Assembly (NCBI GenBank): GCA_937873315.1
Contig: CALMQX010000036.1
Location: forward strand, 89,457 to 153,456
DNA: 64,000 nucleotides
Direction: 5' to 3'
Source of the DNA: an uncultured Nostocoides sp.
Lineage (GTDB): Bacteria > Actinomycetota > Actinomycetes > Actinomycetales > Dermatophilaceae
Below the pieces are notes generated by a model. It worked only from the letters and a program-made list of their open reading frames with translations. It ran no database searches and was not told where the DNA came from. Below, piece after piece: positions 1 through 64,000 of the stretch. Position 1 is the first letter of the stretch, and every line of letters starts with the position of its first letter. The translations under genes and the position numbers were made by a program.

Positions 1-142
1 CCTGGCTGATGAGCACGACGAAGACAAGGTCATAGAGGAGTTCGAGAAAGCTGACCGTGCGCTCGTGGTCGACTTCGCCGTGAAGGCGGGGCGGTCGCCG
101 GAACCAATGGTTAAGGGCCGCCCTTACCGGGGACGTACTCAC
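1..142 (-). CDS. LtrA-like (low temperature requirement A) membrane protein, N-terminal end only; gene continues off the left edge
   Basis: Reverse strand from GTG at 142 (GGAGGG 7 nt upstream) reads VSTSPVRAALNHWFRRPPRLHGEVDHERTVSFLELLYDLVFVVLISQ. The LLYDLVFV box is the LtrA N-terminal signature and parallels LELLFDLCFVV of the second LtrA at 16340. It is not in the ORF track because it is open at the window edge. Confidence 0.5.
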   Translation of the reverse strand, partial: MSTSPVRAALNHWFRRPPRLHGEVDHERTVSFLELLYDLVFVVLISQ

Positions 143-253
143 GGTTTCCCTCCGCGTGGGTCGGACAGCATCACCCGAGTATGCCGTTCCGGTGGCGAAA
201 TACCGAGACGGCCCCTACCTGTGAAAGGTAGAGGCCGGCTCGGTGTTGGTGGA

Positions 254-1696
254 TCAGCTGATCCGGTGCTTACCCGCAGCTTCCGGGCGACGACGGCGGC
301 CGAGCATCAGCACGCCTCCGATGCCGACCAAGCCCAGGCCCGTACCGGCCAGCAGGCCGAGTTCGAGACCGGTGTGGGCGAGCCATCCACCCACCTCTGC
401 CTGGCTGTCATTGTCGGTGTCGGTGCCGTCCGTGTCCGTGCCGGGAGGCGGCGGCGGACCCAGCGGGTTGGTCTCGGGCACGTCATCCTTGTGGGGGCTG
501 ACGTAGGCCACATTGTGCTGCTGCCCAGCAGCAACGACCTTGGCGACCACCGTGATGACCGGGCCGTCGGCGCCGGCGGCCAGGATGTCCGCGGCGGTGC
601 AGGTAACGCCCTCACAGGTGTACCCGTCGCCCGTCATCGAGACCAACTCCAACCCATCAGGCAGAACCTCGGTCACCGACCACCCAGCCAGCGCATTGGC
701 CGGACCCTCGTTGTGCGGGGTGAGGGTGAAGGTGACATTGTCGCCAACCTGAACCCGAGGCGAGGACACGAGCTTCTTGTCCAGGATCAGGTTGAAGAGC
801 ACCAGGCCAGCGTCGATGGTCGGGTCGTCGGGCTCCGTCGCCGAGTTGTTACCCGTCGCCGGTGCCGTGAAGGTGACCTTGCCCGTGCCGAAATCGGCAT
901 CCGAGTCGGTGCCATCGGCTCCGATGTTCTGACCGGTGAAGTTCGTCCCGTCCGGCTTGACGAACTCGATGGTGTACTCCGCACCGGCCAGCAGATCGGT
1001 GAAGGAGTAGAACCCGTTGGCGTCCGTCGTCGTGGTCTTCACCAGGTTGCCGGCCGCGTCGTACAGGTTGACCGTGACACCCTCAACAGGGGCCTCACCC
1101 TCATCCTGCTGACCATCCCGGTCGACATCCATCCACACGTAGTCACCGACCGAGACCAGCTCGATCAGACCAGCATCGATGGTCGGGTCGTCCGGCTGAG
1201 TCGCCGAGTTGCTTCCGGTTGCCGGAGCGGTGATCGCCACCTTGCCGTCCGCCGGGTTGGCGTCCGAGTCGGTCGCGTCATTGCCCGCGTTCTGACCGGT
1301 GAACACGGTGCCATCGGGCTTGACGAACTCGATGGTGTAGTCCGCACCGGCCAGCAGGTCGGTGAAGGAGTAGAACCCGTTGGCGTCGGTGGTCGTGGTC
1401 TTCACCAGGTTGCCCTCGGCGTCGTACAGGTTGACCGTGACACCCTCAACGGGGGCCTCGCCCTCATCCTGCTGACCGTCCCGGTCGACATCCATCCACA
1501 CGTAGTCACCGACCGAGACCAGCTCTATCGGCAGCGGGACGGGGGCTGCGGGCGCATGCCTGGTCCGGGATGCCCTGGCGCCCGAGTGCGCCATCATCGG
1601 CGTGCAATCCCGACAGGCGCCCGCGGCATACCGGGCGTGGTCGTCCGGCGAGCCCGCGACCGCGCCTTGCGAGACCCGGTCCAGTGGTCTGGCCAC
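254..1696 (-). CDS. LAHTG-sorted cell-wall surface protein with two SdrD-B/Cna-B-type repeats and a DUF11-like domain; apparently 5'-truncated (no signal peptide)
   Basis: 480-aa ORF with two 121-aa repeats (ELVSVGDYVWMDVDRDGQQDEGE...TDANGFYSFTDL). It also has a DUF11-like segment (TLTPHNEGPANALAGW) and a P/T/D-rich linker. The C-terminus carries LAHTG plus a hydrophobic helix plus RRRR, a sortase signal. The first ~55 codons are antisense to the dehydratase remnant and lack any hydrophobic signal sequence. Confidence 0.7.
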   Translation of the reverse strand: MARPLDRVSQGAVAGSPDDHARYAAGACRDCTPMMAHSGARASRTRHAPAAPVPLPIELVSVGDYVWMDVDRDGQQDEGEAPVEGVTVNLYDAEGNLVKTTTTDANGFYSFTDLLAGADYTIEFVKPDGTVFTGQNAGNDATDSDANPADGKVAITAPATGSNSATQPDDPTIDAGLIELVSVGDYVWMDVDRDGQQDEGEAPVEGVTVNLYDAAGNLVKTTTTDANGFYSFTDLLAGAEYTIEFVKPDGTNFTGQNIGADGTDSDADFGTGKVTFTAPATGNNSATEPDDPTIDAGLVLFNLILDKKLVSSPRVQVGDNVTFTLTPHNEGPANALAGWSVTEVLPDGLELVSMTGDGYTCEGVTCTAADILAAGADGPVITVVAKVVAAGQQHNVAYVSPHKDDVPETNPLGPPPPPGTDTDGTDTDNDSQAEVGGWLAHTGLELGLLAGTGLGLVGIGGVLMLGRRRRPEAAGKHRIS

Positions 1697-1952
1697 GGCC
1701 GCATCATTTGCGATGACTCAGCGCATCTTGGGCGCGCGGCTCGACGACTTCCTACTCGTGGATGACGATGACATCGACCGGGCTCGCCGCCTGCTCGCCA
1801 CGCACGCGCACACCCTGGCCGAGGGTGCCGGGGCGGCGGCGTTGGCCGGTGCGCTTGCGCGGCGGGACGCGCGCGCCGAAGCGCGCGGACCCATCGGGGT
1901 CATCGTCAGCGGTGGGAATGCCGATGATCGCGAACTCGCCAGTCTTGCCTAG
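1557..1952 (+). pseudogene. threonine/serine dehydratase (PLP fold-type II) C-terminal remnant
   Basis: In-frame translation LVRDALAPECAIIGVQSRQAPAAYRAWSSGEP...DDFLLVDDDDIDRARRLLATHAHTLAEGAGAAALAGAL...IGVIVSGGNAD matches only the last ~130 aa of threonine/serine ammonia-lyases. The PLP-lysine N-terminal half has no room because the opposite-strand adhesin gene occupies it. Confidence 0.55.
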
Positions 1953-1975
1953 CCGCTCTCAGCCAGGATGTCCGT

Positions 1976-3040
1976 ATGCGCGCCGTCGTGATCGATGCAG
2001 CCCGATCCCAGCCACAAGTCCGGGAGATGCCGGACCCGTCCGCACCGGCGGGTGGGGTCGTGGTGCGCGTCGAGGCGACCGGGATATGCCGCAGCGATTG
2101 GCACGGCTGGGCGGGGCATGACGATGACATCGCGTTCCCGCACGTGCCGGGGCATGAATTGGCCGGCGAGGTGGTCGAGGTGGGGGCCGGCGTCACCCGG
2201 TGGCGGGTCGGGGATCGGGTCACCGTGCCCTTTGTGTGTGGGTGCGGCCATTGCGAGTGGTGTCTGGCTGGCGACGCCCAGGTCTGTCCCGAGCAGCAGC
2301 AACCGGGGTTCACCCACTGGGGGTCATTTGCCGAATACGTCGCGCTGTATGCCGCAGATGCCAACCTGGTTGCCTTACCGGATGACGTGGGCTTTGCGAC
2401 GGCGGCGAGCCTGGGATGCCGGTTCGCCACGGCATACCGGGCACTTGTGGGGCGCGCGGCCGTGCGTGAAGGCGAGTGGGTCACGGTTATCGGGGCTGGC
2501 GGTGTCGGGTTGAGTTCGGTGATGATCGCCGCGGCCCTGGGTGCGCAGGTGATCGCGGTCGACCGCAACCCCGAAGCGCTCACGGCCGCGGCCGAACTCG
2601 GGGCGCGGCATACGTTGGTGGCCGATGGGATTGATGTGCCGGCGGCCGTGCATGATCTGGTGCCTGGTGGCAGTCATATTGCTATCGATGCCGTGGGCAG
2701 CGAATCAACTTGTGCGAGGGCGATTCTCAGCCTCCGCCGCCGTGGTCGGCTCGCCCAGATCGGGCTACTCCCGCCAGTGATGGGGCATCCCCGATTGCCG
2801 ATGTCGCGAGTGATTGGCTGGGAGCTGGATCTGCTGGGCAGCCACGGCATGGCGGCATCCGACTACCCGGCGATGATGGCGCTCATCGAGAGTGGCGCCC
2901 TGCAACCTCAGCGCCTGGTGGCCGGTGTGATCTCACTTGCCGAGGCCGCCGCGCGGCTAGCCACGTTCGACCAGGCCACGGTCACGGGAATCACGATCAT
3001 CGATCCACACCTCGGAACCGAGCCATCTGGCCGTCGCTGA
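1976..3040 (+). CDS. zinc-dependent alcohol dehydrogenase (MDR superfamily)
   Basis: 354 aa. Motifs seen: GICRSDWH, PGHELAGEVVEVG, structural-Zn cluster CGCGHCEWCLAGDAQVC, and Rossmann GAGGVG. Confidence 0.9.
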   Translation: MRAVVIDAARSQPQVREMPDPSAPAGGVVVRVEATGICRSDWHGWAGHDDDIAFPHVPGHELAGEVVEVGAGVTRWRVGDRVTVPFVCGCGHCEWCLAGDAQVCPEQQQPGFTHWGSFAEYVALYAADANLVALPDDVGFATAASLGCRFATAYRALVGRAAVREGEWVTVIGAGGVGLSSVMIAAALGAQVIAVDRNPEALTAAAELGARHTLVADGIDVPAAVHDLVPGGSHIAIDAVGSESTCARAILSLRRRGRLAQIGLLPPVMGHPRLPMSRVIGWELDLLGSHGMAASDYPAMMALIESGALQPQRLVAGVISLAEAAARLATFDQATVTGITIIDPHLGTEPSGRR

Positions 3041-3282
3041 CCGTCCTACCGAAGCCTGCATGACCTGACGATCAGCTGCTCAACACGTTAACGACGATGG
3101 CAATGACCGCGCTGAGCCCCGAGGACGACGAGCGCAACCTCGACCAGCCGGGTGCCCGCGACTGCCAGCGTCCGGCCCAGGCTGGGCGGGACGATGGCTG
3201 TGGCGGCGGTTTGCGCTGAAGGCAGGCACGGCATTCTCACGCCTCGGCTTCTCGGGCCCGCGTCGGCCGAGGCTAGCACCGC

Positions 3283-3951
3283 TCAGCGCGCGTGGGTTCG
3301 CCGCTCAAGGCCGTCGAGGATGAGATCGAGGACAAAGCCAAAGCCGTCCAGCTCGTCTCCGGCTGCCCCATCGTGCTCGAGGTGATACCGCAGATGCTGG
3401 GCCATCCGAGGGAAGGTGTCCTCGGGGAACTCCGCCGACGCCCTGCCAGCCAGCTCTTGCGCGCGTGCCTCTTGCGCGGCATACGCAAGCTCCTGCGAGG
3501 TGAAGCCACCGATGTGCAGGGTGATCGCGTGGTAGCCCACGTCGCGCAGATCGGGCTCGACACCACCGAGGGCCAACAATTCGAGCATCATCTCCATCAC
3601 GGCCTTGCGGGCGGGTCCGGGGAAGTAGGCCAACCAGATCGGCCCGGCCCAGCGATGGCGCAAGAGCAGGGCGTGCTGGTCGACCGCTAGTGCGCGCAGC
3701 TCGGCCTTCCAGCCAGCCGCGCTCGGCTCGGGCAGCCGAATCTCGGCTGCCACGAGCTCCAGCATGCCCTCGAGCAGGTCGTGCTTGCTCGAGATGTGGT
3801 TGTAGAGCGACATCACCTCAAAGCCCACGGCGGTGGCCAGTTTGCGCATGCTCAGACCGTCGAGTCCCTGCCCGTCAGCGACCTCGACGGCCGCTGCAAG
3901 GATGCGCTCGCGGGTTAGTCGGGGCCGGATCGCCTGATCGCCGGTTGCCAT
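3283..3951 (-). CDS. TetR family transcriptional regulator (TetR_C tetracycline-repressor-like C-terminal domain)
   Basis: 222 aa. N-terminal HTH RERILAAAVEVADGQGLDGLSMRKLATAVGFEVMSLYNHISSKHDLL. Divergent from the sulfurtransferase with only a 28-bp gap. Confidence 0.85.
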   Translation of the reverse strand: MATGDQAIRPRLTRERILAAAVEVADGQGLDGLSMRKLATAVGFEVMSLYNHISSKHDLLEGMLELVAAEIRLPEPSAAGWKAELRALAVDQHALLLRHRWAGPIWLAYFPGPARKAVMEMMLELLALGGVEPDLRDVGYHAITLHIGGFTSQELAYAAQEARAQELAGRASAEFPEDTFPRMAQHLRYHLEHDGAAGDELDGFGFVLDLILDGLERRTHAR

Positions 3952-3953
3952 AC

Positions 3954-4001
3954 ATACACCGTACGTCTATTCTCGCCACATGATTCCACGTACACCGTAC
4001 G
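3954..4001. promoter_or_regulatory. candidate TetR operator: 11-bp box TACACCGTACG present twice
   Basis: TACACCGTACG occurs at 3955-3965 and 3991-4001. The second copy is part of the palindrome CGTAC-acc-GTACG. The boxes bracket both divergent start codons (3951 and 3980). Confidence 0.3.
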
Positions 4002-4846
4002 CAGACCCCTTGGTGTCGCCTGCCTCCCTGGCCAGAGCACTCGATGCCGAGGACCTGGTGGTCCTCGACGCCCGTGTCCTGCTCACTCGCAGCGGGCCTC
4101 TCGGGGATCGCGAGGCGTATGCCGCCGGCCACCTCCCAGGTGCGATCTACGCAGATGTGCCGGGACACCTCTGCGATCCGGATGTGCCGATGGCATTCGC
4201 GATGCCGACCGCTCAGCGATTCGCTGAGGCCCTCGGCGTGCTTGGTGTCGGCGATTCATCCGACGTCGTGATCTACGACGACGCCTTCGAGACACCGTCG
4301 GGCCCAATTGCCGGACTCTTCGCCGCACGCGTCTGGTGGATGCTGCGATGGATCGGCTTCGACCGTGCCCGGGTGCTCGACGGCGGGTATGCCGCCTGGA
4401 TGCGGGCAGGCCTGCCGGTTTCCACGCAGACCGAGCGCCCGCTCCGGCGTACGGTAACCCCGGACCTACGAGCTGACCTGATCGCCGACCGCGACGAGGT
4501 ATTGGCCGCGCTCGGGGATCCGAGGGTCACCTTGGTCGACGTCCTCGACGCCGACCATTTCGCCGGTCGTCACGCGATGTATCCCCGCCCGGGGCACATT
4601 CCCGGAGCTGTCAACCGCCCCTTCTCGGAGCTCTTCGACGACGCCGGCTGCTTCCGCGCACTCACTCCTGAAGCAGTCATCGAACAGGCCGGCAAGGGCG
4701 GTCGAACGATTGCCTACTGCGGAGGTGGCATCGCGGCCTCGGCCTACGCGCTGGCCATGACCAGGGCAGGCGTCGACAACCTGGCCGTCTATGCCGCCTC
4801 CCTGCAGGAGTGGGCTGCGGACCCTACGTTGCCGATGGAGCTCTAG
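3980..4846 (+). CDS. thiosulfate/3-mercaptopyruvate sulfurtransferase (double rhodanese)
   Basis: 288 aa with two rhodanese-like halves. Active-site loop YCGGGIAAS lies in the C-terminal half. Confidence 0.85.
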   Translation: MIPRTPYADPLVSPASLARALDAEDLVVLDARVLLTRSGPLGDREAYAAGHLPGAIYADVPGHLCDPDVPMAFAMPTAQRFAEALGVLGVGDSSDVVIYDDAFETPSGPIAGLFAARVWWMLRWIGFDRARVLDGGYAAWMRAGLPVSTQTERPLRRTVTPDLRADLIADRDEVLAALGDPRVTLVDVLDADHFAGRHAMYPRPGHIPGAVNRPFSELFDDAGCFRALTPEAVIEQAGKGGRTIAYCGGGIAASAYALAMTRAGVDNLAVYAASLQEWAADPTLPMEL

Positions 4847-4906
4847 CGCACGTCCTGCAGGGAGGTCAGGTCGTCAGGGTATGCCGCCGGAGGGCACCGG
4901 TTGGCT

Positions 4907-5848
4907 TCAGGGGATCAGTGCGAGTTTGCCCTTGGCTTGGCCGCCCTTGAGGTAGGCGTGCGCCGCCGCGGCCTCGCCCAGCGGGAAGGTCCGGTCGACC
5001 TTGACTGTGAGCTTGCCCTGACCGGCCAGTTCGACGAGCTCGGCGCGCGAGCGTGCCCGCAGTTCGGCGGTCGGGCCGCCTCCGGTGAGCACCTGAATGC
5101 CGAGCGCGGGGGCCTTGGCGAAGTTCGCGATCGTGGCGATTCGAGAGCGGTCAGCAACGAGCTCTGCCGAGGTGTCGATGGCCTCGTCGGTGCCCACGGT
5201 GTCGAGCGCGACATCGATTCCGCCCGGTGCGAGCGCGCGGACCCGATCCGTGAGTCCGGGGCCGTAGACCACGGGCTCCGCGCCCATGGCCCGAAGCTCC
5301 TCCTGGCGTTGCGCGCTGGCAGTCCCGATGACCCGAGCCCCGCGAGCGGTCGCGAGCTGGACGACCATCGATCCGACCGAGCCGGACGCGCCGTGGACGA
5401 GCACCGTGTCCCCCGCGCCGACCCGGGTGGAGGCGAGCAGATCGACCGCGGTGGCTCCCGTGAGGAGGAGACCGCTGGCCTCTTCAAAGGAGATCGACTC
5501 GGGCTTGGCGAAGACGTCGGCTCGGTCCGCGACGACGTAGGCGGCATACCCGCCAGTGACGGCATAGGAGAGGACCGGATCACCGACCGCGAGCGCATCG
5601 CCATCGGTCTGGTCCGGGCCGATCTCGGCAATGACGCCGCTCACCTCGAGGCCCAGGCGCATCGGCAGGCCATCCGGATCGGTGCCAAAGGCGCCGCTGT
5701 ACAGCTTGTAGTCGAGCGGGTTGATCCCGGCTGCGCGCACCTCGATGAGCACCTGCCCGGCGCCGGGCGCAGGTCGGTCAGTATCGATCAGAGTCAGGAC
5801 GTTGGGTTCGCCATAGGCGGTTGCTACCACTGCGGGGTTGGTTGTCAT
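4907..5848 (-). CDS. NADPH:quinone oxidoreductase (zeta-crystallin-type MDR)
   Basis: Homology starts at MTTNPAVVATAYGEPNVLTLIDTDRPAPGAGQVLIEVRAAGINPLD (ATG at 5848). Also GASGSVGS Rossmann. The longer ORF-track start at 6055 overlaps the MFS gene 3' end. Confidence 0.85.
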   Translation of the reverse strand: MTTNPAVVATAYGEPNVLTLIDTDRPAPGAGQVLIEVRAAGINPLDYKLYSGAFGTDPDGLPMRLGLEVSGVIAEIGPDQTDGDALAVGDPVLSYAVTGGYAAYVVADRADVFAKPESISFEEASGLLLTGATAVDLLASTRVGAGDTVLVHGASGSVGSMVVQLATARGARVIGTASAQRQEELRAMGAEPVVYGPGLTDRVRALAPGGIDVALDTVGTDEAIDTSAELVADRSRIATIANFAKAPALGIQVLTGGGPTAELRARSRAELVELAGQGKLTVKVDRTFPLGEAAAAHAYLKGGQAKGKLALIP

Positions 5849-5910
5849 GCGCGATCCAACCAGGGCTCCCTGGGCGCTATTCCAACGCCAACGATCCCGA
5901 CTGAATCGGC

Positions 5911-7305
5911 TCACTCCATGGACACAGAGCGCCTCGGGGATCGCCGCGAACTGACCGCGAGCCCCAAAACAAGCACCGCACCGATGCCCATGGCTGCGCC
6001 GAATCCACTGGCGGCGGCAGCCGCTGGCGGGCTCCCAATGGCATCGGAAATCCACGCGAAGACACCCACCATGACGGACGCGCCGGTGACCGAGCCCACG
6101 TTGCGAGCCAGGGTGACCAAGCCAGCCGCGACGCCTTGCTCGGCTGCGGAGGTGGCGGTCATGACCGCGGTGGCATTGCCGGCCATGAAGAGCTGATTGC
6201 CGGGCGCGAGGATGAGCCCGCCGAGCACGACGCCCGCGACCCCGAGCGGCCCAGGCAGCACGACGAGAGCAATCGCTCCCGCGGCGATCGCGACCATGCC
6301 CACCCGGGCGGCCCAGTCGGCACCGTGCCGGTCAACCAGCCGCCCGGCGGGCCAACCGGTTGCCATCGCTGCCAACGGACTCACCGCGAGGACCAGGCCC
6401 ATGGCCCACGGGTCCAAGCCGAAGCCAATGGCAAGCAGCACCGGCGCCAGGACGGCATACGCGATCATCACCATCGCCGTGACAAAGGCCGAGCTGAGCT
6501 GAGGGAGGATCCCGAGGCGGCGCAAGTGCGCGAGCGCGACCAAGGGGTACGTCGCGCTGCGCTCGAGGCGCATAAAGATGGCCGCTCCGACAATGCTCAG
6601 CACGAGCAGCGCGATGGTCCCCGTAGGCCCACCCGAGTGCAGAGTCATGGCGATGGCGTAGGCCACCAGGGTCGCGGTGAGCATGCTGGTGCCGGGCAGA
6701 TCGAGGTGTAGTCGCAGGCTCCCCCCGGGAGCCGATCTCGGGCGCGTGGCTTCGTCAACGGGCAGCCCGACGATCGCCAGGCCCCACGCCACCGCGGGCA
6801 GGATGACCAGAAGGACGAAAGCCGCCCGCCACCCTCCGGCCCCCAGCAAGGTCCCGCCGACCGCCGGACCGAGGGCCATCCCCGACGCGGTCGCGACCCC
6901 CAGGAGGCCCATGGCTCGGCCGACGCGCGCGCCGGGCACGACGTCGCGCACGAGGGCCAGGGCCATCGCGGCGATGGCGGCGGCGGCCGCGCCTTGAATG
7001 CCGCGCGCGATCACCAGGACGGACAGGCTCGGCGCGGTCACTGCCACGATGGCCGCGAGGAGGTATGCCGCGAGTCCCCAGACGAGCAGCAGCCGTCGTC
7101 CGATGCGGTCGCCAAGCGGGCCCATGGGGAGGACGACCACGGTGCTGACGAGAAGGTAGGCCAGGGTCACCCACTGCGCGTACCCGAGGGAGGTGTCGAA
7201 GTCGGCGACGATCGCCGGCACGGAGACGGTCGCGATGCTGGACCCCAGGGCAGCGACCAGTGTTCCGGCGGTGAGGGCGGGGAGAGCGAGACGGGCCTGA
7301 GGCAT
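5911..7305 (-). CDS. MFS transporter (drug:H+ antiporter type)
   Basis: 464 aa, multi-TM. MFS motif GPLGDRIGRRLLL after TM2. Divergent from an XRE-cupin regulator. Confidence 0.85.
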   Translation of the reverse strand: MPQARLALPALTAGTLVAALGSSIATVSVPAIVADFDTSLGYAQWVTLAYLLVSTVVVLPMGPLGDRIGRRLLLVWGLAAYLLAAIVAVTAPSLSVLVIARGIQGAAAAAIAAMALALVRDVVPGARVGRAMGLLGVATASGMALGPAVGGTLLGAGGWRAAFVLLVILPAVAWGLAIVGLPVDEATRPRSAPGGSLRLHLDLPGTSMLTATLVAYAIAMTLHSGGPTGTIALLVLSIVGAAIFMRLERSATYPLVALAHLRRLGILPQLSSAFVTAMVMIAYAVLAPVLLAIGFGLDPWAMGLVLAVSPLAAMATGWPAGRLVDRHGADWAARVGMVAIAAGAIALVVLPGPLGVAGVVLGGLILAPGNQLFMAGNATAVMTATSAAEQGVAAGLVTLARNVGSVTGASVMVGVFAWISDAIGSPPAAAAASGFGAAMGIGAVLVLGLAVSSRRSPRRSVSME

Positions 7306-7367
7306 GCCCGGGATGCTCCTGGACCGCGCGGGCGCCCCGCAAATGAGATTGCTAAAACCGGGAACCC

Positions 7368-7958
7368 GTGGTCACATCGAGCATGGTGACGAACCACGAG
7401 AGCGATACCAGAGTGCTCGACGGGGTCGGCGCGCAGCTGCGCCGGGTACGCCAGGAGCGCGGGGCGACCCTGGCCGACGTGGCCGCGGCAACCGGCATAT
7501 CGGTCAGCACGATGTCGCGGCTGGAGAACGGTCAGCGTCGGCCGACCCTCGAGCTCTTGCTGGCCATCGCCCGCGCCCATCGCGTGCCGCTCGATGATCT
7601 CGTGGGGTTGCCCGATGACCTCGACCCCCGGATCCGCCTCGAGCCGCGTCGGGTCGGTGGCCGGACGGTCGTCCCGCTCAGTCGGGGCGGCATGACGCAG
7701 GCGTGGCAGATCGGCATACCGGCCAGGGCGGAGAAGCCCGACCTGCGCAGCCATGACGGCTCGGAGTGGTTGTACGTACTCAGTGGGGAGTTGCGGCTCA
7801 TCCTGGGCAGCCAGGATCTGGTCCTGCGGGCGGGCGAGGCGGCGGAGTTCGACACCCAGACACCGCACTGGTTCGGTGGCACCGGTCGGTCTCGAGCCCA
7901 GATCCTCAGCCTCTTCAACCGTGCCGGCACCCGCGTCCACGTTCAGGGCGAGTCATAG
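7368..7958 (+). CDS. XRE-family HTH regulator with C-terminal cupin domain
   Basis: LRRVRQERGATLADVAAATGISVSTMSRLENGQRRP, followed by a cupin-like tail (WLYVLSGELRLILG...AEFDTQTPHWF). Confidence 0.85.
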   Translation: MVTSSMVTNHESDTRVLDGVGAQLRRVRQERGATLADVAAATGISVSTMSRLENGQRRPTLELLLAIARAHRVPLDDLVGLPDDLDPRIRLEPRRVGGRTVVPLSRGGMTQAWQIGIPARAEKPDLRSHDGSEWLYVLSGELRLILGSQDLVLRAGEAAEFDTQTPHWFGGTGRSRAQILSLFNRAGTRVHVQGES

Positions 7959-8000
7959 CGGGGGGTGCGCCATAGGCGAGGTGGGCTCTAGGCTTCGCGC

Positions 8001-8630
8001 ATGGCCCGTGACCCCGAGTCGCGCGTGCCCACGGCGTGGGTGCCTGATGTCGCGACCTCGTATGCCGCAGCATTCGATGGCGGCTGGCGCGGCAACGACT
8101 ATCAGGCGCGCCTGGCTGGGAGTTTCGGCGCATACCCGTGGCAGCTCCAACTCGATGGCCCACTCGACACTGACTACGCGTGCACAACCCGACTGCACGC
8201 TCAAGCGCCGCCGGGACCGAGTTTTACGGTGACCTGGGGTGGCCGGGGCGGTACGGCGAGCGGTACCGAAGCCGACCTGATCCCGGTCGTCTTCTCACTG
8301 GCCCGATCACTCTTCGGTCGTCGCAAGGAAACGGCGGCGGGTGAACTTGGCCGTCAAGGGCCTGATACCGCCGGGGTTTACGCTGACCTGCGGGTCAATG
8401 ACGAGGCTGGGGTCATGGTGCCCGAACTGCTCGACGCCTGCCGTGCCTGGCCGGCGCCAACGCAGCAGCGCAGCAATCTGCACCGCGATGGCGTCGTCAT
8501 CCGCTACTCGGGGATGACGGCCTCCCTCGATGTCACGACCGAGAACCTCTGGGGAGATGCGGTCGTCCGGCATCAACTGGAGTTGGCTCGTCGGATTATT
8601 GAGCGGCTGAGTGGGATAGCCCCCGCCTGA
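8001..8630 (+). CDS. hypothetical protein
   Basis: 209-aa ORF with reasonable third-position GC and no overlapping better ORF. No motif recognised. Confidence 0.5.
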   Translation: MARDPESRVPTAWVPDVATSYAAAFDGGWRGNDYQARLAGSFGAYPWQLQLDGPLDTDYACTTRLHAQAPPGPSFTVTWGGRGGTASGTEADLIPVVFSLARSLFGRRKETAAGELGRQGPDTAGVYADLRVNDEAGVMVPELLDACRAWPAPTQQRSNLHRDGVVIRYSGMTASLDVTTENLWGDAVVRHQLELARRIIERLSGIAPA

Positions 8631-8690
8631 GGCACTTTCGGCACTCAGGGGTCGTGACAGCACTCACTTCCCCCAGCAGGGTCCAGGGGC

Positions 8691-9506
8691 ATGCAGAGAA
8701 TATCGGGGTGGAAATTCGTTGTAGTTACGCTGGCGATCTTCGTTCTCGGGGCGGGCCCAGCATTTGGGGCATCGACAGAGATCTTGAGACTCAAGTTCAG
8801 TGAGACGGTGGTCGGCGGCGCCTACGCGCAAGGACAAGTGATTTTCGATGGTGTCGCGCCCAATCAGGATGGCACCGTGCAACTGTTGGGGACGGCCCCG
8901 GGTTTCCTCACCCAAGTGACAAACCCGGTGTCGAGTTTTGGTCAGGCCCTGAAGTTCGGCACCACCAGTTGTACGGATGCTGGCTGCACGCAACTAGGCC
9001 ACGTCAGCATTCCCGATACGACAGGGATCTTCAGTCCTCACACCCAGAACTTCGAATGGGGCGCAAGTGTCAGGTTGAATGCATTGCCAACCGGCACCGG
9101 CATGAACGTGGTCCAAAAGGGACGATCTGGCAATCCGGACATGTGGAAACTGCAGTTGGACGGGGGGGTCGCCTCGTGCGTGATCAGAGTGGACGGAGGT
9201 GCCCTAGCCATCGCGAAGACCGACTCCGCGCTCCCGGTCGGCAGGACCTTCAAGTTGCGGTGCAAGCGGGTCAGCGGTGTGCTGACACTCACGGTGACAG
9301 AGCTAATCGAGGACGGCATGCCGCCCGTCGATCCGCCGCCCGCCCCAGTCGTCTACGGGGCGACTCCCACCAGTGGGAGTGCTGCCGGCGAACTCAATGA
9401 CTTCGGCCCTACCAATGCTGTCTTTGTCGGCGGCAAGGGCACCATCAAGCAGGCCGACCAATTGCGCGACACCGTCATCGACACCGTCACCTATTGGGCG
9501 GGATAG
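8691..9506 (+). CDS. secreted LamG/concanavalin-A-like domain protein
   Basis: Signal peptide MQRISGWKFVVVTLAIFVLGAGPAFGAS. Body resembles the LamG jelly-roll (NFEWGASVRLNALP...VVQKGRSG...WKLQL...KLRCKR). Codon usage is visibly AT-richer than neighbours. Confidence 0.6.
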   Translation: MQRISGWKFVVVTLAIFVLGAGPAFGASTEILRLKFSETVVGGAYAQGQVIFDGVAPNQDGTVQLLGTAPGFLTQVTNPVSSFGQALKFGTTSCTDAGCTQLGHVSIPDTTGIFSPHTQNFEWGASVRLNALPTGTGMNVVQKGRSGNPDMWKLQLDGGVASCVIRVDGGALAIAKTDSALPVGRTFKLRCKRVSGVLTLTVTELIEDGMPPVDPPPAPVVYGATPTSGSAAGELNDFGPTNAVFVGGKGTIKQADQLRDTVIDTVTYWAG

Positions 9507-9711
9507 AGGCGCAGCGAAAGCGGGTCGGCCAGGGTCGGAACTAGCCCCGCGGCCAGCACCAACGCCACAGTCGCGGTAACGGATCGAACTGACGTTCTCA
9601 TGTTTGCGGTCCCTCCGCGCACGCGTGGGCGGCCATGCGTCTTCGACGACGGAAGACTCGGGCTGCGTTGGCTTGCAACCGATTCGTAAACCCACGAATA
9701 CCGAGGCATCG

Positions 9712-10110
9712 ATGGACAGGTTCGCTGTCAAGCGCGACCATGACTGCATCGACGCAGTCGACGGTGGTGGATTTCACCTGAGTCTTGGGAGGATCGGGGT
9801 GTCTGCTCTTTCCGCGCTAAATGCACAGGTCTCAACGAAGTGGCCGGCGCGAACGTTGGCGGCCTCCGGTCTGCTCGTCGCCATAGCCGGCGGGCTGTGG
9901 TGGGCCTGGGACGCCGACCCAGGGTGGGGCCGGGCCTTGGTGCTGATGGGCGTGGTCGTGGTCCTAGCGCCGGCCAGCGCGATGACACGGCGCGTTGCGC
10001 CGTCATGGATCTTGACCATTGTCGGGGCCGTGCTCGCTGTGTTTGCATGCTACGAGGTCGTCCGTGCCATTGCCACGATCCTGTCACAAGGCGCAGCCCA
10101 CAACCTCTGA
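9712..10110 (+). CDS. hypothetical integral membrane protein
   Basis: From ATG 9712 (MDRFAVKRD...) there are three hydrophobic helices (LAASGLLVAIAGGLWWAW, ALVLMGVVVVLAPA, WILTIVGAVLAVFACY). The longer ORF-track start at 9604 has no support. Confidence 0.45.
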   Translation: MDRFAVKRDHDCIDAVDGGGFHLSLGRIGVSALSALNAQVSTKWPARTLAASGLLVAIAGGLWWAWDADPGWGRALVLMGVVVVLAPASAMTRRVAPSWILTIVGAVLAVFACYEVVRAIATILSQGAAHNL

Positions 10111-10312
10111 TCTCAGGGGCCGAACGAGAGATCGGAGATCAGCCCCCGGAAAGGTTCGATCAGTGCGCACACGTGAAACTGCGCAAGTCGCTAGCCCAAT
10201 TACCTGGGGACGGCAGCAACCCGACCCGAAGATGTGGTCACCGAGCCGACGGCTCAGGAGGTCGATGCCAAGACCAATCTCACCGCCACCTCGCCGGGCA
10301 CAGGGCCCGGCG

Positions 10313-10960
10313 TCAAACCCGCTTGGTCTGATACGCCCACATCGCGATCTCAACTCGATTGCGGACACCGAGTTTGGTCATCAACGAGGCGATATGGCTC
10401 TTGACCGTGCTCAGACCGATGAAGAGCTCGGAGGCGATCTCGGCATTGGTGCGGCCGCGGGCGAGCAGCACCAACACCTCTTCCTCGCGTTCGGTGAGGG
10501 GATCGATGGGCTGAGTGGGCGCCTGCACCGCATGATCGACCAGGGTCGTCAGCAGCCGTCGCGTCACATTGGGGGCAATCAGCGCATCCCCCTTCGCGGC
10601 CGCATGCACGGCCTGAATGAGCAGATCTGGCCCCGCGTCCTTGAGCAAGAAGCCACGCGCCCCGGCTCGCAACGCACCCAAGACGTACTCATCCAGGTCG
10701 AAGGTGGTGATCACGACCACCGCCAGCGGATCCGCCACGTCAGGCCCCGCCAACCTGCGAGTGACCTCGACCCCATCGAGCCCGGGCATCCGAATGTCGA
10801 CGAGCAGCACGTCCGGACGCAGCCTGGCGGACACCTCGAGCGCCTGTATGCCGTCGCTCGCCTCCCCGACAACCTCAATGTCGGGCTGGGCGCCCAGGAT
10901 CATGACCAGTCCTGTCCGCACCAGGTCCTGGTCATCGGCTACGACAACGCGAATGCTCAT
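10313..10960 (-). CDS. LuxR/NarL-family response regulator
   Basis: MSIRVVVADDQDLVRTGL...DVLLVDIRMPGLDG receiver plus LTEREEEVLVLLARGRTNAEIASELFIGLSTVKSHI. The ATG overlaps the kinase stop (ATGA at 10958-10962). Confidence 0.9.
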   Translation of the reverse strand: MSIRVVVADDQDLVRTGLVMILGAQPDIEVVGEASDGIQALEVSARLRPDVLLVDIRMPGLDGVEVTRRLAGPDVADPLAVVVITTFDLDEYVLGALRAGARGFLLKDAGPDLLIQAVHAAAKGDALIAPNVTRRLLTTLVDHAVQAPTQPIDPLTEREEEVLVLLARGRTNAEIASELFIGLSTVKSHIASLMTKLGVRNRVEIAMWAYQTKRV

Positions 10961-12096
10961 CACGAAACCTGCACCGGAAGAACGGCTTCCACGATCCACC
11001 CGCCAACTGGCCCGGGTCCGGCCGAGAGCGATCCGCCCAAGAGTTGGGCGCGCTCGGTCATCCCGGTGACACCGAATCCGGGCGGTGGGGCCGAGCCGGT
11101 CTGGCTGCGGCCATCGTCGATCACGCGAAGCCTGAGGTCATCGCCCACACGGTACAGCTCGATGTCGACGCGGGTCGCGCCCGGTGCATGGCGGACGGCA
11201 TTGGTGAGTGACTCCTGCGCGATCCGATAGACCGCGGAGTCCACGGGTCCAGGCAGTCCGCTGACATCGCCGGTGACTGAGACCTCTACGTGCAGTTGAG
11301 CGACGCTGCGCGCCAGGGCGGCAAGGTCGCCGACCCCCGGCTGTGGCGCGTAGGTGTCCCAGCCGTCCTCACGCAGCACCCGCACCATCGCCCGCATCTC
11401 CGCCAGCGTGCGGGTCGCCTCGACCTCGATCGTGGCCAGCACCTGCGCCGCTTGCGCGGGTTGAGCGTGAACCACGACTCCGCCGGCCTGAGCCTGCACG
11501 GCAATGGCCGAGACATGATGAGCAACGGTGTCGTGCAATTCGCGGGCAAGGGCTAGCCGCTCCTGATTGCGAATCTCCAGGCGCTGGCGTTGCGCGAGAT
11601 CGGCGCGCGCGCGGAATACCGCTGCGAGAGAGACGATGAGGAGCAGGAGCAGGCTGCCCCCGATGAGGTCCGGCAGGCCAGCCCTGGCGGCATACATGCC
11701 CAGCACCACCATGGCGATGACCCAGATCAGACCCTGGACGATCTCGCGCCCCGCGCCCCAACGGACCAGGGAGTAGAGCAGGATCAACACGACCATCATC
11801 GAGGAGGGGCCGAGATCCGTTGTGCCGGTGGCCAGTTGGACGGCCGCCAACAGGCCCGCGGCCCCAAAGCCAACCAGAACGGCCGGTAGTGGGTGGCTTC
11901 GACGCCACAAGAGAGCGGGAATCACCGCCATGGCCAGCAGGATGACGTAGAGCCGGCCGGGCAACTCTGGACGCGCAATGCCCTCGATCAGTGCGGCGGC
12001 TTCGAAAGCGGCGACCAGCAGCCAGTCGGCACGCCCCATCGGGGGCGCGCCGGCGGGCCGTGGCTCGCGCGCGATAGCGCGCCAGATGGCTCTCAT
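10960..12096 (-). CDS. sensor histidine kinase (HisKA_3 / NarX-DesK type)
   Basis: Multi-TM N-terminus. H-box RELHDTVAHHVSAIAVQAQ. HATPase tail LTNAVRHA...GFGVTGMTERA. Confidence 0.9.
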   Translation of the reverse strand: MRAIWRAIAREPRPAGAPPMGRADWLLVAAFEAAALIEGIARPELPGRLYVILLAMAVIPALLWRRSHPLPAVLVGFGAAGLLAAVQLATGTTDLGPSSMMVVLILLYSLVRWGAGREIVQGLIWVIAMVVLGMYAARAGLPDLIGGSLLLLLIVSLAAVFRARADLAQRQRLEIRNQERLALARELHDTVAHHVSAIAVQAQAGGVVVHAQPAQAAQVLATIEVEATRTLAEMRAMVRVLREDGWDTYAPQPGVGDLAALARSVAQLHVEVSVTGDVSGLPGPVDSAVYRIAQESLTNAVRHAPGATRVDIELYRVGDDLRLRVIDDGRSQTGSAPPPGFGVTGMTERAQLLGGSLSAGPGPVGGWIVEAVLPVQVS

Positions 12097-12105
12097 CCCT
12101 TCAGG

Positions 12106-12549
12106 CTAGGCAGTGCCGCGGCCGGGAGCCCACTTCTGCGCCGAGCGCAGGATGAACACCAAGAGGATCAGTTCAAGAGCGAAGCCGAGACCGTGGTAGT
12201 ACGGCCAGTCCCCGCCGACCAGGTTGAACGCCATCCAGGGAGTGAGCAGGGTGGCCACGACGAGATTTGTTATCCGGTTAGCCCGTGCGGGCAGGGTTGT
12301 CGAAAGCAGGATCATCATGGTCGGGACTCCCGAGGCGGCCAGCGCGCTGACAAAGAAGGGTTGGGAGATGTCGAACTCCCACACCTTGCCCTCGAGGATG
12401 CCGGCCACTGCGCCAGGCTTGAAGAAGCCAAGGACATCGACATAGATGTACAAACACATGAAGCTGGCCCAGGCCGCAGCCAACTTCACTTGGATGGGGA
12501 CCTGCTGCTCGATGCGCGCGGTCGGGGTGACTGATGTCTGTGTGGTCAT
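12106..12549 (-). CDS. small 4-TM membrane protein (DUF6326-like), first gene of the kinase/regulator operon
   Basis: 147 aa with hydrophobic helices. It ends 9 nt before the kinase start, on the same strand. Confidence 0.6.
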   Translation of the reverse strand: MTTQTSVTPTARIEQQVPIQVKLAAAWASFMCLYIYVDVLGFFKPGAVAGILEGKVWEFDISQPFFVSALAASGVPTMMILLSTTLPARANRITNLVVATLLTPWMAFNLVGGDWPYYHGLGFALELILLVFILRSAQKWAPGRGTA

Positions 12550-12769
12550 CGGGGCGAGTCCTTCGTGGTGTTGTCAATGAGTGGTTCCACCACGATCGCG
12601 TGGACTGCGGGTGGGGTCATCCGCCCGCAGGCTCGACTCTGACCGGCCGAACGTAGGGTGTGCTGGCTCGCCTTTCGGCTGGATCGCGCCGGTGCGGCCA
12701 CCGTAAGGGTCCGGCACGTGCCGCATAAATGATCGGGGGCCACGGTGCCCTTCCGCCTAGTCTGAGGGC

Positions 12770-12991
12770 ATGCCGGGGCCCGAGGGATTCCAGTACGTCG
12801 TTCGCGGGGGCGAGGTGGTCATCACTCACCACAACGCGAAGGCCACAGTGCTGCGCGGCGCCAAGGCTCAAGACTTCCTCGACGACGTCGAGGTTCAAGA
12901 CCCGCAAGAGCTGATGGCTCGACTCACGGGGAACTATCGGCGCGGCAATGAGCGCCAGGCCCGCCAACATCCCCGCAACCGCGGACGATAA
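12770..12991 (+). CDS. conserved small hypothetical protein
   Basis: 73-aa ORF: FQYVVRGGEVVITHHNAKATVLRGAKAQDFL...LMARLTGNYRRGNER. It resembles a small actinobacterial family I recall but cannot name. Confidence 0.5.
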   Translation: MPGPEGFQYVVRGGEVVITHHNAKATVLRGAKAQDFLDDVEVQDPQELMARLTGNYRRGNERQARQHPRNRGR

Positions 12992-13013
12992 CTCCCCAAG
13001 GCCCGAGCGTCGG

Positions 13014-13250
13014 CTACGCCAGCGGGTTCACCCACGGCACCCCAGGAAAGCGACCGATGTCGGCGTCATTGGAGTGAACCGTGCCGCCGAACTCCAGCGC
13101 GTATGCCGCGAGTTGCGCGTCCGTGGTGAGGTTGGCGCCGGTCCCCACGGTCGCGAGAAGCTCGAGCGTCAGGCGCACATGCTCCACGCCCGCCCAGGCT
13201 CGAATTTGCGCCCGTTCGACGGATCCGCGGTCACTCGGGAAGGTGAAAGC
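13014..13250 (-). pseudogene. VapC (PIN-domain) toxin, C-terminal remnant
   Basis: Reverse frame reads ...RAQIRAWAGVEHVRLTLELLATVGTGANLTTDAQLAAYALEFGGTVHSNDADIGRFPGVPWVNPLA*. This is the typical last half of a VapC ribonuclease. The N-terminal half is missing, there is no usable start, and no antitoxin gene is present. Confidence 0.5.
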
Positions 13251-13617
13251 TCAGCTCCCAGGCATGCCCGTTGGCGGTATCCAACTCCAGCGAGCCACTG
13301 ATGCCCACCAACTCGCCGGTGCCCGAACCCGGCGCGATCGAGTAGTCCAAGGTGATCCCGTCGCTGGCCATGAGACCCCGCTGAAGCAGAACAAATCCGC
13401 CGTCGCGGCCGAACAGCGACCCGCGAACCGTCTCGATGGCGACATAACCGGCCGCACCCGCAGCGGGATCACCAGCAGAGAACATCGCGCCGGCTCCCTC
13501 GGCCGAGAGGTCACCGGTCCAGGTCTTGACGAAGTCGAATCGACCCGTGCCGTCCAGCACCGCCTCCTGCGGGGTCATGGTGATCTCGAAGTTCCCCCGT
13601 GCCTTGAGTTCGCTCAT
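13231..13617 (-). CDS. DUF3224 domain protein
   Basis: 128 aa: ARGNFEITMTPQE...FVKTWTGDLSAEGAGAMFSAGDPAAGAAGYVAIETVRGSLFGRDGGFVL, matching my recollection of DUF3224. Confidence 0.7.
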   Translation of the reverse strand: MSELKARGNFEITMTPQEAVLDGTGRFDFVKTWTGDLSAEGAGAMFSAGDPAAGAAGYVAIETVRGSLFGRDGGFVLLQRGLMASDGITLDYSIAPGSGTGELVGISGSLELDTANGHAWELSFHLPE

Positions 13618-13691
13618 GCGGCCAACCTAGCGACCCCTGGTGACAACGCACTGTGGCACGTGTTGACCATGGATCGACATACCGGCGCTGG

Positions 13692-14264
13692 TCACGGCAC
13701 GGCCATTCCGCCCCAGCCGGCAACATCACGGTGCCCGTCGTCATTGCACCCGGCGGCCAGCACCGTCTCAACCGCACACAGGCCCAACGTATGCCGGGAA
13801 CCCGCCGCCACCATCACGACCTCGCGACACCCGCTCACGCCACACTGCCCGTCGCGATTGTCGCCCGTGGCGATGACCCGACCGTGACCGGTGAGGCCGG
13901 TCCAGCCGGATACGGCGCACTGACCTCGGCGATTGATCCCGGTGGCCACGGCAGTCCCGACGGAGCACACCCCGACCGAGTGCCAGTCCCCGCAGGCAAG
14001 GGCAACAATCTCACGCCAGCCCTCGACCGCGCAGGCACCCTCGTTCGCCCTCCCGGCAGCAACCACCTTGCCGTCACCGCGCCAGCCCAGCGTCCGATGC
14101 CACCCTGCCGCGATCCCCACGACATCAGACCAGTTCGCCACATCGCACTGGCCGTCGTCATTCCAGCCCGTGGCCGGGACAGTCCCGCCTCGGGTCAAGC
14201 CCACGGTGTGCGATCGGCCCGTATTGCTGAAGGTGTGCACCTTGGCTGCGGCCACCGCGACCAC
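13692..14264 (-). CDS. RCC1-repeat (beta-propeller) protein, shortened paralogue of 46584-47568
   Basis: Repeats of the type AAG.N..GQC.V.GW..VV.IAAG..HT.GL..DG (NDDGQCDVANW, RRGQCAVSGW, NRDGQCGVSG). One blade carries a ~10-codon deletion, and the last GQC is changed to GHR. The ORF begins abruptly 13 nt from the TetR stop. Confidence 0.6.
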   Translation of the reverse strand: MVAVAAAKVHTFSNTGRSHTVGLTRGGTVPATGWNDDGQCDVANWSDVVGIAAGWHRTLGWRGDGKVVAAGRANEGACAVEGWREIVALACGDWHSVGVCSVGTAVATGINRRGQCAVSGWTGLTGHGRVIATGDNRDGQCGVSGCREVVMVAAGSRHTLGLCAVETVLAAGCNDDGHRDVAGWGGMAVP

Positions 14265-14276
14265 GTCCGCCCTGCG

Positions 14277-14858
14277 TCACCCGCGGCAGGCGGCCCATAC
14301 GAGCCCGGCAACCCTCGACGCCCAGTCGACAGGCACCGACCCGCCCGCGACATGGATCGCATACCAGGACCCGGTCAAAAAGGTGCCAGCAACCTCAAGA
14401 TCGGCATCGCGTCGCAACTGGCCCCCCGCAATGCCCCGCTGAAGCACGTCGGCGATTCGGGCGCGGCGAGGTCCGACGACGCGCTCGAGATAGGCATCCC
14501 GCACGGCGGAGTCGACCTGCTGGGCAAGGACGAGCCCAGCGAGCGGAAGCGCGCCCGCCTCGGTGATGCAATGCGCGAAGTCCTCGAGTTCTGCAACGAG
14601 GTCGCCATACGGATCGCCGGTCGGGACGGGCGGCTCGGTCTCGGCAAGCCGGGCGACGGCATCGACTACCAGTGCCGTCTTGTCTTCCCAGCGCCGGTAG
14701 ACCGCGGGGCGGGTTGTGCCAGCGGCCTCGGCCACGGAGGCGATCGAGAATGCGGCATACCCCTTGGTTGCCAGCTCGTCGAGGGCGGCATCGAGGACTT
14801 CTCGGTCGATAGTTGCGTTGCGCGGTCGTCCTGCAGTGGCGCGCGGTGGGGTGGACAC
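14277..14858 (-). CDS. TetR family transcriptional regulator
   Basis: 193 aa. HTH: REVLDAALDELATKGYAAFSIASVAEAAGTTRPAVYRRWEDK. Confidence 0.85.
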   Translation of the reverse strand: MSTPPRATAGRPRNATIDREVLDAALDELATKGYAAFSIASVAEAAGTTRPAVYRRWEDKTALVVDAVARLAETEPPVPTGDPYGDLVAELEDFAHCITEAGALPLAGLVLAQQVDSAVRDAYLERVVGPRRARIADVLQRGIAGGQLRRDADLEVAGTFLTGSWYAIHVAGGSVPVDWASRVAGLVWAACRG

Positions 14859-14949
14859 GCCCCAATGTTACGTGTCGGTGGCGTATTGCATAAGGGGATC
14901 CCTTCAGGTATGTTCCAATCCGTTCCAGTTTCGTAATGAAAGGCTTCCA

Positions 14950-15666
14950 GTGCCCACCCCACGCATTCTCATCGTCGCTTCAAACCCGGCCGTATCGGAG
15001 CAAACCGGTTGGCCCATCGGGTTCTGGTGGGCCGAGCTCACCCACCCCTACCTCGTGTTTGCCGATGCCGGCTACGACATCACCATCGCCAGCCCCGACG
15101 GCGGTGCACTGCGTGCCGACTCCTGGTCCGACCCCTCTGACGAATCCGGCTACTCCGCATCAGACATCATTTCGCGCGGATTCATCGCGAGCCCCGAGCA
15201 CGCGGCGCTCACTGCCCAAACCCCGAGTCTCGCCGAACTCGACCTCGACAGCTTCGACGCGGTCTTCCTCGTGGGCGGGCAGGCGCCGATGTACACCTTC
15301 CGGCACGATGCACGGGTCAAGGATCTCGTGGCCCGCTTCCTAGACGCTGACAAGATCGCCGCGGTGGTCTGCCACGCCACCTGCATTCTGCTCGACGCGA
15401 CGATGCCCGATGGATCCCTCATCGTCGCCGACCGCACCTGGACCGGCTTCGCCAACAGCGAGGAGGAGGTCGCCGACGAGTTCGTCGGCCGCACCATCCA
15501 GCCCTTCCGCATCGAGGACGAGGCTCGCGCTATGAGCGGCACGAACTTCATCGTCCACCGGGCCTTCGCGGCGCACGCGGTCCGCGACGGCAACCTTGTC
15601 ACCGGACAGCAGCAGCACTCCGGCGCAGCCGCCGCGCGGCTCGTTGTCGAAGCTCTGGGCCGATGA
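14950..15666 (+). CDS. DJ-1/PfpI-type class-I glutamine amidotransferase-like protein
   Basis: Starts at GTG 14950 (VPTPRILIVAS...). FLVGGQAPMYTF and nucleophile-elbow AAVCHATCILL are seen. The ORF-track start at 14716 would overlap the TetR gene antisense. Confidence 0.8.
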   Translation: MPTPRILIVASNPAVSEQTGWPIGFWWAELTHPYLVFADAGYDITIASPDGGALRADSWSDPSDESGYSASDIISRGFIASPEHAALTAQTPSLAELDLDSFDAVFLVGGQAPMYTFRHDARVKDLVARFLDADKIAAVVCHATCILLDATMPDGSLIVADRTWTGFANSEEEVADEFVGRTIQPFRIEDEARAMSGTNFIVHRAFAAHAVRDGNLVTGQQQHSGAAAARLVVEALGR

Positions 15667-16319
15667 GTCAAGCCCACGTCGCCGTTCTCGGCCACGGGCG
15701 CGTCGGTACCGCCATGGCTCGCGCCTTGCGCGCGGCTGGGCGTGAGGTCGTGGTCGGCGCCGACGCCCCACGTCTGGACCGGGCTCTGGACGTCCTATCC
15801 CGCGACCCCGGCCTGGCCGGGGTCGCGGCGCGGCCGGCCTCAGAAGCCGTCGACGGCGCGGACATGGTCCTGCTCGCGATCCCCACTGGGGCACTCCCCT
15901 CCGCGCTCGCGCCTCTGGAGCGACTGCTTGCCGGCCGCACGATCATCGACGCAACCAACCCCGTTGGCCCGGGCTTCACCCACGCCCTCGCGCGGGGTTC
16001 CGGCGCCGAACAGGTGGCCGCCATCGTTCCCGAAGCCCACGTGGTCAAGGCGTTCAACATCTACGGCGTCGAGAACCTGGCTGGCGTGCCGACCTCGCCG
16101 GGGACGACGAGCCCGCTGATGCCCTACGCCGGGGACGATGCCACTGCGAAGGCCCGCGTGGCGCAACTCGCCGCAGATCTTGGCTGGGCTCCGCTCGATG
16201 TTGGCCCCTTGTCCGCGGCTGTGGACCTTGAACACTTGGCACTGCTGTGGATCCGGCTCGTGCGCAGCGGCGGCCACGACCCGCACCTGGTGTGGACGGC
16301 GCGGCAATGGGCCGGCTGA
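15663..16319 (+). CDS. NADP oxidoreductase, F420-dependent (NADPH-dependent F420 reductase-like)
   Basis: VAVLGHGRVGTAMARAL Rossmann ... IIDATNP ... VVKAFN ... GDDATAKARVAQLAADLGWAPLDVGPL. Start overlaps the previous stop by 4 nt. Confidence 0.75.
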   Translation: MSQAHVAVLGHGRVGTAMARALRAAGREVVVGADAPRLDRALDVLSRDPGLAGVAARPASEAVDGADMVLLAIPTGALPSALAPLERLLAGRTIIDATNPVGPGFTHALARGSGAEQVAAIVPEAHVVKAFNIYGVENLAGVPTSPGTTSPLMPYAGDDATAKARVAQLAADLGWAPLDVGPLSAAVDLEHLALLWIRLVRSGGHDPHLVWTARQWAG

Positions 16320-16339
16320 GCGCGTCCGGACCGGGGGCC

Positions 16340-17485
16340 ATGATGCGAGATCACGCGATCCGGGAGCGTCCATCCACGCCACTCGAACTGCTCTTCGACC
16401 TCTGCTTCGTCGTGGCCGTCGCGGCCTTAGCTGGCGAGTTGCATCACGGTCTCGGGGCAGGTCACGCCGTCGAGGCGAGCCTGGCCTACGGCTTGATCTT
16501 CGTCCCGATCTGGTGGGCTTGGATGAGTTACACGTGGTTCGCCACTGCCTTCTCCCACGACGACACCGTGACCCGACTGCTCACTTTTGCGCAGATGGGC
16601 GGGATTCTTGCAGTCTCAGCGGCCGTCCCGTCCGCCTTCGAGGGGCACGTGGTGCCCTTCGCGCTGACCTATTCCGTGATGCGGGTGCCGCTGATCGTGC
16701 AGTGGCTGCGATCGGCGGCCGCCGACTCGGCCCACCGGGGTTTCGCCCTGACCTATGCCGCAGGCTCGACGCTGGCCCAGGTGTTGTGGGTGGCCGGCGC
16801 CCTTGTCGGGGGTCGGGTCGGGGCAGGGGTGCTCGTAGGGGCGTTGGGAGTCGAACTGGCCACTCCGATGCTGGCCGTCCGCCGCTCGCCCGACCGGGTA
16901 TTCCACCCTCGCCATATCGCTGAGCGGTACGGGCTATTTACCCTCATCGTGCTCGGCGAGAGCATCCTTGCCGTGACCTCGGGGCTGTTACCGGTCGTCG
17001 AAGGCCGCGCCCCAGTCGTCGGCGGCATCGTCATCGTCGGCTGCGCCCTGGTCGTCGCTGCCGCTGTGTGGTGGGCGTACTTCGGCACACTCGGCACCGA
17101 CGCTCTCGAGCGGCACCGCCGGGCTGCCTTCCTCTGGGGCTACGGCCACTACGTCGTCTTCGCTGCGGTCGCGGCCATCGGCGCCGGAATCCGCGCTGTC
17201 ATCGACAGCCTCACCCTCAGCACGCATCCTGCCCCTGCAGGCACAGTGGTCACCGCCGCAGCCGCCGCGCTCGCCATGCTCGCGCTGGGAGGGCTGGCGC
17301 GAACTGCCGACGCAGGGATCGGGACCACCCCGCCATTTGTGAGTGCCGCGGTGCTCGCCGCCACCGCCCTCGCCGCGCCAGCCCTCGGGCCCTTCATCGC
17401 CCTTCCCGTTACCGCCCTGACCCTGGTCGCGGTGGCCGTGACCACGGGGAGAGTGAATCGTCCCCACCGGGACCGAACGGACTAG
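16340..17485 (+). CDS. LtrA (low temperature requirement A) family membrane protein
   Basis: From ATG 16340: MMRDHAIRERPSTPLELLFDLCFVVAVAAL, then about 10 TM helices. The earlier ORF-track start overlaps the previous gene. Confidence 0.8.
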   Translation: MMRDHAIRERPSTPLELLFDLCFVVAVAALAGELHHGLGAGHAVEASLAYGLIFVPIWWAWMSYTWFATAFSHDDTVTRLLTFAQMGGILAVSAAVPSAFEGHVVPFALTYSVMRVPLIVQWLRSAAADSAHRGFALTYAAGSTLAQVLWVAGALVGGRVGAGVLVGALGVELATPMLAVRRSPDRVFHPRHIAERYGLFTLIVLGESILAVTSGLLPVVEGRAPVVGGIVIVGCALVVAAAVWWAYFGTLGTDALERHRRAAFLWGYGHYVVFAAVAAIGAGIRAVIDSLTLSTHPAPAGTVVTAAAAALAMLALGGLARTADAGIGTTPPFVSAAVLAATALAAPALGPFIALPVTALTLVAVAVTTGRVNRPHRDRTD

Positions 17486-19026
17486 GAATGCACCCGCGGG
17501 TGAGGTAGCTGTTCGAGCACGGCCTCGAGCTCGCCCGCCACCGAAACCGTCCGGTCGGGGCGGACAAGCGCTGCCGCTGACTTCCCGAGCCAGCCACCCA
17601 GCGCGGGAGCCTCCTTAGCGGTCACGAGCACGACATCTCTGGCGGCCAGGCGGGCCGCGCTGGAGTCCGACAGCTGATCACGGACCACGAGCACGAAGCG
17701 CTGCCCCGCCAGATCGTCGAGCCTTTGTCCGCTCGACAGCGCGATGTTGGGACACAACGTGCCGGCCAAACCATGGCCTACCCGCGCGCGGCGATTGAGG
17801 GCGGATCGGGTCAGCGCGGGAGTGGCACTACCGACCAGGCGGCCGCGCAAGCCAGGCAAGCGGACGACCATCGGCAGTAGAACCCCCCGGAGCCGATCCC
17901 CGGCCCGACCGCCACCGGTCATCGAGCGCCCCACGAAGGTCGCCAGCCGGATCAGTGAGCGCGCGTGCGGCCGCCGCTCGACCTCATAGGTATCCAGGGC
18001 ATCGGTCGCAAGGCTGCCGTTCAGGACGCCGGCGAGCTTCCAGGCCAGGTTGCCCGCGTCGCGCATCCCAGCACCCATGCCCTGCCCGATGAAGGGCGGG
18101 GTCAGGTGGGCGGCGTCTCCGAGGATGAAGACCCCATCCTGACGCCACCGATCAGCGATCTGCGCCCGGAAGGTGTACTCCCCCAGGCGGAGCAGCTCGA
18201 AGCCGCTGAGGTCGCGGACCCACGGACTCAGCAGGGGCCTGAGGCTCTCCAACGTCGAGTACGTGCTCGTGCTCTCGTCGTCCAAGAGCTCAAACTCCCA
18301 GCGATGCCGCGAGGGGCCAACCTGCATGTAGGTGGCTGCCCGGTGACTATCGCAGACCTGGTGCACGCCATCCCACTGGCCGAGGTCTCGGCTGCTGGCG
18401 ACGTCCACGACGAGCCACCGTTGCGGGGCGAAGCCGAGGTCCTTCATGGACGAACCGATGCTGGCCCGAGTCAGGCTTTTGGCGCCATCGCACCCCAGGA
18501 CGAAACGCGGCGCCGAGGTATGGCTAAGCCCTGTGCTCTTGTCGAGGAATTCGACGACCGGCCGGTCAGGGTCATCGCAACGCACTGCTGTGACCTCGAC
18601 ATTGCCCCGGAAGGTGATCAGCTCCAACTGCAGCATTCGGCGTCGCAGGATCGCCTCCAACTCCGGCTGGTCGAACATATTGGCCTGGGGGTAGCCATTG
18701 GCCGTATGCCGCTGCGTCCGAACGAAACTGGCCAGCGTGTCGTGCTTCGGCGACATCAGTCTCAGGCCGGCGCCCGGGATGGTGATGGCGGCAAAGTCAT
18801 CGGCGACACCGAGAGAACCGAGCATGCGGTAGATCTCGTCATCGAGGTGGACTGCGCGCGGCTGTGGATAGACGTCGGCCCACCGATCAAGGACCAGTGT
18901 GCGAACTCCGTTCTGGGCCAACAGAATTGCGGCCGAGACTCCGGTCGGGCCAGCCCCGATGATGATGACCTCGGGTTGCTCGACCGACGCAGCCTCCCGG
19001 TTGACGGGGTCCGTAGCGGCACTCAT
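17482..19026 (-). CDS. FAD-dependent aromatic hydroxylase (MhpA-like 3-(3-hydroxyphenyl)propionate hydroxylase family)
   Basis: 514 aa. VIIIGAGPTGVSAAILLAQNG...VLDR dinucleotide fold. DG..S and GDAAHLTPPFIGQGMGAGMRD motifs. Confidence 0.9.
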   Translation of the reverse strand: MSAATDPVNREAASVEQPEVIIIGAGPTGVSAAILLAQNGVRTLVLDRWADVYPQPRAVHLDDEIYRMLGSLGVADDFAAITIPGAGLRLMSPKHDTLASFVRTQRHTANGYPQANMFDQPELEAILRRRMLQLELITFRGNVEVTAVRCDDPDRPVVEFLDKSTGLSHTSAPRFVLGCDGAKSLTRASIGSSMKDLGFAPQRWLVVDVASSRDLGQWDGVHQVCDSHRAATYMQVGPSRHRWEFELLDDESTSTYSTLESLRPLLSPWVRDLSGFELLRLGEYTFRAQIADRWRQDGVFILGDAAHLTPPFIGQGMGAGMRDAGNLAWKLAGVLNGSLATDALDTYEVERRPHARSLIRLATFVGRSMTGGGRAGDRLRGVLLPMVVRLPGLRGRLVGSATPALTRSALNRRARVGHGLAGTLCPNIALSSGQRLDDLAGQRFVLVVRDQLSDSSAARLAARDVVLVTAKEAPALGGWLGKSAAALVRPDRTVSVAGELEAVLEQLPHPRVHS

Positions 19027-19976
19027 CGGCCAGCCTCGGGCGCGAACCGAACCACAGTGCGCTGGTACCCCAGATCGAGGACGCCATCGTCGGTCGCGAT
19101 CCGGAGCTCGACGACATCACCGTCGGCGAGGTAGTTCGGGTTCCTCGACTGGGCTCGGAAGAATGCCTTCCACTTGGTCGCCGGAGGCAGGAATGCCGCG
19201 ATCAGTTCAACCGGCTTGGCCGGCGCCTTGAGCGCGGTACCACCCGGGGTTCCGGTCAACACGAGATCCCCGGCTGCCATGGGTTGGAAGCCGGTCAGTG
19301 CAGTGATCGCTTCGAGCGGTTCATAGAGCATGTCCTGAGCGATGACCGCGTCCTGGCGCAGTGCGCCATTGACCCAGAGCCGCAAACGCAGGTCTCCAAA
19401 TCGGTCCCAGTCACCCGGCTCAAGGACCACCAGGCGCGGACCGGTCGGGGTGAACGTCGGATAGGACTTCGCCTCAAAGAACTGCGTCTTGGGCAGTTGC
19501 AGGTCGCGGGCGGACACGTCATTGGTGATGACGAGAGCGGCGATGTAGTCGGCGAGGGTTGCCTTGGTCATCGTCGTTCCCACCGGTATGTCGGTGCCGA
19601 TGATCAAGCCGACCTCCACCTCGTAGTCGAGGAAGCGGACGTGTGCCGGCTTGACGATGTCATCCATGGGACCGCTGATCGAGTGCGAGGTCTTGCGGAA
19701 GAAGGTCAGCGGGACCGTGTCCGGATTCATGCCCGAGTCGTTGATGTGGCTGACGTAATTGGTCATCTGGGCAATGAGCCGACAGGGCGCCGTCACCGGA
19801 GACTGCCACGCGCCCTCGGGCAGGGGCTGCGGGTCAGCCGCGACCGCCGCCGCGATGGCCGCGCGATCGGCGAGCAGCTCGCCGGTGGTGGCCGCGGTGG
19901 TGTCGATACGGGTGCCGGCGGTTGACGACTTCTCGACAAACCACTGGTCGTTGATGCGAACGACATTGATGCTCAT
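19023..19976 (-). CDS. fumarylacetoacetate hydrolase (FAH) family protein
   Basis: From ATG 19976 (MSINVVRINDQW...). LDYEVEVGLIIG, NDVSARDLQ and LTGTPGG motifs. Both ends have ATGA overlaps with neighbours. Confidence 0.85.
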   Translation of the reverse strand: MSINVVRINDQWFVEKSSTAGTRIDTTAATTGELLADRAAIAAAVAADPQPLPEGAWQSPVTAPCRLIAQMTNYVSHINDSGMNPDTVPLTFFRKTSHSISGPMDDIVKPAHVRFLDYEVEVGLIIGTDIPVGTTMTKATLADYIAALVITNDVSARDLQLPKTQFFEAKSYPTFTPTGPRLVVLEPGDWDRFGDLRLRLWVNGALRQDAVIAQDMLYEPLEAITALTGFQPMAAGDLVLTGTPGGTALKAPAKPVELIAAFLPPATKWKAFFRAQSRNPNYLADGDVVELRIATDDGVLDLGYQRTVVRFAPEAGR

Positions 19977-21106
19977 GAGCGGGCCACCTTCAGTAGTCCT
20001 CGAAGTCGGGCTAGGTCGAATTCGTTGTCCGGGGCGCGCAGGGCAGCAGCCACGGCTCGCGCTTCGATCAGGGCCTCGGCGCCGGGCTTGATCCCGAGGA
20101 AGTCGGCGCTGGCAGGTGGACCCCACTGCGCCAGGCCAGATGCGGTCATCGGAGCCCAGCCGGGCTCCAGGCTGGCGTCAAAGAGGTCGCCGTCGGTGAA
20201 ATGCTCGACGAGGAATCCCTTGTCGTCTCGCCAGTAGTCGAAGATCTGGCTTCCCTGGATATGCCGACCGATCCCCCACGAGCGACGGTAACCGGCATCC
20301 CCGAGGAACTCGCCGCCGGCCGCCAATGCGTCGAGGTCGGCGACCTGAAACGCGGAGTGCACGTATCGATTGCTCGGGCCGAGCGTCATCGCCAAGGTGT
20401 GATGGTCGGTCGGCTCATCGCCACGGTCGCAGCGAATGAAGCTCATGGTCGGGCCTTGGGCACGCTGGCCCTCATAGAAGAGGAAGTCGCTGACGATCAG
20501 GCCGAGGTGCTCCAGGTACCAATCCAAGGCCTCGCGGTATCGCGTGGACTGGAGCACGAGGTGGCCAAGGCGCTCGACCTTGGCGGGCTCTCGCGGCGGA
20601 CGCTGGGTCAGATTGGTGCGTGGGGTGGCGGCACCCGCGTTGTGAACGAGCGGAACCTGTCCGGCGACCTCGGGTAACGTTCGGCTGCCGTGCACCACCC
20701 GCACGCGCATGCCACTGGGGTCAACGGTGTCGAGCACGCGCCCACCGATGGACTCCGGCAGGTCGGTGACGACGCCAGCGACCCGGCCGGCCAGGCGGTC
20801 AAGGTCCGACTCGGCTGCGGCCTGGAAGGCGGCGGCGCTCAGTTTCGAGGAAGTCCCCCGCCGGACGATGACGGCCGGGGTCCCTGCGCGGGTCCCCCGC
20901 AAGTGAATCTCGTCGGCGCCCCTGTGGCTGGTGGTGAACCCGAAGGCGTGCGCGAAGGTCTCGGCGGCGACGAGGTCCGGCTTCTCGAACTCGAGCCAGG
21001 CCAGGTCGCGCACCTTGATCACCGGGTTCTTTGCCCTCCCCGGGTGCTCTCCGGCCAGGCCCCCCTGCTCGCTATGCAGGTCGTTGTGGGTGTGGTGGGT
21101 GGTCAC
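19973..21106 (-). CDS. two-domain VOC-superfamily extradiol ring-cleavage dioxygenase
   Basis: GTG 21106 is preceded by AAGGAG at 6 nt. There are two glyoxalase/VOC halves (LAWLEFEKPD..., LGHLVLQSTRYREALDWY...HHTLAM..HSAFQV). Confidence 0.75.
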   Translation of the reverse strand: MTTHHTHNDLHSEQGGLAGEHPGRAKNPVIKVRDLAWLEFEKPDLVAAETFAHAFGFTTSHRGADEIHLRGTRAGTPAVIVRRGTSSKLSAAAFQAAAESDLDRLAGRVAGVVTDLPESIGGRVLDTVDPSGMRVRVVHGSRTLPEVAGQVPLVHNAGAATPRTNLTQRPPREPAKVERLGHLVLQSTRYREALDWYLEHLGLIVSDFLFYEGQRAQGPTMSFIRCDRGDEPTDHHTLAMTLGPSNRYVHSAFQVADLDALAAGGEFLGDAGYRRSWGIGRHIQGSQIFDYWRDDKGFLVEHFTDGDLFDASLEPGWAPMTASGLAQWGPPASADFLGIKPGAEALIEARAVAAALRAPDNEFDLARLRGLLKVARS

Positions 21107-21123
21107 AGCGTCTCCTTTCGTAT

Positions 21124-21184
21124 CTGACGATAGTGTCATATACGATGCCATCGTCAGTCAAGCCTTAACTGACGAAGACGTCAG
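21124..21184. promoter_or_regulatory. two CTGACG/CGTCAG inverted repeats in the dioxygenase/TetR divergent promoter region
   Basis: CTGACGAT (21124-21131) pairs with ATCGTCAG (21150-21157). CTGACG (21169-21174) pairs with CGTCAG (21179-21184). Confidence 0.4.
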
Positions 21185-21231
21185 AACTGTCGGTGAGCGG
21201 CTAAACTCCCGAGCGTTAAGGAGGTCCGAGG

Positions 21232-21909
21232 ATGTCGGAGGCTGTGGCTGCGGCCGCACGCACGAGAGGGGAACGGCGCAGGGCGAAGACCCGCGCGGCC
21301 CTGATCCGCGCTGCCCAGCGGCTGATCGCAGAGGAACGCACCGAGGTCCCCGTGCTGGAAATCACCGAGCTGGCGGACGTCGGTCTCGGCTCCTTCTACA
21401 ACCACTTCGCCACCAAAGACGAGCTCTTTGATGCTGCCGTGGACTCGGCTCTCGAGCTGCAGGGCGCCGTGCTCGACGCATGGAGTGCCGACATCGCCGA
21501 CCCCGCCGAGGCCTTCGCGCGCAGCTTCCGGCTCACCGGTCGTGCCCATCGAGCCCTCCCCCACGTCAGCCGAGTCTTGCTGAATCGGGGGGCCGGACTC
21601 CTCCTCGCCGACCACGGCCTGGCGCCCCGAGCGCTGCGTGACATCACCCGGGGCTGTGAAGCAGGCAGGTTCCGCGTCCCCGATCCCGCGTCAGCCCTGC
21701 TCATCGTCGGCGGAGCGGCGTTGGCACTCGGACACGCGATTCACCAACAGCCCAGTGCTGATGATGAACCGCTGATCGATCAGGTCACCGAAGACCTCCT
21801 GCGGATGCTCGGCCTAGCCCCCGACGAAGCTGCCCGGGTAAGTCGCATCGAACTGCCGAGCGTCTCGGACCTGCTCCAGCAGGCCATGCCCCATCTCGAG
21901 CGAGCCTGA
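21232..21909 (+). CDS. TetR family transcriptional regulator
   Basis: 225 aa. KTRAALIRAAQRLIAEERTEVPVLEITELADVGLGSFYNHFATKDELF. GGAGG Shine-Dalgarno lies upstream. Confidence 0.85.
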   Translation: MSEAVAAAARTRGERRRAKTRAALIRAAQRLIAEERTEVPVLEITELADVGLGSFYNHFATKDELFDAAVDSALELQGAVLDAWSADIADPAEAFARSFRLTGRAHRALPHVSRVLLNRGAGLLLADHGLAPRALRDITRGCEAGRFRVPDPASALLIVGGAALALGHAIHQQPSADDEPLIDQVTEDLLRMLGLAPDEAARVSRIELPSVSDLLQQAMPHLERA

Positions 21910-21935
21910 GGCACTAGCCAGCCCGCCGGCATCCA

Positions 21936-21953
21936 GGGCGGCCGAGGCCGCCC
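21936..21953. terminator. GC-rich hairpin between convergent genes (bidirectional terminator candidate)
   Basis: GGGCGGC-cgag-GCCGCCC: 7-bp stem with a tetraloop. It lies between the TetR stop (21909) and the modC stop (21955). Confidence 0.4.
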
Positions 21954-21954
21954 G

Positions 21955-23055
21955 TCAGAGGACCGGTGCGCCATAGGCCACGACCTCGGTGGCTTTCGCG
22001 CTCAGCCAAACGGTGGCGCCGAGGTCGAGGCCCAGTTGGGCGAACGCGGCCTGAGTGATGTCAACCAGGGCGGGCGGCGCCCCATCCACGTCGAGTCGGA
22101 TCCGGTCGCGCAGGGTCTCGACACCCCGGATACGACCCGGCCAGACGTTCTGAGCGGATAGCGCGGTGGGTCGCTCAAGGTGGACCGCGATGGCGCTGGG
22201 CGCGAGCGCGACCAAGGTGGGTTGACCGACACCCAGGGTGTCACTACCGTCCGAAGCCGTGCGCAGACGACCGCCCGAGTCGGTCAGCTCGACCGATCCC
22301 GGCGCCACCAGGGTCCCCGAGTAGAGGTTGATGCCGACCAGACGCGCCACATAGTCGCTAACTGGCCGCGCGGCGACTTCGTGCGGCGGGGCGATCTGGG
22401 TGACCGCGCCGTTCTCTAGGACCAGTAGCCGGTCGGCCAGCGTCATGGCCTCCAGCGGGTCGTGAGTGATGAGCAGAGTGGGCCCATCGAAGCGCGTGAG
22501 GGCGGCCTTGAGATCCATCCGGACCTGTTGGCGGGTGCGCGCGTCAAGGGCCGCGAGCGGCTCGTCGAGCAGGAGGGCTTGCGGCGTCATCGTGAGAGCG
22601 CGGGCCATGGCGACCCGTTGGGCCTGACCGCCGGACAGTTGACGGGGCATCCGGCTGGCCAATTCAGCCAGGCCGAGGCGCTCGAGGGTTTCACTGGCGT
22701 GCGTTCGCGCGCTCTGACGTGAAGCGCCTTGTGCGCGATGGGGATAACTGACGTTGTCCAGCACCGAGAGGTGCGGAAAGAGGCGATAGTCCTGGAAGAC
22801 GACCGGGCACTGCCTCCGGGTTGGGTCCACAAAGACGCCGGCCTCCGGGTCATCCCAGGGCGTGGCCCCGAGCAGGATGCGCCCGCGCTCCAGGGCAGTC
22901 AGTCCAGCAACGGCTCGAAGCAGGGTGGTCTTGCCGGCCCCATTGGGGCCGATCACTCCCACCGTTTCGCCAGGCTGCACGACCACGGCCACGTCCAGGT
23001 GGAAGTCGCCACGGCGCACATGCGCGTCGATGGTCAGGGCCGCTGAGCTCACCAC
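21955..23055 (-). CDS. modC: molybdate ABC transporter ATP-binding protein
   Basis: Walker A GPNGAGKTT, signature LSGGQAQRV, Walker B LLLDEP. C-terminal TOBE-like domain. Confidence 0.9.
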   Translation of the reverse strand: MVSSAALTIDAHVRRGDFHLDVAVVVQPGETVGVIGPNGAGKTTLLRAVAGLTALERGRILLGATPWDDPEAGVFVDPTRRQCPVVFQDYRLFPHLSVLDNVSYPHRAQGASRQSARTHASETLERLGLAELASRMPRQLSGGQAQRVAMARALTMTPQALLLDEPLAALDARTRQQVRMDLKAALTRFDGPTLLITHDPLEAMTLADRLLVLENGAVTQIAPPHEVAARPVSDYVARLVGINLYSGTLVAPGSVELTDSGGRLRTASDGSDTLGVGQPTLVALAPSAIAVHLERPTALSAQNVWPGRIRGVETLRDRIRLDVDGAPPALVDITQAAFAQLGLDLGATVWLSAKATEVVAYGAPVL

Positions 23056-23852
23056 GAGGTGGTCCCAGGGCGCCAGCGGTCACGGAAGGCGATGAGCACC
23101 GTGACCGAGACGAGCAATAGCACCAGACTGAGCGCCACCGCCGTCGGCGGGTCGCTCTCGAAGGCCCGATACACCGCGCTCGGCATGGCCTGGGTGACTC
23201 CGGGCAGGTTGCCCGCGAAGGTCACGGTGGCACCGAACTCCCCGAGCGCCCGCGCCCACGACAGCACGGCGCCGGCCGCGATGCTGGGCCCGAGAAGCGG
23301 CAAGGTGACCGTCCGGAAGGCAAACCACCCCGAAGCACCAAGGGTGGACGCGGCCTCCACGAGTTGCTCGCCGGCCGCCCGCATCGCCCCTTCGATGGTG
23401 ACGACCATGAACGGCAAGGCCACGAAGGTCTGCGCGAGCACAACGGCGACGGTGGTGAAGGGGATCTGCCAGCCCGTCGCGGCATACAGTTGCCGTCCTA
23501 CCAGCCCGGTTCGTCCGTAGGCCAGCAGCAGGGCAACTCCGCCCACGACCGGTGGCAGCACGAGTGGGACGGTGACCAAGGCACGGATCACTCGACTCGC
23601 CCGGGAGTTGCTGCGACTCAGCAGCCAACCGAGGGGCACCCCGACGAGCAGGCACAACGCGGCACTGAGGGTCGCGGTCAGCAATGACAGCCGCAGCGCC
23701 TGCACGACGTGCGGACTGGACAGCAGACGCGGCAGGTCACGCCAGGGCGCGAGGAAGACCATAGCCAGCAGCGGGATCGTCAGGAAGGCGATCCCGAGGG
23801 CGGCCGGGCCCACAAGCGCCAGCGGTGGCCGCGTCCTGCCGCGCCGACTCAC
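23049..23852 (-). CDS. modB: molybdate ABC transporter permease
   Basis: 267 aa, 6 TM. EAA-type loop EAASTLGASGWFAFRTVTLPL and ARALGEFGATVTFAGN are typical of ModB. Confidence 0.9.
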   Translation of the reverse strand: MSRRGRTRPPLALVGPAALGIAFLTIPLLAMVFLAPWRDLPRLLSSPHVVQALRLSLLTATLSAALCLLVGVPLGWLLSRSNSRASRVIRALVTVPLVLPPVVGGVALLLAYGRTGLVGRQLYAATGWQIPFTTVAVVLAQTFVALPFMVVTIEGAMRAAGEQLVEAASTLGASGWFAFRTVTLPLLGPSIAAGAVLSWARALGEFGATVTFAGNLPGVTQAMPSAVYRAFESDPPTAVALSLVLLLVSVTVLIAFRDRWRPGTTSW

Positions 23853-24631
23853 GGCTGGACGAACCCGGCGTCCGCGAGCACCTTCTGGCCCTCGGGCGAT
23901 AGCACGTAGGCCACGAAGGTCTCGGCCAGGCTCTGGTTGGCGGTGCCGGTGACGGTCGCGATCGGGTATGCCGTGGACGCGTTGACCTCGGTCGGGATCT
24001 CGATGGCCTTCACCTTGTCTCCGGCTGCCAGTGCGTCGGTGACATAGACGACTGCGGCGTCGACCTCCCCGAGAGTGACTTTCGCGAGAGTGGCCTTGAC
24101 GTCAGCCTCCTCGGTGACCGGCTTGACGGTGAGCTGAGCGTTGGCGAACACCTTGGCCGCGGTCGCACCACAGGGGACCTCTTGCTGGCAGAGAGCGACC
24201 TTCACCCCGGGCTTGGCCAGGTCGGCCAATGCGCTGATCTGCGCCGGATTGTCGGCTGGGACGACGACCTCCATGACGTTCTTCGCGAATGGCGTCGACG
24301 CGCTGGCCTTGCCTGCGGAGACGACCGAGTCCATGGTCTTCTGAGAGGCCGAGGCAAACACATCCGCCGGGGCACCCTGGGTGATTTGGGTTGCCAGCGC
24401 CGAAGAGGCGCCATAGCTGACCGTGATCGTGGTGCCCGGATGGGCCTTCTCGAAGTTGGCGTCGATGAGGTCGAAGGCCTTCGTCAGCGACGCTGCCGCC
24501 AAGACGGTGATCGACCCGGTCGGCCCGGACGAGGCAGGCGACGTGGAGGTCGTCGACGAGCTGCTGCCGCAGGCGGCCAGGGCCAGCGCGACGACCAGGC
24601 CAGCGGGGACGGAGAACTGTCGGCGGCTCAT
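23849..24631 (-). CDS. modA: molybdate-binding periplasmic lipoprotein
   Basis: From ATG 24631 (GGAG Shine-Dalgarno): MSRRQFSVPAGLVVALALAACGSS lipobox. ModA-like body (ITVLAAASLTKAF...YGASS...DVFASAS). Confidence 0.85.
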   Translation of the reverse strand: MSRRQFSVPAGLVVALALAACGSSSSTTSTSPASSGPTGSITVLAAASLTKAFDLIDANFEKAHPGTTITVSYGASSALATQITQGAPADVFASASQKTMDSVVSAGKASASTPFAKNVMEVVVPADNPAQISALADLAKPGVKVALCQQEVPCGATAAKVFANAQLTVKPVTEEADVKATLAKVTLGEVDAAVVYVTDALAAGDKVKAIEIPTEVNASTAYPIATVTGTANQSLAETFVAYVLSPEGQKVLADAGFVQP

Positions 24632-24656
24632 GAAGGGCTCCTCTCGTGCAGGGTCG

Positions 24657-25061
24657 TCAGGCGTCGGGGATCTCGACGACGACATTGGTGGATTTGACCG
24701 TGGCCACGGCGAGCACGCCCGGTGCCAACTGCAGCTCGTCAGCGGCCTCCCGGCTCATCAGGGAGACCACCCGGAAGGGCCCCGCTTGGATCTCCACCTG
24801 GGCCATCACGGTGTCCTTGACCACCCGGGTGACCAGGCCCCGGAAGTGATTGCGGGCGCTCTGCGCGACAACCGGTTGCGCCGGCCCGCCCACGCTTTGG
24901 TCGGCGACCAGGTCGGCCAGTGCGTCACCCCGGACGGTGAGGCGCCCGGAACCGTCGCGCTCGAGGTCGACCTTGCCCGCCTCGGCCCAACGGCGCAGCG
25001 TGTCGTCGCTAACGCCGAGCAACTCGGCCGCCTGCTTGATCCGATAGCGGGGCGTCTCCAT
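24657..25061 (-). CDS. molybdenum-responsive regulator: excisionase/MerR-type HTH fused to a TOBE (Mop) domain
   Basis: YRIKQAAELLGVSDDTLRRWAEAGK, followed by NHFRGLVTRVVKDTVMAQVEIQAGPFRVVSLMSREAADELQLAPGVLAVATVKST. First gene of the mod operon. Confidence 0.75.
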   Translation of the reverse strand: METPRYRIKQAAELLGVSDDTLRRWAEAGKVDLERDGSGRLTVRGDALADLVADQSVGGPAQPVVAQSARNHFRGLVTRVVKDTVMAQVEIQAGPFRVVSLMSREAADELQLAPGVLAVATVKSTNVVVEIPDA

Positions 25062-25151
25062 GGGCGAGACGCTACCTCATCTGCGTTCCACGGAGGCAGA
25101 TTCGGTCGCTGATGCGGCCAGGTGGGATGGATCCTGAGGCGTTTGCGGAAT

Positions 25152-26132
25152 TCAGCCCAGGGGGTTGAGTCCTGTGGCCTTGACCGACTGGTCCCAGAGC
25201 CGCTCGGCATACTCGGCGTTGATCGCCCACTCCTTGACGCCGCCGGTGCTCAAGTCGGCGTGGTCAGGAGGGACGATGCCCATGATGGCGCAGTTCTCGG
25301 TGTAGACCCCGCCGTGATCGGCCAGTTCCGGCGCGGTCGCCGCCCACAGGCCGGTCGAGGCGCCTTGCTGCGGGGTCTTGAACAGCGGGTTGGGGTTGCC
25401 GTCGGCGTCGACCCAGCCGCGGGCCACCAACTCCTCGTGCGGCATATGCCGCTGGAGATCGGTCATGATGCCGCCCGGGTGGACCGAGAAGGCATGTATG
25501 CCGCGGGCCGCTCCGCGCGCGTCCAGAGCGACCGCGAACAGAGCGTTGGCGGTCTTGGCCTGACCGTAGGCGACCCACGGGTCGTACGGGGTGCTCTCGA
25601 AGTTGAGGTCATCGAAGAGCACCGGCGAGCGGTAGTGCGCGACGGAGGAGTAGGCGACCACGCGGGCGCCGTCGGCGAGCAGGTCGGCGACTCCGCCGAC
25701 GAGCGCGAAGTGGCCGAGGTGGTTGATGCCGAACTGGGACTCCCAGCCTTGCGGGGTGCGGGCATACGGGCTGGCCATCACGCCGGCCACGTTGATCACC
25801 AGGTTGATCGGGGCGCCCGCCGCCTGGATGTCTGCGGTGAAGGCGGCGACCGAGTCGAGGTCGCCGAGATCCATCGGGGCGACGGTGACGCCCTGGACGC
25901 CGGCGAGGGCTTGGGCGGCAGTCTCGGGACGGCGGGCCGGGACCACAACCGTGGCGCCCGCGGCGGTGAGCGCCTTGACGGTCTCCAGGCCGAGGCCCGA
26001 GTAGCCCCCCGTAACGATGGCGCGCTGGCCGGTCAGGTCGCGCCCGGCCAGGACCTCGGTCGCAGAGCTGCGGTATCCGAAGGGCGAGGCCAAGGGTTGC
26101 TGACGGGCGATCATCTCTGCGGTAGTGGTCAT
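25152..26132 (-). CDS. SDR-family oxidoreductase
   Basis: 326 aa. AIVTGGYSGLGLET, NVAGVM, and the S...YGQAK catalytic motif. Confidence 0.85.
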   Translation of the reverse strand: MTTTAEMIARQQPLASPFGYRSSATEVLAGRDLTGQRAIVTGGYSGLGLETVKALTAAGATVVVPARRPETAAQALAGVQGVTVAPMDLGDLDSVAAFTADIQAAGAPINLVINVAGVMASPYARTPQGWESQFGINHLGHFALVGGVADLLADGARVVAYSSVAHYRSPVLFDDLNFESTPYDPWVAYGQAKTANALFAVALDARGAARGIHAFSVHPGGIMTDLQRHMPHEELVARGWVDADGNPNPLFKTPQQGASTGLWAATAPELADHGGVYTENCAIMGIVPPDHADLSTGGVKEWAINAEYAERLWDQSVKATGLNPLG

Positions 26133-26243
26133 GGACCCACGCTACGAGTTCCTGTGCGGAAACTGCCTAGTGAAGGTGCGAGAGATTCCACGCGAGATCA
26201 TCCCGGCTATCGGCTGCCATGGCTGAGCTGAAGGGCGGCTGGC

Positions 26244-26639
26244 TCAGGCGGCACCGGACCGAGGCCACGACGGGTCCCGCCCGATGAACGCCGCGAGTCG
26301 ATCCTGAGCGGGCGCGTCGGCGGCGACCGGCATCGCGGGGCCGTACTGGCCCGACGCCCGAAGCATGTCCTCGATGGAGGACATCCCGGCCAGCAACTCT
26401 TCGCAGTGCGCGGGGTCCAGACCCGGGTCGACCCCTGCGGCCCGCGCGAGGTCCCAGGTCTGCAGGAAGACGTCGGTCGTGTAGAACCGGTCGACCGCGT
26501 CGGGTAGCGGCAGGTCCCCGACGTGCGGGTTGCTCAGCACCCGCTGCGCCGTGGCCGGGTCGTCGAGCAGGGCCTGCACGGCGGCCGCTTGGACCGCCCA
26601 CGCTCCCACCGGATCGCCGCGACGGATCGAGCCGCTCAC
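26244..26639 (-). CDS. DinB-like / TIGR03086-type protein, lacking the N-terminal third
   Basis: GTG 26639 overlaps the SRPBCC stop (GTGA). The sequence GDPVGAWAVQAAAVQALLDD...DVFLQTWDLARAAGVDPGLDPAHCEELL...DRLAAFIGRDPSW matches only the C-terminal two thirds of this family. Confidence 0.45.
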   Translation of the reverse strand: MSGSIRRGDPVGAWAVQAAAVQALLDDPATAQRVLSNPHVGDLPLPDAVDRFYTTDVFLQTWDLARAAGVDPGLDPAHCEELLAGMSSIEDMLRASGQYGPAMPVAADAPAQDRLAAFIGRDPSWPRSGAA

Positions 26640-27121
26640 AGGGCTCCCTCCGCGATGAGACGGTCCAGGGCGGCATAGCCCTCGTCGACCCCGGTCTCCA
26701 TGCCGCTGCGCAGCCATTGGTCGCGACCCTCAAAACTGTCGGTGAGCGAGAAAGCATCCAGTCGGGTACGCCCATCGCCAAGCTCGGTGAAGGTCAGGGT
26801 CTCCAGGGCCACGCCGTCGGGTTGACCCTCCCAGGTGAAGGTCTGCACGATGCGGTCCTCGCGCACGGTATGGAAGCAGCCGCGGAAGCCGAACTCCTCA
26901 CTCCCCCGCCGTGCGACATACCGCCAGCAGCCGCCGTCGCGCGCGTCCCACTCGAGGATCTCGGTGGTCAGCGAGGCCGGCCCGATCCAGCGGGCGAAGA
27001 TCTCGGGGTCGGTGTGGGCGCGGAGCAATTGCGCGGGAGTCGCCGAGAACTCCCGGCTGATCCGGATGGCGGGCACCGTCGGGTCGGCCTCGATGCGGGC
27101 CTGGGTCGGGGTGTTCATCAC
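26636..27121 (-). CDS. SRPBCC (AHSA1/START-like) domain protein
   Basis: 161 aa. IRISREFSATPAQLLRAHTDPEIFARWIGP...GGCWRYV...FRGCFHTV. This is the common ArsR-SRPBCC pair. Confidence 0.8.
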   Translation of the reverse strand: MMNTPTQARIEADPTVPAIRISREFSATPAQLLRAHTDPEIFARWIGPASLTTEILEWDARDGGCWRYVARRGSEEFGFRGCFHTVREDRIVQTFTWEGQPDGVALETLTFTELGDGRTRLDAFSLTDSFEGRDQWLRSGMETGVDEGYAALDRLIAEGAL

Positions 27122-27477
27122 ACTGCCTCCTGTGTCGTCTCGGATCGGCCGGCGTCGGGCTCGGCTAGGTCGGCGAGGACGGCGTCAAGCCGCTGATAGC
27201 GCTCCTCGGCCTGGCGCCGGTATCGCTCGATCCAGGCCGTCATCAGGTCGAAGACCTCGGCCTCCAGGTGCACCGGGCGGCGCTGGGCGTCACGCCCACG
27301 GGTCACCAGCCCGGCGTCCTCGAGCACCTTGAGGTGCTTGGAAACCGCCTGGAGGCTCATGGCATAGGGCGCAGCGAGGTCGCTGACGGTGGCATCGGTA
27401 TCGGCGAGCCGAGCGACGAGGTCCCGCCGGGTCGGGTCGGCCAAGGCCGCGAATACCCTGTCCAGCCGGTCCGTCAT
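27118..27477 (-). CDS. ArsR/SmtB-family metalloregulator
   Basis: ATG 27477 with GAGGAG 5 nt upstream. VFAALADPTRRDLVARLADTDATVSDLAAPYAMSLQAVSKHLKVLEDAGLV. Confidence 0.85.
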   Translation of the reverse strand: MTDRLDRVFAALADPTRRDLVARLADTDATVSDLAAPYAMSLQAVSKHLKVLEDAGLVTRGRDAQRRPVHLEAEVFDLMTAWIERYRRQAEERYQRLDAVLADLAEPDAGRSETTQEAV

Positions 27478-27486
27478 GGCCACTCC

Positions 27487-27546
27487 TCAACTAATCGGTT
27501 GAATAACCCTCGCAGGCGAGGATTCCTTTGTCAACCATCTAGTTGA
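27487..27546. promoter_or_regulatory. two TCAAC-n6-GTTGA palindromes (candidate ArsR operators)
   Basis: TCAACtaatcgGTTGA at 27487-27502 and TCAACcatctaGTTGA at 27531-27546. They lie directly upstream of the ArsR start. Confidence 0.5.
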
Positions 27547-27566
27547 ATAGCCAGGACGCTGGCAAC

Positions 27567-27875
27567 CTATTCCCCCACCACGCTGATCCGGATGGTGCCT
27601 TCATAGGCATCGTCCCAGCTGCCCGACCAGTCCCGCAGGCCATAGGTCGCGGTCACGTTGACCCGCTGAGGCGCGAGCGTGTCAATCTGGGCATCGAGGC
27701 TGACCTCGAGGAACCCGAGGTGGTGGTCGTTATTGCCCGAGAAGGCCACGTCGAAGCCGCGCAAGAAGGCGGCGGCCTGGTCGACGGGTCCGGAGAAGAC
27801 GACCTCGCTGTCCAAGGTGCGCGGCCCGGATCCGCTCAGTGAGTTGAAGGCGAGATCGAGGGTGCGAGTTTCCAT
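27567..27875 (-). CDS. 102-aa stand-alone 'DHHLG' domain protein, paralogue of the N-terminal domain of the upstream metzincin
   Basis: ATG 27875 lies 1 nt after the TGA of the 821-aa gene, with AAGGAG inside that gene's last codons. EVVFSGPV..FLRGFDVAFSGNNDHHLGFLEVSLDAQID...VNVTATYGLRDWSGSWDDAYEGTIRISVV aligns with residues ~20-100 of the large protein. Confidence 0.65.
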   Translation of the reverse strand: METRTLDLAFNSLSGSGPRTLDSEVVFSGPVDQAAAFLRGFDVAFSGNNDHHLGFLEVSLDAQIDTLAPQRVNVTATYGLRDWSGSWDDAYEGTIRISVVGE

Positions 27876-27876
27876 G

Positions 27877-30342
27877 TCAGGACTCCTTTGGGTCGTCGGG
27901 GTTGGCATGCTGATGGTTCCGGTCCTGGTGGGCCGGGCTGCCGGAGGGCGGCGGGATGTCGACGGGGGTCAGGCCGGCGAGGTCTTCATCGAGCCAGCTC
28001 AGCTCCCACACGCCAGCGGCCACCTCGCCGCGATAACTCGAACGAGCCGAGAGGTATCGGGTGCCGGCCGGGATATGCCCGGCGTCCAGCAGCCGACCTG
28101 AGCCAAGCTGAACGCCATCGGCATACCACCGCAACTCGCGCGCGTCGACCGCCGTACTGGCACGCAGCAGACGCGGGCCGACGTGGTCGCCGCCATCGGC
28201 GATCTCGATGGGCGCCGGTGGCGGCGACTGCCACGGAACCTGACCATGCCAGGCAGCTGAACCGGTCGCGAGGCCGGTGGTGACCAGAACCCGCAGTCGG
28301 GCGGCGCCGCCCACCGTCACCAAAGCCTTGGCGACTGCCAACTCCCGAGCAGTGGTCCGCGGTGCGACACCGCGCCAGACGCCCGAGCGGTCCTGCCATT
28401 GCACCAGCGCCCAAAGGCTGCGCTGCGCTTCCTCACCATCGATGTCCCAACGCAGCCGCAGCTGGTCCTTGTCACGGTCGTCGGCGAGCTCCACCTCAAG
28501 CTTCACTACCGGAGCGGCGCCGAGCGCTTGACGATGCACGATGCGACGGCCGTCGCGGAGCACCAACTCCGCGGCGTCACGATGCAGATAGATGCTCTGT
28601 CGGATCCGCAGTGGACCACGCGTGCAGGCGCAGCCAGCGCAGGCACCACCGCAGCCATCGCCGCAGGACCCGCTACACGATGAGCACGTGTCGACCGCCG
28701 ACAACCGTTCGCAGGTAAGCACCTTGTCGTCCTTGCCCCGCAGTTCCGCCGTGAGCGAAGTGCCGCGACGACCTCGGGGGCGGGGCAGGGTCGGGTAGCT
28801 GAAGCAGTCATCGAGGACGAGATCTCCGTCCCAGTTGCGGTCGATCCGCAAGAACAGATGCGGCACCCGGGCCGGTTCCCATTCCCCGTGATCGCCGTCG
28901 CGCTTGCCCGCGGCCCGGCCTGCGGACGACGCCGCAAGGCGGGCCGGAATCGCGCTGAACAACGCCTTGTAGGTGTAGGGACTGATCCATCGGCCGGGTG
29001 AGTAGCCCATCATGTCGTGCGCGGTTGAGGGTGGCTTGACCAAGCCGAGTCCCGCGGTCACATCGAAGCCGTACTCCCCGATGCTGTCGGAGTCGAAGCC
29101 GGAATAGGTGGGATAGTCGTCGTCCTGATTCCGCGGCGATGCGCAGCGGACTGCGTTGTCGCACGGGGCGTGCTGACGACCAAAGGCGTGGCCGATCTCG
29201 TGGGCGGTCGTGCCAGCGGCGTAGATCTTGCCGACACCGGCGCCGCCACCGCCGCAGCCACCGACGCTGCCGTTGTCGACCCCCACGTTGTAGAGGGCGT
29301 AGGCGATGGTGCCGTCATCGCCGCTGAGCTCCTGGACCTTGTCGAGCACGTCGCCGAACTTGTCGCAGCCTTGACTGATGTCAGAGGTGATCTCTTTGTC
29401 GTAGTTCACGATCTGGTAGGACGTGATCCGCACCCCAGGCGTGGGATAGAGGTTCTCGGTCAGCGCCATCGTGGTCACGAAGTCGACCTGCGTCGGCGCG
29501 GCCAAATCAGCGGCCGTAGCTCCGGCCCGGACATCGGGTCCGATGTAATTGATACCGATCGCCTGGATGTCGACGGTCGGGAGGTCGTCGAAACTCAGGC
29601 TCCGCTCGAACGGTGCGGCGAATACCGTCGGGTCGGCTGGGTCCCGCACGTCAGCTCGGATGTCGATGGTGCCCCGACAGAGGTTTTCGGGGATCACGAA
29701 GTTCAGGGTGTGCCCGCGCTCGCCACGCAGGATCGCGGAGTCGCGACGCGGCTGGATGGTCTCCAACGCACTGATCACGGTGGCCGAGCCGCCGGCCGTG
29801 ACGGTGAGCAGGCCAGCCAGTCGGGTGATCACCGGCAGCCCCGAGCCGGCGTCATAGTCGACGTACAACCTGAGGGCCGTCGGCTTGTTGGATACCAGCC
29901 GAATCGAGTTGTCTGGGAAGACGTTTGGGGGCGCGAGATGGGTAGCGCTACGGAAGTGCTGGATCACCTGGGTCGACTCCGCGCCGACCACGATCAGATC
30001 CGGCCGGGCATCCCCGGGGGCCGGGGGCAACGCGGGCGCGAGGTCGGCCAGGAGTGCCCATTGGATGACCCCGGTGAAGGAGTCATCGAGAGTCCCACTG
30101 AAGTCGCGCAGTTGGAAACCGCCGGTGACCGAGACTCGGGTGGGGTCAGTGGCGTCGATGGCAGCACCCACCTCGACCTGGAGGCGGCCGAGGTGGTGAT
30201 CATCGCCGACGAAGGTGGCCGCATAGCCGGTGATGCCGACGACCACGTCGCGGACATCCCGGGGGAAGGTGACCACCTCGGTCGCGCTCTGCGGCGCTCC
30301 AACGGCCGGCTGGAAGTCGAATGAGCTGCTGCGGACGTCCAC
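27877..30342 (-). CDS. cytoplasmic multidomain metzincin-type zinc metalloprotease with N-terminal DHHLG domain and internal 8-Cys cluster
   Basis: 821 aa from GTG 30342. HEIGHAFGRQH (HExxHxxGxxH) at 29170-29202, with a downstream AHDMMGY candidate Met-turn. No signal peptide or TM helix. Cys cluster at 28624-28713. The C-terminal ~250 aa is beta-rich. Confidence 0.8.
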   Translation of the reverse strand: MDVRSSSFDFQPAVGAPQSATEVVTFPRDVRDVVVGITGYAATFVGDDHHLGRLQVEVGAAIDATDPTRVSVTGGFQLRDFSGTLDDSFTGVIQWALLADLAPALPPAPGDARPDLIVVGAESTQVIQHFRSATHLAPPNVFPDNSIRLVSNKPTALRLYVDYDAGSGLPVITRLAGLLTVTAGGSATVISALETIQPRRDSAILRGERGHTLNFVIPENLCRGTIDIRADVRDPADPTVFAAPFERSLSFDDLPTVDIQAIGINYIGPDVRAGATAADLAAPTQVDFVTTMALTENLYPTPGVRITSYQIVNYDKEITSDISQGCDKFGDVLDKVQELSGDDGTIAYALYNVGVDNGSVGGCGGGGAGVGKIYAAGTTAHEIGHAFGRQHAPCDNAVRCASPRNQDDDYPTYSGFDSDSIGEYGFDVTAGLGLVKPPSTAHDMMGYSPGRWISPYTYKALFSAIPARLAASSAGRAAGKRDGDHGEWEPARVPHLFLRIDRNWDGDLVLDDCFSYPTLPRPRGRRGTSLTAELRGKDDKVLTCERLSAVDTCSSCSGSCGDGCGGACAGCACTRGPLRIRQSIYLHRDAAELVLRDGRRIVHRQALGAAPVVKLEVELADDRDKDQLRLRWDIDGEEAQRSLWALVQWQDRSGVWRGVAPRTTARELAVAKALVTVGGAARLRVLVTTGLATGSAAWHGQVPWQSPPPAPIEIADGGDHVGPRLLRASTAVDARELRWYADGVQLGSGRLLDAGHIPAGTRYLSARSSYRGEVAAGVWELSWLDEDLAGLTPVDIPPPSGSPAHQDRNHQHANPDDPKES

Positions 30343-30366
30343 GAGATCACCCCAGACATAGATTGG

Positions 30367-30387
30367 CTTGTTCTTGTCAGGAACAAG
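30367..30387. promoter_or_regulatory. inverted repeat in the divergent intergenic region
   Basis: CTTGTTC-ttgtcag-GAACAAG, 25 nt upstream of the metzincin GTG. Confidence 0.25.
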
Positions 30388-30640
30388 AGGCGCCTCGGGT
30401 GATACCTGAGCGCGGTCGGGCGCTTGCGGGTCAGGAAGACCGCGGTCAGAGGACCCAGCAGGGGCAGGTCCACAACGACCTGGGTGTCACCGGCAGACGG
30501 CGTGCCATGGGTGTGTCGCGCTCCAGGATCGGATCGGGTTGTTCCTTCGGCCGTCCCCCCGCGCCCGCGGCAAAGGGGTCCCACTTGAGAACTACCCTGG
30601 AGACGGGCGACGCGGCGTGCCGCGAAGAATTGGGGCGACT

Positions 30641-32260
30641 ATGACGGGCCTTGGCGGCATTCTCCACGTGTTACCTCCGGATCTTGGAGACCCAACGAAC
30701 GTCGCTACCCTGTCGGACTTGCTCCGCCGATTCTCCGGCCTAAGTCCGGATGATCCACAAGAGTGCCTTCGCCTCGAGGAGGACATTCAAAGGCGGGCGC
30801 CCGAGTTCAGGCCCTGGCTCTCGGACGCGGTGGCGCGCTACGCGGATCAAGCGTCGGAAAGGCTCACTGACGTAGACCCGCGGATTCTCACCAACTTCGC
30901 TTACGTTGAGGCTGCCGCCAAGGGGGTACGTGGGGCCCATCTGTTGCCTGAGCAGGGATGGCGTCGCGAGCTGTGGACGGTTGCAGCTGGTGGTAGCGGG
31001 GCGCAAAAGAGCACCCCTGCACTGAGGGCTCTGATGCAGGCAACCCTGGACTTTCGCATCGCTGCCTTGGCCCAATCATGGCTTGGCCTCGACGGAGTTG
31101 TCACTGCGCAAGACCACGACTTCCTGATCCCCAGCCGTGGCCGATTCGCCTGGGTCGCGCGCCGAGTCGCCCACTTGCTCTTCAACAACTCGCACCTGCC
31201 GATGGAGTTTCACGATGACCTTGACCGGCTGTGGTCATACACAGATCAAGTCAGTCGTGGGCACTACTGGATGACCGGACGCTGCGAGTCGGTGCCGCTG
31301 AGCAAAGGAGCGCGAGCGCTCGCGTCGGAGATGGCGATCGGGGCCGGCAGCCTTGCCGGCACGCATTTTCTTGACTTGCTGACGACGCGACGCAGCGAGA
31401 CGCACCCATACGTCATCATCGATGACGTGGTTCTCCCGGCCCGAATGGACGTCGCGACCCTCAAGGTAGAGAAGCCCGTCTTTGCGTTGATCAGGCGAAA
31501 GTCGGGCGCGCACAACTCGGCCTTGGCCTTGGAAGGCGCAGTCCGAGACGTCCTGGCAATGATCCCGGGCCTCGCGGTCGAGCGGGAACCAGTCCATATT
31601 GCCGTGAGTATCCACGACCCTGGCGAGACGGACGTCTTTGCTACCAGTCCGAAGGGGCGTGTCATTCTCGGCGAGGTCAAGGCCAAGGTCGCTGTCGAGG
31701 GACAGGCAACCACTGACAAGTCCTACTCTGAAGGCATCCAGCAGCTGGTGGACCAGCTGCGAAAGCGCCGTCAGGCCTATCAGGCGGGGGAGGACCCGAG
31801 GCTCTCGGACGGGACTGTCCTCGCCGGTCGTCGATCGACAGATGCGTTGACCCTTGGGGTCACGCTGCACGAGTACTCTGGCGCGCCGTGGCGACCGGCG
31901 ATGTTCAGCCGGACGTCCCAAGTGGCACCTATCGACGTCGCGGTTGTTCCCGTTGTCGATCTTCAGCTTGTCGCGGCTGCCATGCATGACGCGGATGATC
32001 TCTGCGCGTACTTGGAGACGCGCCAGCGCGTGTTCAGCCAAGGCATGGCCGGTGCGAGCGACGAGGTCGACATCCTCTGCTGGTACTTGCGCCAAGGCCA
32101 TGCAGCCTGTGCTGCGGAGTTGGACCTCATCGAGGGCAAGTACGCCATTGCCTTCTCGCCTAAGGAGGTCACGGTGGCGGACCAAGTCGGACCCGAGCCG
32201 AGAGGGACTGCCGAGTTGCGCCGTAGACTCCTGACTCTGCCACATGCGGCCGACTGGTAG
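30641..32260 (+). CDS. 539-aa orphan protein with PD-(D/E)xK-like nuclease motif; lower GC than surroundings
   Basis: ATG 30641. LEGAVRDVL...GETDVFATSPKGRVILGEVKAKV (31622-31690) fits the E...D-x13-E-x-K restriction-endonuclease-fold pattern. Many A/T-ending codons; hand-counted lines give 57-63 % GC against ~68 % nearby. Confidence 0.6.
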   Translation: MTGLGGILHVLPPDLGDPTNVATLSDLLRRFSGLSPDDPQECLRLEEDIQRRAPEFRPWLSDAVARYADQASERLTDVDPRILTNFAYVEAAAKGVRGAHLLPEQGWRRELWTVAAGGSGAQKSTPALRALMQATLDFRIAALAQSWLGLDGVVTAQDHDFLIPSRGRFAWVARRVAHLLFNNSHLPMEFHDDLDRLWSYTDQVSRGHYWMTGRCESVPLSKGARALASEMAIGAGSLAGTHFLDLLTTRRSETHPYVIIDDVVLPARMDVATLKVEKPVFALIRRKSGAHNSALALEGAVRDVLAMIPGLAVEREPVHIAVSIHDPGETDVFATSPKGRVILGEVKAKVAVEGQATTDKSYSEGIQQLVDQLRKRRQAYQAGEDPRLSDGTVLAGRRSTDALTLGVTLHEYSGAPWRPAMFSRTSQVAPIDVAVVPVVDLQLVAAAMHDADDLCAYLETRQRVFSQGMAGASDEVDILCWYLRQGHAACAAELDLIEGKYAIAFSPKEVTVADQVGPEPRGTAELRRRLLTLPHAADW

Positions 32261-32429
32261 ACGCTCGCGTATCGCATGGTCGCCGCTGGCGAGTACGGCG
32301 TTGTGGCCACCTATGAGGTACCGCCTGGGCATGGCGACATCTACGCCGACAGCCGCGCACAGCGGGATCGACGATGAGCCCGCCCACGGGGCCACCGATG
32401 GAACTCGATGCGCTTCTCGGCGGCCGGAC

Positions 32430-34157
32430 CTAGGCTGAGTACTTCTGCTCACCGCCCAGGTAGGTGGCGTACACCTTGATGGCGCCCAGGGCTGCGGCCT
32501 CGGTCGTAAGCGGGTTCGAGTCCAGGACGGCCAGGTCGGCGAATGCACCGACCCGGAGCGAGCCGACGTCCTTTTCACTATGCAGCTGCCAGGCGGCATT
32601 GGTGGTGATCAATGAAAGAGCATCGGCCACGGTGACCCGCTCGGCGGGGTTAAGCACCTCACCATTGGCGCGCATGATCCGGGTGGCGGCGGTCTGAGCC
32701 TCCAGCAGTGGGTCGATCTGAGTGACCGTGAAGTCACTGTGGACGCTGGCGCGCAGGCCGGCCTTGAGCGCCGAGGCCACGCGATCCAGGTGGTCGGCCT
32801 TGGGTTCACCCATGATGGTGTCCCGGAAGGCTGCCCCCCAGAAGTAGACGTGGTTCATCAGGAAGGACGGGCTGAGCGACAGTTCCCTCATGTCGGTCAG
32901 GTTCTGGTCAGTGGTGAAGGAGCAATGCTCGATGCGGTTCCGCAATACCGCGTTCTTCTCGGCGCCGACAGCGATCCGGTAGGCCTCGATGACCATCGCG
33001 ATGGCCGCGTCCCCGTTGGCGTGCACCATGGTCGGCCAGTTCAGCGAGGCGGCCAGGGCCAATCGTTCCTGCAACGCCTGTGGTGTGTAGTTCGCACTTC
33101 CCCGTGTGGCGCGGCCGAGATACGGCTCAACCTGATACCCGGTGTAGCCCTGGTTGGACCCATCCGAGACGTACTTCCAGTGGGTGGCACGCATCATGTC
33201 GTCACCCGCGAAGGGCTTCAACCCGTTCTTGACGATGATCTCGTCGGCGGCGCCATCGATGACCGCGTAGCTGCTGCGGCACCACAAGTGCGAAGCCACC
33301 TGATGCAGCACATCCACGTCGTGCTGTCCCGCGATCCCACCCGTGCCGGCGTCGTGCATCCGGGTAACGCCACGCGAGGCGGCCAACTTAGAGATGTTGA
33401 CCAGGGATTTCGCGACGTTCTGCGAGGCGACGGGGATCTGCTTGATCACGGCGGTCATCGCCGCGCTCTCGCTCAGCACGCCGGTGAGGTCACCATTGGC
33501 GTCGCGCCCGTAGGACGCCCCCGTCGGATTCGGGGTGTCCTTAGTGATGCCGGCCCGACGCAGCGCCTCCGAATTGACGTAGGCCAGATGGCCGGAGGCG
33601 TTGAGCACGAAGACCGGACGGTCGTGCACCACTGCGTCGAGGACCTGGACGGTCAGCTCGGGACTACCGGGCAAAAGGCTGGGGTCATAGTTCATCCCTA
33701 GGGTCCAATCGCCGAGGACGGGCCCGGCGTTGTGGATCAGCACCAACACGTCGTCGTAGGACTTCCCATCGAAGGGTGAGCAGTTGACCCAGCCTTCGGT
33801 CACCGCGCCCATGGTGTAGTGCATGTGCGGCTCGACCAGTCCGGGCGTGACGTAGCCGTCAGCGAGGGCAAGCCGCCGGGTGTTGGCGTCCAGATACCCG
33901 TCGACATCGCTTGCCGTACCGATCGCGATGATTCGCCCGTTCTGTACGGCTATGGCCTCGGCTGTCGGCTGGTCGGGGTTCATCGTGATGAAACGGCCGG
34001 TCAAGACCACGTCGGCCCTGGCGCCAGCCTGGGCGCGGGTTGGCGGCGCAACCTCGGGCACCACCCCGGGATTCGTCGTCGGACGCGCATACAGGACCTT
34101 GACAGCCTCGGCGGCACTGCAATGGCACGAACCGTTGACCGGTGATTCGGTCTTCAT
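32430..34157 (-). CDS. amidohydrolase-3 (YtcJ-like metal-dependent hydrolase)
   Basis: 575 aa. PGLVEPHMHY, HANGDAAI, RIEHCSF and SVHSDF metal-ligand motifs. Confidence 0.85.
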   Translation of the reverse strand: MKTESPVNGSCHCSAAEAVKVLYARPTTNPGVVPEVAPPTRAQAGARADVVLTGRFITMNPDQPTAEAIAVQNGRIIAIGTASDVDGYLDANTRRLALADGYVTPGLVEPHMHYTMGAVTEGWVNCSPFDGKSYDDVLVLIHNAGPVLGDWTLGMNYDPSLLPGSPELTVQVLDAVVHDRPVFVLNASGHLAYVNSEALRRAGITKDTPNPTGASYGRDANGDLTGVLSESAAMTAVIKQIPVASQNVAKSLVNISKLAASRGVTRMHDAGTGGIAGQHDVDVLHQVASHLWCRSSYAVIDGAADEIIVKNGLKPFAGDDMMRATHWKYVSDGSNQGYTGYQVEPYLGRATRGSANYTPQALQERLALAASLNWPTMVHANGDAAIAMVIEAYRIAVGAEKNAVLRNRIEHCSFTTDQNLTDMRELSLSPSFLMNHVYFWGAAFRDTIMGEPKADHLDRVASALKAGLRASVHSDFTVTQIDPLLEAQTAATRIMRANGEVLNPAERVTVADALSLITTNAAWQLHSEKDVGSLRVGAFADLAVLDSNPLTTEAAALGAIKVYATYLGGEQKYSA

Positions 34158-34167
34158 CGTGATCCCT

Positions 34168-34317
34168 TCAGGAGCTAGTCGTGGACAGCACTTCGGCGAT
34201 TCCTTTGAGCAACGAGCTGACCCAGAGATACCCGAATATCGCCGCCATGATCACGGCGTTGTTCTGCCGCAGCCACGCGCGAACCTTGGCCAGCAGCGCG
34301 CGGACTTCCAACCCCAT
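34168..34317 (-). pseudogene. GAP-family (Sap-like) membrane protein, C-terminal remnant
   Basis: MGLEVRALLAKVRAWLRQNNAVIMAAIFGYLWVSSLLKGIAEVLSTTSS* matches only the last ~45 aa of GAP-family proteins (R.WL..NNAV.M....). Confidence 0.4.
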
Positions 34318-34781
34318 TGCTCGCGTCGTGCGATCTCCCCAGGTCGGCGAATGCTCCGGCGGCCGGTCCGGCTGCCCACACGGCCGATACTAACGGCGGC
34401 ACCTTGAGCATCACCAGGTGTACGACAGGCTTCGGCGGCGTGGTGCAGGCAGCGCAGCCAGGGAGCAGGTGATGACGTGCGCTACTCCATCGGCGCGGGT
34501 GAGGTTGGCGGAAGGGTTCGCAGGCTCGCGTTGATCTGGTCGAGCAGGTCAGGGAAGGGGTCAGTCAGCTTTGGGCGGAGGCGTCGCGTTTCCAGCGCGA
34601 CGTCTCGGACCGACCCGGCTGCGGTGCAATAGCGGCCTCGCGTGTTCCCGCGGGCGTGGAGGCCAGCCACCGGCTCGGGCCCTCGCTCTCCTCAGTGGAG
34701 CGGAAGCGGACCCGCCTCGAAGCCGGCTAATCGTCCGCCCTTTCCGCGCAGAGTGAACGCGGGGTTATACCGGCCGCTGAC

Positions 34782-34890
34782 GTCTATGCCGCCCACGCCA
34801 CCCCTGGCGTCTTGGAACGTCGGGGGCGCACACCGCAGAGGTCGCGGGGAGTCCGACGACCCCATGTCCTCGGATGAGCGTCCGTACCGC
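34782..34890 (+). pseudogene. duplicated 5' fragment of the dienelactone hydrolase gene at 42107
   Basis: 34782-34850 (gtctatgccgcccacgccacccctggcgtcttgg...gcacaccgcagaggtcgcgggg) is ~85 % identical to 42118-42184. It encodes SMPPTPPLASW versus SMPPTPALASW, then decays and hits a stop. Confidence 0.45.
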
Positions 34891-34975
34891 CAAGCCCCTT
34901 GAATGCCATGGCGCCATTCCAGCCGCTGGCACGCGGCGCGATGAACACCGCAAGAGCCACGATTGTGAGCTACTG

Positions 34976-35004
34976 TATGTCGTGACACATTATGTCGTGA
35001 CACA
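34976..35004. promoter_or_regulatory. tandem 14-bp direct repeat TATGTCGTGACACA x2 upstream of the MBL-MarR operon
   Basis: Copies at 34976-34989 and 34991-35004, 19 nt upstream of ATG 35023. Each copy contains TGTC-gt-GACA. Confidence 0.35.
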
Positions 35005-35022
35005 GACTATGAGGAGTGAGAA

Positions 35023-35874
35023 ATGGGTACGGTTCAGCGCGTCGGCGTTTTGAGCACGGGCATGGTGAAGGTGCGTCCAGAGCACATCGAGGCGACGTGG
35101 AAGCCGATGATGCTGTGGATGGCAACCTCGCGACGGTGGACGACGCCGCTGCCGATCCAGGCGTTCGTCATCGAGCACGACGACGGGCTGGTGCTCTTCG
35201 ACACCGGCCAGGACCGAGCCTCGGTGACCGACCCGGGCTACTTCCCTGGCGGTGTCGTCGGCGCGATGTACCGCCGGACCGCGCAGGCGGACATCCCGGA
35301 GGACCAGACCCTGACCGCGGGGTTGGAACGGCTGGGGTATGCCACCAGCGACGTGACGACCGTCGTGATCTCGCACCTGCACCAGGACCACATCGGCGGG
35401 CTGAGCGAGGTTCCTCAAGCGAGGATCCTCATCGACCCGGCCGAGTGGGCGACCGTTCACGCCAAGGGCGCGGAACTGTCCGGCATCATGGCGCGCCACA
35501 TCGAGGCACCGGGCCGCCGTTGGGAGCAGGTCGCCTATGACGGGGCGGGCGCCGGGCTTACGCCCTTCTCTCAGTCCTTCGACCTGTTCGGCGACGGCAC
35601 GATGGTGCTCGTCCGTACCCCGGGCCACACCCCGGGTTCGCTGTCCATGGTGGTGCGCCGGGATGGCTGGGCGCCGATGGCTTTGGTCGGTGACTTGACC
35701 TACTCCTGCGAGCTGCTGGACGCTGGCGCGATCCCCGGCGCAGGAGAGAAGGACGAGCTCCGGCAGAGCAGCGACTCGGTGCTCGCCCTCCAGCGCAACC
35801 TCCCCGGCTTGGCCGTGCTGGCCGCTCACGACCCGCGCGCGGGCGAACACCTGGCTCGGGCCACCGCCGGCTAG
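35023..35874 (+). CDS. metallo-beta-lactamase-fold hydrolase (N-acyl-homoserine-lactonase-like)
   Basis: GAGGAG Shine-Dalgarno. ISHLHQDHIGG (HxHxDH) and TPGHTPGS. Confidence 0.85.
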   Translation: MGTVQRVGVLSTGMVKVRPEHIEATWKPMMLWMATSRRWTTPLPIQAFVIEHDDGLVLFDTGQDRASVTDPGYFPGGVVGAMYRRTAQADIPEDQTLTAGLERLGYATSDVTTVVISHLHQDHIGGLSEVPQARILIDPAEWATVHAKGAELSGIMARHIEAPGRRWEQVAYDGAGAGLTPFSQSFDLFGDGTMVLVRTPGHTPGSLSMVVRRDGWAPMALVGDLTYSCELLDAGAIPGAGEKDELRQSSDSVLALQRNLPGLAVLAAHDPRAGEHLARATAG

Positions 35875-35916
35875 TCGGTGGGCGGCATACAGCCGCGGGG
35901 CTGAGACGATAGCCAC

Positions 35917-36372
35917 ATGAGGACCGCCGAACAGCTGCGCTACCTCGTCCTCGCGGCCCAGCTCGAGGGACGTCGCCAGTGGTCACGCGCGTTACGGCCG
36001 CTCGGACTGACCCCGTCGCAGGCCGAGGTCCTCCGGGTGCTGCAGGACCATGGCCCGGCATCGGTGGGTTCCGTTGGAGCCCTGCTCGTGTGTGAGAGCG
36101 GGACCAACCCCAGCCGGCTCGTCGACCGATTGGTCGAGGCCGGGCTCGTGCAGCGGCACGCGGATGCGAACGACGCTCGGGCAGTCGTGCTCTCGCTGAC
36201 GGCCGAGGGCGTCAGGCATGCCGACCAGGTTCAGGAGTTGGAGTCGGCCATGTACGAACACCTGGACCGAGTGGCCGGTCCGGACGCGGAGGCCGCGATT
36301 CGATTCCTTCGGGCGTATGTCGAGGGCACCCCGGTGGGCGAGTCGTTCCACCTCCGGGAAGGCCAGATTTAA
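35917..36372 (+). CDS. MarR family transcriptional regulator
   Basis: 151 aa. LGLTPSQAEVLRVLQDHGPASVGSVGALL...RLVDRLVEAGLVQRHADANDARAVVLSLT. Confidence 0.85.
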   Translation: MRTAEQLRYLVLAAQLEGRRQWSRALRPLGLTPSQAEVLRVLQDHGPASVGSVGALLVCESGTNPSRLVDRLVEAGLVQRHADANDARAVVLSLTAEGVRHADQVQELESAMYEHLDRVAGPDAEAAIRFLRAYVEGTPVGESFHLREGQI

Positions 36373-36382
36373 GGCGCGCAGC

Positions 36383-38083
36383 TCACAAGGTGTACAGCCG
36401 CGCCAGTGGGTTCCAGGTGCTGGCGGGCGCACTCAGTTCCTCGCCGTCAAAGGTCACTCGCGCCCCGGCCGCGTCGACGTGCACCGTGCCCGTCTGGCGG
36501 TTGCGCACCATGTCGGCCAGTCCGATCCCGCGGCATCCGGTGACCGCGACCCGACGTCGTGAGGTCGGCAACCGATCCTCATCGGCGTCCCGGCAGGATT
36601 TCGACACGAAGGCCACGGCGAGATCAGCCGGCGCACCACCGTGCCCGCCGAAGAGCGGCCCGTAGCCCAGGGGTTGTGCGCTGTCGACCGTCGCGTTCGG
36701 GTCGCCGGTCATCCCCCAGGCCGGGAAGCCCGCCTTGAGGACCTGGCGTGGTTTGACACCGAAGTAGGCGGGGTCCCACAACACGATGTCGGCAAGCTTC
36801 CCCACCTCGAGCGATCCGATCTCGTGCGCCATGCCGTGGGCAATCGCCGGGTTGATGGTGAGCTTGGCCAGATAGCGAAGGACTCGCTCGTTGTCGTCGG
36901 CTTCTGCATCGCTGATCCCGCTCGCGATCAGCCGCGCTTTCATGACGGCAGCCGTCGCGAACGTGCGCGCCACGGTCTCGCCCGCGCGTCCCATGCCCTG
37001 AGCATCCGAGGACATGATCGGAATAACCCCGCGATCGTGCAGCACGTCCTCGGCGGCCATCGTCGCCGCTCTGATCCGGTGATCGGCCAGTGCCCGATCC
37101 CAGGGCTGGTCGAGGTTCAGCCCATGGGCGAGCACGATCATGGCCAGGTGTTCGGCGGTGGCGTCCCGCCCGAACGGCATCGTTGGGTTGGTCGACGAGC
37201 CGATGATGTGCGGAACCCCAGCCAGAGTGAGCAGATCGGGGGCATGGCCACCGCCGCACCCCTCGACGTGGAAGGCGTGGATCGTTCGGCCATCGAGGAC
37301 GGCCACGGTCTCCCGGACAAAGAGAGCCTCGTTAAGCCCGTCGGAGTGCACGGCCACCTGGACATCGTGATCCTCGGCGACACGCAGCGCGGTGTCGAGC
37401 GCGCGCGGGTGGGCGCCCAGGTCCTCGTGCACCTTGAATCCGACGACACCAGCGCGCACGAGGGCCTCGACGTGCGTTTGGGTGGTCGAGGACGAACCCC
37501 GACCGAGGAAGCCGACGTTGATGGGCCAGGCGTCCATGGCCGCCCATGCCCGATGCACGCCATACCGGTCCGACACTCCGACGCCCCACATCGGCCCATA
37601 CTCCTGGCCGAGGATGGTCGTGACCCCACTCGCCAGCGCCGCTTCCATGATCCTCGGCGACAGCAGGTGCACATGCGTGTCGATAGCACCGGCCGTGGCT
37701 ATCAGGCCCTCGCCGCTGACCACCGCCGTCCCCGTGCCGACGACGACGTCGATCCCGTCCATCGTGTCCGGGTTGCCTGCGCGCCCGAACCCGACGATGC
37801 GCCCGTCCCGAATGCCGATCGAGCCCTTCGTGATCCCCAGAACGGGGTCGATCACGACGACATTGGAGATGACCAGGTCGCAGCTGGCCGATGGGGGGAC
37901 GGCCTGGAGCCCCATGCCATCCCGGGCGGTCTTGCCGAATCCGACAAGGAATTCGTCGCCGCGTCGCTGGGCGTCTCCCTCGACCCGGACCACGAGGCCG
38001 GTGTCGCCGAGGACGATGCGGTCACCGGTCGTCGGCCCGTGGCTCGCGGCATAGTTGGCTCCGTCGGCCTGATGGTCGCTCAC
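36383..38083 (-). CDS. ureC: urease alpha subunit
   Basis: 566 aa. DTHVHLL (HxH), GFKVHEDLG (carbamyl-Lys), [38 protein letters not shown]. All canonical Ni ligands are present. Confidence 0.9.
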
Positions 38084-38790
38084 GGCGCCTCCCCCACTGG
38101 CACGCTCAGGTAGCCGAGCGCGCTCGCTCGCGCCATCGCCTCGTCCACGGCCCCTGGCGCGTCGAGCGGCCCATCCACGAGGCCCGCAAAGCCGACCGCC
38201 ACGCGGCGCCCGGCGATCGGGACCAGCCCTACGCTCACGACGGTCCCCGGCTCGAAACGCACTCCCGTCCCCGCGGGGACGTCAAGATGCATGCCGTATG
38301 CCGCACGCCGGTCGAACCGCAGGGCTGCGTTGGCTTCGAAGAAGTGCCAATGCGAGGTCACCGTCACCGCAACGGCTGCGGTGTTTCGCACCTCAATCTC
38401 GACCGGCGAAGGGCCGGGCTGATCCATCAACGGAGCAGGGAGGACGGCCCCTGGCGCCGAGTCGCCGAGGGAGCCGCTATCACCGAGGGCACCGAAAGGC
38501 TCAGGAACGATGACCAGACGGGTGCCGTCGTCGAAGACCGCCTCGACGGTCACGGACGGGACGATGTCCACAACCCCAGGCAGGACGTCATCCGCGGTCA
38601 GGATCGACTGTGCGGCCCGGACAACATCTGCGTGCCGGAGCCCGTCGCGGGCTCGCTCGATGACCTCGTCGCACACGAGCGCGATCGCCTCAGGGACGTT
38701 GAGCCTCAGCCCGCGCTCGTGGCGGCGTCGCGCCACCGCAGCTGCACCGGCCAGCACCAGACGGTCCCGCTCTGCGGGTGTCAATCGCAT
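38080..38790 (-). CDS. ureAB: urease gamma-beta fusion subunit
   Basis: From ATG 38790. [39 protein letters not shown] (gamma), then a beta-like half ([24 protein letters not shown]...FDR). Overlaps the ureC start by 4 nt. Confidence 0.85.
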
Positions 38791-38871
38791 GCGTCGGCCC
38801 CGCGGCATACGGCGGCCCGTCCGGCCGGTAGAGCACGTGCCATTCGTCTCGCCTCCAATCGAAGACCGATG

Positions 38872-39888
38872 CTACGGGCGTGGGGCGGGTTCTTGCTGGG
38901 TGATGCAGTGGACGCCGCCGCCGCGAGAGAAGATCGTCCGAGAATCCACGAGAACCACCTCTCGGTCGGGATACACATCCGAGAGGATCTGACGCGCCAC
39001 CTCGTCGTTGGGGTCGTCGAATGCGCACAGAACGACGCCGCCATTGCAGACGTAGTGATTGATGTAGGAGTAGTCGACCCAGCCGTTGTCGTCGCGCAGC
39101 ACCGTCGGCGCTGGCACGGGGACCACACGCCACCGACCACACTCCTGCAGAGTGCGGATCGCCTCGGCACTGACGGCGTGGTCGGGATGAGCAGGGTCGC
39201 GTTGGTCGTGCACGAGGATGACGTCGGGGCCGGCGAAGGCGGCGATGATATCCACGTGGCCGCGCGTGCCGAAGGTTCCGTAATCGCGCGTCAGGCCGCG
39301 CTCAATCCAGATGACGTCCGGCGCACCGATCGTTCGTGACAGTTCCTCTTCGACCTGCGCGGCGGTCCAGTCCGGGTTGCGACCGGGATCGAGCTGGACG
39401 GTTCGGGTGACCAGCACGGTGCCTTTGCCGTCGACGTGGATGCCGCCGCCCTCGTTGACCATCGGCGACGTCACGACAGGCACGTCGGCGGCGGCGGCGA
39501 CGACCCCAGCAATGCGTTCGTCGTTGCCCCAGCGCGCCCACTCCTGAGCGCCCCACCCGTTGAAGACCCAGTCGATCGCAGCGAGGGATCCATCAGGGCC
39601 GTGCACGAACGTCGGACCCATGTCGCGCATCCAGGCGTCGTCCAAGGGGGCAACGACGAAGTCCACTCCGGTCGGAAGCAGGTCCCGGACCGCGTCGATG
39701 TCGGCTGGGTCAACGACCATCGTCACCGGCTCGAAGTGCGCGACGGCACGAGCCACCGCGGCCCAGGCACTCCGCACATTCGCCAGTCCCGCCTCGTCGA
39801 GGTCGGCCGATGTGGGGCCCGAGGGCGGCCACGCCATCCAGGTGCGGGTGTGCGGCTCCCACTCAGCCGGCATTGTCCATCTGGTCAC
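38872..39888 (-). CDS. agmatine deiminase family (PAD_porph) guanidino-group hydrolase
   Basis: GTG 39888 (GAAGGAGGG upstream, GTGA overlap with the permease stop). MPAEWEPHTRTWMAWP ... C-terminal GGGVHCITQQEP catalytic Cys motif. Confidence 0.85.
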   Translation of the reverse strand: MTRWTMPAEWEPHTRTWMAWPPSGPTSADLDEAGLANVRSAWAAVARAVAHFEPVTMVVDPADIDAVRDLLPTGVDFVVAPLDDAWMRDMGPTFVHGPDGSLAAIDWVFNGWGAQEWARWGNDERIAGVVAAAADVPVVTSPMVNEGGGIHVDGKGTVLVTRTVQLDPGRNPDWTAAQVEEELSRTIGAPDVIWIERGLTRDYGTFGTRGHVDIIAAFAGPDVILVHDQRDPAHPDHAVSAEAIRTLQECGRWRVVPVPAPTVLRDDNGWVDYSYINHYVCNGGVVLCAFDDPNDEVARQILSDVYPDREVVLVDSRTIFSRGGGVHCITQQEPAPRP

Positions 39889-41384
39889 AATGACCCTCCT
39901 TCGGTCGCGCGCGGTGCATGGGCATGTGGGCGGATGGTAACCAGCGCCAGGTAAACCACTCCTGCGGCCACGGCCGAGGTCAGAACGCTGGCGTCCACTC
40001 CACCAAGTCGGTCGGCGATGGGCCCGATGTAGGTTTCCGTGGAGTTCGACAGGATGCCGACGACACTGCCGACGACCCACGCGGCGACGGCGTCGAGGTT
40101 CCAGCCGCGCCAGTACCAGTAGCTGCCACCGTGCCCGCGCCGGTTGAACACCTGTAAAGCGTCCTGGTCAAAGCGACCCTTAGTGCGGGCATACCCCAAC
40201 ATGGTCACGGCCGCCCACGGCGTGGCGAGCGAGGTGAGCAGGAGAACGTAGAAGGTGACGGACTCTTCGGCGGCCCACACAAAGCGGCCCAGGAACACCA
40301 GGGCGAGCGCGATCGCCGACACCACGAAGGTCGCTTGGGTCCGCGTCAGGCGCGGCAGGATCGCGTCGAGGTCCAGGCCCATGCTGTAGAGGTTGACCCC
40401 ACCCTGCCCGAGGCTGCCGATCACACCGGTCGCCAGGATGGGGAGGATCAACCAACCCGGGCTGCCTGCGGTGTAACCCGCGACAAAACTGGACTCATCG
40501 AATGCGGCCACGGAGACGAAAGCCCCAAAGAGCGTCGGTACCGCCAGGCCGATGAAAAGGCCCACGAAGGTCGCGCCCAGAAGTGGTCCGGGCTGGTGCC
40601 GACGCGGAGAGATGTAGCGCGTCCAGTCGCCGATGAGGGTCACATACGAGATGGGGCCGGCGACGCCTGCGGTCAGAGCCGCGAGCAACCAGGTCGGCCA
40701 GAAGTCGCCGAGCAGGTACTGGTCCGGCGTCCCGGGATAGCTGGCGTCAAAGTGTGGCGCCAAGGCGATCAGTGAGAGGACGACCGTGGCCCCGACCACC
40801 GCGATGATGACCTTGTTGAGGCGGACGAGCCATTGGAAGCCGTATACCGCGACAACCCCAACGAGGATGGCGATGACGGCATACCCGGCGGCCAGTTCCA
40901 GGTTGGTCTCCTCAGCGCCGGTTATGCGGACCAGGCTGGCAACGACGGCTTCGCCGCCAGTCCACACGGTCAGGGCGATGTACCCCAGGCAGAGCAACAG
41001 ACCAATGACCGAGGCGACGAGTCGACCGCGCACCCCGAAGTAGGCCCCGCTGGACACCGAGTTGTTGGTTGCGGCGCGGTAGCCCAGCAAGGCCATCGGC
41101 ATCACGGCCAAGCTGCCGACAAGGGTGCCGGCGAGTATCGCGCTAACCGCCTGCCACCAACTGAGGCCATACAGAATGGCCAACCACCCGAACACCATGA
41201 CGGACAGGGCGAGGTTGCCGCCCCAGAGGATCCCGATGACATCGCGCGGCCGGGCAGTGCGCTCGACTTCAGGGATGGTGTCGACACCGTGCTGCTCGAC
41301 GCCGAAGTCGTCGGCAGCGATGGACTCCGGCGACTCGGCTGGGACTGATCTGCTCACTGGGCCTCCACTCTCGCGTTGAGGCAA
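39885..41384 (-). CDS. NCS1-family (purine-cytosine/allantoin/hydantoin-type) permease
   Basis: 499 aa, 12 TM. N-terminus FGVEQHGVDTIPEVERTARPRDVIGILWGGNL is typical of cytosine/purine permeases. Confidence 0.85.
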   Translation of the reverse strand: MPQRESGGPVSRSVPAESPESIAADDFGVEQHGVDTIPEVERTARPRDVIGILWGGNLALSVMVFGWLAILYGLSWWQAVSAILAGTLVGSLAVMPMALLGYRAATNNSVSSGAYFGVRGRLVASVIGLLLCLGYIALTVWTGGEAVVASLVRITGAEETNLELAAGYAVIAILVGVVAVYGFQWLVRLNKVIIAVVGATVVLSLIALAPHFDASYPGTPDQYLLGDFWPTWLLAALTAGVAGPISYVTLIGDWTRYISPRRHQPGPLLGATFVGLFIGLAVPTLFGAFVSVAAFDESSFVAGYTAGSPGWLILPILATGVIGSLGQGGVNLYSMGLDLDAILPRLTRTQATFVVSAIALALVFLGRFVWAAEESVTFYVLLLTSLATPWAAVTMLGYARTKGRFDQDALQVFNRRGHGGSYWYWRGWNLDAVAAWVVGSVVGILSNSTETYIGPIADRLGGVDASVLTSAVAAGVVYLALVTIRPHAHAPRATEGGSL

Positions 41385-41463
41385 CCTAGCGCAGATTTGA
41401 ACGCCAGTCTAGAGTGTCGTTCTAATTCTCGGCGGATCGCGAGCTGGGCGCTAACCTTCCGAC

Positions 41464-42048
41464 ATGACCACGCGGGATGACGCAACACGCGGCGCGAAGG
41501 TCGCCGTGCGCGACCGCGTCCTGCGAGCCGCGCTGGCAGCATTCGAGGACAAGGGTCCCGATCGGGTGCGCGTGCAGGACATCGCGAGCCGGGCAGGGAT
41601 GAGCAGCGGACACGTCCTCTACTACTTCCGCGACCGCGACCGGATTCTGATTAGCACCCTTCTGCTCAGTGAGGAAAGCCTTGCCGAGCGCCGCGACCGG
41701 GCTGTGCGTCGCGCCAGTGATGCCGCGGCCGCGCTGGATCAGTTGACCAGGCTCTATCTGCCGACCGGTCCCCGCGACGTGCGCTGGGCGCTGTGGGCCC
41801 AGGTGCTGGCGCGCCCGCCAGAGGACATCGCGACACGGGATCGGCTGCAGGAGCTGGCGAACGCCTGGACCTTGTGCATCGCCGCGCTACTCCAACCGGC
41901 GTCACCGCCCGACGGCCTCGCCGCCGCGAGTCTGTATTGCCACTTGATGGACGGTCTGGCCATGGAGGTTCTGCTTGGAGCTTCGGGGCACGGCCGGGCG
42001 TGGGCGGTTCGTGAGGCTGCCGCGGGCCTTGCTGCGCTGGCGCGCTAG
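41464..42048 (+). CDS. TetR family transcriptional regulator
   Basis: VRDRVLRAALAAFEDKGPDRVRVQDIASRAGMSSGHVLYYFRDRDRIL. Divergent from the permease-deiminase-urease operon. Confidence 0.85.
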   Translation: MTTRDDATRGAKVAVRDRVLRAALAAFEDKGPDRVRVQDIASRAGMSSGHVLYYFRDRDRILISTLLLSEESLAERRDRAVRRASDAAAALDQLTRLYLPTGPRDVRWALWAQVLARPPEDIATRDRLQELANAWTLCIAALLQPASPPDGLAAASLYCHLMDGLAMEVLLGASGHGRAWAVREAAAGLAALAR

Positions 42049-42106
42049 GCGAACTTCATCGCCGACCTGGTTTCGGTCGCCGGCCAGGCCCACCTAGAGT
42101 CTGATC

Positions 42107-42892
42107 ATGTCGCACACGTCGATGCCGCCCACGCCAGCCCTGGCGTCTTGGGCCGCCGGGACGCACACCGCTGAGGTCGCGGGGCGTGCGACCACCCATC
42201 CGACGTACCGCAAGGGTCATGGCCCCGGCGTCATCATCATTCACGAGATGCCCGGACTCACCGATGGCGTGATCCGATTCGCCGAGGAAGTGGTGGCGGC
42301 CGGATACACCGTCGTGCTTCCGCACCTGTTCGGGCCGATCGGACGGACCGTCAGCGGCGGGGACGTCATGCGCACCCTGCCCAAGATCTGCGTCAACCGG
42401 GAGTTCACCAAGATCGCGGTCGGTCGGACGGCTCCGGTGGCCGATTGGTTGCGTTCCCTGGCCGTCGCCCTGCATGAGGAACTCGGTGGGCCTGGAGTCG
42501 GCGCCCTCGGCATGTGCTTCACCGGCGGTTACGCGCTGGCCATGATGGTCGAGTCAGCCACTGTCGCGCCGGTCTTGTGCCAGCCCAGTACCCCCTTCGC
42601 CTTTGGGCAGACAAGAGCCGCCGACCTGGGTCTGTCCCCGGCCGATCTGAATGCCGTGGTCCGGCGCGCTGCCGATGGGTGCTCCGTGCTGGGCGTCCGG
42701 TACCGGTCGGACCGCGCCACCGGCACGCGCTTCGACACGCTAACGGACCTGTTGGGCGACCGCTTCCTCAAGGTCGAACTGGACGGCGAGGGACACTCAA
42801 CGGTCACCGAGCAGCGCAGCCAAGACGCCGTCGACAGCATCTTGTCCTTCTTCGCCTCGACGCTGGACGTCGCGGGGCGCGTCGACAGCTAA
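42107..42892 (+). CDS. dienelactone hydrolase family protein
   Basis: 261 aa. GPGVIIIHEMPG and nucleophile region GALGMCFTGGYA. Confidence 0.85.
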   Translation: MSHTSMPPTPALASWAAGTHTAEVAGRATTHPTYRKGHGPGVIIIHEMPGLTDGVIRFAEEVVAAGYTVVLPHLFGPIGRTVSGGDVMRTLPKICVNREFTKIAVGRTAPVADWLRSLAVALHEELGGPGVGALGMCFTGGYALAMMVESATVAPVLCQPSTPFAFGQTRAADLGLSPADLNAVVRRAADGCSVLGVRYRSDRATGTRFDTLTDLLGDRFLKVELDGEGHSTVTEQRSQDAVDSILSFFASTLDVAGRVDS

Positions 42893-43246
42893 GCCCGGCG
42901 GCACACTTACCGGCGCCAGCGACACGGCCGATTCCTTGACCACGGCAAACTCGGCGAACGCGCCCATCTCCACGACACCGGTGTACGCGATGACTGCGTC
43001 TCCGACGGCAAGGCGAGAGACCCCTTCTCCCACAGCGACAACCTCACCCGACAACTCTCCGCCGGCAACAGATGGCAAATTGGGGTGGAAGAGCAGCTTG
43101 GACTCGCCCCGGCGGCTGCGCTCGTCAGCGTGGTTGATCCCAGCAGCGGCCATCCGCACGAGGACCTGGCCGGGGCCAGGGCTCGGCCGCGGCATCTCTA
43201 CCTCTCGGAAGGGACGGCTATACCCCTCCAAGATGAACGCTCTCAT
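42797..43246 (-). pseudogene. quinone oxidoreductase / zinc-ADH family, N-terminal (GroES-like) fragment only
   Basis: MRAFILEGYSRPFREVEMPRPSPGPGQVLVRMAAAGINHADERSRRGESKL...GGELSGEVVAVGEGVSRLAVGDAV... Homology stops near 42905. The rest of the ORF is antisense read-through of the hydrolase 3' end, and no Rossmann domain is present. Confidence 0.55.
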
Positions 43247-43697
43247 CGGTGTATTCCTCCTCCGGGCGTGGCCCGGGCATCAATCGGTTTGGCAAGGTAT
43301 GCGCCCCAGCACAAGGTGGAGACACGACGTCGGCTGGTCGAGGTCTCGGCTCGACGGTTCAAACGTGATCGCGGTCTTCGCGGCGTGGATTATCGCTTTC
43401 GGTGCGGCAGCGGTAGCCCTTGTTCGGCGACGGGACGTCTGACAACTTCCCGATGGAAACCGCTGCCGGGGCGTTGCGGTCGGACAGTTAACCCGTCAGC
43501 TTCGCGGGCGCGTGCGCGTGCGCAAACCGCCCTCACTCATGCTTCGTGGATCTCCAGGCGACAGAGCGTGGGCTGCTGTCGATAGCGACCCAGGCCAGGG
43601 CATCGTGCTCGTCCAGGGCGGCATTCACCGGGATGCCTCGCGCACGTTTCACGCCGCTGCCGCCCCGAGTGCGGTTGCGCTCAGACCCGCCCCTTCT

Positions 43698-44147
43698 TCA
43701 TCGAAGGTCACCGTCGTGCGCACGCGTCATCTTGGCATCGTGAGACGCGTCAGGATGCCAGCTGGCCTCACGCCGAAGCACGACGGCCAGGAAGGCGAGG
43801 AGGCCGATCCCGCCGGTCGCCAGTGCAAACAGAACCCACGGCACCGGGGTTAGCCCGACCTTGCGTGCCCGGGGGATCAGCAGGAAAAGCGCCACGCTCG
43901 CCGCAATGAGCAAGTCGAACCAGATCTGGTTGCCCCAGAGGTTTCGCACGTGTTCCGTCCAGAACCCCAGTGCCCCCTCTCGGAACATGGCCACCAGGCT
44001 GAAAGTCAGGAATGCCGCACTCACCCCTGCCGGCCACCAGCACCCCCTGCTTGTGGCCGGGCGCCGGGTGGTAGCCCGGAACAGGGCAAAGCCGAGGGCG
44101 GCGCACGCCGCGACGATGGGGGCTACCTGAGTGAAGGACACGACCAA
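43698..44147 (-). CDS. hypothetical 4-TM membrane protein
   Basis: TTG 44147. Hydrophobic helices (VAPIVAACAALGFALF, AGVSAAFLTFSLVAMF, IWFDLLIAASVALFLLI, VLFALATGGIGLLAFLAVVL). Divergent from a TetR gene. Confidence 0.5.
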   Translation of the reverse strand: MVVSFTQVAPIVAACAALGFALFRATTRRPATSRGCWWPAGVSAAFLTFSLVAMFREGALGFWTEHVRNLWGNQIWFDLLIAASVALFLLIPRARKVGLTPVPWVLFALATGGIGLLAFLAVVLRREASWHPDASHDAKMTRAHDGDLR

Positions 44148-44152
44148 AATGT

Positions 44153-44162
44153 AGTTATAACT
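44153..44162. promoter_or_regulatory. perfect 10-bp palindrome AGTTATAACT in a divergent promoter region
   Basis: Lies between the membrane-protein start (44147) and the TetR start (44183). It is an AT-rich island in GC-rich DNA. Confidence 0.3.
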
Positions 44163-44182
44163 CGGATTGGTCGCAAGCCATT

Positions 44183-44740
44183 GTGGCGGAACTGCCCAGT
44201 ACGCTGTGGCCGGTGGGCTATAAGTACGACCGCGGGGCCTTCCTTAAGGAGGCTCAGCAGCTCGCCCTCTCCGACGGCCTGGCTGGGCTGACCTACGGCA
44301 AACTGGCCCGACGGCTCGGCATTCCCGATCGGGTAGTCGTCTACTACTTCCCGACGAAGACCGACCTCATCCTGGAGACCCTGGGGGCTCTCGGCCTGCA
44401 ACTGCAGTCGGTGCTGGCTCGTGCCTTCGGCGGCACCTGCCGCCCGCCAGATGAGCTCGTCGCCGATGCGTGGCAGGTGTTCCGAACGCCCGAGGTTGAG
44501 CCGATCGCGGCGATCTTCCTCGAGGTCGTGGGCCTGGCCGCGGCCGGGCAAGCGCCCTACCCAACCATCGCAAGAGACCTCGTGAACACGTGGGTCGACT
44601 GGCTTGAACCGCTGGTAGCGGACCGCGAGGATCCGCATGCCGCGGCCCTGTCCGTCGTGGCCAGGATCGACGGCCTGCTGCTCGTGCGCCAGGTCCTCGG
44701 CATGGAGGCCGCGGACGCCGCGGCGCACTTCGACGGCTAA
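44183..44740 (+). CDS. TetR family transcriptional regulator
   Basis: GTG start. FLKEAQQLALSDGLAGLTYGKLARRLGIPDRVVVYYFPTKTDLI. Confidence 0.85.
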   Translation: MAELPSTLWPVGYKYDRGAFLKEAQQLALSDGLAGLTYGKLARRLGIPDRVVVYYFPTKTDLILETLGALGLQLQSVLARAFGGTCRPPDELVADAWQVFRTPEVEPIAAIFLEVVGLAAAGQAPYPTIARDLVNTWVDWLEPLVADREDPHAAALSVVARIDGLLLVRQVLGMEAADAAAHFDG

Positions 44741-44986
44741 GCCCGGTGACCACCAACACGAACGGGGTATCGACTGCTCCGCTGCATCTCGACAGCGGTG
44801 TGCCAGCGAGTCGGCCGGCAGGACATGATCAAATGAGGTCCGTGATCGCCGAGGAACTCAGGCGCACCGGAATTCGTCGGGCGGCGCGTATCACCACAGC
44901 GGACGAAACGAGGTGGCACCATCACCAGTGCGAGAGACGGCATACCGGCGTCATGCCGATGAGCGTGCGGTGTTCGATCGAGACGC

Positions 44987-45709
44987 CTACAGGACGCCCC
45001 GCCGCGACAACTTATCCAGGTCGCGCACGCAGAAGCGGTGGTGTTCCCATTCCTCATTGAGCACCGTGCCGAGGCATTGCTGCACTCGCCGGCCCTTGGC
45101 ATAGGGCGGCCATCTGTCGTCGTCCGGCACCAGCGCGGGCATGGCGAGTCGTTCGGGTGTGACCTCGGCCAGGAAGGCCTCAACCTCCGACGCCTGCCTT
45201 TCGCGGACGATGAGCACCTCGTCAAGCTCCGGCCGAGCCGACCGGTCGAGACCCAGCTCCTCCTGATCCGGCACGAACGCAGATGCCAGCCCCATCGCCG
45301 TGAACGGCTCGGTCAGTCCAAGCACGCAGCGCCGGAACCAGGAGTCGTGCACGAAGACGAGGTGGCGCAGCGTCTCGATCGTCGACCACTCGCGGTCAAC
45401 ACTCTCGTGCTCGGTGCCCTCAGGCATCGACCGGACTCGCTCGATGGTCGCGGCCCAGTCATCCCCCAATTGTTGCCAGGCCATGCGCAGATCTCCCGGA
45501 TCCTCGGAGCGGATGAGCAGCCGCACGGGGTAGCGACGGTCGAGCTCCGCCTCGACGTACGGCATCACCTCGACCCCGTTAACGCTGAGGTTGGTGACCA
45601 GGCCGTCGATCTCAACGTTCTCCATGACAACGCCGACCAAACGCGCCCCACTCAGGTCGCACTCGCGGAACTCCGCCCCGGCCAGGTCTTCGTCGTCAAA
45701 ACGTCGCAT
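44987..45709 (-). CDS. pentapeptide-repeat protein fused to a DinB_2-like domain
   Basis: DLAGAEFRECDLSGARLVGVVMENVEIDGL pentapeptide repeats, then a DinB-like helical bundle (WSTIETLRHLVFVHDSWF...EEWEHHRF). Confidence 0.7.
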   Translation of the reverse strand: MRRFDDEDLAGAEFRECDLSGARLVGVVMENVEIDGLVTNLSVNGVEVMPYVEAELDRRYPVRLLIRSEDPGDLRMAWQQLGDDWAATIERVRSMPEGTEHESVDREWSTIETLRHLVFVHDSWFRRCVLGLTEPFTAMGLASAFVPDQEELGLDRSARPELDEVLIVRERQASEVEAFLAEVTPERLAMPALVPDDDRWPPYAKGRRVQQCLGTVLNEEWEHHRFCVRDLDKLSRRGVL

Positions 45710-45836
45710 GCATCCAGGCTAGGACGCGGCGCCGACACTCGACCGGGCCTGCCGCGACCACTGCACCTATGGAAGGCGCCGCGCTTGCCGGCATCGAGGC
45801 CTGACCGGCGTCGGTGGGGCGTCGTAGCCTGAGCCG

Positions 45837-46250
45837 ATGGCCGCCACACCCGCCCGCCGCCTCACCGACGACGTCCCCGACGACATTGAGCGGCGCCTGC
45901 GCCACCTGTGCCTCGCCCTCCCCGACGCCTACGAGGAGCATGCCTGGGTCGGTACCCGATGGCGGGTGCGCAACCGGACCTTCGTGCACGTCCTCGGGAT
46001 CGACGACCCTCTGGAGGGCGCACACGTGGTCATGACCTTCCGCGCCTCGAGCGAGGAATTCGCGGCGCTGCAGCACGCGGGCCCGCCCTTTTACGTTCTC
46101 GGCTGGGGCCGTGACGCGATGGGCCTCAAACTCGGCGCCACCACCGACTGGGACGAGGTCGCCGAACTTGTCGTGGAGTCGTACTGCGTCCTGGCCCCGA
46201 AGAAGCTTGTCGCGCTGGTCGACCGCCCGTCCACGAAGGCACCTGAGTAG
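45837..46250 (+). CDS. MmcQ/YjbR family DNA-binding protein
   Basis: 137 aa. LRHLCLALPDAYEEHAWVGTRWRVRNRTFVHVL...VMTFRASSEE. Confidence 0.75.
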   Translation: MAATPARRLTDDVPDDIERRLRHLCLALPDAYEEHAWVGTRWRVRNRTFVHVLGIDDPLEGAHVVMTFRASSEEFAALQHAGPPFYVLGWGRDAMGLKLGATTDWDEVAELVVESYCVLAPKKLVALVDRPSTKAPE

Positions 46251-46401
46251 CCCCGGTCGCCGTCCGCGCGGGCAGTGATGATCGGCACCGACTCCTTCTC
46301 TTCCGCGGCGACAGAGATGAAGACGTCCCACGTCTACCCGCCGAGGGCGTCTCCTTCGGGCTCAATTGGGTCGCGGAGTTCAACTCGGCTGATGGGGCTC
46401 G

Positions 46402-46561
46402 TCTCGCGAATCGCGAGGCAACAGTCCGGGCGGGGGCGGCTGCGGGGTACTTTGCACGATCGCCTCGATCTGGCTGGCATGCGCAAGATCCAGGATGGTT
46501 GTTCAGATGCAGCCAACATTGCATCACCGCGTGCGGGGAACCTTCATAGAAGGCACGATCC
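46402..46561 (+). repeat. repeat-family copies A' and A (two tandem units)
   Basis: A': hairpin CTCGCGA-a-TCGCGAG, then CTGCGGGGTACTTTGCACGATCG...GCGCAAGATCC (to 46491). A: GTTCAGATGCAGCCaacaTTGCAtcaccgcGTGCGGGGAACCTTca[8-nt insert]GGCACGATCC. It ends 22 nt before the RCC1 stop. Confidence 0.6.
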
Positions 46562-46583
46562 AGCAGTGGCATGGAAGAACCAC

Positions 46584-47568
46584 TCAGGCGAGTGCGACTT
46601 CATCCCATCCATCCACGTCGCATTGCCCGTGGTCGTTGCACCCGGTCGCCCGAACCGTTCCGTCGCTGCGCAAACCCAACGTATGCCGGGAACCCGCCGC
46701 CACTGCGACGATGCCCCTCCATCCGCCTACCTCGCACTGGCCGTCATAGTTCGCCCCAGCGGCGAGGACACGCCCATCCATCGTGAGACGACAGTGTGGT
46801 AACTCCCTGCGGCTGCGGCCACCACGCCCCTCCACCCAGACACCGTCAGCAGCGGCAGGGACATCCCCGGCGGTCAACACTCGACCATCCGAGGTGACCC
46901 CGACGGTATACAGGTAGCCCGCCGCAATCCCCGTGACCTTCGTCCAACCGCCCACCTGGCACTGACCACGGAGGTTCGCCCCGGCCGCGACCGCTGTCCC
47001 GTCAGCGCGCAGGCCGACGGAATGCCAGTCACCGCACGAGAGCCCGATGATCTCGCTCCATCCCTCGACAGCGCACGCGCCCTCACGCGCCCGGCCGGCG
47101 ACGAGCACGGCGCCATCACGGCGAAGGCCTAATGTTCGACGCCATCCCGCCGCGATGGCCACGACATCAGCCCAATCGTCCACGTCGCACTGACGGTCTC
47201 CGTTCCAGCCAGATGCCCGAACCATCCCACCCCGGATCAGTGTGCAAACGTCCGGTGTTACGTGCGGTATGCACGTTGCCGGCAGCCACGGCAAGGACGT
47301 CAACCCAACCTTCGACATTGCGCTCACCGGCCATCCCGTTACCGGCCGTGAGCACGCGTCCGTCACGACGCGCAGCAACCGAGTGGCGTCGGCCGGCGGC
47401 CAAGCTATGGAAGTTGTCGAATGGGACCACCTTCCGATGATGCCCCACTACGGGCACAGAAGCAGAGAGGACGAGACCTCCTCCGCTGGCCTGCCCGGCC
47501 GGGCTCTTTTCCCAAGTGTCAGTACTCGCGACGACCGCATAACACTCCGTCCACGACACGCCCGGCAT
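46584..47568 (-). pseudogene. RCC1-repeat beta-propeller gene disrupted by frameshifts
   Basis: Two overlapping ORFs (47167-47988 frame and 46584-47378 frame) each carry RCC1-type blades. By comparison with the 13692 copy, the reading frame switches near 47245. Residues encoded at 46784-46841 read as nonsense, while an alternative frame gives canonical GWRGVVAAAAGSYHTVV. Confidence 0.6.
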
Positions 47569-47607
47569 GCAAAACGTCGGCCAATTCTTAAAATCGATGG
47601 CCGTTCC

Positions 47608-47707
47608 TACAAGATTCGGTGCATCTGTCGAGATGCACCCATACTTGCACGATCCCGTGCGGGGAACCTCGCACGATCGCGTCCTGTTCGCGATGCTGTG
47701 CAAGACC
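47608..47707 (+). repeat. repeat-family copy B (full unit bounded by CAAGAyyC boxes)
   Basis: TACAAGATTC, then hairpin GGTGCATC-tgtcga-GATGCACC, then the 54-nt core 47627-47680, ending at GTGCAAGACC. Confidence 0.6.
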
Positions 47708-47842
47708 CCGTACCTGGCCTCATGGCAGGGTGCTCCCAAATCGAAACGTGGACGAGCGCCCTTGAACCCCCGTGCATCCACACCGGCCTCGAGGCATCTT
47801 GGCGGGAAATGAAGGTGCCGTCGCGCGGGAGAAGCCTCTAGG

Positions 47843-48310
47843 TCACGCGTCCGAGGTGGTGTTGCGTTTCGAGGGAGCCTGTTTCGCATGCAGCCAGAGG
47901 GTGCGGAGGTAGCTGCGTAGCTCATCTCGCTCAGAGGAACCCAACGGCGCGAGTAGTTCGTCTTCGATTCTTCCAGTGGCGGTGGCAAGTTCAGCGGCAG
48001 CTTTCACTCCCTCGCTGCTGAGCGAGAGGACACGGCGACGGCGATCTGCCGGATCGTCACCGCGCTCGATAAGTGCACGCTGCTCCAACGGCGCTACCAC
48101 TGGCCCCATGTTCCGCGGATCAACCAGCACGATGTCGGCGAGCGCGGTGACTCCGAGCGGACCGGTCGCGTGGAGGGTCAGCAGTATCGCGTGGTGGTGC
48201 GGCGTGAGACCACGCTCGACCAGCACCTCAGTCCACGATCGCGTCGCGATCACCCCAAGCTGGGACAGGAGGAACCCGACCGAAGACTCGAACGACGCGT
48301 CCGCAGGCAT
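47843..48310 (-). CDS. MarR family transcriptional regulator
   Basis: 155 aa. GFLLSQLGVIATRSWTEVLVERGLTPHHHAILLTLHATGPLGVTALADIV...DRRRRVLSLS. Confidence 0.85.
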   Translation of the reverse strand: MPADASFESSVGFLLSQLGVIATRSWTEVLVERGLTPHHHAILLTLHATGPLGVTALADIVLVDPRNMGPVVAPLEQRALIERGDDPADRRRRVLSLSSEGVKAAAELATATGRIEDELLAPLGSSERDELRSYLRTLWLHAKQAPSKRNTTSDA

Positions 48311-48338
48311 ACGCCCATCCTACTGGACTAAAGACATG

Positions 48339-48364
48339 AGTCATGATAATCATGAATTATGACT
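48339..48364. promoter_or_regulatory. nested palindrome AGTCATGAtaaTCATGAattATGACT (candidate MarR operator)
   Basis: Lies in the 48-bp divergent intergenic region and overlaps the SDR start codon at 48359. Confidence 0.45.
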
Positions 48365-49177
48365 ATCCTAGTCACTGGCGCGACGAGCGGTATCGGGCTG
48401 GCCGCAGCAACACTCCTCGCGCGACAGGGCCGCGACGTGGTGCTGGTGGGTCGAACTGAGCGCACCGCGTCGGCTGCCGCGGCCATTGTGCGAGCCGACG
48501 CGGACGCTGCGACGGTGTCCTGGCATGCGGCCGATCTTGCCTGTCCGGATCAGGTCGGCACCTTGGCCCGCCGGGTGAGTTTGGAGCATCCCCGTCTAGA
48601 TGGCCTGGTGTTGTGCGCCGCGGTATCGAACCCCGACCAAGTGACAACCGAGGGAATCGACACCACACTGGCGGTCAATCACCTGGCTCCGGTGCTGCTG
48701 ACTCGGCTGCTCGATCAGCACCTCTTAGGTGGGCGGATCATGCTGGTGTCTTCGTCCCGGCACGGCTCGGCAGGCCCGTTCGACCCTGAGATCTTCGCAC
48801 TCGGCTCACAGGCATCAGCCGTGCACCGATACGAGGCGACCAAGCTGCTGAACCTGCTTTTCGCCTCGGCGCGTCTACGTCGCCCACATGGCGCCCCAAT
48901 GGAGACGATCGATCCCGGATTCGTCCGAACCGGCCTGGGGCGCAACGCCCGCGGCGCATTCAGGCTTCTGCTCACTCTGACACGGCCGTTCCAAAGCTCG
49001 CCCCAGGTTCCCGCACAACGCATCGCCGACAGGCTTCTCGCGGACGACTTCCAAGACGGGTCACACGTGGGCCTGAACGGCGCGGCCCAGCTCGCGGCGA
49101 ACGCGCGGGACGAGGCCGCTGCCGAGCTCGCGTGGGAGTGGACCAACGATGTGCTGACGCGAAGCAAGTGGGAATGA
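48359..49177 (+). CDS. SDR-family oxidoreductase
   Basis: MTILVTGATSGIGLAAA..., LVLCAAV, S...YEATK catalytic motif. Confidence 0.85.
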   Translation: MTILVTGATSGIGLAAATLLARQGRDVVLVGRTERTASAAAAIVRADADAATVSWHAADLACPDQVGTLARRVSLEHPRLDGLVLCAAVSNPDQVTTEGIDTTLAVNHLAPVLLTRLLDQHLLGGRIMLVSSSRHGSAGPFDPEIFALGSQASAVHRYEATKLLNLLFASARLRRPHGAPMETIDPGFVRTGLGRNARGAFRLLLTLTRPFQSSPQVPAQRIADRLLADDFQDGSHVGLNGAAQLAANARDEAAAELAWEWTNDVLTRSKWE

Positions 49178-49208
49178 ACGAAGCAAGTGGAATGAAAGGG
49201 GAAACGTT

Positions 49209-49526
49209 GTGAAGAACATCCTTCTAGTCGGACGAAACCAGTGGGTGGTGGATGGTGCGAAACGAGAACTGGACTCCGAGAGCATCTGTGTCCTCGGCGC
49301 TCTGAGCGTCGTCGATGTCGAGCAGGCGTTCGTGCGACACACCATCGACCATGTGTTCATCGGTCCAGGACTCGATCTCGATACGAGGCTGCAGGCGGTC
49401 CGGGTCGTGTTCTCCGAAAGCGACCACACGACCGTGCATATGAAGGATCACTCCACCGGGCCAGAAGGCGGACTGAACTTCGTCCGGGCCATCCTCAGCG
49501 GACTCACGGAGTTGGACGCCAACTGA
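49209..49526 (+). CDS. hypothetical small Rossmann-like protein
   Basis: 105 aa from GTG. KNILLVGRNQWVV...IDHVFIGPGLDLDTRL. Followed by a strong hairpin. Confidence 0.5.
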   Translation: MKNILLVGRNQWVVDGAKRELDSESICVLGALSVVDVEQAFVRHTIDHVFIGPGLDLDTRLQAVRVVFSESDHTTVHMKDHSTGPEGGLNFVRAILSGLTELDAN

Positions 49527-49532
49527 GGCGCT

Positions 49533-49566
49533 GAACCAGCGACCTTGCGTTCTTGGTCGCTGGTTC
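49533..49566 (+). terminator. intrinsic-terminator-like hairpin
   Basis: GAACCAGCGACC-ttgcgttctt-GGTCGCTGGTTC: a perfect 12-bp stem starting 7 nt after the stop codon. There is no U-tract, as is common in high-GC actinobacteria. Confidence 0.55.
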
Positions 49567-49664
49567 GACGCCCTGGACGGGCTTGGCCGTCGGGCCGCTG
49601 AGACCGACCGCACCTCCTGAACAACGCAGGGCACGGCATCAAGGCTTGGACATAATTCCGCGCT

Positions 49665-49803
49665 TATGTTGCATAGCCTTGCACCCCGCGCAAGATTCAG
49701 TGCATCTCGACAACTGACTTTGATCCCCCCCCATCTCGACAAAACCCCTGTCGAGGTACAGCGAAGACTGCACCACGCCGTGCAGTGCACTTTGCACAAC
49801 TGG
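49665..49803 (+). repeat. repeat-family copy C (with internal duplication of the CATCTCGACA segment)
   Basis: GCGCAAGATTC-aGTGCATCTCGACA...CATCTCGACA-aaacccc-TGTCGAG, then the 54-nt core 49750-49803. Confidence 0.6.
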
Positions 49804-49937
49804 ACTCCGCCGGTATGCCACGTGAAAAGTAGGTGTCTCCCCGTCAGGAGAGGCCCGAGGCGGCTTGACCTTGACGAGGGGGCGGCAAGCATTCGACGCC
49901 AGGCTTCTTGGGGGACCAGGGAGGGCAGCGAAACACC

Positions 49938-50390
49938 TCAATCGCGCATCAAGGAGACGGCTTGCATGCGGGAGGTCGCTCGCGCGAGAAACCGGCTCGT
50001 CTGGGTGAGGCTGCGCTCAGATTCCCCGTCGATGAGCGCCTGCTCGACCTGGATGACCCAGGTGTGCGCCGCCGCGAGCCGCTTCTTGCCCTTCTGCGTG
50101 AGCCGCAGGGCTACCGCACGACCCGGGTTCTCGTCTTCATCGCGGGAGATGAGGCCGTCGGCCTCGAGCCCCTTGACCAGGCGCATCATCGTCTGTGGTG
50201 TCACGAAGGCCCGCCGCGCGAGTTCGGCGGATGTGAGGCCGGGCTCCATGTCCATGAAGGTCAGCACGCCGTAGCGGCTGGTGGTCAACCCATGACGTCT
50301 CAGTCCCTGATCCAGCGCCGCGACCAGAGCCCGCTCGAGCCGCACGACGCCGTAACCCAAGGGGTGGTCATCCTGCGTGCGGGTGGTCAT
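49938..50390 (-). CDS. MarR family transcriptional regulator
   Basis: 150 aa. LDQGLRRHGLTTSRYGVLTFMDMEPGLTSAELARRAFVTPQTMMRLVKGLEADGLISR. Confidence 0.85.
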   Translation of the reverse strand: MTTRTQDDHPLGYGVVRLERALVAALDQGLRRHGLTTSRYGVLTFMDMEPGLTSAELARRAFVTPQTMMRLVKGLEADGLISRDEDENPGRAVALRLTQKGKKRLAAAHTWVIQVEQALIDGESERSLTQTSRFLARATSRMQAVSLMRD

Positions 50391-50436
50391 GACCTGGAGC
50401 CTAGCGCTGACCTTGGCGTCTCCATAGGTTGATTAA

Positions 50437-50471
50437 ATCAGCATGCTGTCATATCGTCTCAGCACGCTGAT
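50437..50471. promoter_or_regulatory. 12-bp inverted repeat ATCAGCATGCTG / CAGCACGCTGAT (candidate MarR operator)
   Basis: Arms at 50437-50448 and 50460-50471 with one mismatch. Located in the MarR/ABM divergent intergenic region. Confidence 0.4.
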
Positions 50472-50513
50472 ACGACGAATCGGAGTCGACGGCCCAACAC
50501 CCAGGAGCTCGCC

Positions 50514-51152
50514 ATGAACAGTCCCGTCCTTGAACTCGCCGTGCGCCGCGTCAAGCCCGGCCGAGAGGACGACTTCCGCGCCGCCCGATCGGCCTTCCTT
50601 TCGCAGTGGAAGACCCAGCCAGGCGCGACGGCGGACCGCGAGTTCGCCGCGCTGATGACCCTGCCAACACCTATGGAAGGCGTCTTCGTCGGCATGACCG
50701 CGTGGGAATCACCCGAGGCTTACCAGGCCGCGTCCGGGAAGTTCTGGGATGACCCGGTCCTGTCGAACTTCATGGACACCGTCGAGATCGTCGCTTTCGC
50801 GATCATCCGTCAGACCGAAGGTCCGGCCATCGATCTAGCGTCGTTGGCGACCGAAGGCCAGGTTCTCGAGGTCGCCGTTCGCGCACCCAAGGGCGTTGAT
50901 GTCCAGACCTTCGAAGACGCTCGCCAGGGGTACGTGGGCGCGTTGGGGACCCAGCCTGGCGTACTGGCAAGTTACGAGTTCGCCATCGTGGACGAGCCGA
51001 TGGAAGGCCGGCGCGTGGGCATGACCCTTTATGCGTCGAAGCAGGGCTGGCAGGACGCCATGTCCGCCGCTGGCCAGTCCGAAGCGGGCGGCCGGTTCTT
51101 CTCGGTCATCGATCCCACGGTCGTCGCGTACGTGGCCCCGACCAGCGTCTGA
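50514..51152 (+). CDS. tandem ABM (antibiotic-biosynthesis-monooxygenase-like, ferredoxin-fold) domain protein
   Basis: 212 aa with two similar halves (LELAVRRVKPGREDDF...GMTAWESPEAYQAA and LEVAVRAPKGVDVQTF...GMTLYASKQGWQDA). Confidence 0.65.
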   Translation: MNSPVLELAVRRVKPGREDDFRAARSAFLSQWKTQPGATADREFAALMTLPTPMEGVFVGMTAWESPEAYQAASGKFWDDPVLSNFMDTVEIVAFAIIRQTEGPAIDLASLATEGQVLEVAVRAPKGVDVQTFEDARQGYVGALGTQPGVLASYEFAIVDEPMEGRRVGMTLYASKQGWQDAMSAAGQSEAGGRFFSVIDPTVVAYVAPTSV

Positions 51153-51205
51153 ACCATGCGCAACCCCGAAACGCCGCACATCCTCCCCGTCCTGAAAGGA
51201 ATGAC

Positions 51206-52171
51206 ATGAGCATGACCAGTCGTACTCGACGACTCGTGGTCCCCGGTCTCGTTGCCGCGGTCGCCGGATCCTTCATCGTCAGCGCGCCTGCTGCCATGGG
51301 TTCGCCCGACCCCAACACGGTGCACCCAACGTCACCGCACCACAACGAAGCCAGCGTCAACAAGGCTGCTGCCATCGACGCATACGCTCGACTGTTCGCC
51401 GGAGACGGCAGTGCAGTTGACCAGTACTTCGCTCGTGACTTCATCAACCACAACCCGCTGGCGCCACGAGATGCGTTCACCGGCTACAAGGACTTGGCCG
51501 CTGCCTTCGCCAACGTCCACTTCCGGTTGTGGGAGCCGCTGCGCGTGGTCGCCGACGGCGACTACGTCGGCATCCAAGGCCTGTACCAGTTCGACTCCAT
51601 GACCACCTTCCGACCCACCCAGTCGGGACCCGGGGTCGTCGGTTTCGATCTCTTCCGCTTCGACCACGGCAAGATCGTCGAACACTGGGACGCGCTCCAA
51701 GACGTCGTGCCGCCATCGCAAACCCCCGACAACAACGACATGATCGGCGGCGGCGCCGGCATCCCCGGCCACCGCGCCATCAACCCCAAGAAGGTCGTCC
51801 ACACCGTTGTCCAGATCAGTCAGGGCCGGACCGACCACATCAGGTCGCGATTCAGCCCTGACTACATCAACCACAACCCCTACGGCACCGACGGCTGGGC
51901 AGGAGTCCAGTCACTTGCCCAGGCATTCGGCACCGCTGGGTTCCAGATGTACACGCCCCACCGTTGGTTCGCCGACGGCAACCTTGTCGTCCTCCAGGGC
52001 ATCTTCCACCTGCACAGCACATCCGCGTTCACGCCAGACCGCACCGGCCCCGGAGTGGTCGCCTTCGACATCTTCCGAATCGGCGACAACGGGAAGATCG
52101 TTGAGCACTGGGACATCCTGCAGAACAACGTTCCAGCGGCCTCTACGGTCAGTGGGCTGCCCACCATCTAG
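51206..52171 (+). CDS. secreted tandem SnoaL-like / NTF2-family protein
   Basis: Possible Tat-type signal MSMTSRTRRLVVPGLVAAVAGSFIVSAPAAMG. Two halves each end in ...FRF/IGD.GKIVEHWD.LQ. Confidence 0.7.
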   Translation: MSMTSRTRRLVVPGLVAAVAGSFIVSAPAAMGSPDPNTVHPTSPHHNEASVNKAAAIDAYARLFAGDGSAVDQYFARDFINHNPLAPRDAFTGYKDLAAAFANVHFRLWEPLRVVADGDYVGIQGLYQFDSMTTFRPTQSGPGVVGFDLFRFDHGKIVEHWDALQDVVPPSQTPDNNDMIGGGAGIPGHRAINPKKVVHTVVQISQGRTDHIRSRFSPDYINHNPYGTDGWAGVQSLAQAFGTAGFQMYTPHRWFADGNLVVLQGIFHLHSTSAFTPDRTGPGVVAFDIFRIGDNGKIVEHWDILQNNVPAASTVSGLPTI

Positions 52172-52536
52172 TCACGCACCAACGCGCCGCGGTGGTGCCA
52201 GGCTCCGAGCATAGGAACCTGACACCACCGCGATCGCGCGATGCACTGAACCGCCCCAGCTGTCGGACGCTCTGGCGGCTCTTCCTCATCGAGGTGCAGG
52301 GAGCGCGGGCGCGTCGGTGGCCAGGCTAGGGGTCGAGGCCATCCGATGATGGGAGTTCTGAAGGTCGCCGTGATCGGTCGAGTCCGCGGTCTGGTTGCCT
52401 TTCAGCGATTGGTGACCTGGGCGACCCGGATTGCTACAAGGAGTTCAAGATCGGGGCGGTCCGGCACCAGAGGTACTCGCAGGAGGCCATCGCGACCGTG
52501 CTGGTATCCATCAAGCAGGCGGGCCGTGGTAGCCGC

Positions 52537-52671
52537 TATGCAACATGCGCGACCGTTTGTGCAATGTAGGCGGCCGCTCGACAACAACTGTCGAGATGCA
52601 GCCGAGTTTGCAGGACCGTGTGCGAGGTAGTCTTCACGATCGACCCGGCCTTGCCGAGCTGTGCAAGATCC
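52537..52671 (+). repeat. repeat-family copy D (full unit)
   Basis: CTCGACA-acaac-TGTCGAG hairpin (52577-52595). 54-nt core at 52590-52643. Ends in GTGCAAGATCC (52661-52671), 17 nt before the YdeI-like stop. Confidence 0.6.
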
Positions 52672-52687
52672 GGGTTGGGGTTCATCG

Positions 52688-53200
52688 TTAGGATGACGGG
52701 TGCCGCATCCCCATGTGGGCGCCACCTTGCTGAAGCTCCCTCTGCATTTGGGTGACTCGCTGGCGGGTCTCGGGTCGCTTCGCCCGGGCGATCCGGGCAA
52801 GGTAGTCGTTGCGTTGGTAGGCGGGTCGATTGTCGTAGTCGCCGCGCAACAGGTGTTGGGCGAGCAGGTCGGCAACATCGTCGGGCAGGTCCTGTGTCGG
52901 CCTTCGGAGGGTCATGCCAGCCCGTCCGGCACGACAGCGAGTGCGTCGATCTCCAACGAGAACTCCCGGTCGCGCGAACGCCGCAACGGTGAGCACAGTG
53001 ACTGCGGTGGGGTTCGCGCCCCATACCTCGAACGCCGAGGCATACCCGGCCCCAAGCATCGGCCGGTCAGCGAGATTGAAACCAAGCCGCGCGACATGGC
53101 TCGCGTCCACTCTCACTTCGGCGAGCGCCATGAGGACGTTGCGCAGCGCTTGCTTTCGTCTGCGCACAGTGGTGAGTGGAGACCAGGGCTCCGGTGGCAT
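52688..53200 (-). CDS. YdeI/OmpD-associated family protein (N-terminal part uncertain)
   Basis: The C-terminal 75 aa (MTLRRPTQDLPDDVADLL...NRPAYQRNDYLARIARAKRPETRQRVTQMQREL) is clearly YdeI-like. The upstream 95 codons only loosely resemble DUF1905 and may contain frameshifts. Confidence 0.55.
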   Translation of the reverse strand: MPPEPWSPLTTVRRRKQALRNVLMALAEVRVDASHVARLGFNLADRPMLGAGYASAFEVWGANPTAVTVLTVAAFARPGVLVGDRRTRCRAGRAGMTLRRPTQDLPDDVADLLAQHLLRGDYDNRPAYQRNDYLARIARAKRPETRQRVTQMQRELQQGGAHMGMRHPSS

Positions 53201-53265
53201 CGATGCGGAGCACCTCCGTGAGACGGCTCGCGTCTCACGATATCAACATGAGTTGACGGCGCGCC

Positions 53266-53529
53266 ATGTCATCAACTATGGTTGATGACATGGTAAGCGA
53301 GCCGGACGCATCTGTAGACGACCCGGCGGCGGCGTTTGCGTCGGTCGTTGCCATGCGTCGGGCAGCGGCGGTCTTGGAACGGGCCGCAGTTGATCGTGCT
53401 CTCGCGCAGGGTTGGACGTGGTCTCTGATCGGTCAGGCGTTGGGGACGAGCGCGCAGGCTGCTCATAAACGCCTCGCTCCGTCTAAACGACCTTTTCGAA
53501 AGGGAGACAGTGATGGCTTTGGTAAATGA
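53266..53529 (+). CDS. small HTH protein commonly paired with Clp_N-domain proteins
   Basis: 87 aa. RAAVDRALAQGWTWSLIGQALGTSAQAAHKRL. Confidence 0.55.
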   Translation: MSSTMVDDMVSEPDASVDDPAAAFASVVAMRRAAAVLERAAVDRALAQGWTWSLIGQALGTSAQAAHKRLAPSKRPFRKGDSDGFGK

Positions 53530-53959
53530 CATGCGGACGGTCGCGGCGTTGTTAGAGGCCGCCGAACGCGAGGCGCACGCGATGGGGGATGAACTGCCGG
53601 GGGCTGAGCACCTTGTGCTAGCTGCTCTCGTCGACAGTGATGAATCGGGGCGCGTTCTCCTGGGGTTTGACGCGGACCAGTTCCGGCACGCCGTGGACAC
53701 TGTCCATGCGGAAGCCCTTAAGACGATCGGGCTTCACCCGGACACTTTTCCCGCTCTTCCCGCCGTAGCGCGTGGGCGTGTGTATCGAGGTGAGGAATCG
53801 TTGGGTGAGGTGTTGGAGCGGGCTCGGCTGCTTGCCCGTCAGTCACGGCCGCAGGGTCTGCGCACTTCCCACATCATCCGCGCTGCAGCTCACCGCGAGC
53901 ATGGCACGACGGCCAGGGCATTCGACCTCTTGCACGTCGACCGGGACAGCCTGCAATGA
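53513..53959 (+). CDS. Clp amino-terminal (Clp_N) domain protein
   Basis: ATG 53513 after AGGGAGA. AEREAHAMGDELPGAEHLVLAALVD...LGEVLERARLLARQSRPQGLRTSHIIRAA gives two Clp_N repeats. Confidence 0.7.
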   Translation: MALVNDMRTVAALLEAAEREAHAMGDELPGAEHLVLAALVDSDESGRVLLGFDADQFRHAVDTVHAEALKTIGLHPDTFPALPAVARGRVYRGEESLGEVLERARLLARQSRPQGLRTSHIIRAAAHREHGTTARAFDLLHVDRDSLQ

Positions 53960-55011
53960 GCACGTACCGGCCCGCTGGTGTCGCGGCCACGATAGTTGCA
54001 GCGTGCCTGTTGTTGGCGGGGTGCGTGTCCGCGCCGGCAGTCACCCCGCGCACCTCGGGCGCAGATGGAATCCAGCAGAGCGACGCGGTCCTCAACCAGT
54101 TGCTCACGTCTTCTGAACCGGGTTGCTCTGCCGCTGTTGCTCGAGATGGCCACGTTGTCTGGGCGGGCGCGCTCGGCCTGGCAAACACCGCATCTCACAC
54201 CTCTCTGACCACGGGCAGCCGGTTCGATTTCGCATCTGTGTCAAAGCAGTTCACCGCGACCGCGATTCTCCTCCTGGCCGAGGAGGGGGCGCTCTCGCTA
54301 TCTGACTCGGTGAGGCACTGGCTGCCGGCTCTGCCGGCCTGGGCCGAACGCATCACAGTCGCAGACCTGCTGCACCACACCACCGGCATCTCCGACTACG
54401 CTCCGACCCTCACCGGTCAAGGCCACACCCTGACCGACCCGACGACTCAAGCAGACGCTCTCGCGGTGATAGCAGCAACCACGCCCGCAGAGCCGGGGCG
54501 GTTCGACTACTCCAACTCCAACTACGTCCTCCTCGCCGAGATCGCCAGCACCGTCACGAACATGCCTTTCGGCGAGTTCCTCGCAGGCCAGGTCTTCGGT
54601 GCAGCGCCACTCGCACTCGAGCCCGCCTCACCCGACACCGTCACCGGGTACTCCGACGGCAAGCCCGTCACCTCGGCGTGGAAGCAGATCGGCGACGGCG
54701 GGATCGTTGGAACACCATCGGAACTCGCGCAATGGGCGGACTACTACCGCCAGGGTCTCCCCGGGCACCCATCCCTCCCCGCTGCGGCCGTCGCGGACGC
54801 CGTCGACACCGGCGATCCCGCCGGAAGTCGATACGGCGCCGGCATCCTGGTCGGGAGCGACGGCAGTCTCAGCCACATCGGCTCCTGGGCAGGCGAAGTC
54901 ACTCTCTTCGGGGTCGCCCCGGACCGACAGACCAGCATCGTCGTCAGCTGCAACAGCACCTCCGCGCCCGCCAACACTCTCGCCCAAGCCCTACGCACCA
55001 TCTGGCAGTAG
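53956..55011 (+). CDS. serine hydrolase (class-C beta-lactamase / DD-peptidase family) lipoprotein
   Basis: Lipobox LLLAGC. Active-site SxxK motif as FASVSKQFTA. YSNSNYVLL. Confidence 0.85.
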   Translation: MSTYRPAGVAATIVAACLLLAGCVSAPAVTPRTSGADGIQQSDAVLNQLLTSSEPGCSAAVARDGHVVWAGALGLANTASHTSLTTGSRFDFASVSKQFTATAILLLAEEGALSLSDSVRHWLPALPAWAERITVADLLHHTTGISDYAPTLTGQGHTLTDPTTQADALAVIAATTPAEPGRFDYSNSNYVLLAEIASTVTNMPFGEFLAGQVFGAAPLALEPASPDTVTGYSDGKPVTSAWKQIGDGGIVGTPSELAQWADYYRQGLPGHPSLPAAAVADAVDTGDPAGSRYGAGILVGSDGSLSHIGSWAGEVTLFGVAPDRQTSIVVSCNSTSAPANTLAQALRTIWQ

Positions 55012-55233
55012 TCTTCGCCAAGGAAGAAGCCTCGACTCGTGAGAATGTGCAAGCGTGGGCGATCGATGGAGACCCTTGCGCGCGAAAGCGCTGCCGCGGG
55101 CATGGGTCGATTGCTGCGGGGCTGGGTCATCGCCATGAACGGCTCGTGATCAATGCGGCAAGAACCTTAGGCGAATTCATCCTGGACACGCTCAGCGATC
55201 CCCGGAGCGCCGTGGCAGAGGTTCGACGGAGGC

Positions 55234-55620
55234 TCAGGGCAAGGCAATTGAGCTCAACCCGTAGACGCGAATACAACCTAGAACGCGAATCGCCTCTCGG
55301 CTGTCGAGATGCACCGCAGATTGCACGAGCGCATGCCGGGCACCTTGCACGTTCCGATGGAAGGTCTGCCCCTGGGCCTGGCCGTCGTCCCATGAGGGAA
55401 ACACCAGCCGCAACTCGTCGACGAGTCGCGTTCGTGTCCCGGTGTTGTACAGCCAGATCGGAAGTCTGACGCCGAGCCGGCGATCGGTCGCAACGTAGCC
55501 CGAGAACGCCGGGATGCTCGACATGATGAGCTTGCCGCGCCGAGCTTGAAGCCACCAGAAACTCGAAACGGTGAAGATCAGCGCCGCGACGGATACCAGG
55601 AGCGCCGGAGTCATGAGCAT
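55234..55620 (-). CDS. hypothetical single-TM protein whose C-terminus is encoded by repeat copy E
   Basis: MLMTPALLVSVAALIFTVSSFWWL TM helix. From ...TFHRNVQGARHALVQSAVHLDS onward the ORF reads through the repeat core (55303-55356). Confidence 0.4.
   Translation of the reverse strand: MLMTPALLVSVAALIFTVSSFWWLQARRGKLIMSSIPAFSGYVATDRRLGVRLPIWLYNTGTRTRLVDELRLVFPSWDDGQAQGQTFHRNVQGARHALVQSAVHLDSREAIRVLGCIRVYGLSSIALP
55295..55356 (+). repeat. repeat-family copy E (core only, left hairpin arm lost)
   Basis: GTCGAGATGCACCgcagaTTGCACgagcgcATGCCGGGCACCTTGCACGTTCCG, ungapped against B, C, D and F. Confidence 0.55.
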
Positions 55621-55748
55621 CTCCGCAGTCGCATTCGTCGTGCTGGGCAAGTGCGGGCAAGCCACAGGACGCCGCAACGTACTCGCGTAATCGAAGGAGC
55701 GAGCGCCGTCGCACCGACCGAGTCCTCCGGCAACTTAAAGTTCATCGG

Positions 55749-55838
55749 GCAAGAGTTCAATCTTCGCTGCGTCTCGACACCCCTGTCGAGACGCAGCCGA
55801 AATTGCACGCGCGCGCGGGGGGCACATCGCACAACTAG
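55749..55838 (+). repeat. repeat-family copy F (most complete hairpin)
   Basis: GCAAGAGTTC box, then a perfect 14-bp stem GCTGCGTCTCGACA-cccc-TGTCGAGACGCAGC (55766-55797), then the core to 55838. Confidence 0.6.
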
Positions 55839-56167
55839 TCCCTAGGGCGAACCCCAGTCCAAAGTGGACGGACGTCGGGGGGTCTGTCGGCAAGGCCTAG
55901 GCGGCCCATTGGATTCCGACCGCTAGACACGTTTTGTCCCCGCCAGGCCCGGGCATCGAGCTAGGTCAGTGCAGATCGTTTTGTGCTGGCGGTCATCCTG
56001 TGGGGCCTTTGGCTACCGGCTAACCGGTACGGCCATTAGCCACCAGCCGACGGCGAGTGCACGATGCACCCCGACCGACGGGAAGTAGGTGCGCGCTGCC
56101 GTAGTTGGGACCCCACTCCCCCGACGACAGTGGACTCATTCGCACGGACAACAAAGGAGTGGGTGTC

Positions 56168-57703
56168 ATGACGGTGCAGGCAACGCGCGGGGTGGACGAG
56201 TTCGACATCGTGATCATCGGCGCGGGGATTTCGGGGATCGGCGCCGCGGCATACTTCCGCAAGGAGCTGCCCGGAAAGTCGATCGTCATCCTCGAAGCCC
56301 GCGACAACATCGGTGGCACGTGGGACCTGTTTCGCTACCCGGGCATCAGGTCCGACTCCGACCTGCACACCTTCGGGTATGCCTTCAAGCCCTGGCGGCA
56401 CGAGAACGCCATCGCCGACGCGCCCCTCATCCTCGAGTACCTGCGCGAGACGGTCGAGGAGAACCACCTGACCAACCTCATCCGGTACGGGCACCGCGTC
56501 GTCCGGTCCGACTGGTCGACGGCGGACTCGACCTGGACCCTGACTCTCGACGTGGCTGACCCGACGACCGGTGCGACGACCACCAAGACCATCCGCACCG
56601 GCTGGGTCTTTGCCGCGACCGGCTACTACCGCTACGACCAGGGGTACGCCCCGGAGTTCCCGGGCCGCGACGACTTCGCAGGCCTCGTCGTCCACCCGCA
56701 GCACTGGCCCGAGAATCTCGACTACAAGGACAAGAACGTCGTCATCATCGGCAGTGGCGCAACCGCCGTCACGATGGTCCCTTCGATGCTCAAGGGAGAG
56801 GGCGCTGCGCAGCACGTGACCATGCTCCAGCGGACCCCCACCTACATCATGTCGATGCCACGGGTCGACAGCGTTGCACTCACCCTCACTCGACTTCTCG
56901 GTGCCGAACGCGGTTATGCCGCAACGCGATTCAAGAACATTTGGGTGGAGCGTGCCGTGGTCAAGGGGCTGCGCGCTTTCCCCCGGGCGGGCCGGGCGAT
57001 GATCCGTCGCGACAACATCAAGCGCCTCCCGAAGGGCTTCGACGTCGACAAGCACTTCCACCCGCCGTACAACCCGTGGGACCAGCGCTTGTGTCTGGCA
57101 CCCGACGGCGACTTCTTCGAGGCCATCGCGCGCGGCGACGCGTCGGTGGTCACCGACAAGATCGTCCGCTTCACCCCCGACGGGATCCTGCTCGAGTCGG
57201 GCGAGGAACTACGCGCGGACATCATTGTCACCGCGACCGGCCTGACCATGCGCCTCTTCGACGGTATGCCGATCGTCGTCGACGGCGAACCCGTCGACAT
57301 CACCCAGAGCGTCGCATACCGCGGCATGTTGCTCAGCGGAATCCCGAACTGGGCCATGGCGATCGGCTACACGACCTCGTCGTGGACCCTCAAGATCAGC
57401 CTCATGTGTCGCTACTTCATCGACCTGATGCGCCACATGGACGAGCACGATTATGCCCAGGCTGTTCCCGTCGCGGTGCCGGGCATGGAGCACCGCTCCG
57501 TCATGGACCTTCAGTCCGGGTATGCCAAGCGCGGCGCCGCCGTCCTGCCCAAGCAGGGCCCGACCGCCCCGTGGCGGATGGCCATGTCCTACCAGGAGGA
57601 CGCCAAAGCCCTGCGCGGCCCGGTGGCCGATGAACACCTCGTGTTCAGTCGTCGTTCGGCAGTGCTCCGCCCGGCGCACGAGTCGGTGGCCGCACATGTC
57701 TGA
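56168..57703 (+). CDS. Baeyer-Villiger-type flavin-containing monooxygenase
   Basis: ATG 56168 after AAGGAG. IVIIGAGISGIGAA, BVMO fingerprint-like GGTWDLFRYPGIRSDS, and second Rossmann VVIIGSGATAV. Confidence 0.85.
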   Translation: MTVQATRGVDEFDIVIIGAGISGIGAAAYFRKELPGKSIVILEARDNIGGTWDLFRYPGIRSDSDLHTFGYAFKPWRHENAIADAPLILEYLRETVEENHLTNLIRYGHRVVRSDWSTADSTWTLTLDVADPTTGATTTKTIRTGWVFAATGYYRYDQGYAPEFPGRDDFAGLVVHPQHWPENLDYKDKNVVIIGSGATAVTMVPSMLKGEGAAQHVTMLQRTPTYIMSMPRVDSVALTLTRLLGAERGYAATRFKNIWVERAVVKGLRAFPRAGRAMIRRDNIKRLPKGFDVDKHFHPPYNPWDQRLCLAPDGDFFEAIARGDASVVTDKIVRFTPDGILLESGEELRADIIVTATGLTMRLFDGMPIVVDGEPVDITQSVAYRGMLLSGIPNWAMAIGYTTSSWTLKISLMCRYFIDLMRHMDEHDYAQAVPVAVPGMEHRSVMDLQSGYAKRGAAVLPKQGPTAPWRMAMSYQEDAKALRGPVADEHLVFSRRSAVLRPAHESVAAHV

Positions 57704-58631
57704 GCACCCACCTCTCCCGGATAACGACCAGCAGGTGCAGCTCCTCTCCGGCATCCGCATCTGTTTTCGCCACTACGGCAAGGCCACCGACCCAGCCATC
57801 CTGCTCATTGCCGGACTCGGCGAAGACCTCACCTTCTGGGGTGACACGTTCGTCGACACGCTCACCGGTCACGGGTTCCAGGTGGTCGCCATGGACAACC
57901 GCGACGTCGGCCAGTCGACCTTCGTGTCCACGCCGGCCCCGTCGATATGGCGGCAGGCCCTGGCCGTGCCCCGGGAGGACGCCTACTCGCTGGCTGACAT
58001 GGCACAGGACGCCATCGGCGTCCTGGATCACCTCGGCATCGACCGGGTGCACCTCGTCGGGCGATCGATGGGCGGCATGATCGCCCAAACGATCGCGGCC
58101 AGTCAGCCCGCTCGGGTGCTGTCCCTCACCTCGATCTACTCGACGACCGGTGCCAAGAAGGTCGGCCAGCCCGCCCTGTCGAGCATCGTGCGCCTCCTCG
58201 CCCCACCCGCTCGGTCCCGCACGGCCGCGGTCCGCGCTCATCTGCGGATCACGGCTCACATCGCCGGACGCGGTTACCCCATCGACGACAGCCACGAGGC
58301 AGCCATCGCGGCCCGCGGCTGGGACCGCTGCCTCGGTGACCAGGCGGCCGGTGTGGCCCGGCAGATCCAGGCGATCCAACGCAGTGGGGACCGCACGGCC
58401 CAGCTGCATCGGATCACCGCCCCGACCCTGGTCCTCAACGGAGACCGCGACCTCATGGTGGCCCCCAGCGGTGGCACGGCCACCGTCGCCGCCATCCCGG
58501 CCGCTCAGCACGTCGTGATTCCCGGCATGGGACATCACATCCCCGAAGCACTTGTCCCGACCATCACCGAATACATCGCCCAGCACGCCCAGCGCGTGGG
58601 CGCCGGAGGAACCCATGTCAGCCTCTCGTAA
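57696..58631 (+). CDS. alpha/beta-fold hydrolase
   Basis: ATG 57696 overlaps the BVMO stop. ILLIAGLGED..., nucleophile elbow GRSMGG, C-terminal GMGHHIP. Confidence 0.85.
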   Translation: MSEHPPLPDNDQQVQLLSGIRICFRHYGKATDPAILLIAGLGEDLTFWGDTFVDTLTGHGFQVVAMDNRDVGQSTFVSTPAPSIWRQALAVPREDAYSLADMAQDAIGVLDHLGIDRVHLVGRSMGGMIAQTIAASQPARVLSLTSIYSTTGAKKVGQPALSSIVRLLAPPARSRTAAVRAHLRITAHIAGRGYPIDDSHEAAIAARGWDRCLGDQAAGVARQIQAIQRSGDRTAQLHRITAPTLVLNGDRDLMVAPSGGTATVAAIPAAQHVVIPGMGHHIPEALVPTITEYIAQHAQRVGAGGTHVSLS

Positions 58632-60033
58632 GTCGCCAGCCACCCCCACCCGCCCGGAACCTGAATCCGTCGACGTCGTCATCGTCGGCGCGGGCTTCGC
58701 CGGGCTCAGCGCCGCCGAACGGCTGGTGAGCAGAGGGTGCTCCGTCGTCGTCCTCGAAGGCCGGGACCGCGTCGGCGGCCGATCACTCACCGGCGAAGTG
58801 GGCGGCATACCCGTCGATTTCGGCGCGACTTGGGTGGCGCGACGGCATACCGCCGTCCTCGACCTGGCTCGCCGGGTGGGCTGCACGACGATGCCGCAGT
58901 ATGCCGAGGGGCGCAATGTGGCCTGGATGGGCGGGCGCCGGTTCACCTACAAGCTCACGATCCCCACCCCCTCCCCCATCGTCCTCGTCGACATGGCACG
59001 GATGCAGCTGGCGCTGGAGCGACTGATGAAGAAGGTTGACGTCGACGCCGCCTGGAGTTCGCCGGACGCTGCCCGCCTCGACGCCATCTCCTTCGGCGAC
59101 TGGTTGGATCGCCGCCGTCCACATCGGACCACCCGAGCCCTGATGAACATCGTCAGCAAGGTGCAGTGGGGCTGCCAACCGGCCGAAGTCTCACTGCTGC
59201 ACGTGCTGCGCTACTCCAAGGCGGCCGGCGGCCTGGACCACATGCTCGACGTCGAAGGCGGGCAACAGCAGGACCGACTGCGCGAGACGACCCAGGAGAT
59301 CGCCAAGCGCGTCGCCGCGAGCTTGGGCGACCGGGTCGTCGTGGGCGCACCGGTCCGCAGCATCAGCCAGGACGACACCGGCGTCGTGGTCACCACCGAT
59401 TCCACCTCCTACACCGCCCGGTATGCCATCGTCACCGCCACTCCCGAGCACCGGGCTGACATCGAGTTCAGCCCCGCTCTGCCGGCGGCTGCCGAAGGAC
59501 TCAACCGGACCTGGCGGATGGGCGCGTTGAGCAAGGCGTTCGCGGCATACGAGACGCCGTTCTGGCGGGCCAATGGCCTCTCGGGTGAGGCCCTGACCGA
59601 TTCCGGGCCGGTTTTCATCACCTTCGACGTGTCGCCGGAGCATGGTCCCGGGGTCCTCGTCGCCTTCTGCGACCCCGTCTTCTTCGACGGCTTCACCGTC
59701 GAGGAGCGTCGGGAGCGCGTGCTCCGGCAACTCGTCGACCTGTACGGGGACCGGGCCGCAGCACCCCTCGACTATGCCGACCACTGTTGGGGCACAGACG
59801 AATTCGCGCCCGGTGGCCCGAACGCCGCAGTCGGCCCGTATGCCACGACGAGCTACGGCAGCGCCCTGCTCGAACCCCATGGACGCATCCATTGGGCCGG
59901 AACCGAGAGCGCCGGCGAATGGGCCGGCTCGCTGAACGGCGCCGTCCTGACCGGATGGCGGGCGGCGGAAGCGGTCCACGATCGACTTGCCGAAGGGGTC
60001 GACGCTGAGGCAGCCGAACTGGCCTTGACCTAG
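58615..60033 (+). CDS. flavin-containing amine oxidase
   Basis: ATG 58615 after GGAGGA. VVIVGAGFAGLSAAERL...VLEGRDRVGGR. C-terminal HWAGTESA...GSLNGAVLTG. Confidence 0.85.
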   Translation: MSASRKSPATPTRPEPESVDVVIVGAGFAGLSAAERLVSRGCSVVVLEGRDRVGGRSLTGEVGGIPVDFGATWVARRHTAVLDLARRVGCTTMPQYAEGRNVAWMGGRRFTYKLTIPTPSPIVLVDMARMQLALERLMKKVDVDAAWSSPDAARLDAISFGDWLDRRRPHRTTRALMNIVSKVQWGCQPAEVSLLHVLRYSKAAGGLDHMLDVEGGQQQDRLRETTQEIAKRVAASLGDRVVVGAPVRSISQDDTGVVVTTDSTSYTARYAIVTATPEHRADIEFSPALPAAAEGLNRTWRMGALSKAFAAYETPFWRANGLSGEALTDSGPVFITFDVSPEHGPGVLVAFCDPVFFDGFTVEERRERVLRQLVDLYGDRAAAPLDYADHCWGTDEFAPGGPNAAVGPYATTSYGSALLEPHGRIHWAGTESAGEWAGSLNGAVLTGWRAAEAVHDRLAEGVDAEAAELALT

Positions 60034-60065
60034 CCGAGAGCGCCGCCCCGGGGCAGACTTCCGCT

Positions 60066-61292
60066 ATGGACGAGCTCTGGACGCCACCCGGCCCGGCGGC
60101 AGCCGAAGCGATCCGCACGGTGAGCCAGCGACTGCTCGCCGAGAGCGACACCCTCATCGCGGCGCTCGTCGAACCCGCCCGTCTCGCCCAGGACGCCCCC
60201 GCGCTCCAGTCCGATGCCTCGCTCATGGAGGAGGACTACGAACTCAACCGGTCCGAGTTGCTCCAGTGGCTCACCTCGCACGTTCAGCACCCGGGGCGAC
60301 GGGTCGAGCCGTACGTCGGGGCCCGAACCAGCGAGTACCTCACCGATCTGGCCTCCCGCGGCATCCGACCGGACTTCGCCGCCGGCTGGCGTGCGGCCCT
60401 GGGTATCGGGTGGCGGCGCTGGGTCGAGGAATGCCTCGCGCTCGACCTGGACGCCGCCGTCCTGGCCGAGGTCCTCGACGTCTCCGCGCACTCGATCGTG
60501 CAGTACGCCATGGACTCCATCAGCGCGTTGAACGAGGTCAACCTCGTGGCGGCGGCGGGCCGGACCGACGCCGACGCGGTCGCCATGATCCAACTCATCG
60601 CCAGTGGGGCCGCGGTCGCGAGCGATCTCGCCGAAGGGCGCCTCAACTACCGGCTCGGACGCCAGCACGTCGGGGTGGTGATCTGGGCCGACGAGCCGGA
60701 CCAGGACGCCGCGCTCGACGCCTTCGCGGCGCAGTTGCGGGCCCTCGTCGAGCCCCGGTGCGCTCTCGTCGCGCGGGGCAGTGCGACATCCCGGTGGATC
60801 TGGCTGTCCGGGTCGGCGATCCCCGACCGGCACGTCCTCGAGCGCACCATCGCGGCCTGGACCGGGGCGCGGGCGGCGATCGGCCGACCGGGCCGAGGAC
60901 TCGAGGGCTTCAGCGACAGCCACCAGGACGCCTTGGCCGCCCAGGCCGTCGTGATCCGCCTCGGCTCCCCGCGACGCTTCACCGCGTATGCCGATGTCGA
61001 ACTCATCGATGCCCTCACCAAGGACCGCGTGAGCGCACGACGGTTCGTCCGTCGGACCCTCGGGCCGCTCGCCGAAGGAGACGAGGTGCTGCGGGAGGCG
61101 CTGCTGGCGTACGTGCAAAGCGGGTTCAGCACCACGCAGACGGCGGCGACCCTCTACGCCCACCGCAACACCGTCGAGCGGCGGGTCTCGCGCGCGAACG
61201 AGCTGTCGGCGGTGAAGGTCGAGGACAACCCGACCCACGTGGCCGCCGCCCTTATGGTCCTCGACCTCGCCCCCGACATCGTCGCGGACTGA
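60066..61292 (+). CDS. PucR-family transcriptional regulator
   Basis: 408 aa. C-terminal PucR HTH: LREALLAYVQSGFSTTQTAATLYAHRNTVERRVSRANEL. Confidence 0.8.
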   Translation: MDELWTPPGPAAAEAIRTVSQRLLAESDTLIAALVEPARLAQDAPALQSDASLMEEDYELNRSELLQWLTSHVQHPGRRVEPYVGARTSEYLTDLASRGIRPDFAAGWRAALGIGWRRWVEECLALDLDAAVLAEVLDVSAHSIVQYAMDSISALNEVNLVAAAGRTDADAVAMIQLIASGAAVASDLAEGRLNYRLGRQHVGVVIWADEPDQDAALDAFAAQLRALVEPRCALVARGSATSRWIWLSGSAIPDRHVLERTIAAWTGARAAIGRPGRGLEGFSDSHQDALAAQAVVIRLGSPRRFTAYADVELIDALTKDRVSARRFVRRTLGPLAEGDEVLREALLAYVQSGFSTTQTAATLYAHRNTVERRVSRANELSAVKVEDNPTHVAAALMVLDLAPDIVAD

Positions 61293-61424
61293 CCGCTGCT
61301 GACCGGCACCGGTGCACCGTGCACCGGGACCGGGTCAGTCAGGTGCCCACTGCCGTAGCCCGGGATCCGCGCTGGAGCCGACCCTGGATCCGTCACCTCA
61401 GACGAACAGGGAAGGCAGCGAACT

Positions 61425-62825
61425 ATGTCGCGCGAGTTCACCATTGCCGATGATCGCCGCAGCGTCGTCGGACTCGGCGCGGTCGCGACCGTGGTCGCAC
61501 TGCAACGGTCCCGCACGAGGAACTCCCGGTTCGGCCTGCCGCCGGCCCCGGCACCGGCCGGTCGCGCCGCCCGGCGGGTCAGGCCGCCCCTCGTCACCGA
61601 GGGTGATCCGGCGGTTTCGGGTCAGCCCGACCGGCCCGTCACGAGTCGATGGCTCGCGATCCTGGCCTTCGGTCTCCTGGCCACCGCGAGCCAGATGCTT
61701 GTCGTCAACTACGCGGCCGTGACCGCGGACGCGGCACGGCACTTCGGGGTGTCGACCACCGATATCGGCTGGCTGACCCAGGTGTTCCCGCTCGTCTACG
61801 TCCTGCTCGCGATCCCGGCGGGTCTGGCCCTGGACCGCTTCTTCAAGCCGTCGCTCATCCTCGGTGCCGCGCTCACGGCTGCGGGCGCATTCCTTCGGTT
61901 GGTGCACGACGACTACACCTGGGCGCTCGCGGGACAGGTCGTCGCCGCCGTCGGCCAGCCACTGGTCCTCAATGCCATCCCCGGCCTGGCGATCGCCTAT
62001 CTCGCGGCCAAGGACCGAGCCGCTGGTATCGCGCTGGCCTCGTCCGCGACCTTCGGGGGCATGCTCGTGGGATTCCTCATCGGGTCGTTCCTGCCCGGCG
62101 AGCAGCACATCCGAACCCTGACCCTGATCACCGCGCTCGTCGCGATGGATGCGGCCTTCGCCCTCGTCGCGGCCCTCCACCTCGTCAAACCGCTCCCGGG
62201 GGCTGAGCTCCCGACATCCGGTGGCCTCCACACGCTCCGCGCGGCCCTGCGCAACCGATTCCTGCGTCGACTGTGCGCGCTCGTCGTCATCCCCTTCGGG
62301 ACCTTCCTCGCGCTGGCGACGTTCATCCAGCCGCTGCTTGAACCGGCGGGTGTCAGCGAGTCGACGTCCGGCTACATCCTGGCCCTGACCATGCTCGCCA
62401 GTGTCGTCGGCTGTGCGGTCGTTCCGGTGTGGGCGGCCCGGCACCGCCGTCAGGTGCAACTCATGGGCCTCGGCATCGCTTTCACGGCGGCAGCCTGCCT
62501 GCACCTGGCCCTCGTCCCGAGCGCGCTCATGGCCTTCATCACCCTGGCCGGGATCGGGTTCTTCCTCCTGCCGGCACTGCCGATCGTCCTCGAACTCAGC
62601 GAACGTCACGTCCCTGAGGCCGAGAACACCGCCGCCGCCTTGATCTGGATGGCCGGCAACCTGGGCAGCGTGGTCGTCGCCACAGCCGTCGGTCTGCTCG
62701 TCGCCAGCCCGACGATCGCCTTCCTCGCCCTGGCTGCCATAACCGTCCTGGCCCTGCCACTTCTTCGCTGGTACCAGCGGCTCGAAGACCCTACCCCCGG
62801 AACAGAACCCTTCGGACAGGAGTGA
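61425..62825 (+). CDS. MFS transporter (true start possibly downstream)
   Basis: 12 hydrophobic helices from about residue 75. The N-terminal ~70 codons are Arg/Pro-rich and may not be translated. Confidence 0.75.
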   Translation: MSREFTIADDRRSVVGLGAVATVVALQRSRTRNSRFGLPPAPAPAGRAARRVRPPLVTEGDPAVSGQPDRPVTSRWLAILAFGLLATASQMLVVNYAAVTADAARHFGVSTTDIGWLTQVFPLVYVLLAIPAGLALDRFFKPSLILGAALTAAGAFLRLVHDDYTWALAGQVVAAVGQPLVLNAIPGLAIAYLAAKDRAAGIALASSATFGGMLVGFLIGSFLPGEQHIRTLTLITALVAMDAAFALVAALHLVKPLPGAELPTSGGLHTLRAALRNRFLRRLCALVVIPFGTFLALATFIQPLLEPAGVSESTSGYILALTMLASVVGCAVVPVWAARHRRQVQLMGLGIAFTAAACLHLALVPSALMAFITLAGIGFFLLPALPIVLELSERHVPEAENTAAALIWMAGNLGSVVVATAVGLLVASPTIAFLALAAITVLALPLLRWYQRLEDPTPGTEPFGQE

Positions 62826-62828
62826 CCC

Positions 62829-64000
62829 ATGACCACCGCCGCCTATGCCGTCGTCGACCCCGCCACCGGAGCCGTCGTCAAGGAGTATGCAGTCGCGACG
62901 GACACCGACATCGACGCCGCCTTGGCCACCGCGCATGAGGCTTATCGCGAGTGGTCGACGACCGGCCTCGCCGACCGCGCAGCCGTCGTCGCGCGGATCG
63001 GAGAGCTACACGCCGAGCGGGCCGGCGCCCTCGGCGCCATCATCAGCCGCGAGATGGGCAAGCCGCTCGACCAGGCCGTCGGGGAGGTCGAGTTCAGCGC
63101 CGAGATCTACGCCTACTACGCCAGGAACGCGGCGACCTTCCTCGCCGACCAACCGATCACCCTGGCCGCCGGCGAGGGTGAAGCCCTCATCCGTCGGCAA
63201 CCGATCGGCGCTCTCCTCGGCGTGATGCCGTGGAACTACCCGGCCTACCAGGTGGCCCGGTTCGCCGCCCCCAACCTCGTGCTCGGCAACACCATCGTCC
63301 TCAAGCACGCGGCCCAGTGCCCCGAGTCGTCCGCCGCGATCGAGCAGATCCTGCTCGACGCCGGGCTACCCCCAGGCGGCTACACCAACGTGTATGCCAC
63401 CAAGGCCCAGGTCGCGCGGGCCATCGCCGACCCGCGAATCGTCGGGGTCTCCTTCACCGGCTCGGAGAGCGCGGGAGCGGTCATCGCCGAGACAGCCGGA
63501 CGCAACCTCAAGAAGGTCGTCCTCGAACTCGGCGGCTCCGACCCGTTCATCGTGTTCTCGACCGACGATCTCGAGGCCACCATCGAGGCGGCCCTCGACG
63601 CCCGCTTCGAGAACACCGGCCAGGCCTGCAACGGGGCCAAGCGGTTCATCGTCGCCGACCACCTCTACGACGAGTTCGTCGAACGGTTCACGCGCAAGGC
63701 GCTCGCGCGCGGCACCGGCCTGTCGCCGCTGTCGTCCACCGCCGCCGCGACCCACCTCCAGGGTCAACTGGACCGAGCCGTCGCCGAAGGTGCCACCCTG
63801 GCCCGCGCGGGCCGGACCGACGGCGCGTACTTCCCGCCGGCCGTCTTGACCGACGTCGAGCCGTCCTCACCCAGCGCGGCGGAGGAGCACTTCGGGCCGG
63901 TTGCGACCATCTATCGCTTCCACTCCGAAGCCGAGGCGATCGAACTCGCCAACAGCACGGCATACGGGCTGGGCTCGTATGTCTTCACGACCGACCCCGA
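62829..64000 (+). CDS. NAD(P)-dependent aldehyde dehydrogenase (succinate-semialdehyde-DH-like), 3' end beyond window
   Basis: ATG 62829, 3 nt after the MFS stop. VMPWNYP, FTGSESAG, catalytic VLELGGSDP and ENTGQACNGAKR, EEHFGPV. It is open to the window edge, so it is absent from the ORF track. Confidence 0.85.
   Translation, partial: MTTAAYAVVDPATGAVVKEYAVATDTDIDAALATAHEAYREWSTTGLADRAAVVARIGELHAERAGALGAIISREMGKPLDQAVGEVEFSAEIYAYYARNAATFLADQPITLAAGEGEALIRRQPIGALLGVMPWNYPAYQVARFAAPNLVLGNTIVLKHAAQCPESSAAIEQILLDAGLPPGGYTNVYATKAQVARAIADPRIVGVSFTGSESAGAVIAETAGRNLKKVVLELGGSDPFIVFSTDDLEATIEAALDARFENTGQACNGAKRFIVADHLYDEFVERFTRKALARGTGLSPLSSTAAATHLQGQLDRAVAEGATLARAGRTDGAYFPPAVLTDVEPSSPSAAEEHFGPVATIYRFHSEAEAIELANSTAYGLGSYVFTTDP

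Follow-up and report, generated by a model that had tools for sequence, protein, structure and literature searches.

Organization of the repeat array

Within the window, that is the whole 64-kb stretch of DNA analysed here, a repeat search detected a single family, on the plus strand only, whose seven 54-nt copies (starting at 46408, 46499, 47625, 49748, 52588, 55301 and 55783) showed 61-100% ungapped identity to copy B. The seven same-orientation copies of the original prediction were therefore recovered, and computational alignment reproduced their ungapped 54-nt core. A profile made from the six cores retrieved these six (E = 7e-15 to 1.4e-12) and no further full core copy on either strand of the 64 kb; its weaker matches were partial copies, all within the repeat region. 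As claimed, the family is polar and limited to 46.4-55.9 kb, where the tally was six 54-nt cores and one half copy, all on the same strand. The core proved to be the outer part of a conserved unit of ~90 nt, the L-type end (Table 1), to which the ~30-nt extension to GTGCAAGAyC reported in A', B and D also belongs. Two entries of the copy list had to be amended: A' comprises the 3′ half of the unit alone (L-model positions 34-87), the 5′ half including the TGT terminus being absent, and copy E has the core and is of L-end origin over its first ~61 nt, after which the end is cut. In L-type end A the terminus is mutated (TGTTCAG).

The repeats sit exactly at the borders of small gene modules, as had been stated, and Pfam searches showed that the genes had been assigned broadly correctly (an RCC1 relic, two MarR, SDR, ABM, SnoaL, YdeI/OmdA, Clp_N and a beta-lactamase-fold protein). 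The RCC1 pseudogene consists of two overlapping ORFs, 46584-47378 and 47167-47988, with RCC1_2 matches at 5e-32 and 2e-5. In most modules the first gene lies on the opposite strand to the others, and the gene set of module B was also called in L062-L067. The GC content given as 48% for 47581-47640 was computed as 48.3%, and that of the island (44796-56052) was 64.6%, against 66.7% in the left flank and 69.0% in the right flank. Outside the range first described, a solo terminus located 37 nt past a TetR stop codon reads CTGTCGAGATGCAGCGGA on the minus strand (...TCGACAG on the plus strand); one more module, a decayed one lying to the left, ends here. The right border falls between 55872 and 56053, the position at which synteny with an end-free relative (L068) begins; stub F adjoins this conserved flank, and decay has also affected the leftmost units.

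Table 1. Probable transposon ends and cargo genes of the array (window coordinates)
Feature	Position	Strand	Evidence
Solo 18-nt transposon terminus	44778-44795	-	Terminal-36-nt profile, E = 6e-4, model 1-18
A', 3′ half of L-type end	46441-46494	+	nhmmer, 91-nt L-end profile, E = 1.9e-5
L-type end A	46499-46577	+	L-end profile, E = 4.6e-12
Module A cargo, RCC1-repeat pseudogene, frameshifted	46584-47988	-	Pfam RCC1_2, two frames
Module A R-type end	47537-47626	-	R-end profile, model 6-94, E = 1.8e-12
L-type end B	47625-47708	+	L-end profile, E = 4e-17
Module B cargo	47843-49526	mixed	Pfam
MarR, module B	47843-48310	-	Pfam
SDR, module B	48359-49177	+	Pfam
105-aa ORF, module B	49209-49526	+	
Module B R-type end	49620-49712	-	R-end profile, model 1-93, E = 1.3e-13
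Second 10-nt terminal remnant, module B right side	49732-49741	-	Terminal profile
L-type end C	49748-49839	+	L-end profile, E = 9e-17
Module C cargo	49938-52171	mixed	Pfam
MarR, module C	49938-50390	-	Pfam
ABM-like protein, module C	50514-51152	+	Pfam
Double SnoaL protein, module C	51206-52171	+	Pfam
Module C R-type end	52492-52583	-	R-end profile, model 1-92, E = 5.7e-9
L-type end D	52588-52676	+	L-end profile, E = 2.4e-17
Module D cargo	52688-55011	mixed	Pfam
YdeI/OmdA, module D	52688-53200	-	Pfam
87-aa ORF, module D	listed between YdeI/OmdA and Clp_N		
Clp_N protein, module D	53510-53959	+	Pfam
Beta-lactamase-fold hydrolase, module D	53956-55011	+	Pfam
L-type end E	55301-55384	+	Core and L-end profiles
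Module E R-type end	55685-55779	-	R-end profile, model 1-94, E = 1.4e-11; inverted repeat
L-type end F, stub of truncated element	55783-55872	+	Core and L-end profiles

The plus strand of the core translates as VEMQxxLHxxxRGTLHN, and protein-like translations together with some synonymous changes (TTG/CTG and CAC/CAT) would suit 5′-terminal relics of a multi-copy protein gene. This explanation is almost certainly wrong, because no conserved ORF continued past ~30 codons in the 21 copies examined, and the core as such a 5′ end, a possibility raised in the original prediction, was rejected. In addition, some copies carried in-frame stop codons, loop-length differences were not multiples of three, and codon-position variability was 0.56, 0.67 and 0.82 bits, position 2 being more variable than position 1.

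Two types of end meet at the module borders

The L-type end begins with TGT, followed by three direct TGCA(C/G)-containing boxes ~12 and 24 nt apart and one inverted copy (GTGCAAGAT). A second, R-type end of ~93 nt is read on the opposite strand; the consensus sequences (54 distinct L ends, 23 distinct R ends) have their first ~26 nt in common and then diverge, and the element termini are TGT...ACA. Since an R-type end lies at most 7 nt upstream of three of the cores, overlaps a fourth and is found 36 nt upstream of a fifth, the modules are L-cargo-R units arranged head to tail. Both ends are present in units A, B, C and E, no R end was detected in unit D, and A' and F are stubs. The R end of module A, homologous to that of L055 over more than 70 nt, is without its last 5 nt (CGACA) and fused directly to L end B, and 5 nt (ACAAC) and 4 nt (CCCC) separate the R ends of modules C and E from L ends D and F, respectively. 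The doubled terminus at the border of modules B and C recurs in L004 and L015. Among non-redundant L ends, 18/52 abut an R end, with spacers of 2, 4, 5, 5, 5, 7, 8, 17 and up to 79 nt. No 5-bp target-site duplication was found around any unit, in the window or in related loci.

These ends account for the CAAGAtyC box upstream of the cores, which had been equated with the downstream box. The upstream box of B, C and F belongs to the inverted R end, the one before A is the inverted TGCA box on the distal side of A', and an R end is also present upstream of D, where no box had been listed. Instead of direct 8-9-nt boxes delimiting the units, we found transposase-site-like motifs of two end types, and we infer that the TGCA boxes are putative binding sites of the element's DDE transposase.

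The near-perfect palindrome TGCATCTCGACA-N4-TGTCGAGATGCA at some borders and the MarR genes of two modules would also be expected of operators or promoters of a shared regulon, bound by a dimeric regulator such as the MarR of a module. We give this next to no credence, because at least three borders (A, C and D) have convergent genes ending on both sides and are not upstream of genes, the palindrome is missing from most copies in other genomes, and the same ends flank unrelated cargo (restriction-modification, SIR2, metal resistance, RHS). The location of copies between convergent genes, together with sequence conservation across genera and T/C changes that fit G-U pairs in a short GCAG...YTGC stem, would agree with a structured RNA (a cis-regulatory leader, small RNA or terminator/stabiliser) transcribed from each border. 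However, such a hairpin or RNA reading was not borne out: no Rfam match appeared even at E <= 10, RNAalifold gave only -3.2 kcal/mol with a covariation term of almost nil, single copies folded no better than shuffled sequence, and a T-run terminator was absent. Moreover, conservation ends exactly at TGT, where strain sequences diverge, and is therefore a signature of DNA mobility, not of RNA, which leaves a structured RNA extremely unlikely.

Autonomous relatives encode a Tn7-like transposition operon

The same ends occur in at least 10 genera of Micrococcales and Propionibacteriales, the ~90-nt unit being conserved at 11 genome loci across genera and on 43 metagenome contigs, with many matches at contig ends. 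The commonest neighbouring gene family was TniQ (7 loci), with TniB beside it. In 11 loci, an operon encoding a tnsA-like protein, a DDE transposase, TniB (TnsC) and two TniQ proteins faces an L end 3-9 kb downstream, so the recombinase sought by the original prediction does exist in relatives. Four of these 11 loci (L055, L056/L057, L058 and L059) were fetched by TniQ1 protein homology, without recourse to the DNA pattern; all have the order tnsA-like, 735-aa DDE, TniB, TniQ1, small ORFs and TniQ2, and in each an L end lies downstream of the operon with TGT outermost. The TnsA-like protein passed NCBIfam NF033179 ('TnsA_like_Actin', 118.7 bits against a cutoff of 110), and TniB and TniQ passed Pfam. 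These diverged proteins missed the thresholds of the Pfam TnsA and rve models; the 735-aa protein had rve, Mu-transposase-C and retroviral-integrase matches at the expected place, below curated thresholds.

The copies are short, non-coding, partly palindromic, intergenic and repeated, and some lie near ISL3 and IS256 transposases, features also expected of a REP/REPIN or MITE family that owes its spread to a RAYT or IS transposase and its closeness to tni genes to chance. We consider this very unlikely. The gene tniQ2 was transcribed toward the TGT terminus in all 7 pattern-fetched loci, with 3-9 kb of cargo between, and the rule held in 4/4 protein-fetched element types; the ends enclose the whole tns operon plus cargo; a RAYT gene was absent; and the copies are not scattered across the 64-kb window. 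The IS elements lay at varying positions, and Tn7-like elements commonly carry such sequences as cargo (PMC8649781).

Four genomes have an end 6-98 nt past the dnaB stop codon. The dnaB-proximal end was not uniform: the R end begins 6-7 nt past the stop in L059 and L007 and 30 nt past it in L005, and in L003 an L end lies at 98 nt. No report of the dnaB 3′ end as a Tn7-like attachment site was found in the literature searched. Searching the window by tblastn with the element's transposition genes returned no tns homologue, in agreement with the description of the window as transposase-free as far as the element's own tns genes are concerned. Because of this, and because the array is not beside dnaB, its tie to the transposition machinery rests on the relatives, of which L058 and L011 have similar arrays adjoining autonomous elements.

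Modules are exchanged at the conserved ends

Comparison of near-identical (>=99%) sequences revealed divergence 0-2 nt from TGT in six independent sets (L003/L036/L038; L002/L023/L033; L016/L039; L028/L031; L029/L049; L030/L052). Close relatives swap or delete modules at the repeats, and the modules behave as units, as proposed, corresponding slots being filled differently in L062 and L015. The A slot of L062 contains 7 kb of GmrSD-methylase-ResIII; the methylase-ResIII portion, ~4.2 kb, matches the DNA next to tnsA of L056 with 81% identity. A 552-bp deletion (52236-52787) has also removed L end D from L062. In L015 end E is complete, and a 3.2-kb module with ECF sigma factor and GNAT genes follows it in the E slot.

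Differences in module content between strains, the single orientation of the copies, the small modules that they bound and the imperfect inverted repeats at each border recall an integron-like array, in which attC-type single-stranded hairpins would allow a tyrosine recombinase encoded elsewhere to move modules singly. Such an array has only a minute probability here. In the first 54 related loci, integrases were not among the neighbour families that recurred, and the gene tables of the loci fetched by protein listed none either; what recurred was the tnsA/DDE/TniB/TniQ operon. The apparent hairpin is made of two end types from adjacent units and not of one site, the GTTRRRY-type core of R''/R' is absent, and z scores of the downstream hairpin against shuffled sequence ranged from -2.4 to +1.1, mostly near 0. 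Integron cassettes typically lack their own promoter, whereas the opposite-strand first gene of most modules implies a divergent promoter region.

All in all, the repeats are very probably the two end types, L and R, of Tn7-like transposons belonging to one family, and the array a head-to-tail series of cargo units without transposase. The region from 44.8 to 56.05 kb is a real mobile-DNA island of ~11 kb, of a known kind; its repeats are not a new REP, MITE or attC class, and what had been taken for an unrecognised structured repeat is two end types placed back-to-back at the borders. As there are no tns genes in the window, the array is an orphan island whose elements are decayed or non-autonomous. 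We infer the following route of assembly. The tnsA-like protein, 735-aa DDE transposase, TniB/TnsC and two TniQ target selectors of autonomous relatives would drive insertion at a chosen site, one such site being just downstream of dnaB, and repeated insertion beside earlier copies would stack elements in one orientation. Deletions may then strip the tns genes, leaving cargo-only units, or such units may be mobilised in trans, and modules would later be swapped or removed when the conserved ends recombine or suffer deletion. An orphan, mostly decayed island thus supplies its host with self-contained regulator-plus-enzyme modules.

Relationship to known systems

MITEs and other non-autonomous derivatives likewise have both ends, no transposase and presumably mobility in trans only; unlike MITEs, these units carry 1-4 cargo genes and are clustered in one array, not scattered. 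Integron arrays and CALINs (attC clusters without integrase) resemble the island in that polar repeats bound small exchangeable modules, the enzyme is encoded elsewhere and slots are polymorphic between strains. In contrast, the sites here are transposon-end pairs, not attC hairpins, the enzyme system is a DDE transposase, not a tyrosine recombinase, and the divergent regulator layout of most modules implies their own promoters. With Tn5053/Tn402 (tniA-tniB-tniQ-tniR) the family shares TniB, TniQ and arrayed, here putative, transposase-binding repeats in the ends, but it has a TnsA-like endonuclease, its operons showed neither a tniR resolvase nor a res site, and its insertion is chromosomal, unlike 'res-hunting' on plasmids.

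The closest known systems are Tn7 and Tn7-like elements (Tn7, Tn6022, Tn6230, CRISPR-associated transposons), particularly an Actinobacteria-dominated clade that was predicted and is uncharacterised (Benler et al. 2021, PMC8649781). The window's array differs from them in its copies without transposition genes, away from the dnaB site, and in having up to seven ends stacked head-to-tail around units as small as 0.5-2.8 kb, with no 5-bp target duplications recovered around them; the family as a whole differs in its attachment site, the dnaB 3′ end, and in proteins so diverged that they escape the Pfam TnsA and rve thresholds. The shared features are the operon of tnsA-like, DDE (TnsB-type), TniB/TnsC and TniQ genes in relatives; two TniQ-family selectors, dual tniQ genes being common (PMC10293859); asymmetric ends with TGT...ACA termini and several short repeated boxes, Tn7-like ends being arrays of TnsB sites (PMC8649781); cargo in which genes for defence, resistance and regulators abound; and insertion just downstream of an essential gene, with islands or remnants at attachment sites, in line with the TGT/ACA termini, target immunity and attachment-site remnants already described (PMC11014353).

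The 54-nt repeat family

A repeat search of the window recovered a 54-nt family with seven members, which all lie on the + strand and match copy B at 61-100% ungapped identity. When six cores were combined into a profile, it retrieved those six (E = 7e-15 to 1.4e-12) and no further full core copy on either strand of the 64 kb. MAFFT alignment made visible, and so confirmed, the extension of about 30 nt beyond the core to GTGCAAGAyC; the 48% GC counted by hand for 47581-47640 was computed as 48.3%; and the gene calls within the modules were broadly right. The observation is real and well made. It had omitted a partial opposite-strand copy upstream of most cores (inverted repeats I1 and I22) and an additional 18-nt terminal remnant to the left of the array (solo terminus in the table).

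The reading of the copies as a new class of structured repeat did not hold, since they belong to the ends of a Tn7-like family and neither an RNA family nor an RNA fold found support. On the window, no Rfam 15 model reached its gathering score, and on the repeats none gave a hit at E ≤ 10. Results of RNAalifold on 18 copies from nine sources showed a consensus energy of -3.2 kcal/mol with a negligible covariation term, and the downstream 'hairpin' had z-scores mostly near zero in 18 single-copy folds, being no stabler than shuffled sequence. A relic of a coding gene was also considered and rejected. The core translations look protein-like on both strands; no ORF extends past about 30 codons, in-frame stops are present, and variability by codon position amounts to only 0.56, 0.67 and 0.82 bits, a weak periodicity. 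As a promoter or operator, the repeat showed no fit by eye to -35/-10 hexamers or to generally known actinobacterial operators, and the borders sit between convergent genes. A REP/REPIN assignment was rejected as well, with all copies of the 64-kb window confined to 11 kb and no RAYT gene seen.

To look for relatives, we ran a degenerate 49-nt pattern on species-representative genomes, a set that does not include the source genome, and on metagenome contigs. It matched 11 genome loci, from Janibacter (two), Serinicoccus, Phycicoccus, Intrasporangium, Ornithinimicrobium, Austwickia, Nocardioides, Micropruina, Propioniciclava and a Micrococcales MAG, together with 43 metagenome contigs, many of them matched at contig ends. 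Additional, more diverged copies were found in the related loci with a 91-nt profile. Wherever a locus carried two or more full copies, these always had the same orientation (at least 13 loci, including the window). The 10.5-kb region had no match in the plasmid collection, and a relaxed pattern had none among viral contigs. In the metagenome loci (L012-L054), roughly one pattern match in three is no more than 150 nt away from the end of its contig; metagenome assemblies of these taxa therefore often break at these transposon ends.

Association of the repeat with a tns operon

Clustering of the ORFs of the first 54 loci identified TniQ as the commonest neighbour family (7 loci), with TniB adjoining it. 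In all seven, tniQ is transcribed toward the TGT end of the repeat, from which it is separated by 3-9 kb. A second set of loci was retrieved independently of the DNA pattern, through protein homologues of TniQ1, and comprised loci from Ornithinibacter aureus (L055), Serinicoccus marinus (L058), two copies of one metagenome element (L056 and L057) and a 6.65-Mb contig (L059). All of them share one operon order: genes for a 255-aa protein, a 735-aa protein, TniB and TniQ1, 2-3 small ORFs, the TniQ2 gene and then cargo. The repeat lies downstream of this operon with TGT outermost (at 17534 in L056, 18282 in L055, 16539 in L058 and 21196 in L059). Taking both sets together, the tns operon was located inside the ends in L055, L056/57, L058, L059, L011, L024, L046, L009, L019, L030 and L052.

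The 255-aa protein passes the NCBIfam model NF033179 'TnsA_like_Actin' (118.7 bits, cutoff 110), and TniB and both TniQ proteins pass Pfam. Residues 394-600 of the 735-aa protein gave sub-threshold matches to rve, Mu-transposase-C, IS481/IS3, retroviral-integrase and TnsB models; these matches and the gene order make it a putative DDE transposase. A PDB sequence search with the DDE protein alone or with a TnsA-like profile returned no match, and a profile of four DDE sequences returned weak integrase-core matches only. Judged from sequence, the operon is a Tn7-like transposon gene set and the repeat is its tns-distal ('left') end, hereafter the L end. By contrast with this gene set in the relatives, tblastn found no homologue of tnsA, DDE, TniB or TniQ in the 64 kb of the window.

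Several features of these loci were observed along the way. The 2-3 small conserved ORFs between tniQ1 and tniQ2 (L059 11416-12526, L055 11521-12754, L058 11419-12113) occur in every autonomous element, and one of them, of about 103 aa, has a sub-threshold WhiB match (Pfam E = 0.008). In one metagenome locus (L024 6803-9343, - strand, protein P0089), TniB and TniQ domains are joined in a single ORF of 795-847 aa, which looks like a natural TnsC-TniQ fusion or could be an assembly frameshift; in L046 the TniB and TniQ genes stand apart, each in a frame of its own. In L008, L027, L028, L031 and L034, the ends are adjoined by a copper-type P1B ATPase (E1-E2 ATPase with YHS/HMBD domains), which is accompanied by DUF305 and ChrB proteins in L027 and by a DUF305 homologue in L034. 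Metal-resistance cargo seems common in this transposon family.

Two types of end delimit the units

In L059, the first part of the repeat is matched over 33 nt from position 1900, 7 nt past the dnaB stop codon. Alignment of this match with, among others, the window's inverted partial copies defined a second, right-type end (R end), which has TGTCGAGATGCA..AA.CTTG in common with the L end and differs beyond that stretch (…GACGTTATGCA…GCGTTATG). Built from eight R ends, a second profile retrieved full R ends outside its training set; in more than 20 loci, these adjoin L ends back to back. The consensus of 54 distinct L ends is cTGTCGAGATGCAGCgaAgatTGCAcgaccgcgtGCgggGnAcnTTGCACaa…cGTGCAAgaT and that of 23 distinct R ends is TGTCGAGATGCActgAAtcTTGtAagaacG…gacgTTaTGca…gcGTTATg, both starting with (C)TGTCGAG. 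In the window, TGT opens each of the copies B-F and ...CGACA closes the R ends, in agreement with the 5'-TGT...ACA-3' termini of Tn7-like elements. L ends carry TGCA(C/G) boxes at about positions 9, 21 and 45 and an inverted box at about 74; R ends share about 26 nt with L ends and then carry different boxes (GTTATG). The TGCA boxes are putative transposase-binding sites.

These consensus sequences show that the 'CAAGAtyC box', proposed as a direct 8-9-nt box bounding the units, is present and has two origins: the copy downstream of the core corresponds to the inverted L-end box, and the copy upstream to the second box in the neighbouring R end. They also speak against an integron attC site, for which R''-L''...L'-R' boxes (RYYYAAC ... 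GTTRRRY) are not visible in the consensus; the apparent palindrome consists of two different ends. Neither the recurrent neighbour families of the first 54 loci nor the genes tabulated for the protein-retrieved loci included an integrase.

Near tnsA, no R end was found in L055, L056 or L058. Given that 4 kb of genes separate the R end from tnsA in L059, it probably lies beyond the stretch examined in those three. Matching 5-mers, as expected of a 5-bp target-site duplication, were present in 0 of 14 candidate L/R pairs, the copies being old and their pairing in arrays uncertain. Within one array, end identity is 60-78%, and inter-unit spacers range from 2 to about 80 nt (5 and 4 nt at borders D and F).

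Anatomy of the array

The two end profiles resolved the array into the units listed below, with successive TGT-to-TGT distances of 1126, 2123, 2840, 2713 and 482 nt.

Ends and modules of the array, and dnaB regions of four related loci (window coordinates unless a locus is named; single positions are starts of 54-nt copies from the repeat search)
Feature	Position	Strand	Content
Solo terminus	44778-44795		
DinB_2 and YjbR genes			between solo terminus and A'
A'	46408	+	3' half of an L end only
A, module A	46499	+	L_A, RCC1 pseudogene, R_A; R_A lacks its last 5 nt and is fused to L_B
B, module B	47625	+	L_B, MarR, SDR, 105-aa ORF, R_B with a 10-nt terminal remnant; then 7-nt spacer
C, module C	49748	+	L_C, MarR, ABM, SnoaL, R_C; then 5-nt spacer
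D, module D	52588	+	L_D, YdeI, 87-aa ORF, Clp_N, serine hydrolase; no recognisable R end
E, module E	55301	+	L_E cut after 61 nt, about 300 nt, R_E; then 4-nt spacer
F	55783	+	L_F, then at most 180 nt to conserved flank
R end (R-end profile)	47537-47626	-	
R end (R-end profile)	49620-49712	-	
R end (R-end profile)	52492-52583	-	
R end (R-end profile)	55685-55779	-	
dnaB locus, L059	1-1931		
dnaB locus, L007	409-3153		
dnaB locus, L005	3726-7186		
dnaB locus, L003	974-4358		

Two of the cargo genes contain internal repeats. The RCC1-repeat gene (46584-47988) is a pseudogene, because its ORF is split across two frames; its internal repeat of about 114 nt has copy spacings of 114, 225, 114 and 114 nt (family D2). 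The SnoaL gene (51206-52171) is an internal tandem duplication with two SnoaL_2 domains and DNA repeats D8/D20 423 nt apart. A further observation concerns three unrelated borders, at window 49687-49748, L004 (~1000-1064) and L015 (reverse complement, ~3480-3550), which have one layout: a full R terminus, 20-31 nt, a second 9-11-nt copy of the terminus, 5-7 nt and the next L end. At two of the three, the 20-31-nt stretch contains …GACTTTGATCCCCCC…. The doubled terminus could be a duplication or the trace of a lost unit.

Breakpoints and strain variation

We then compared related loci for the positions at which similarity ends. Two of them, L003 and L036, share 99.9% identity along a 1028-nt stretch that stops at the final base of an L end; past that end, L003 runs into dnaB and L036 into the R ends of another element. 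In an all-against-all comparison, six independent sets with at least 99% identity lost similarity 0-2 nt from TGT.

Strain variants of the window were retrieved through an identical SDR protein. L063-L067 match the window (99.97% identity for L063), and its array is also present in the SRR30545107 and SRR31861063 populations. In another close relative, L062, a 7-kb GmrSD-methylase-ResIII module stands in place of window 46289-47653, an interval that spans A', A and the RCC1 relic and reaches 28 nt into B. Its methylase-ResIII part, of about 4.2 kb, is 81% identical to DNA beside tnsA in L056. In the relative L015, slot E is filled by a 3.2-kb module that encodes an ECF sigma factor and a GNAT protein, as against 0.4 kb in the window; L015 retains the full L end of this slot and L_E of the window is truncated. 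Modules are thus polymorphic among relatives, with different modules in the same slot (slot A in L062, slot E in L015). L062 also lacks 52236-52787 (552 bp), a loss that includes border D and the YdeI gene's 3' end. The edges of this deletion (L062 13870-13875 against window 52235/52788) have 6 nt in common, an overlap that points to a microhomology-mediated event rather than to transposase action.

On the right side, locus L068 encodes a BVMO 85% identical in protein to that of the window and is collinear with the window rightwards from 56053 at 80% nucleotide identity, on the right flank only and with no ends found in it. This collinearity places the right border of the island at 55872-56053 and makes F a stub. 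A further locus, L069, has only the BVMO genes in common with the window.

Insertion beside dnaB

The replicative helicase gene dnaB adjoins ends in four related loci (see table), and it bears an intein in all four. In L059 (stop codon at 1893) and L007, only 6-7 nt separate the dnaB stop from the start of an R end, and the flank GGGGT/GGTGT is common to both; an end lies 30 nt past the stop in L005 and 98 nt past it in L003, where the orientation relative to dnaB differs. The unit adjoining dnaB in L005 is 1.35 kb long and consists of an R end, a GNAT gene and an L end, without tns genes. The 3' end of dnaB appears to be an attachment site of this transposon family. The main texts of two surveys of Tn7-like elements (PMC8649781, PMC10293859) and the top-ranked related literature contain no occurrence of dnaB.

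Discussion

The array in the window consists of the ends of an actinobacterial Tn7-like transposon family and of derivatives that carry cargo alone; the repeats are not a new class. The ends are identified as such, are associated with the tns operon and keep a fixed polarity to it; breakpoints fall exactly at the termini, insertions stand beside dnaB, and modules in the same slot vary between strains. Thousands of Tn7-like elements were predicted from arrays of TnsB sites by Benler et al. (2021), including an Actinobacteria-dominated clade with a Micrococcales sub-community called uncharacterised (PMC8649781), and tniQ/tnsD genes in tandem were found at about 1,000 loci by Faure et al. (2023; PMC10293859). 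TGT/ACA termini, target immunity and decayed remnants at attachment sites have been reported for such transposons (PMC11014353).

The arrays probably arose by successive insertion of elements next to earlier ones in one orientation, with older copies subsequently losing their tns genes. In L058 and L011, an autonomous copy is followed by cargo-only units, and slot A of L062 looks like the remnant of an element that lost its tns genes. Alternatively, cargo-only units would be mobilised in trans. Slots might also be reshuffled through recombination and deletion at the conserved ends. By analogy with Tn7 and Tn6022 (PMC11014353), we speculate that divergence among the ends of one array would fit an escape from target immunity.

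The two end profiles give nucleotide-precise borders for a widespread, uncharacterised actinobacterial Tn7-like family and point to the dnaB 3' end as an attachment site. These borders allow the cargo to be listed: restriction-modification, SIR2, GmrSD and metal-resistance genes, as well as regulator-enzyme modules. With its two TniQ proteins and small WhiB-like ORFs, the operon is a candidate for the experimental study of site-directed insertion in high-GC Gram-positive bacteria. Stacked units that carry only cargo, together with the same-slot differences in near-identical strains, show how variable islands are built and remodelled in abundant environmental Micrococcales.

A more far-reaching model, which we consider rather unlikely, treats the array as a cassette platform that combines TniQ-directed head-to-tail growth with exchange of cargo-only units in trans by an autonomous copy. 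One of the two TniQ selectors would send new insertions to the outward side of an end already in place, and these would evade target immunity through the divergence of the ends. The array would grow by cargo-only mini-elements with intact TGT/ACA termini (B, C and E in the window), and an autonomous copy elsewhere in the genome would excise, move and exchange units in trans. If this were true, the array would be a transposase-driven functional analogue of the integron.
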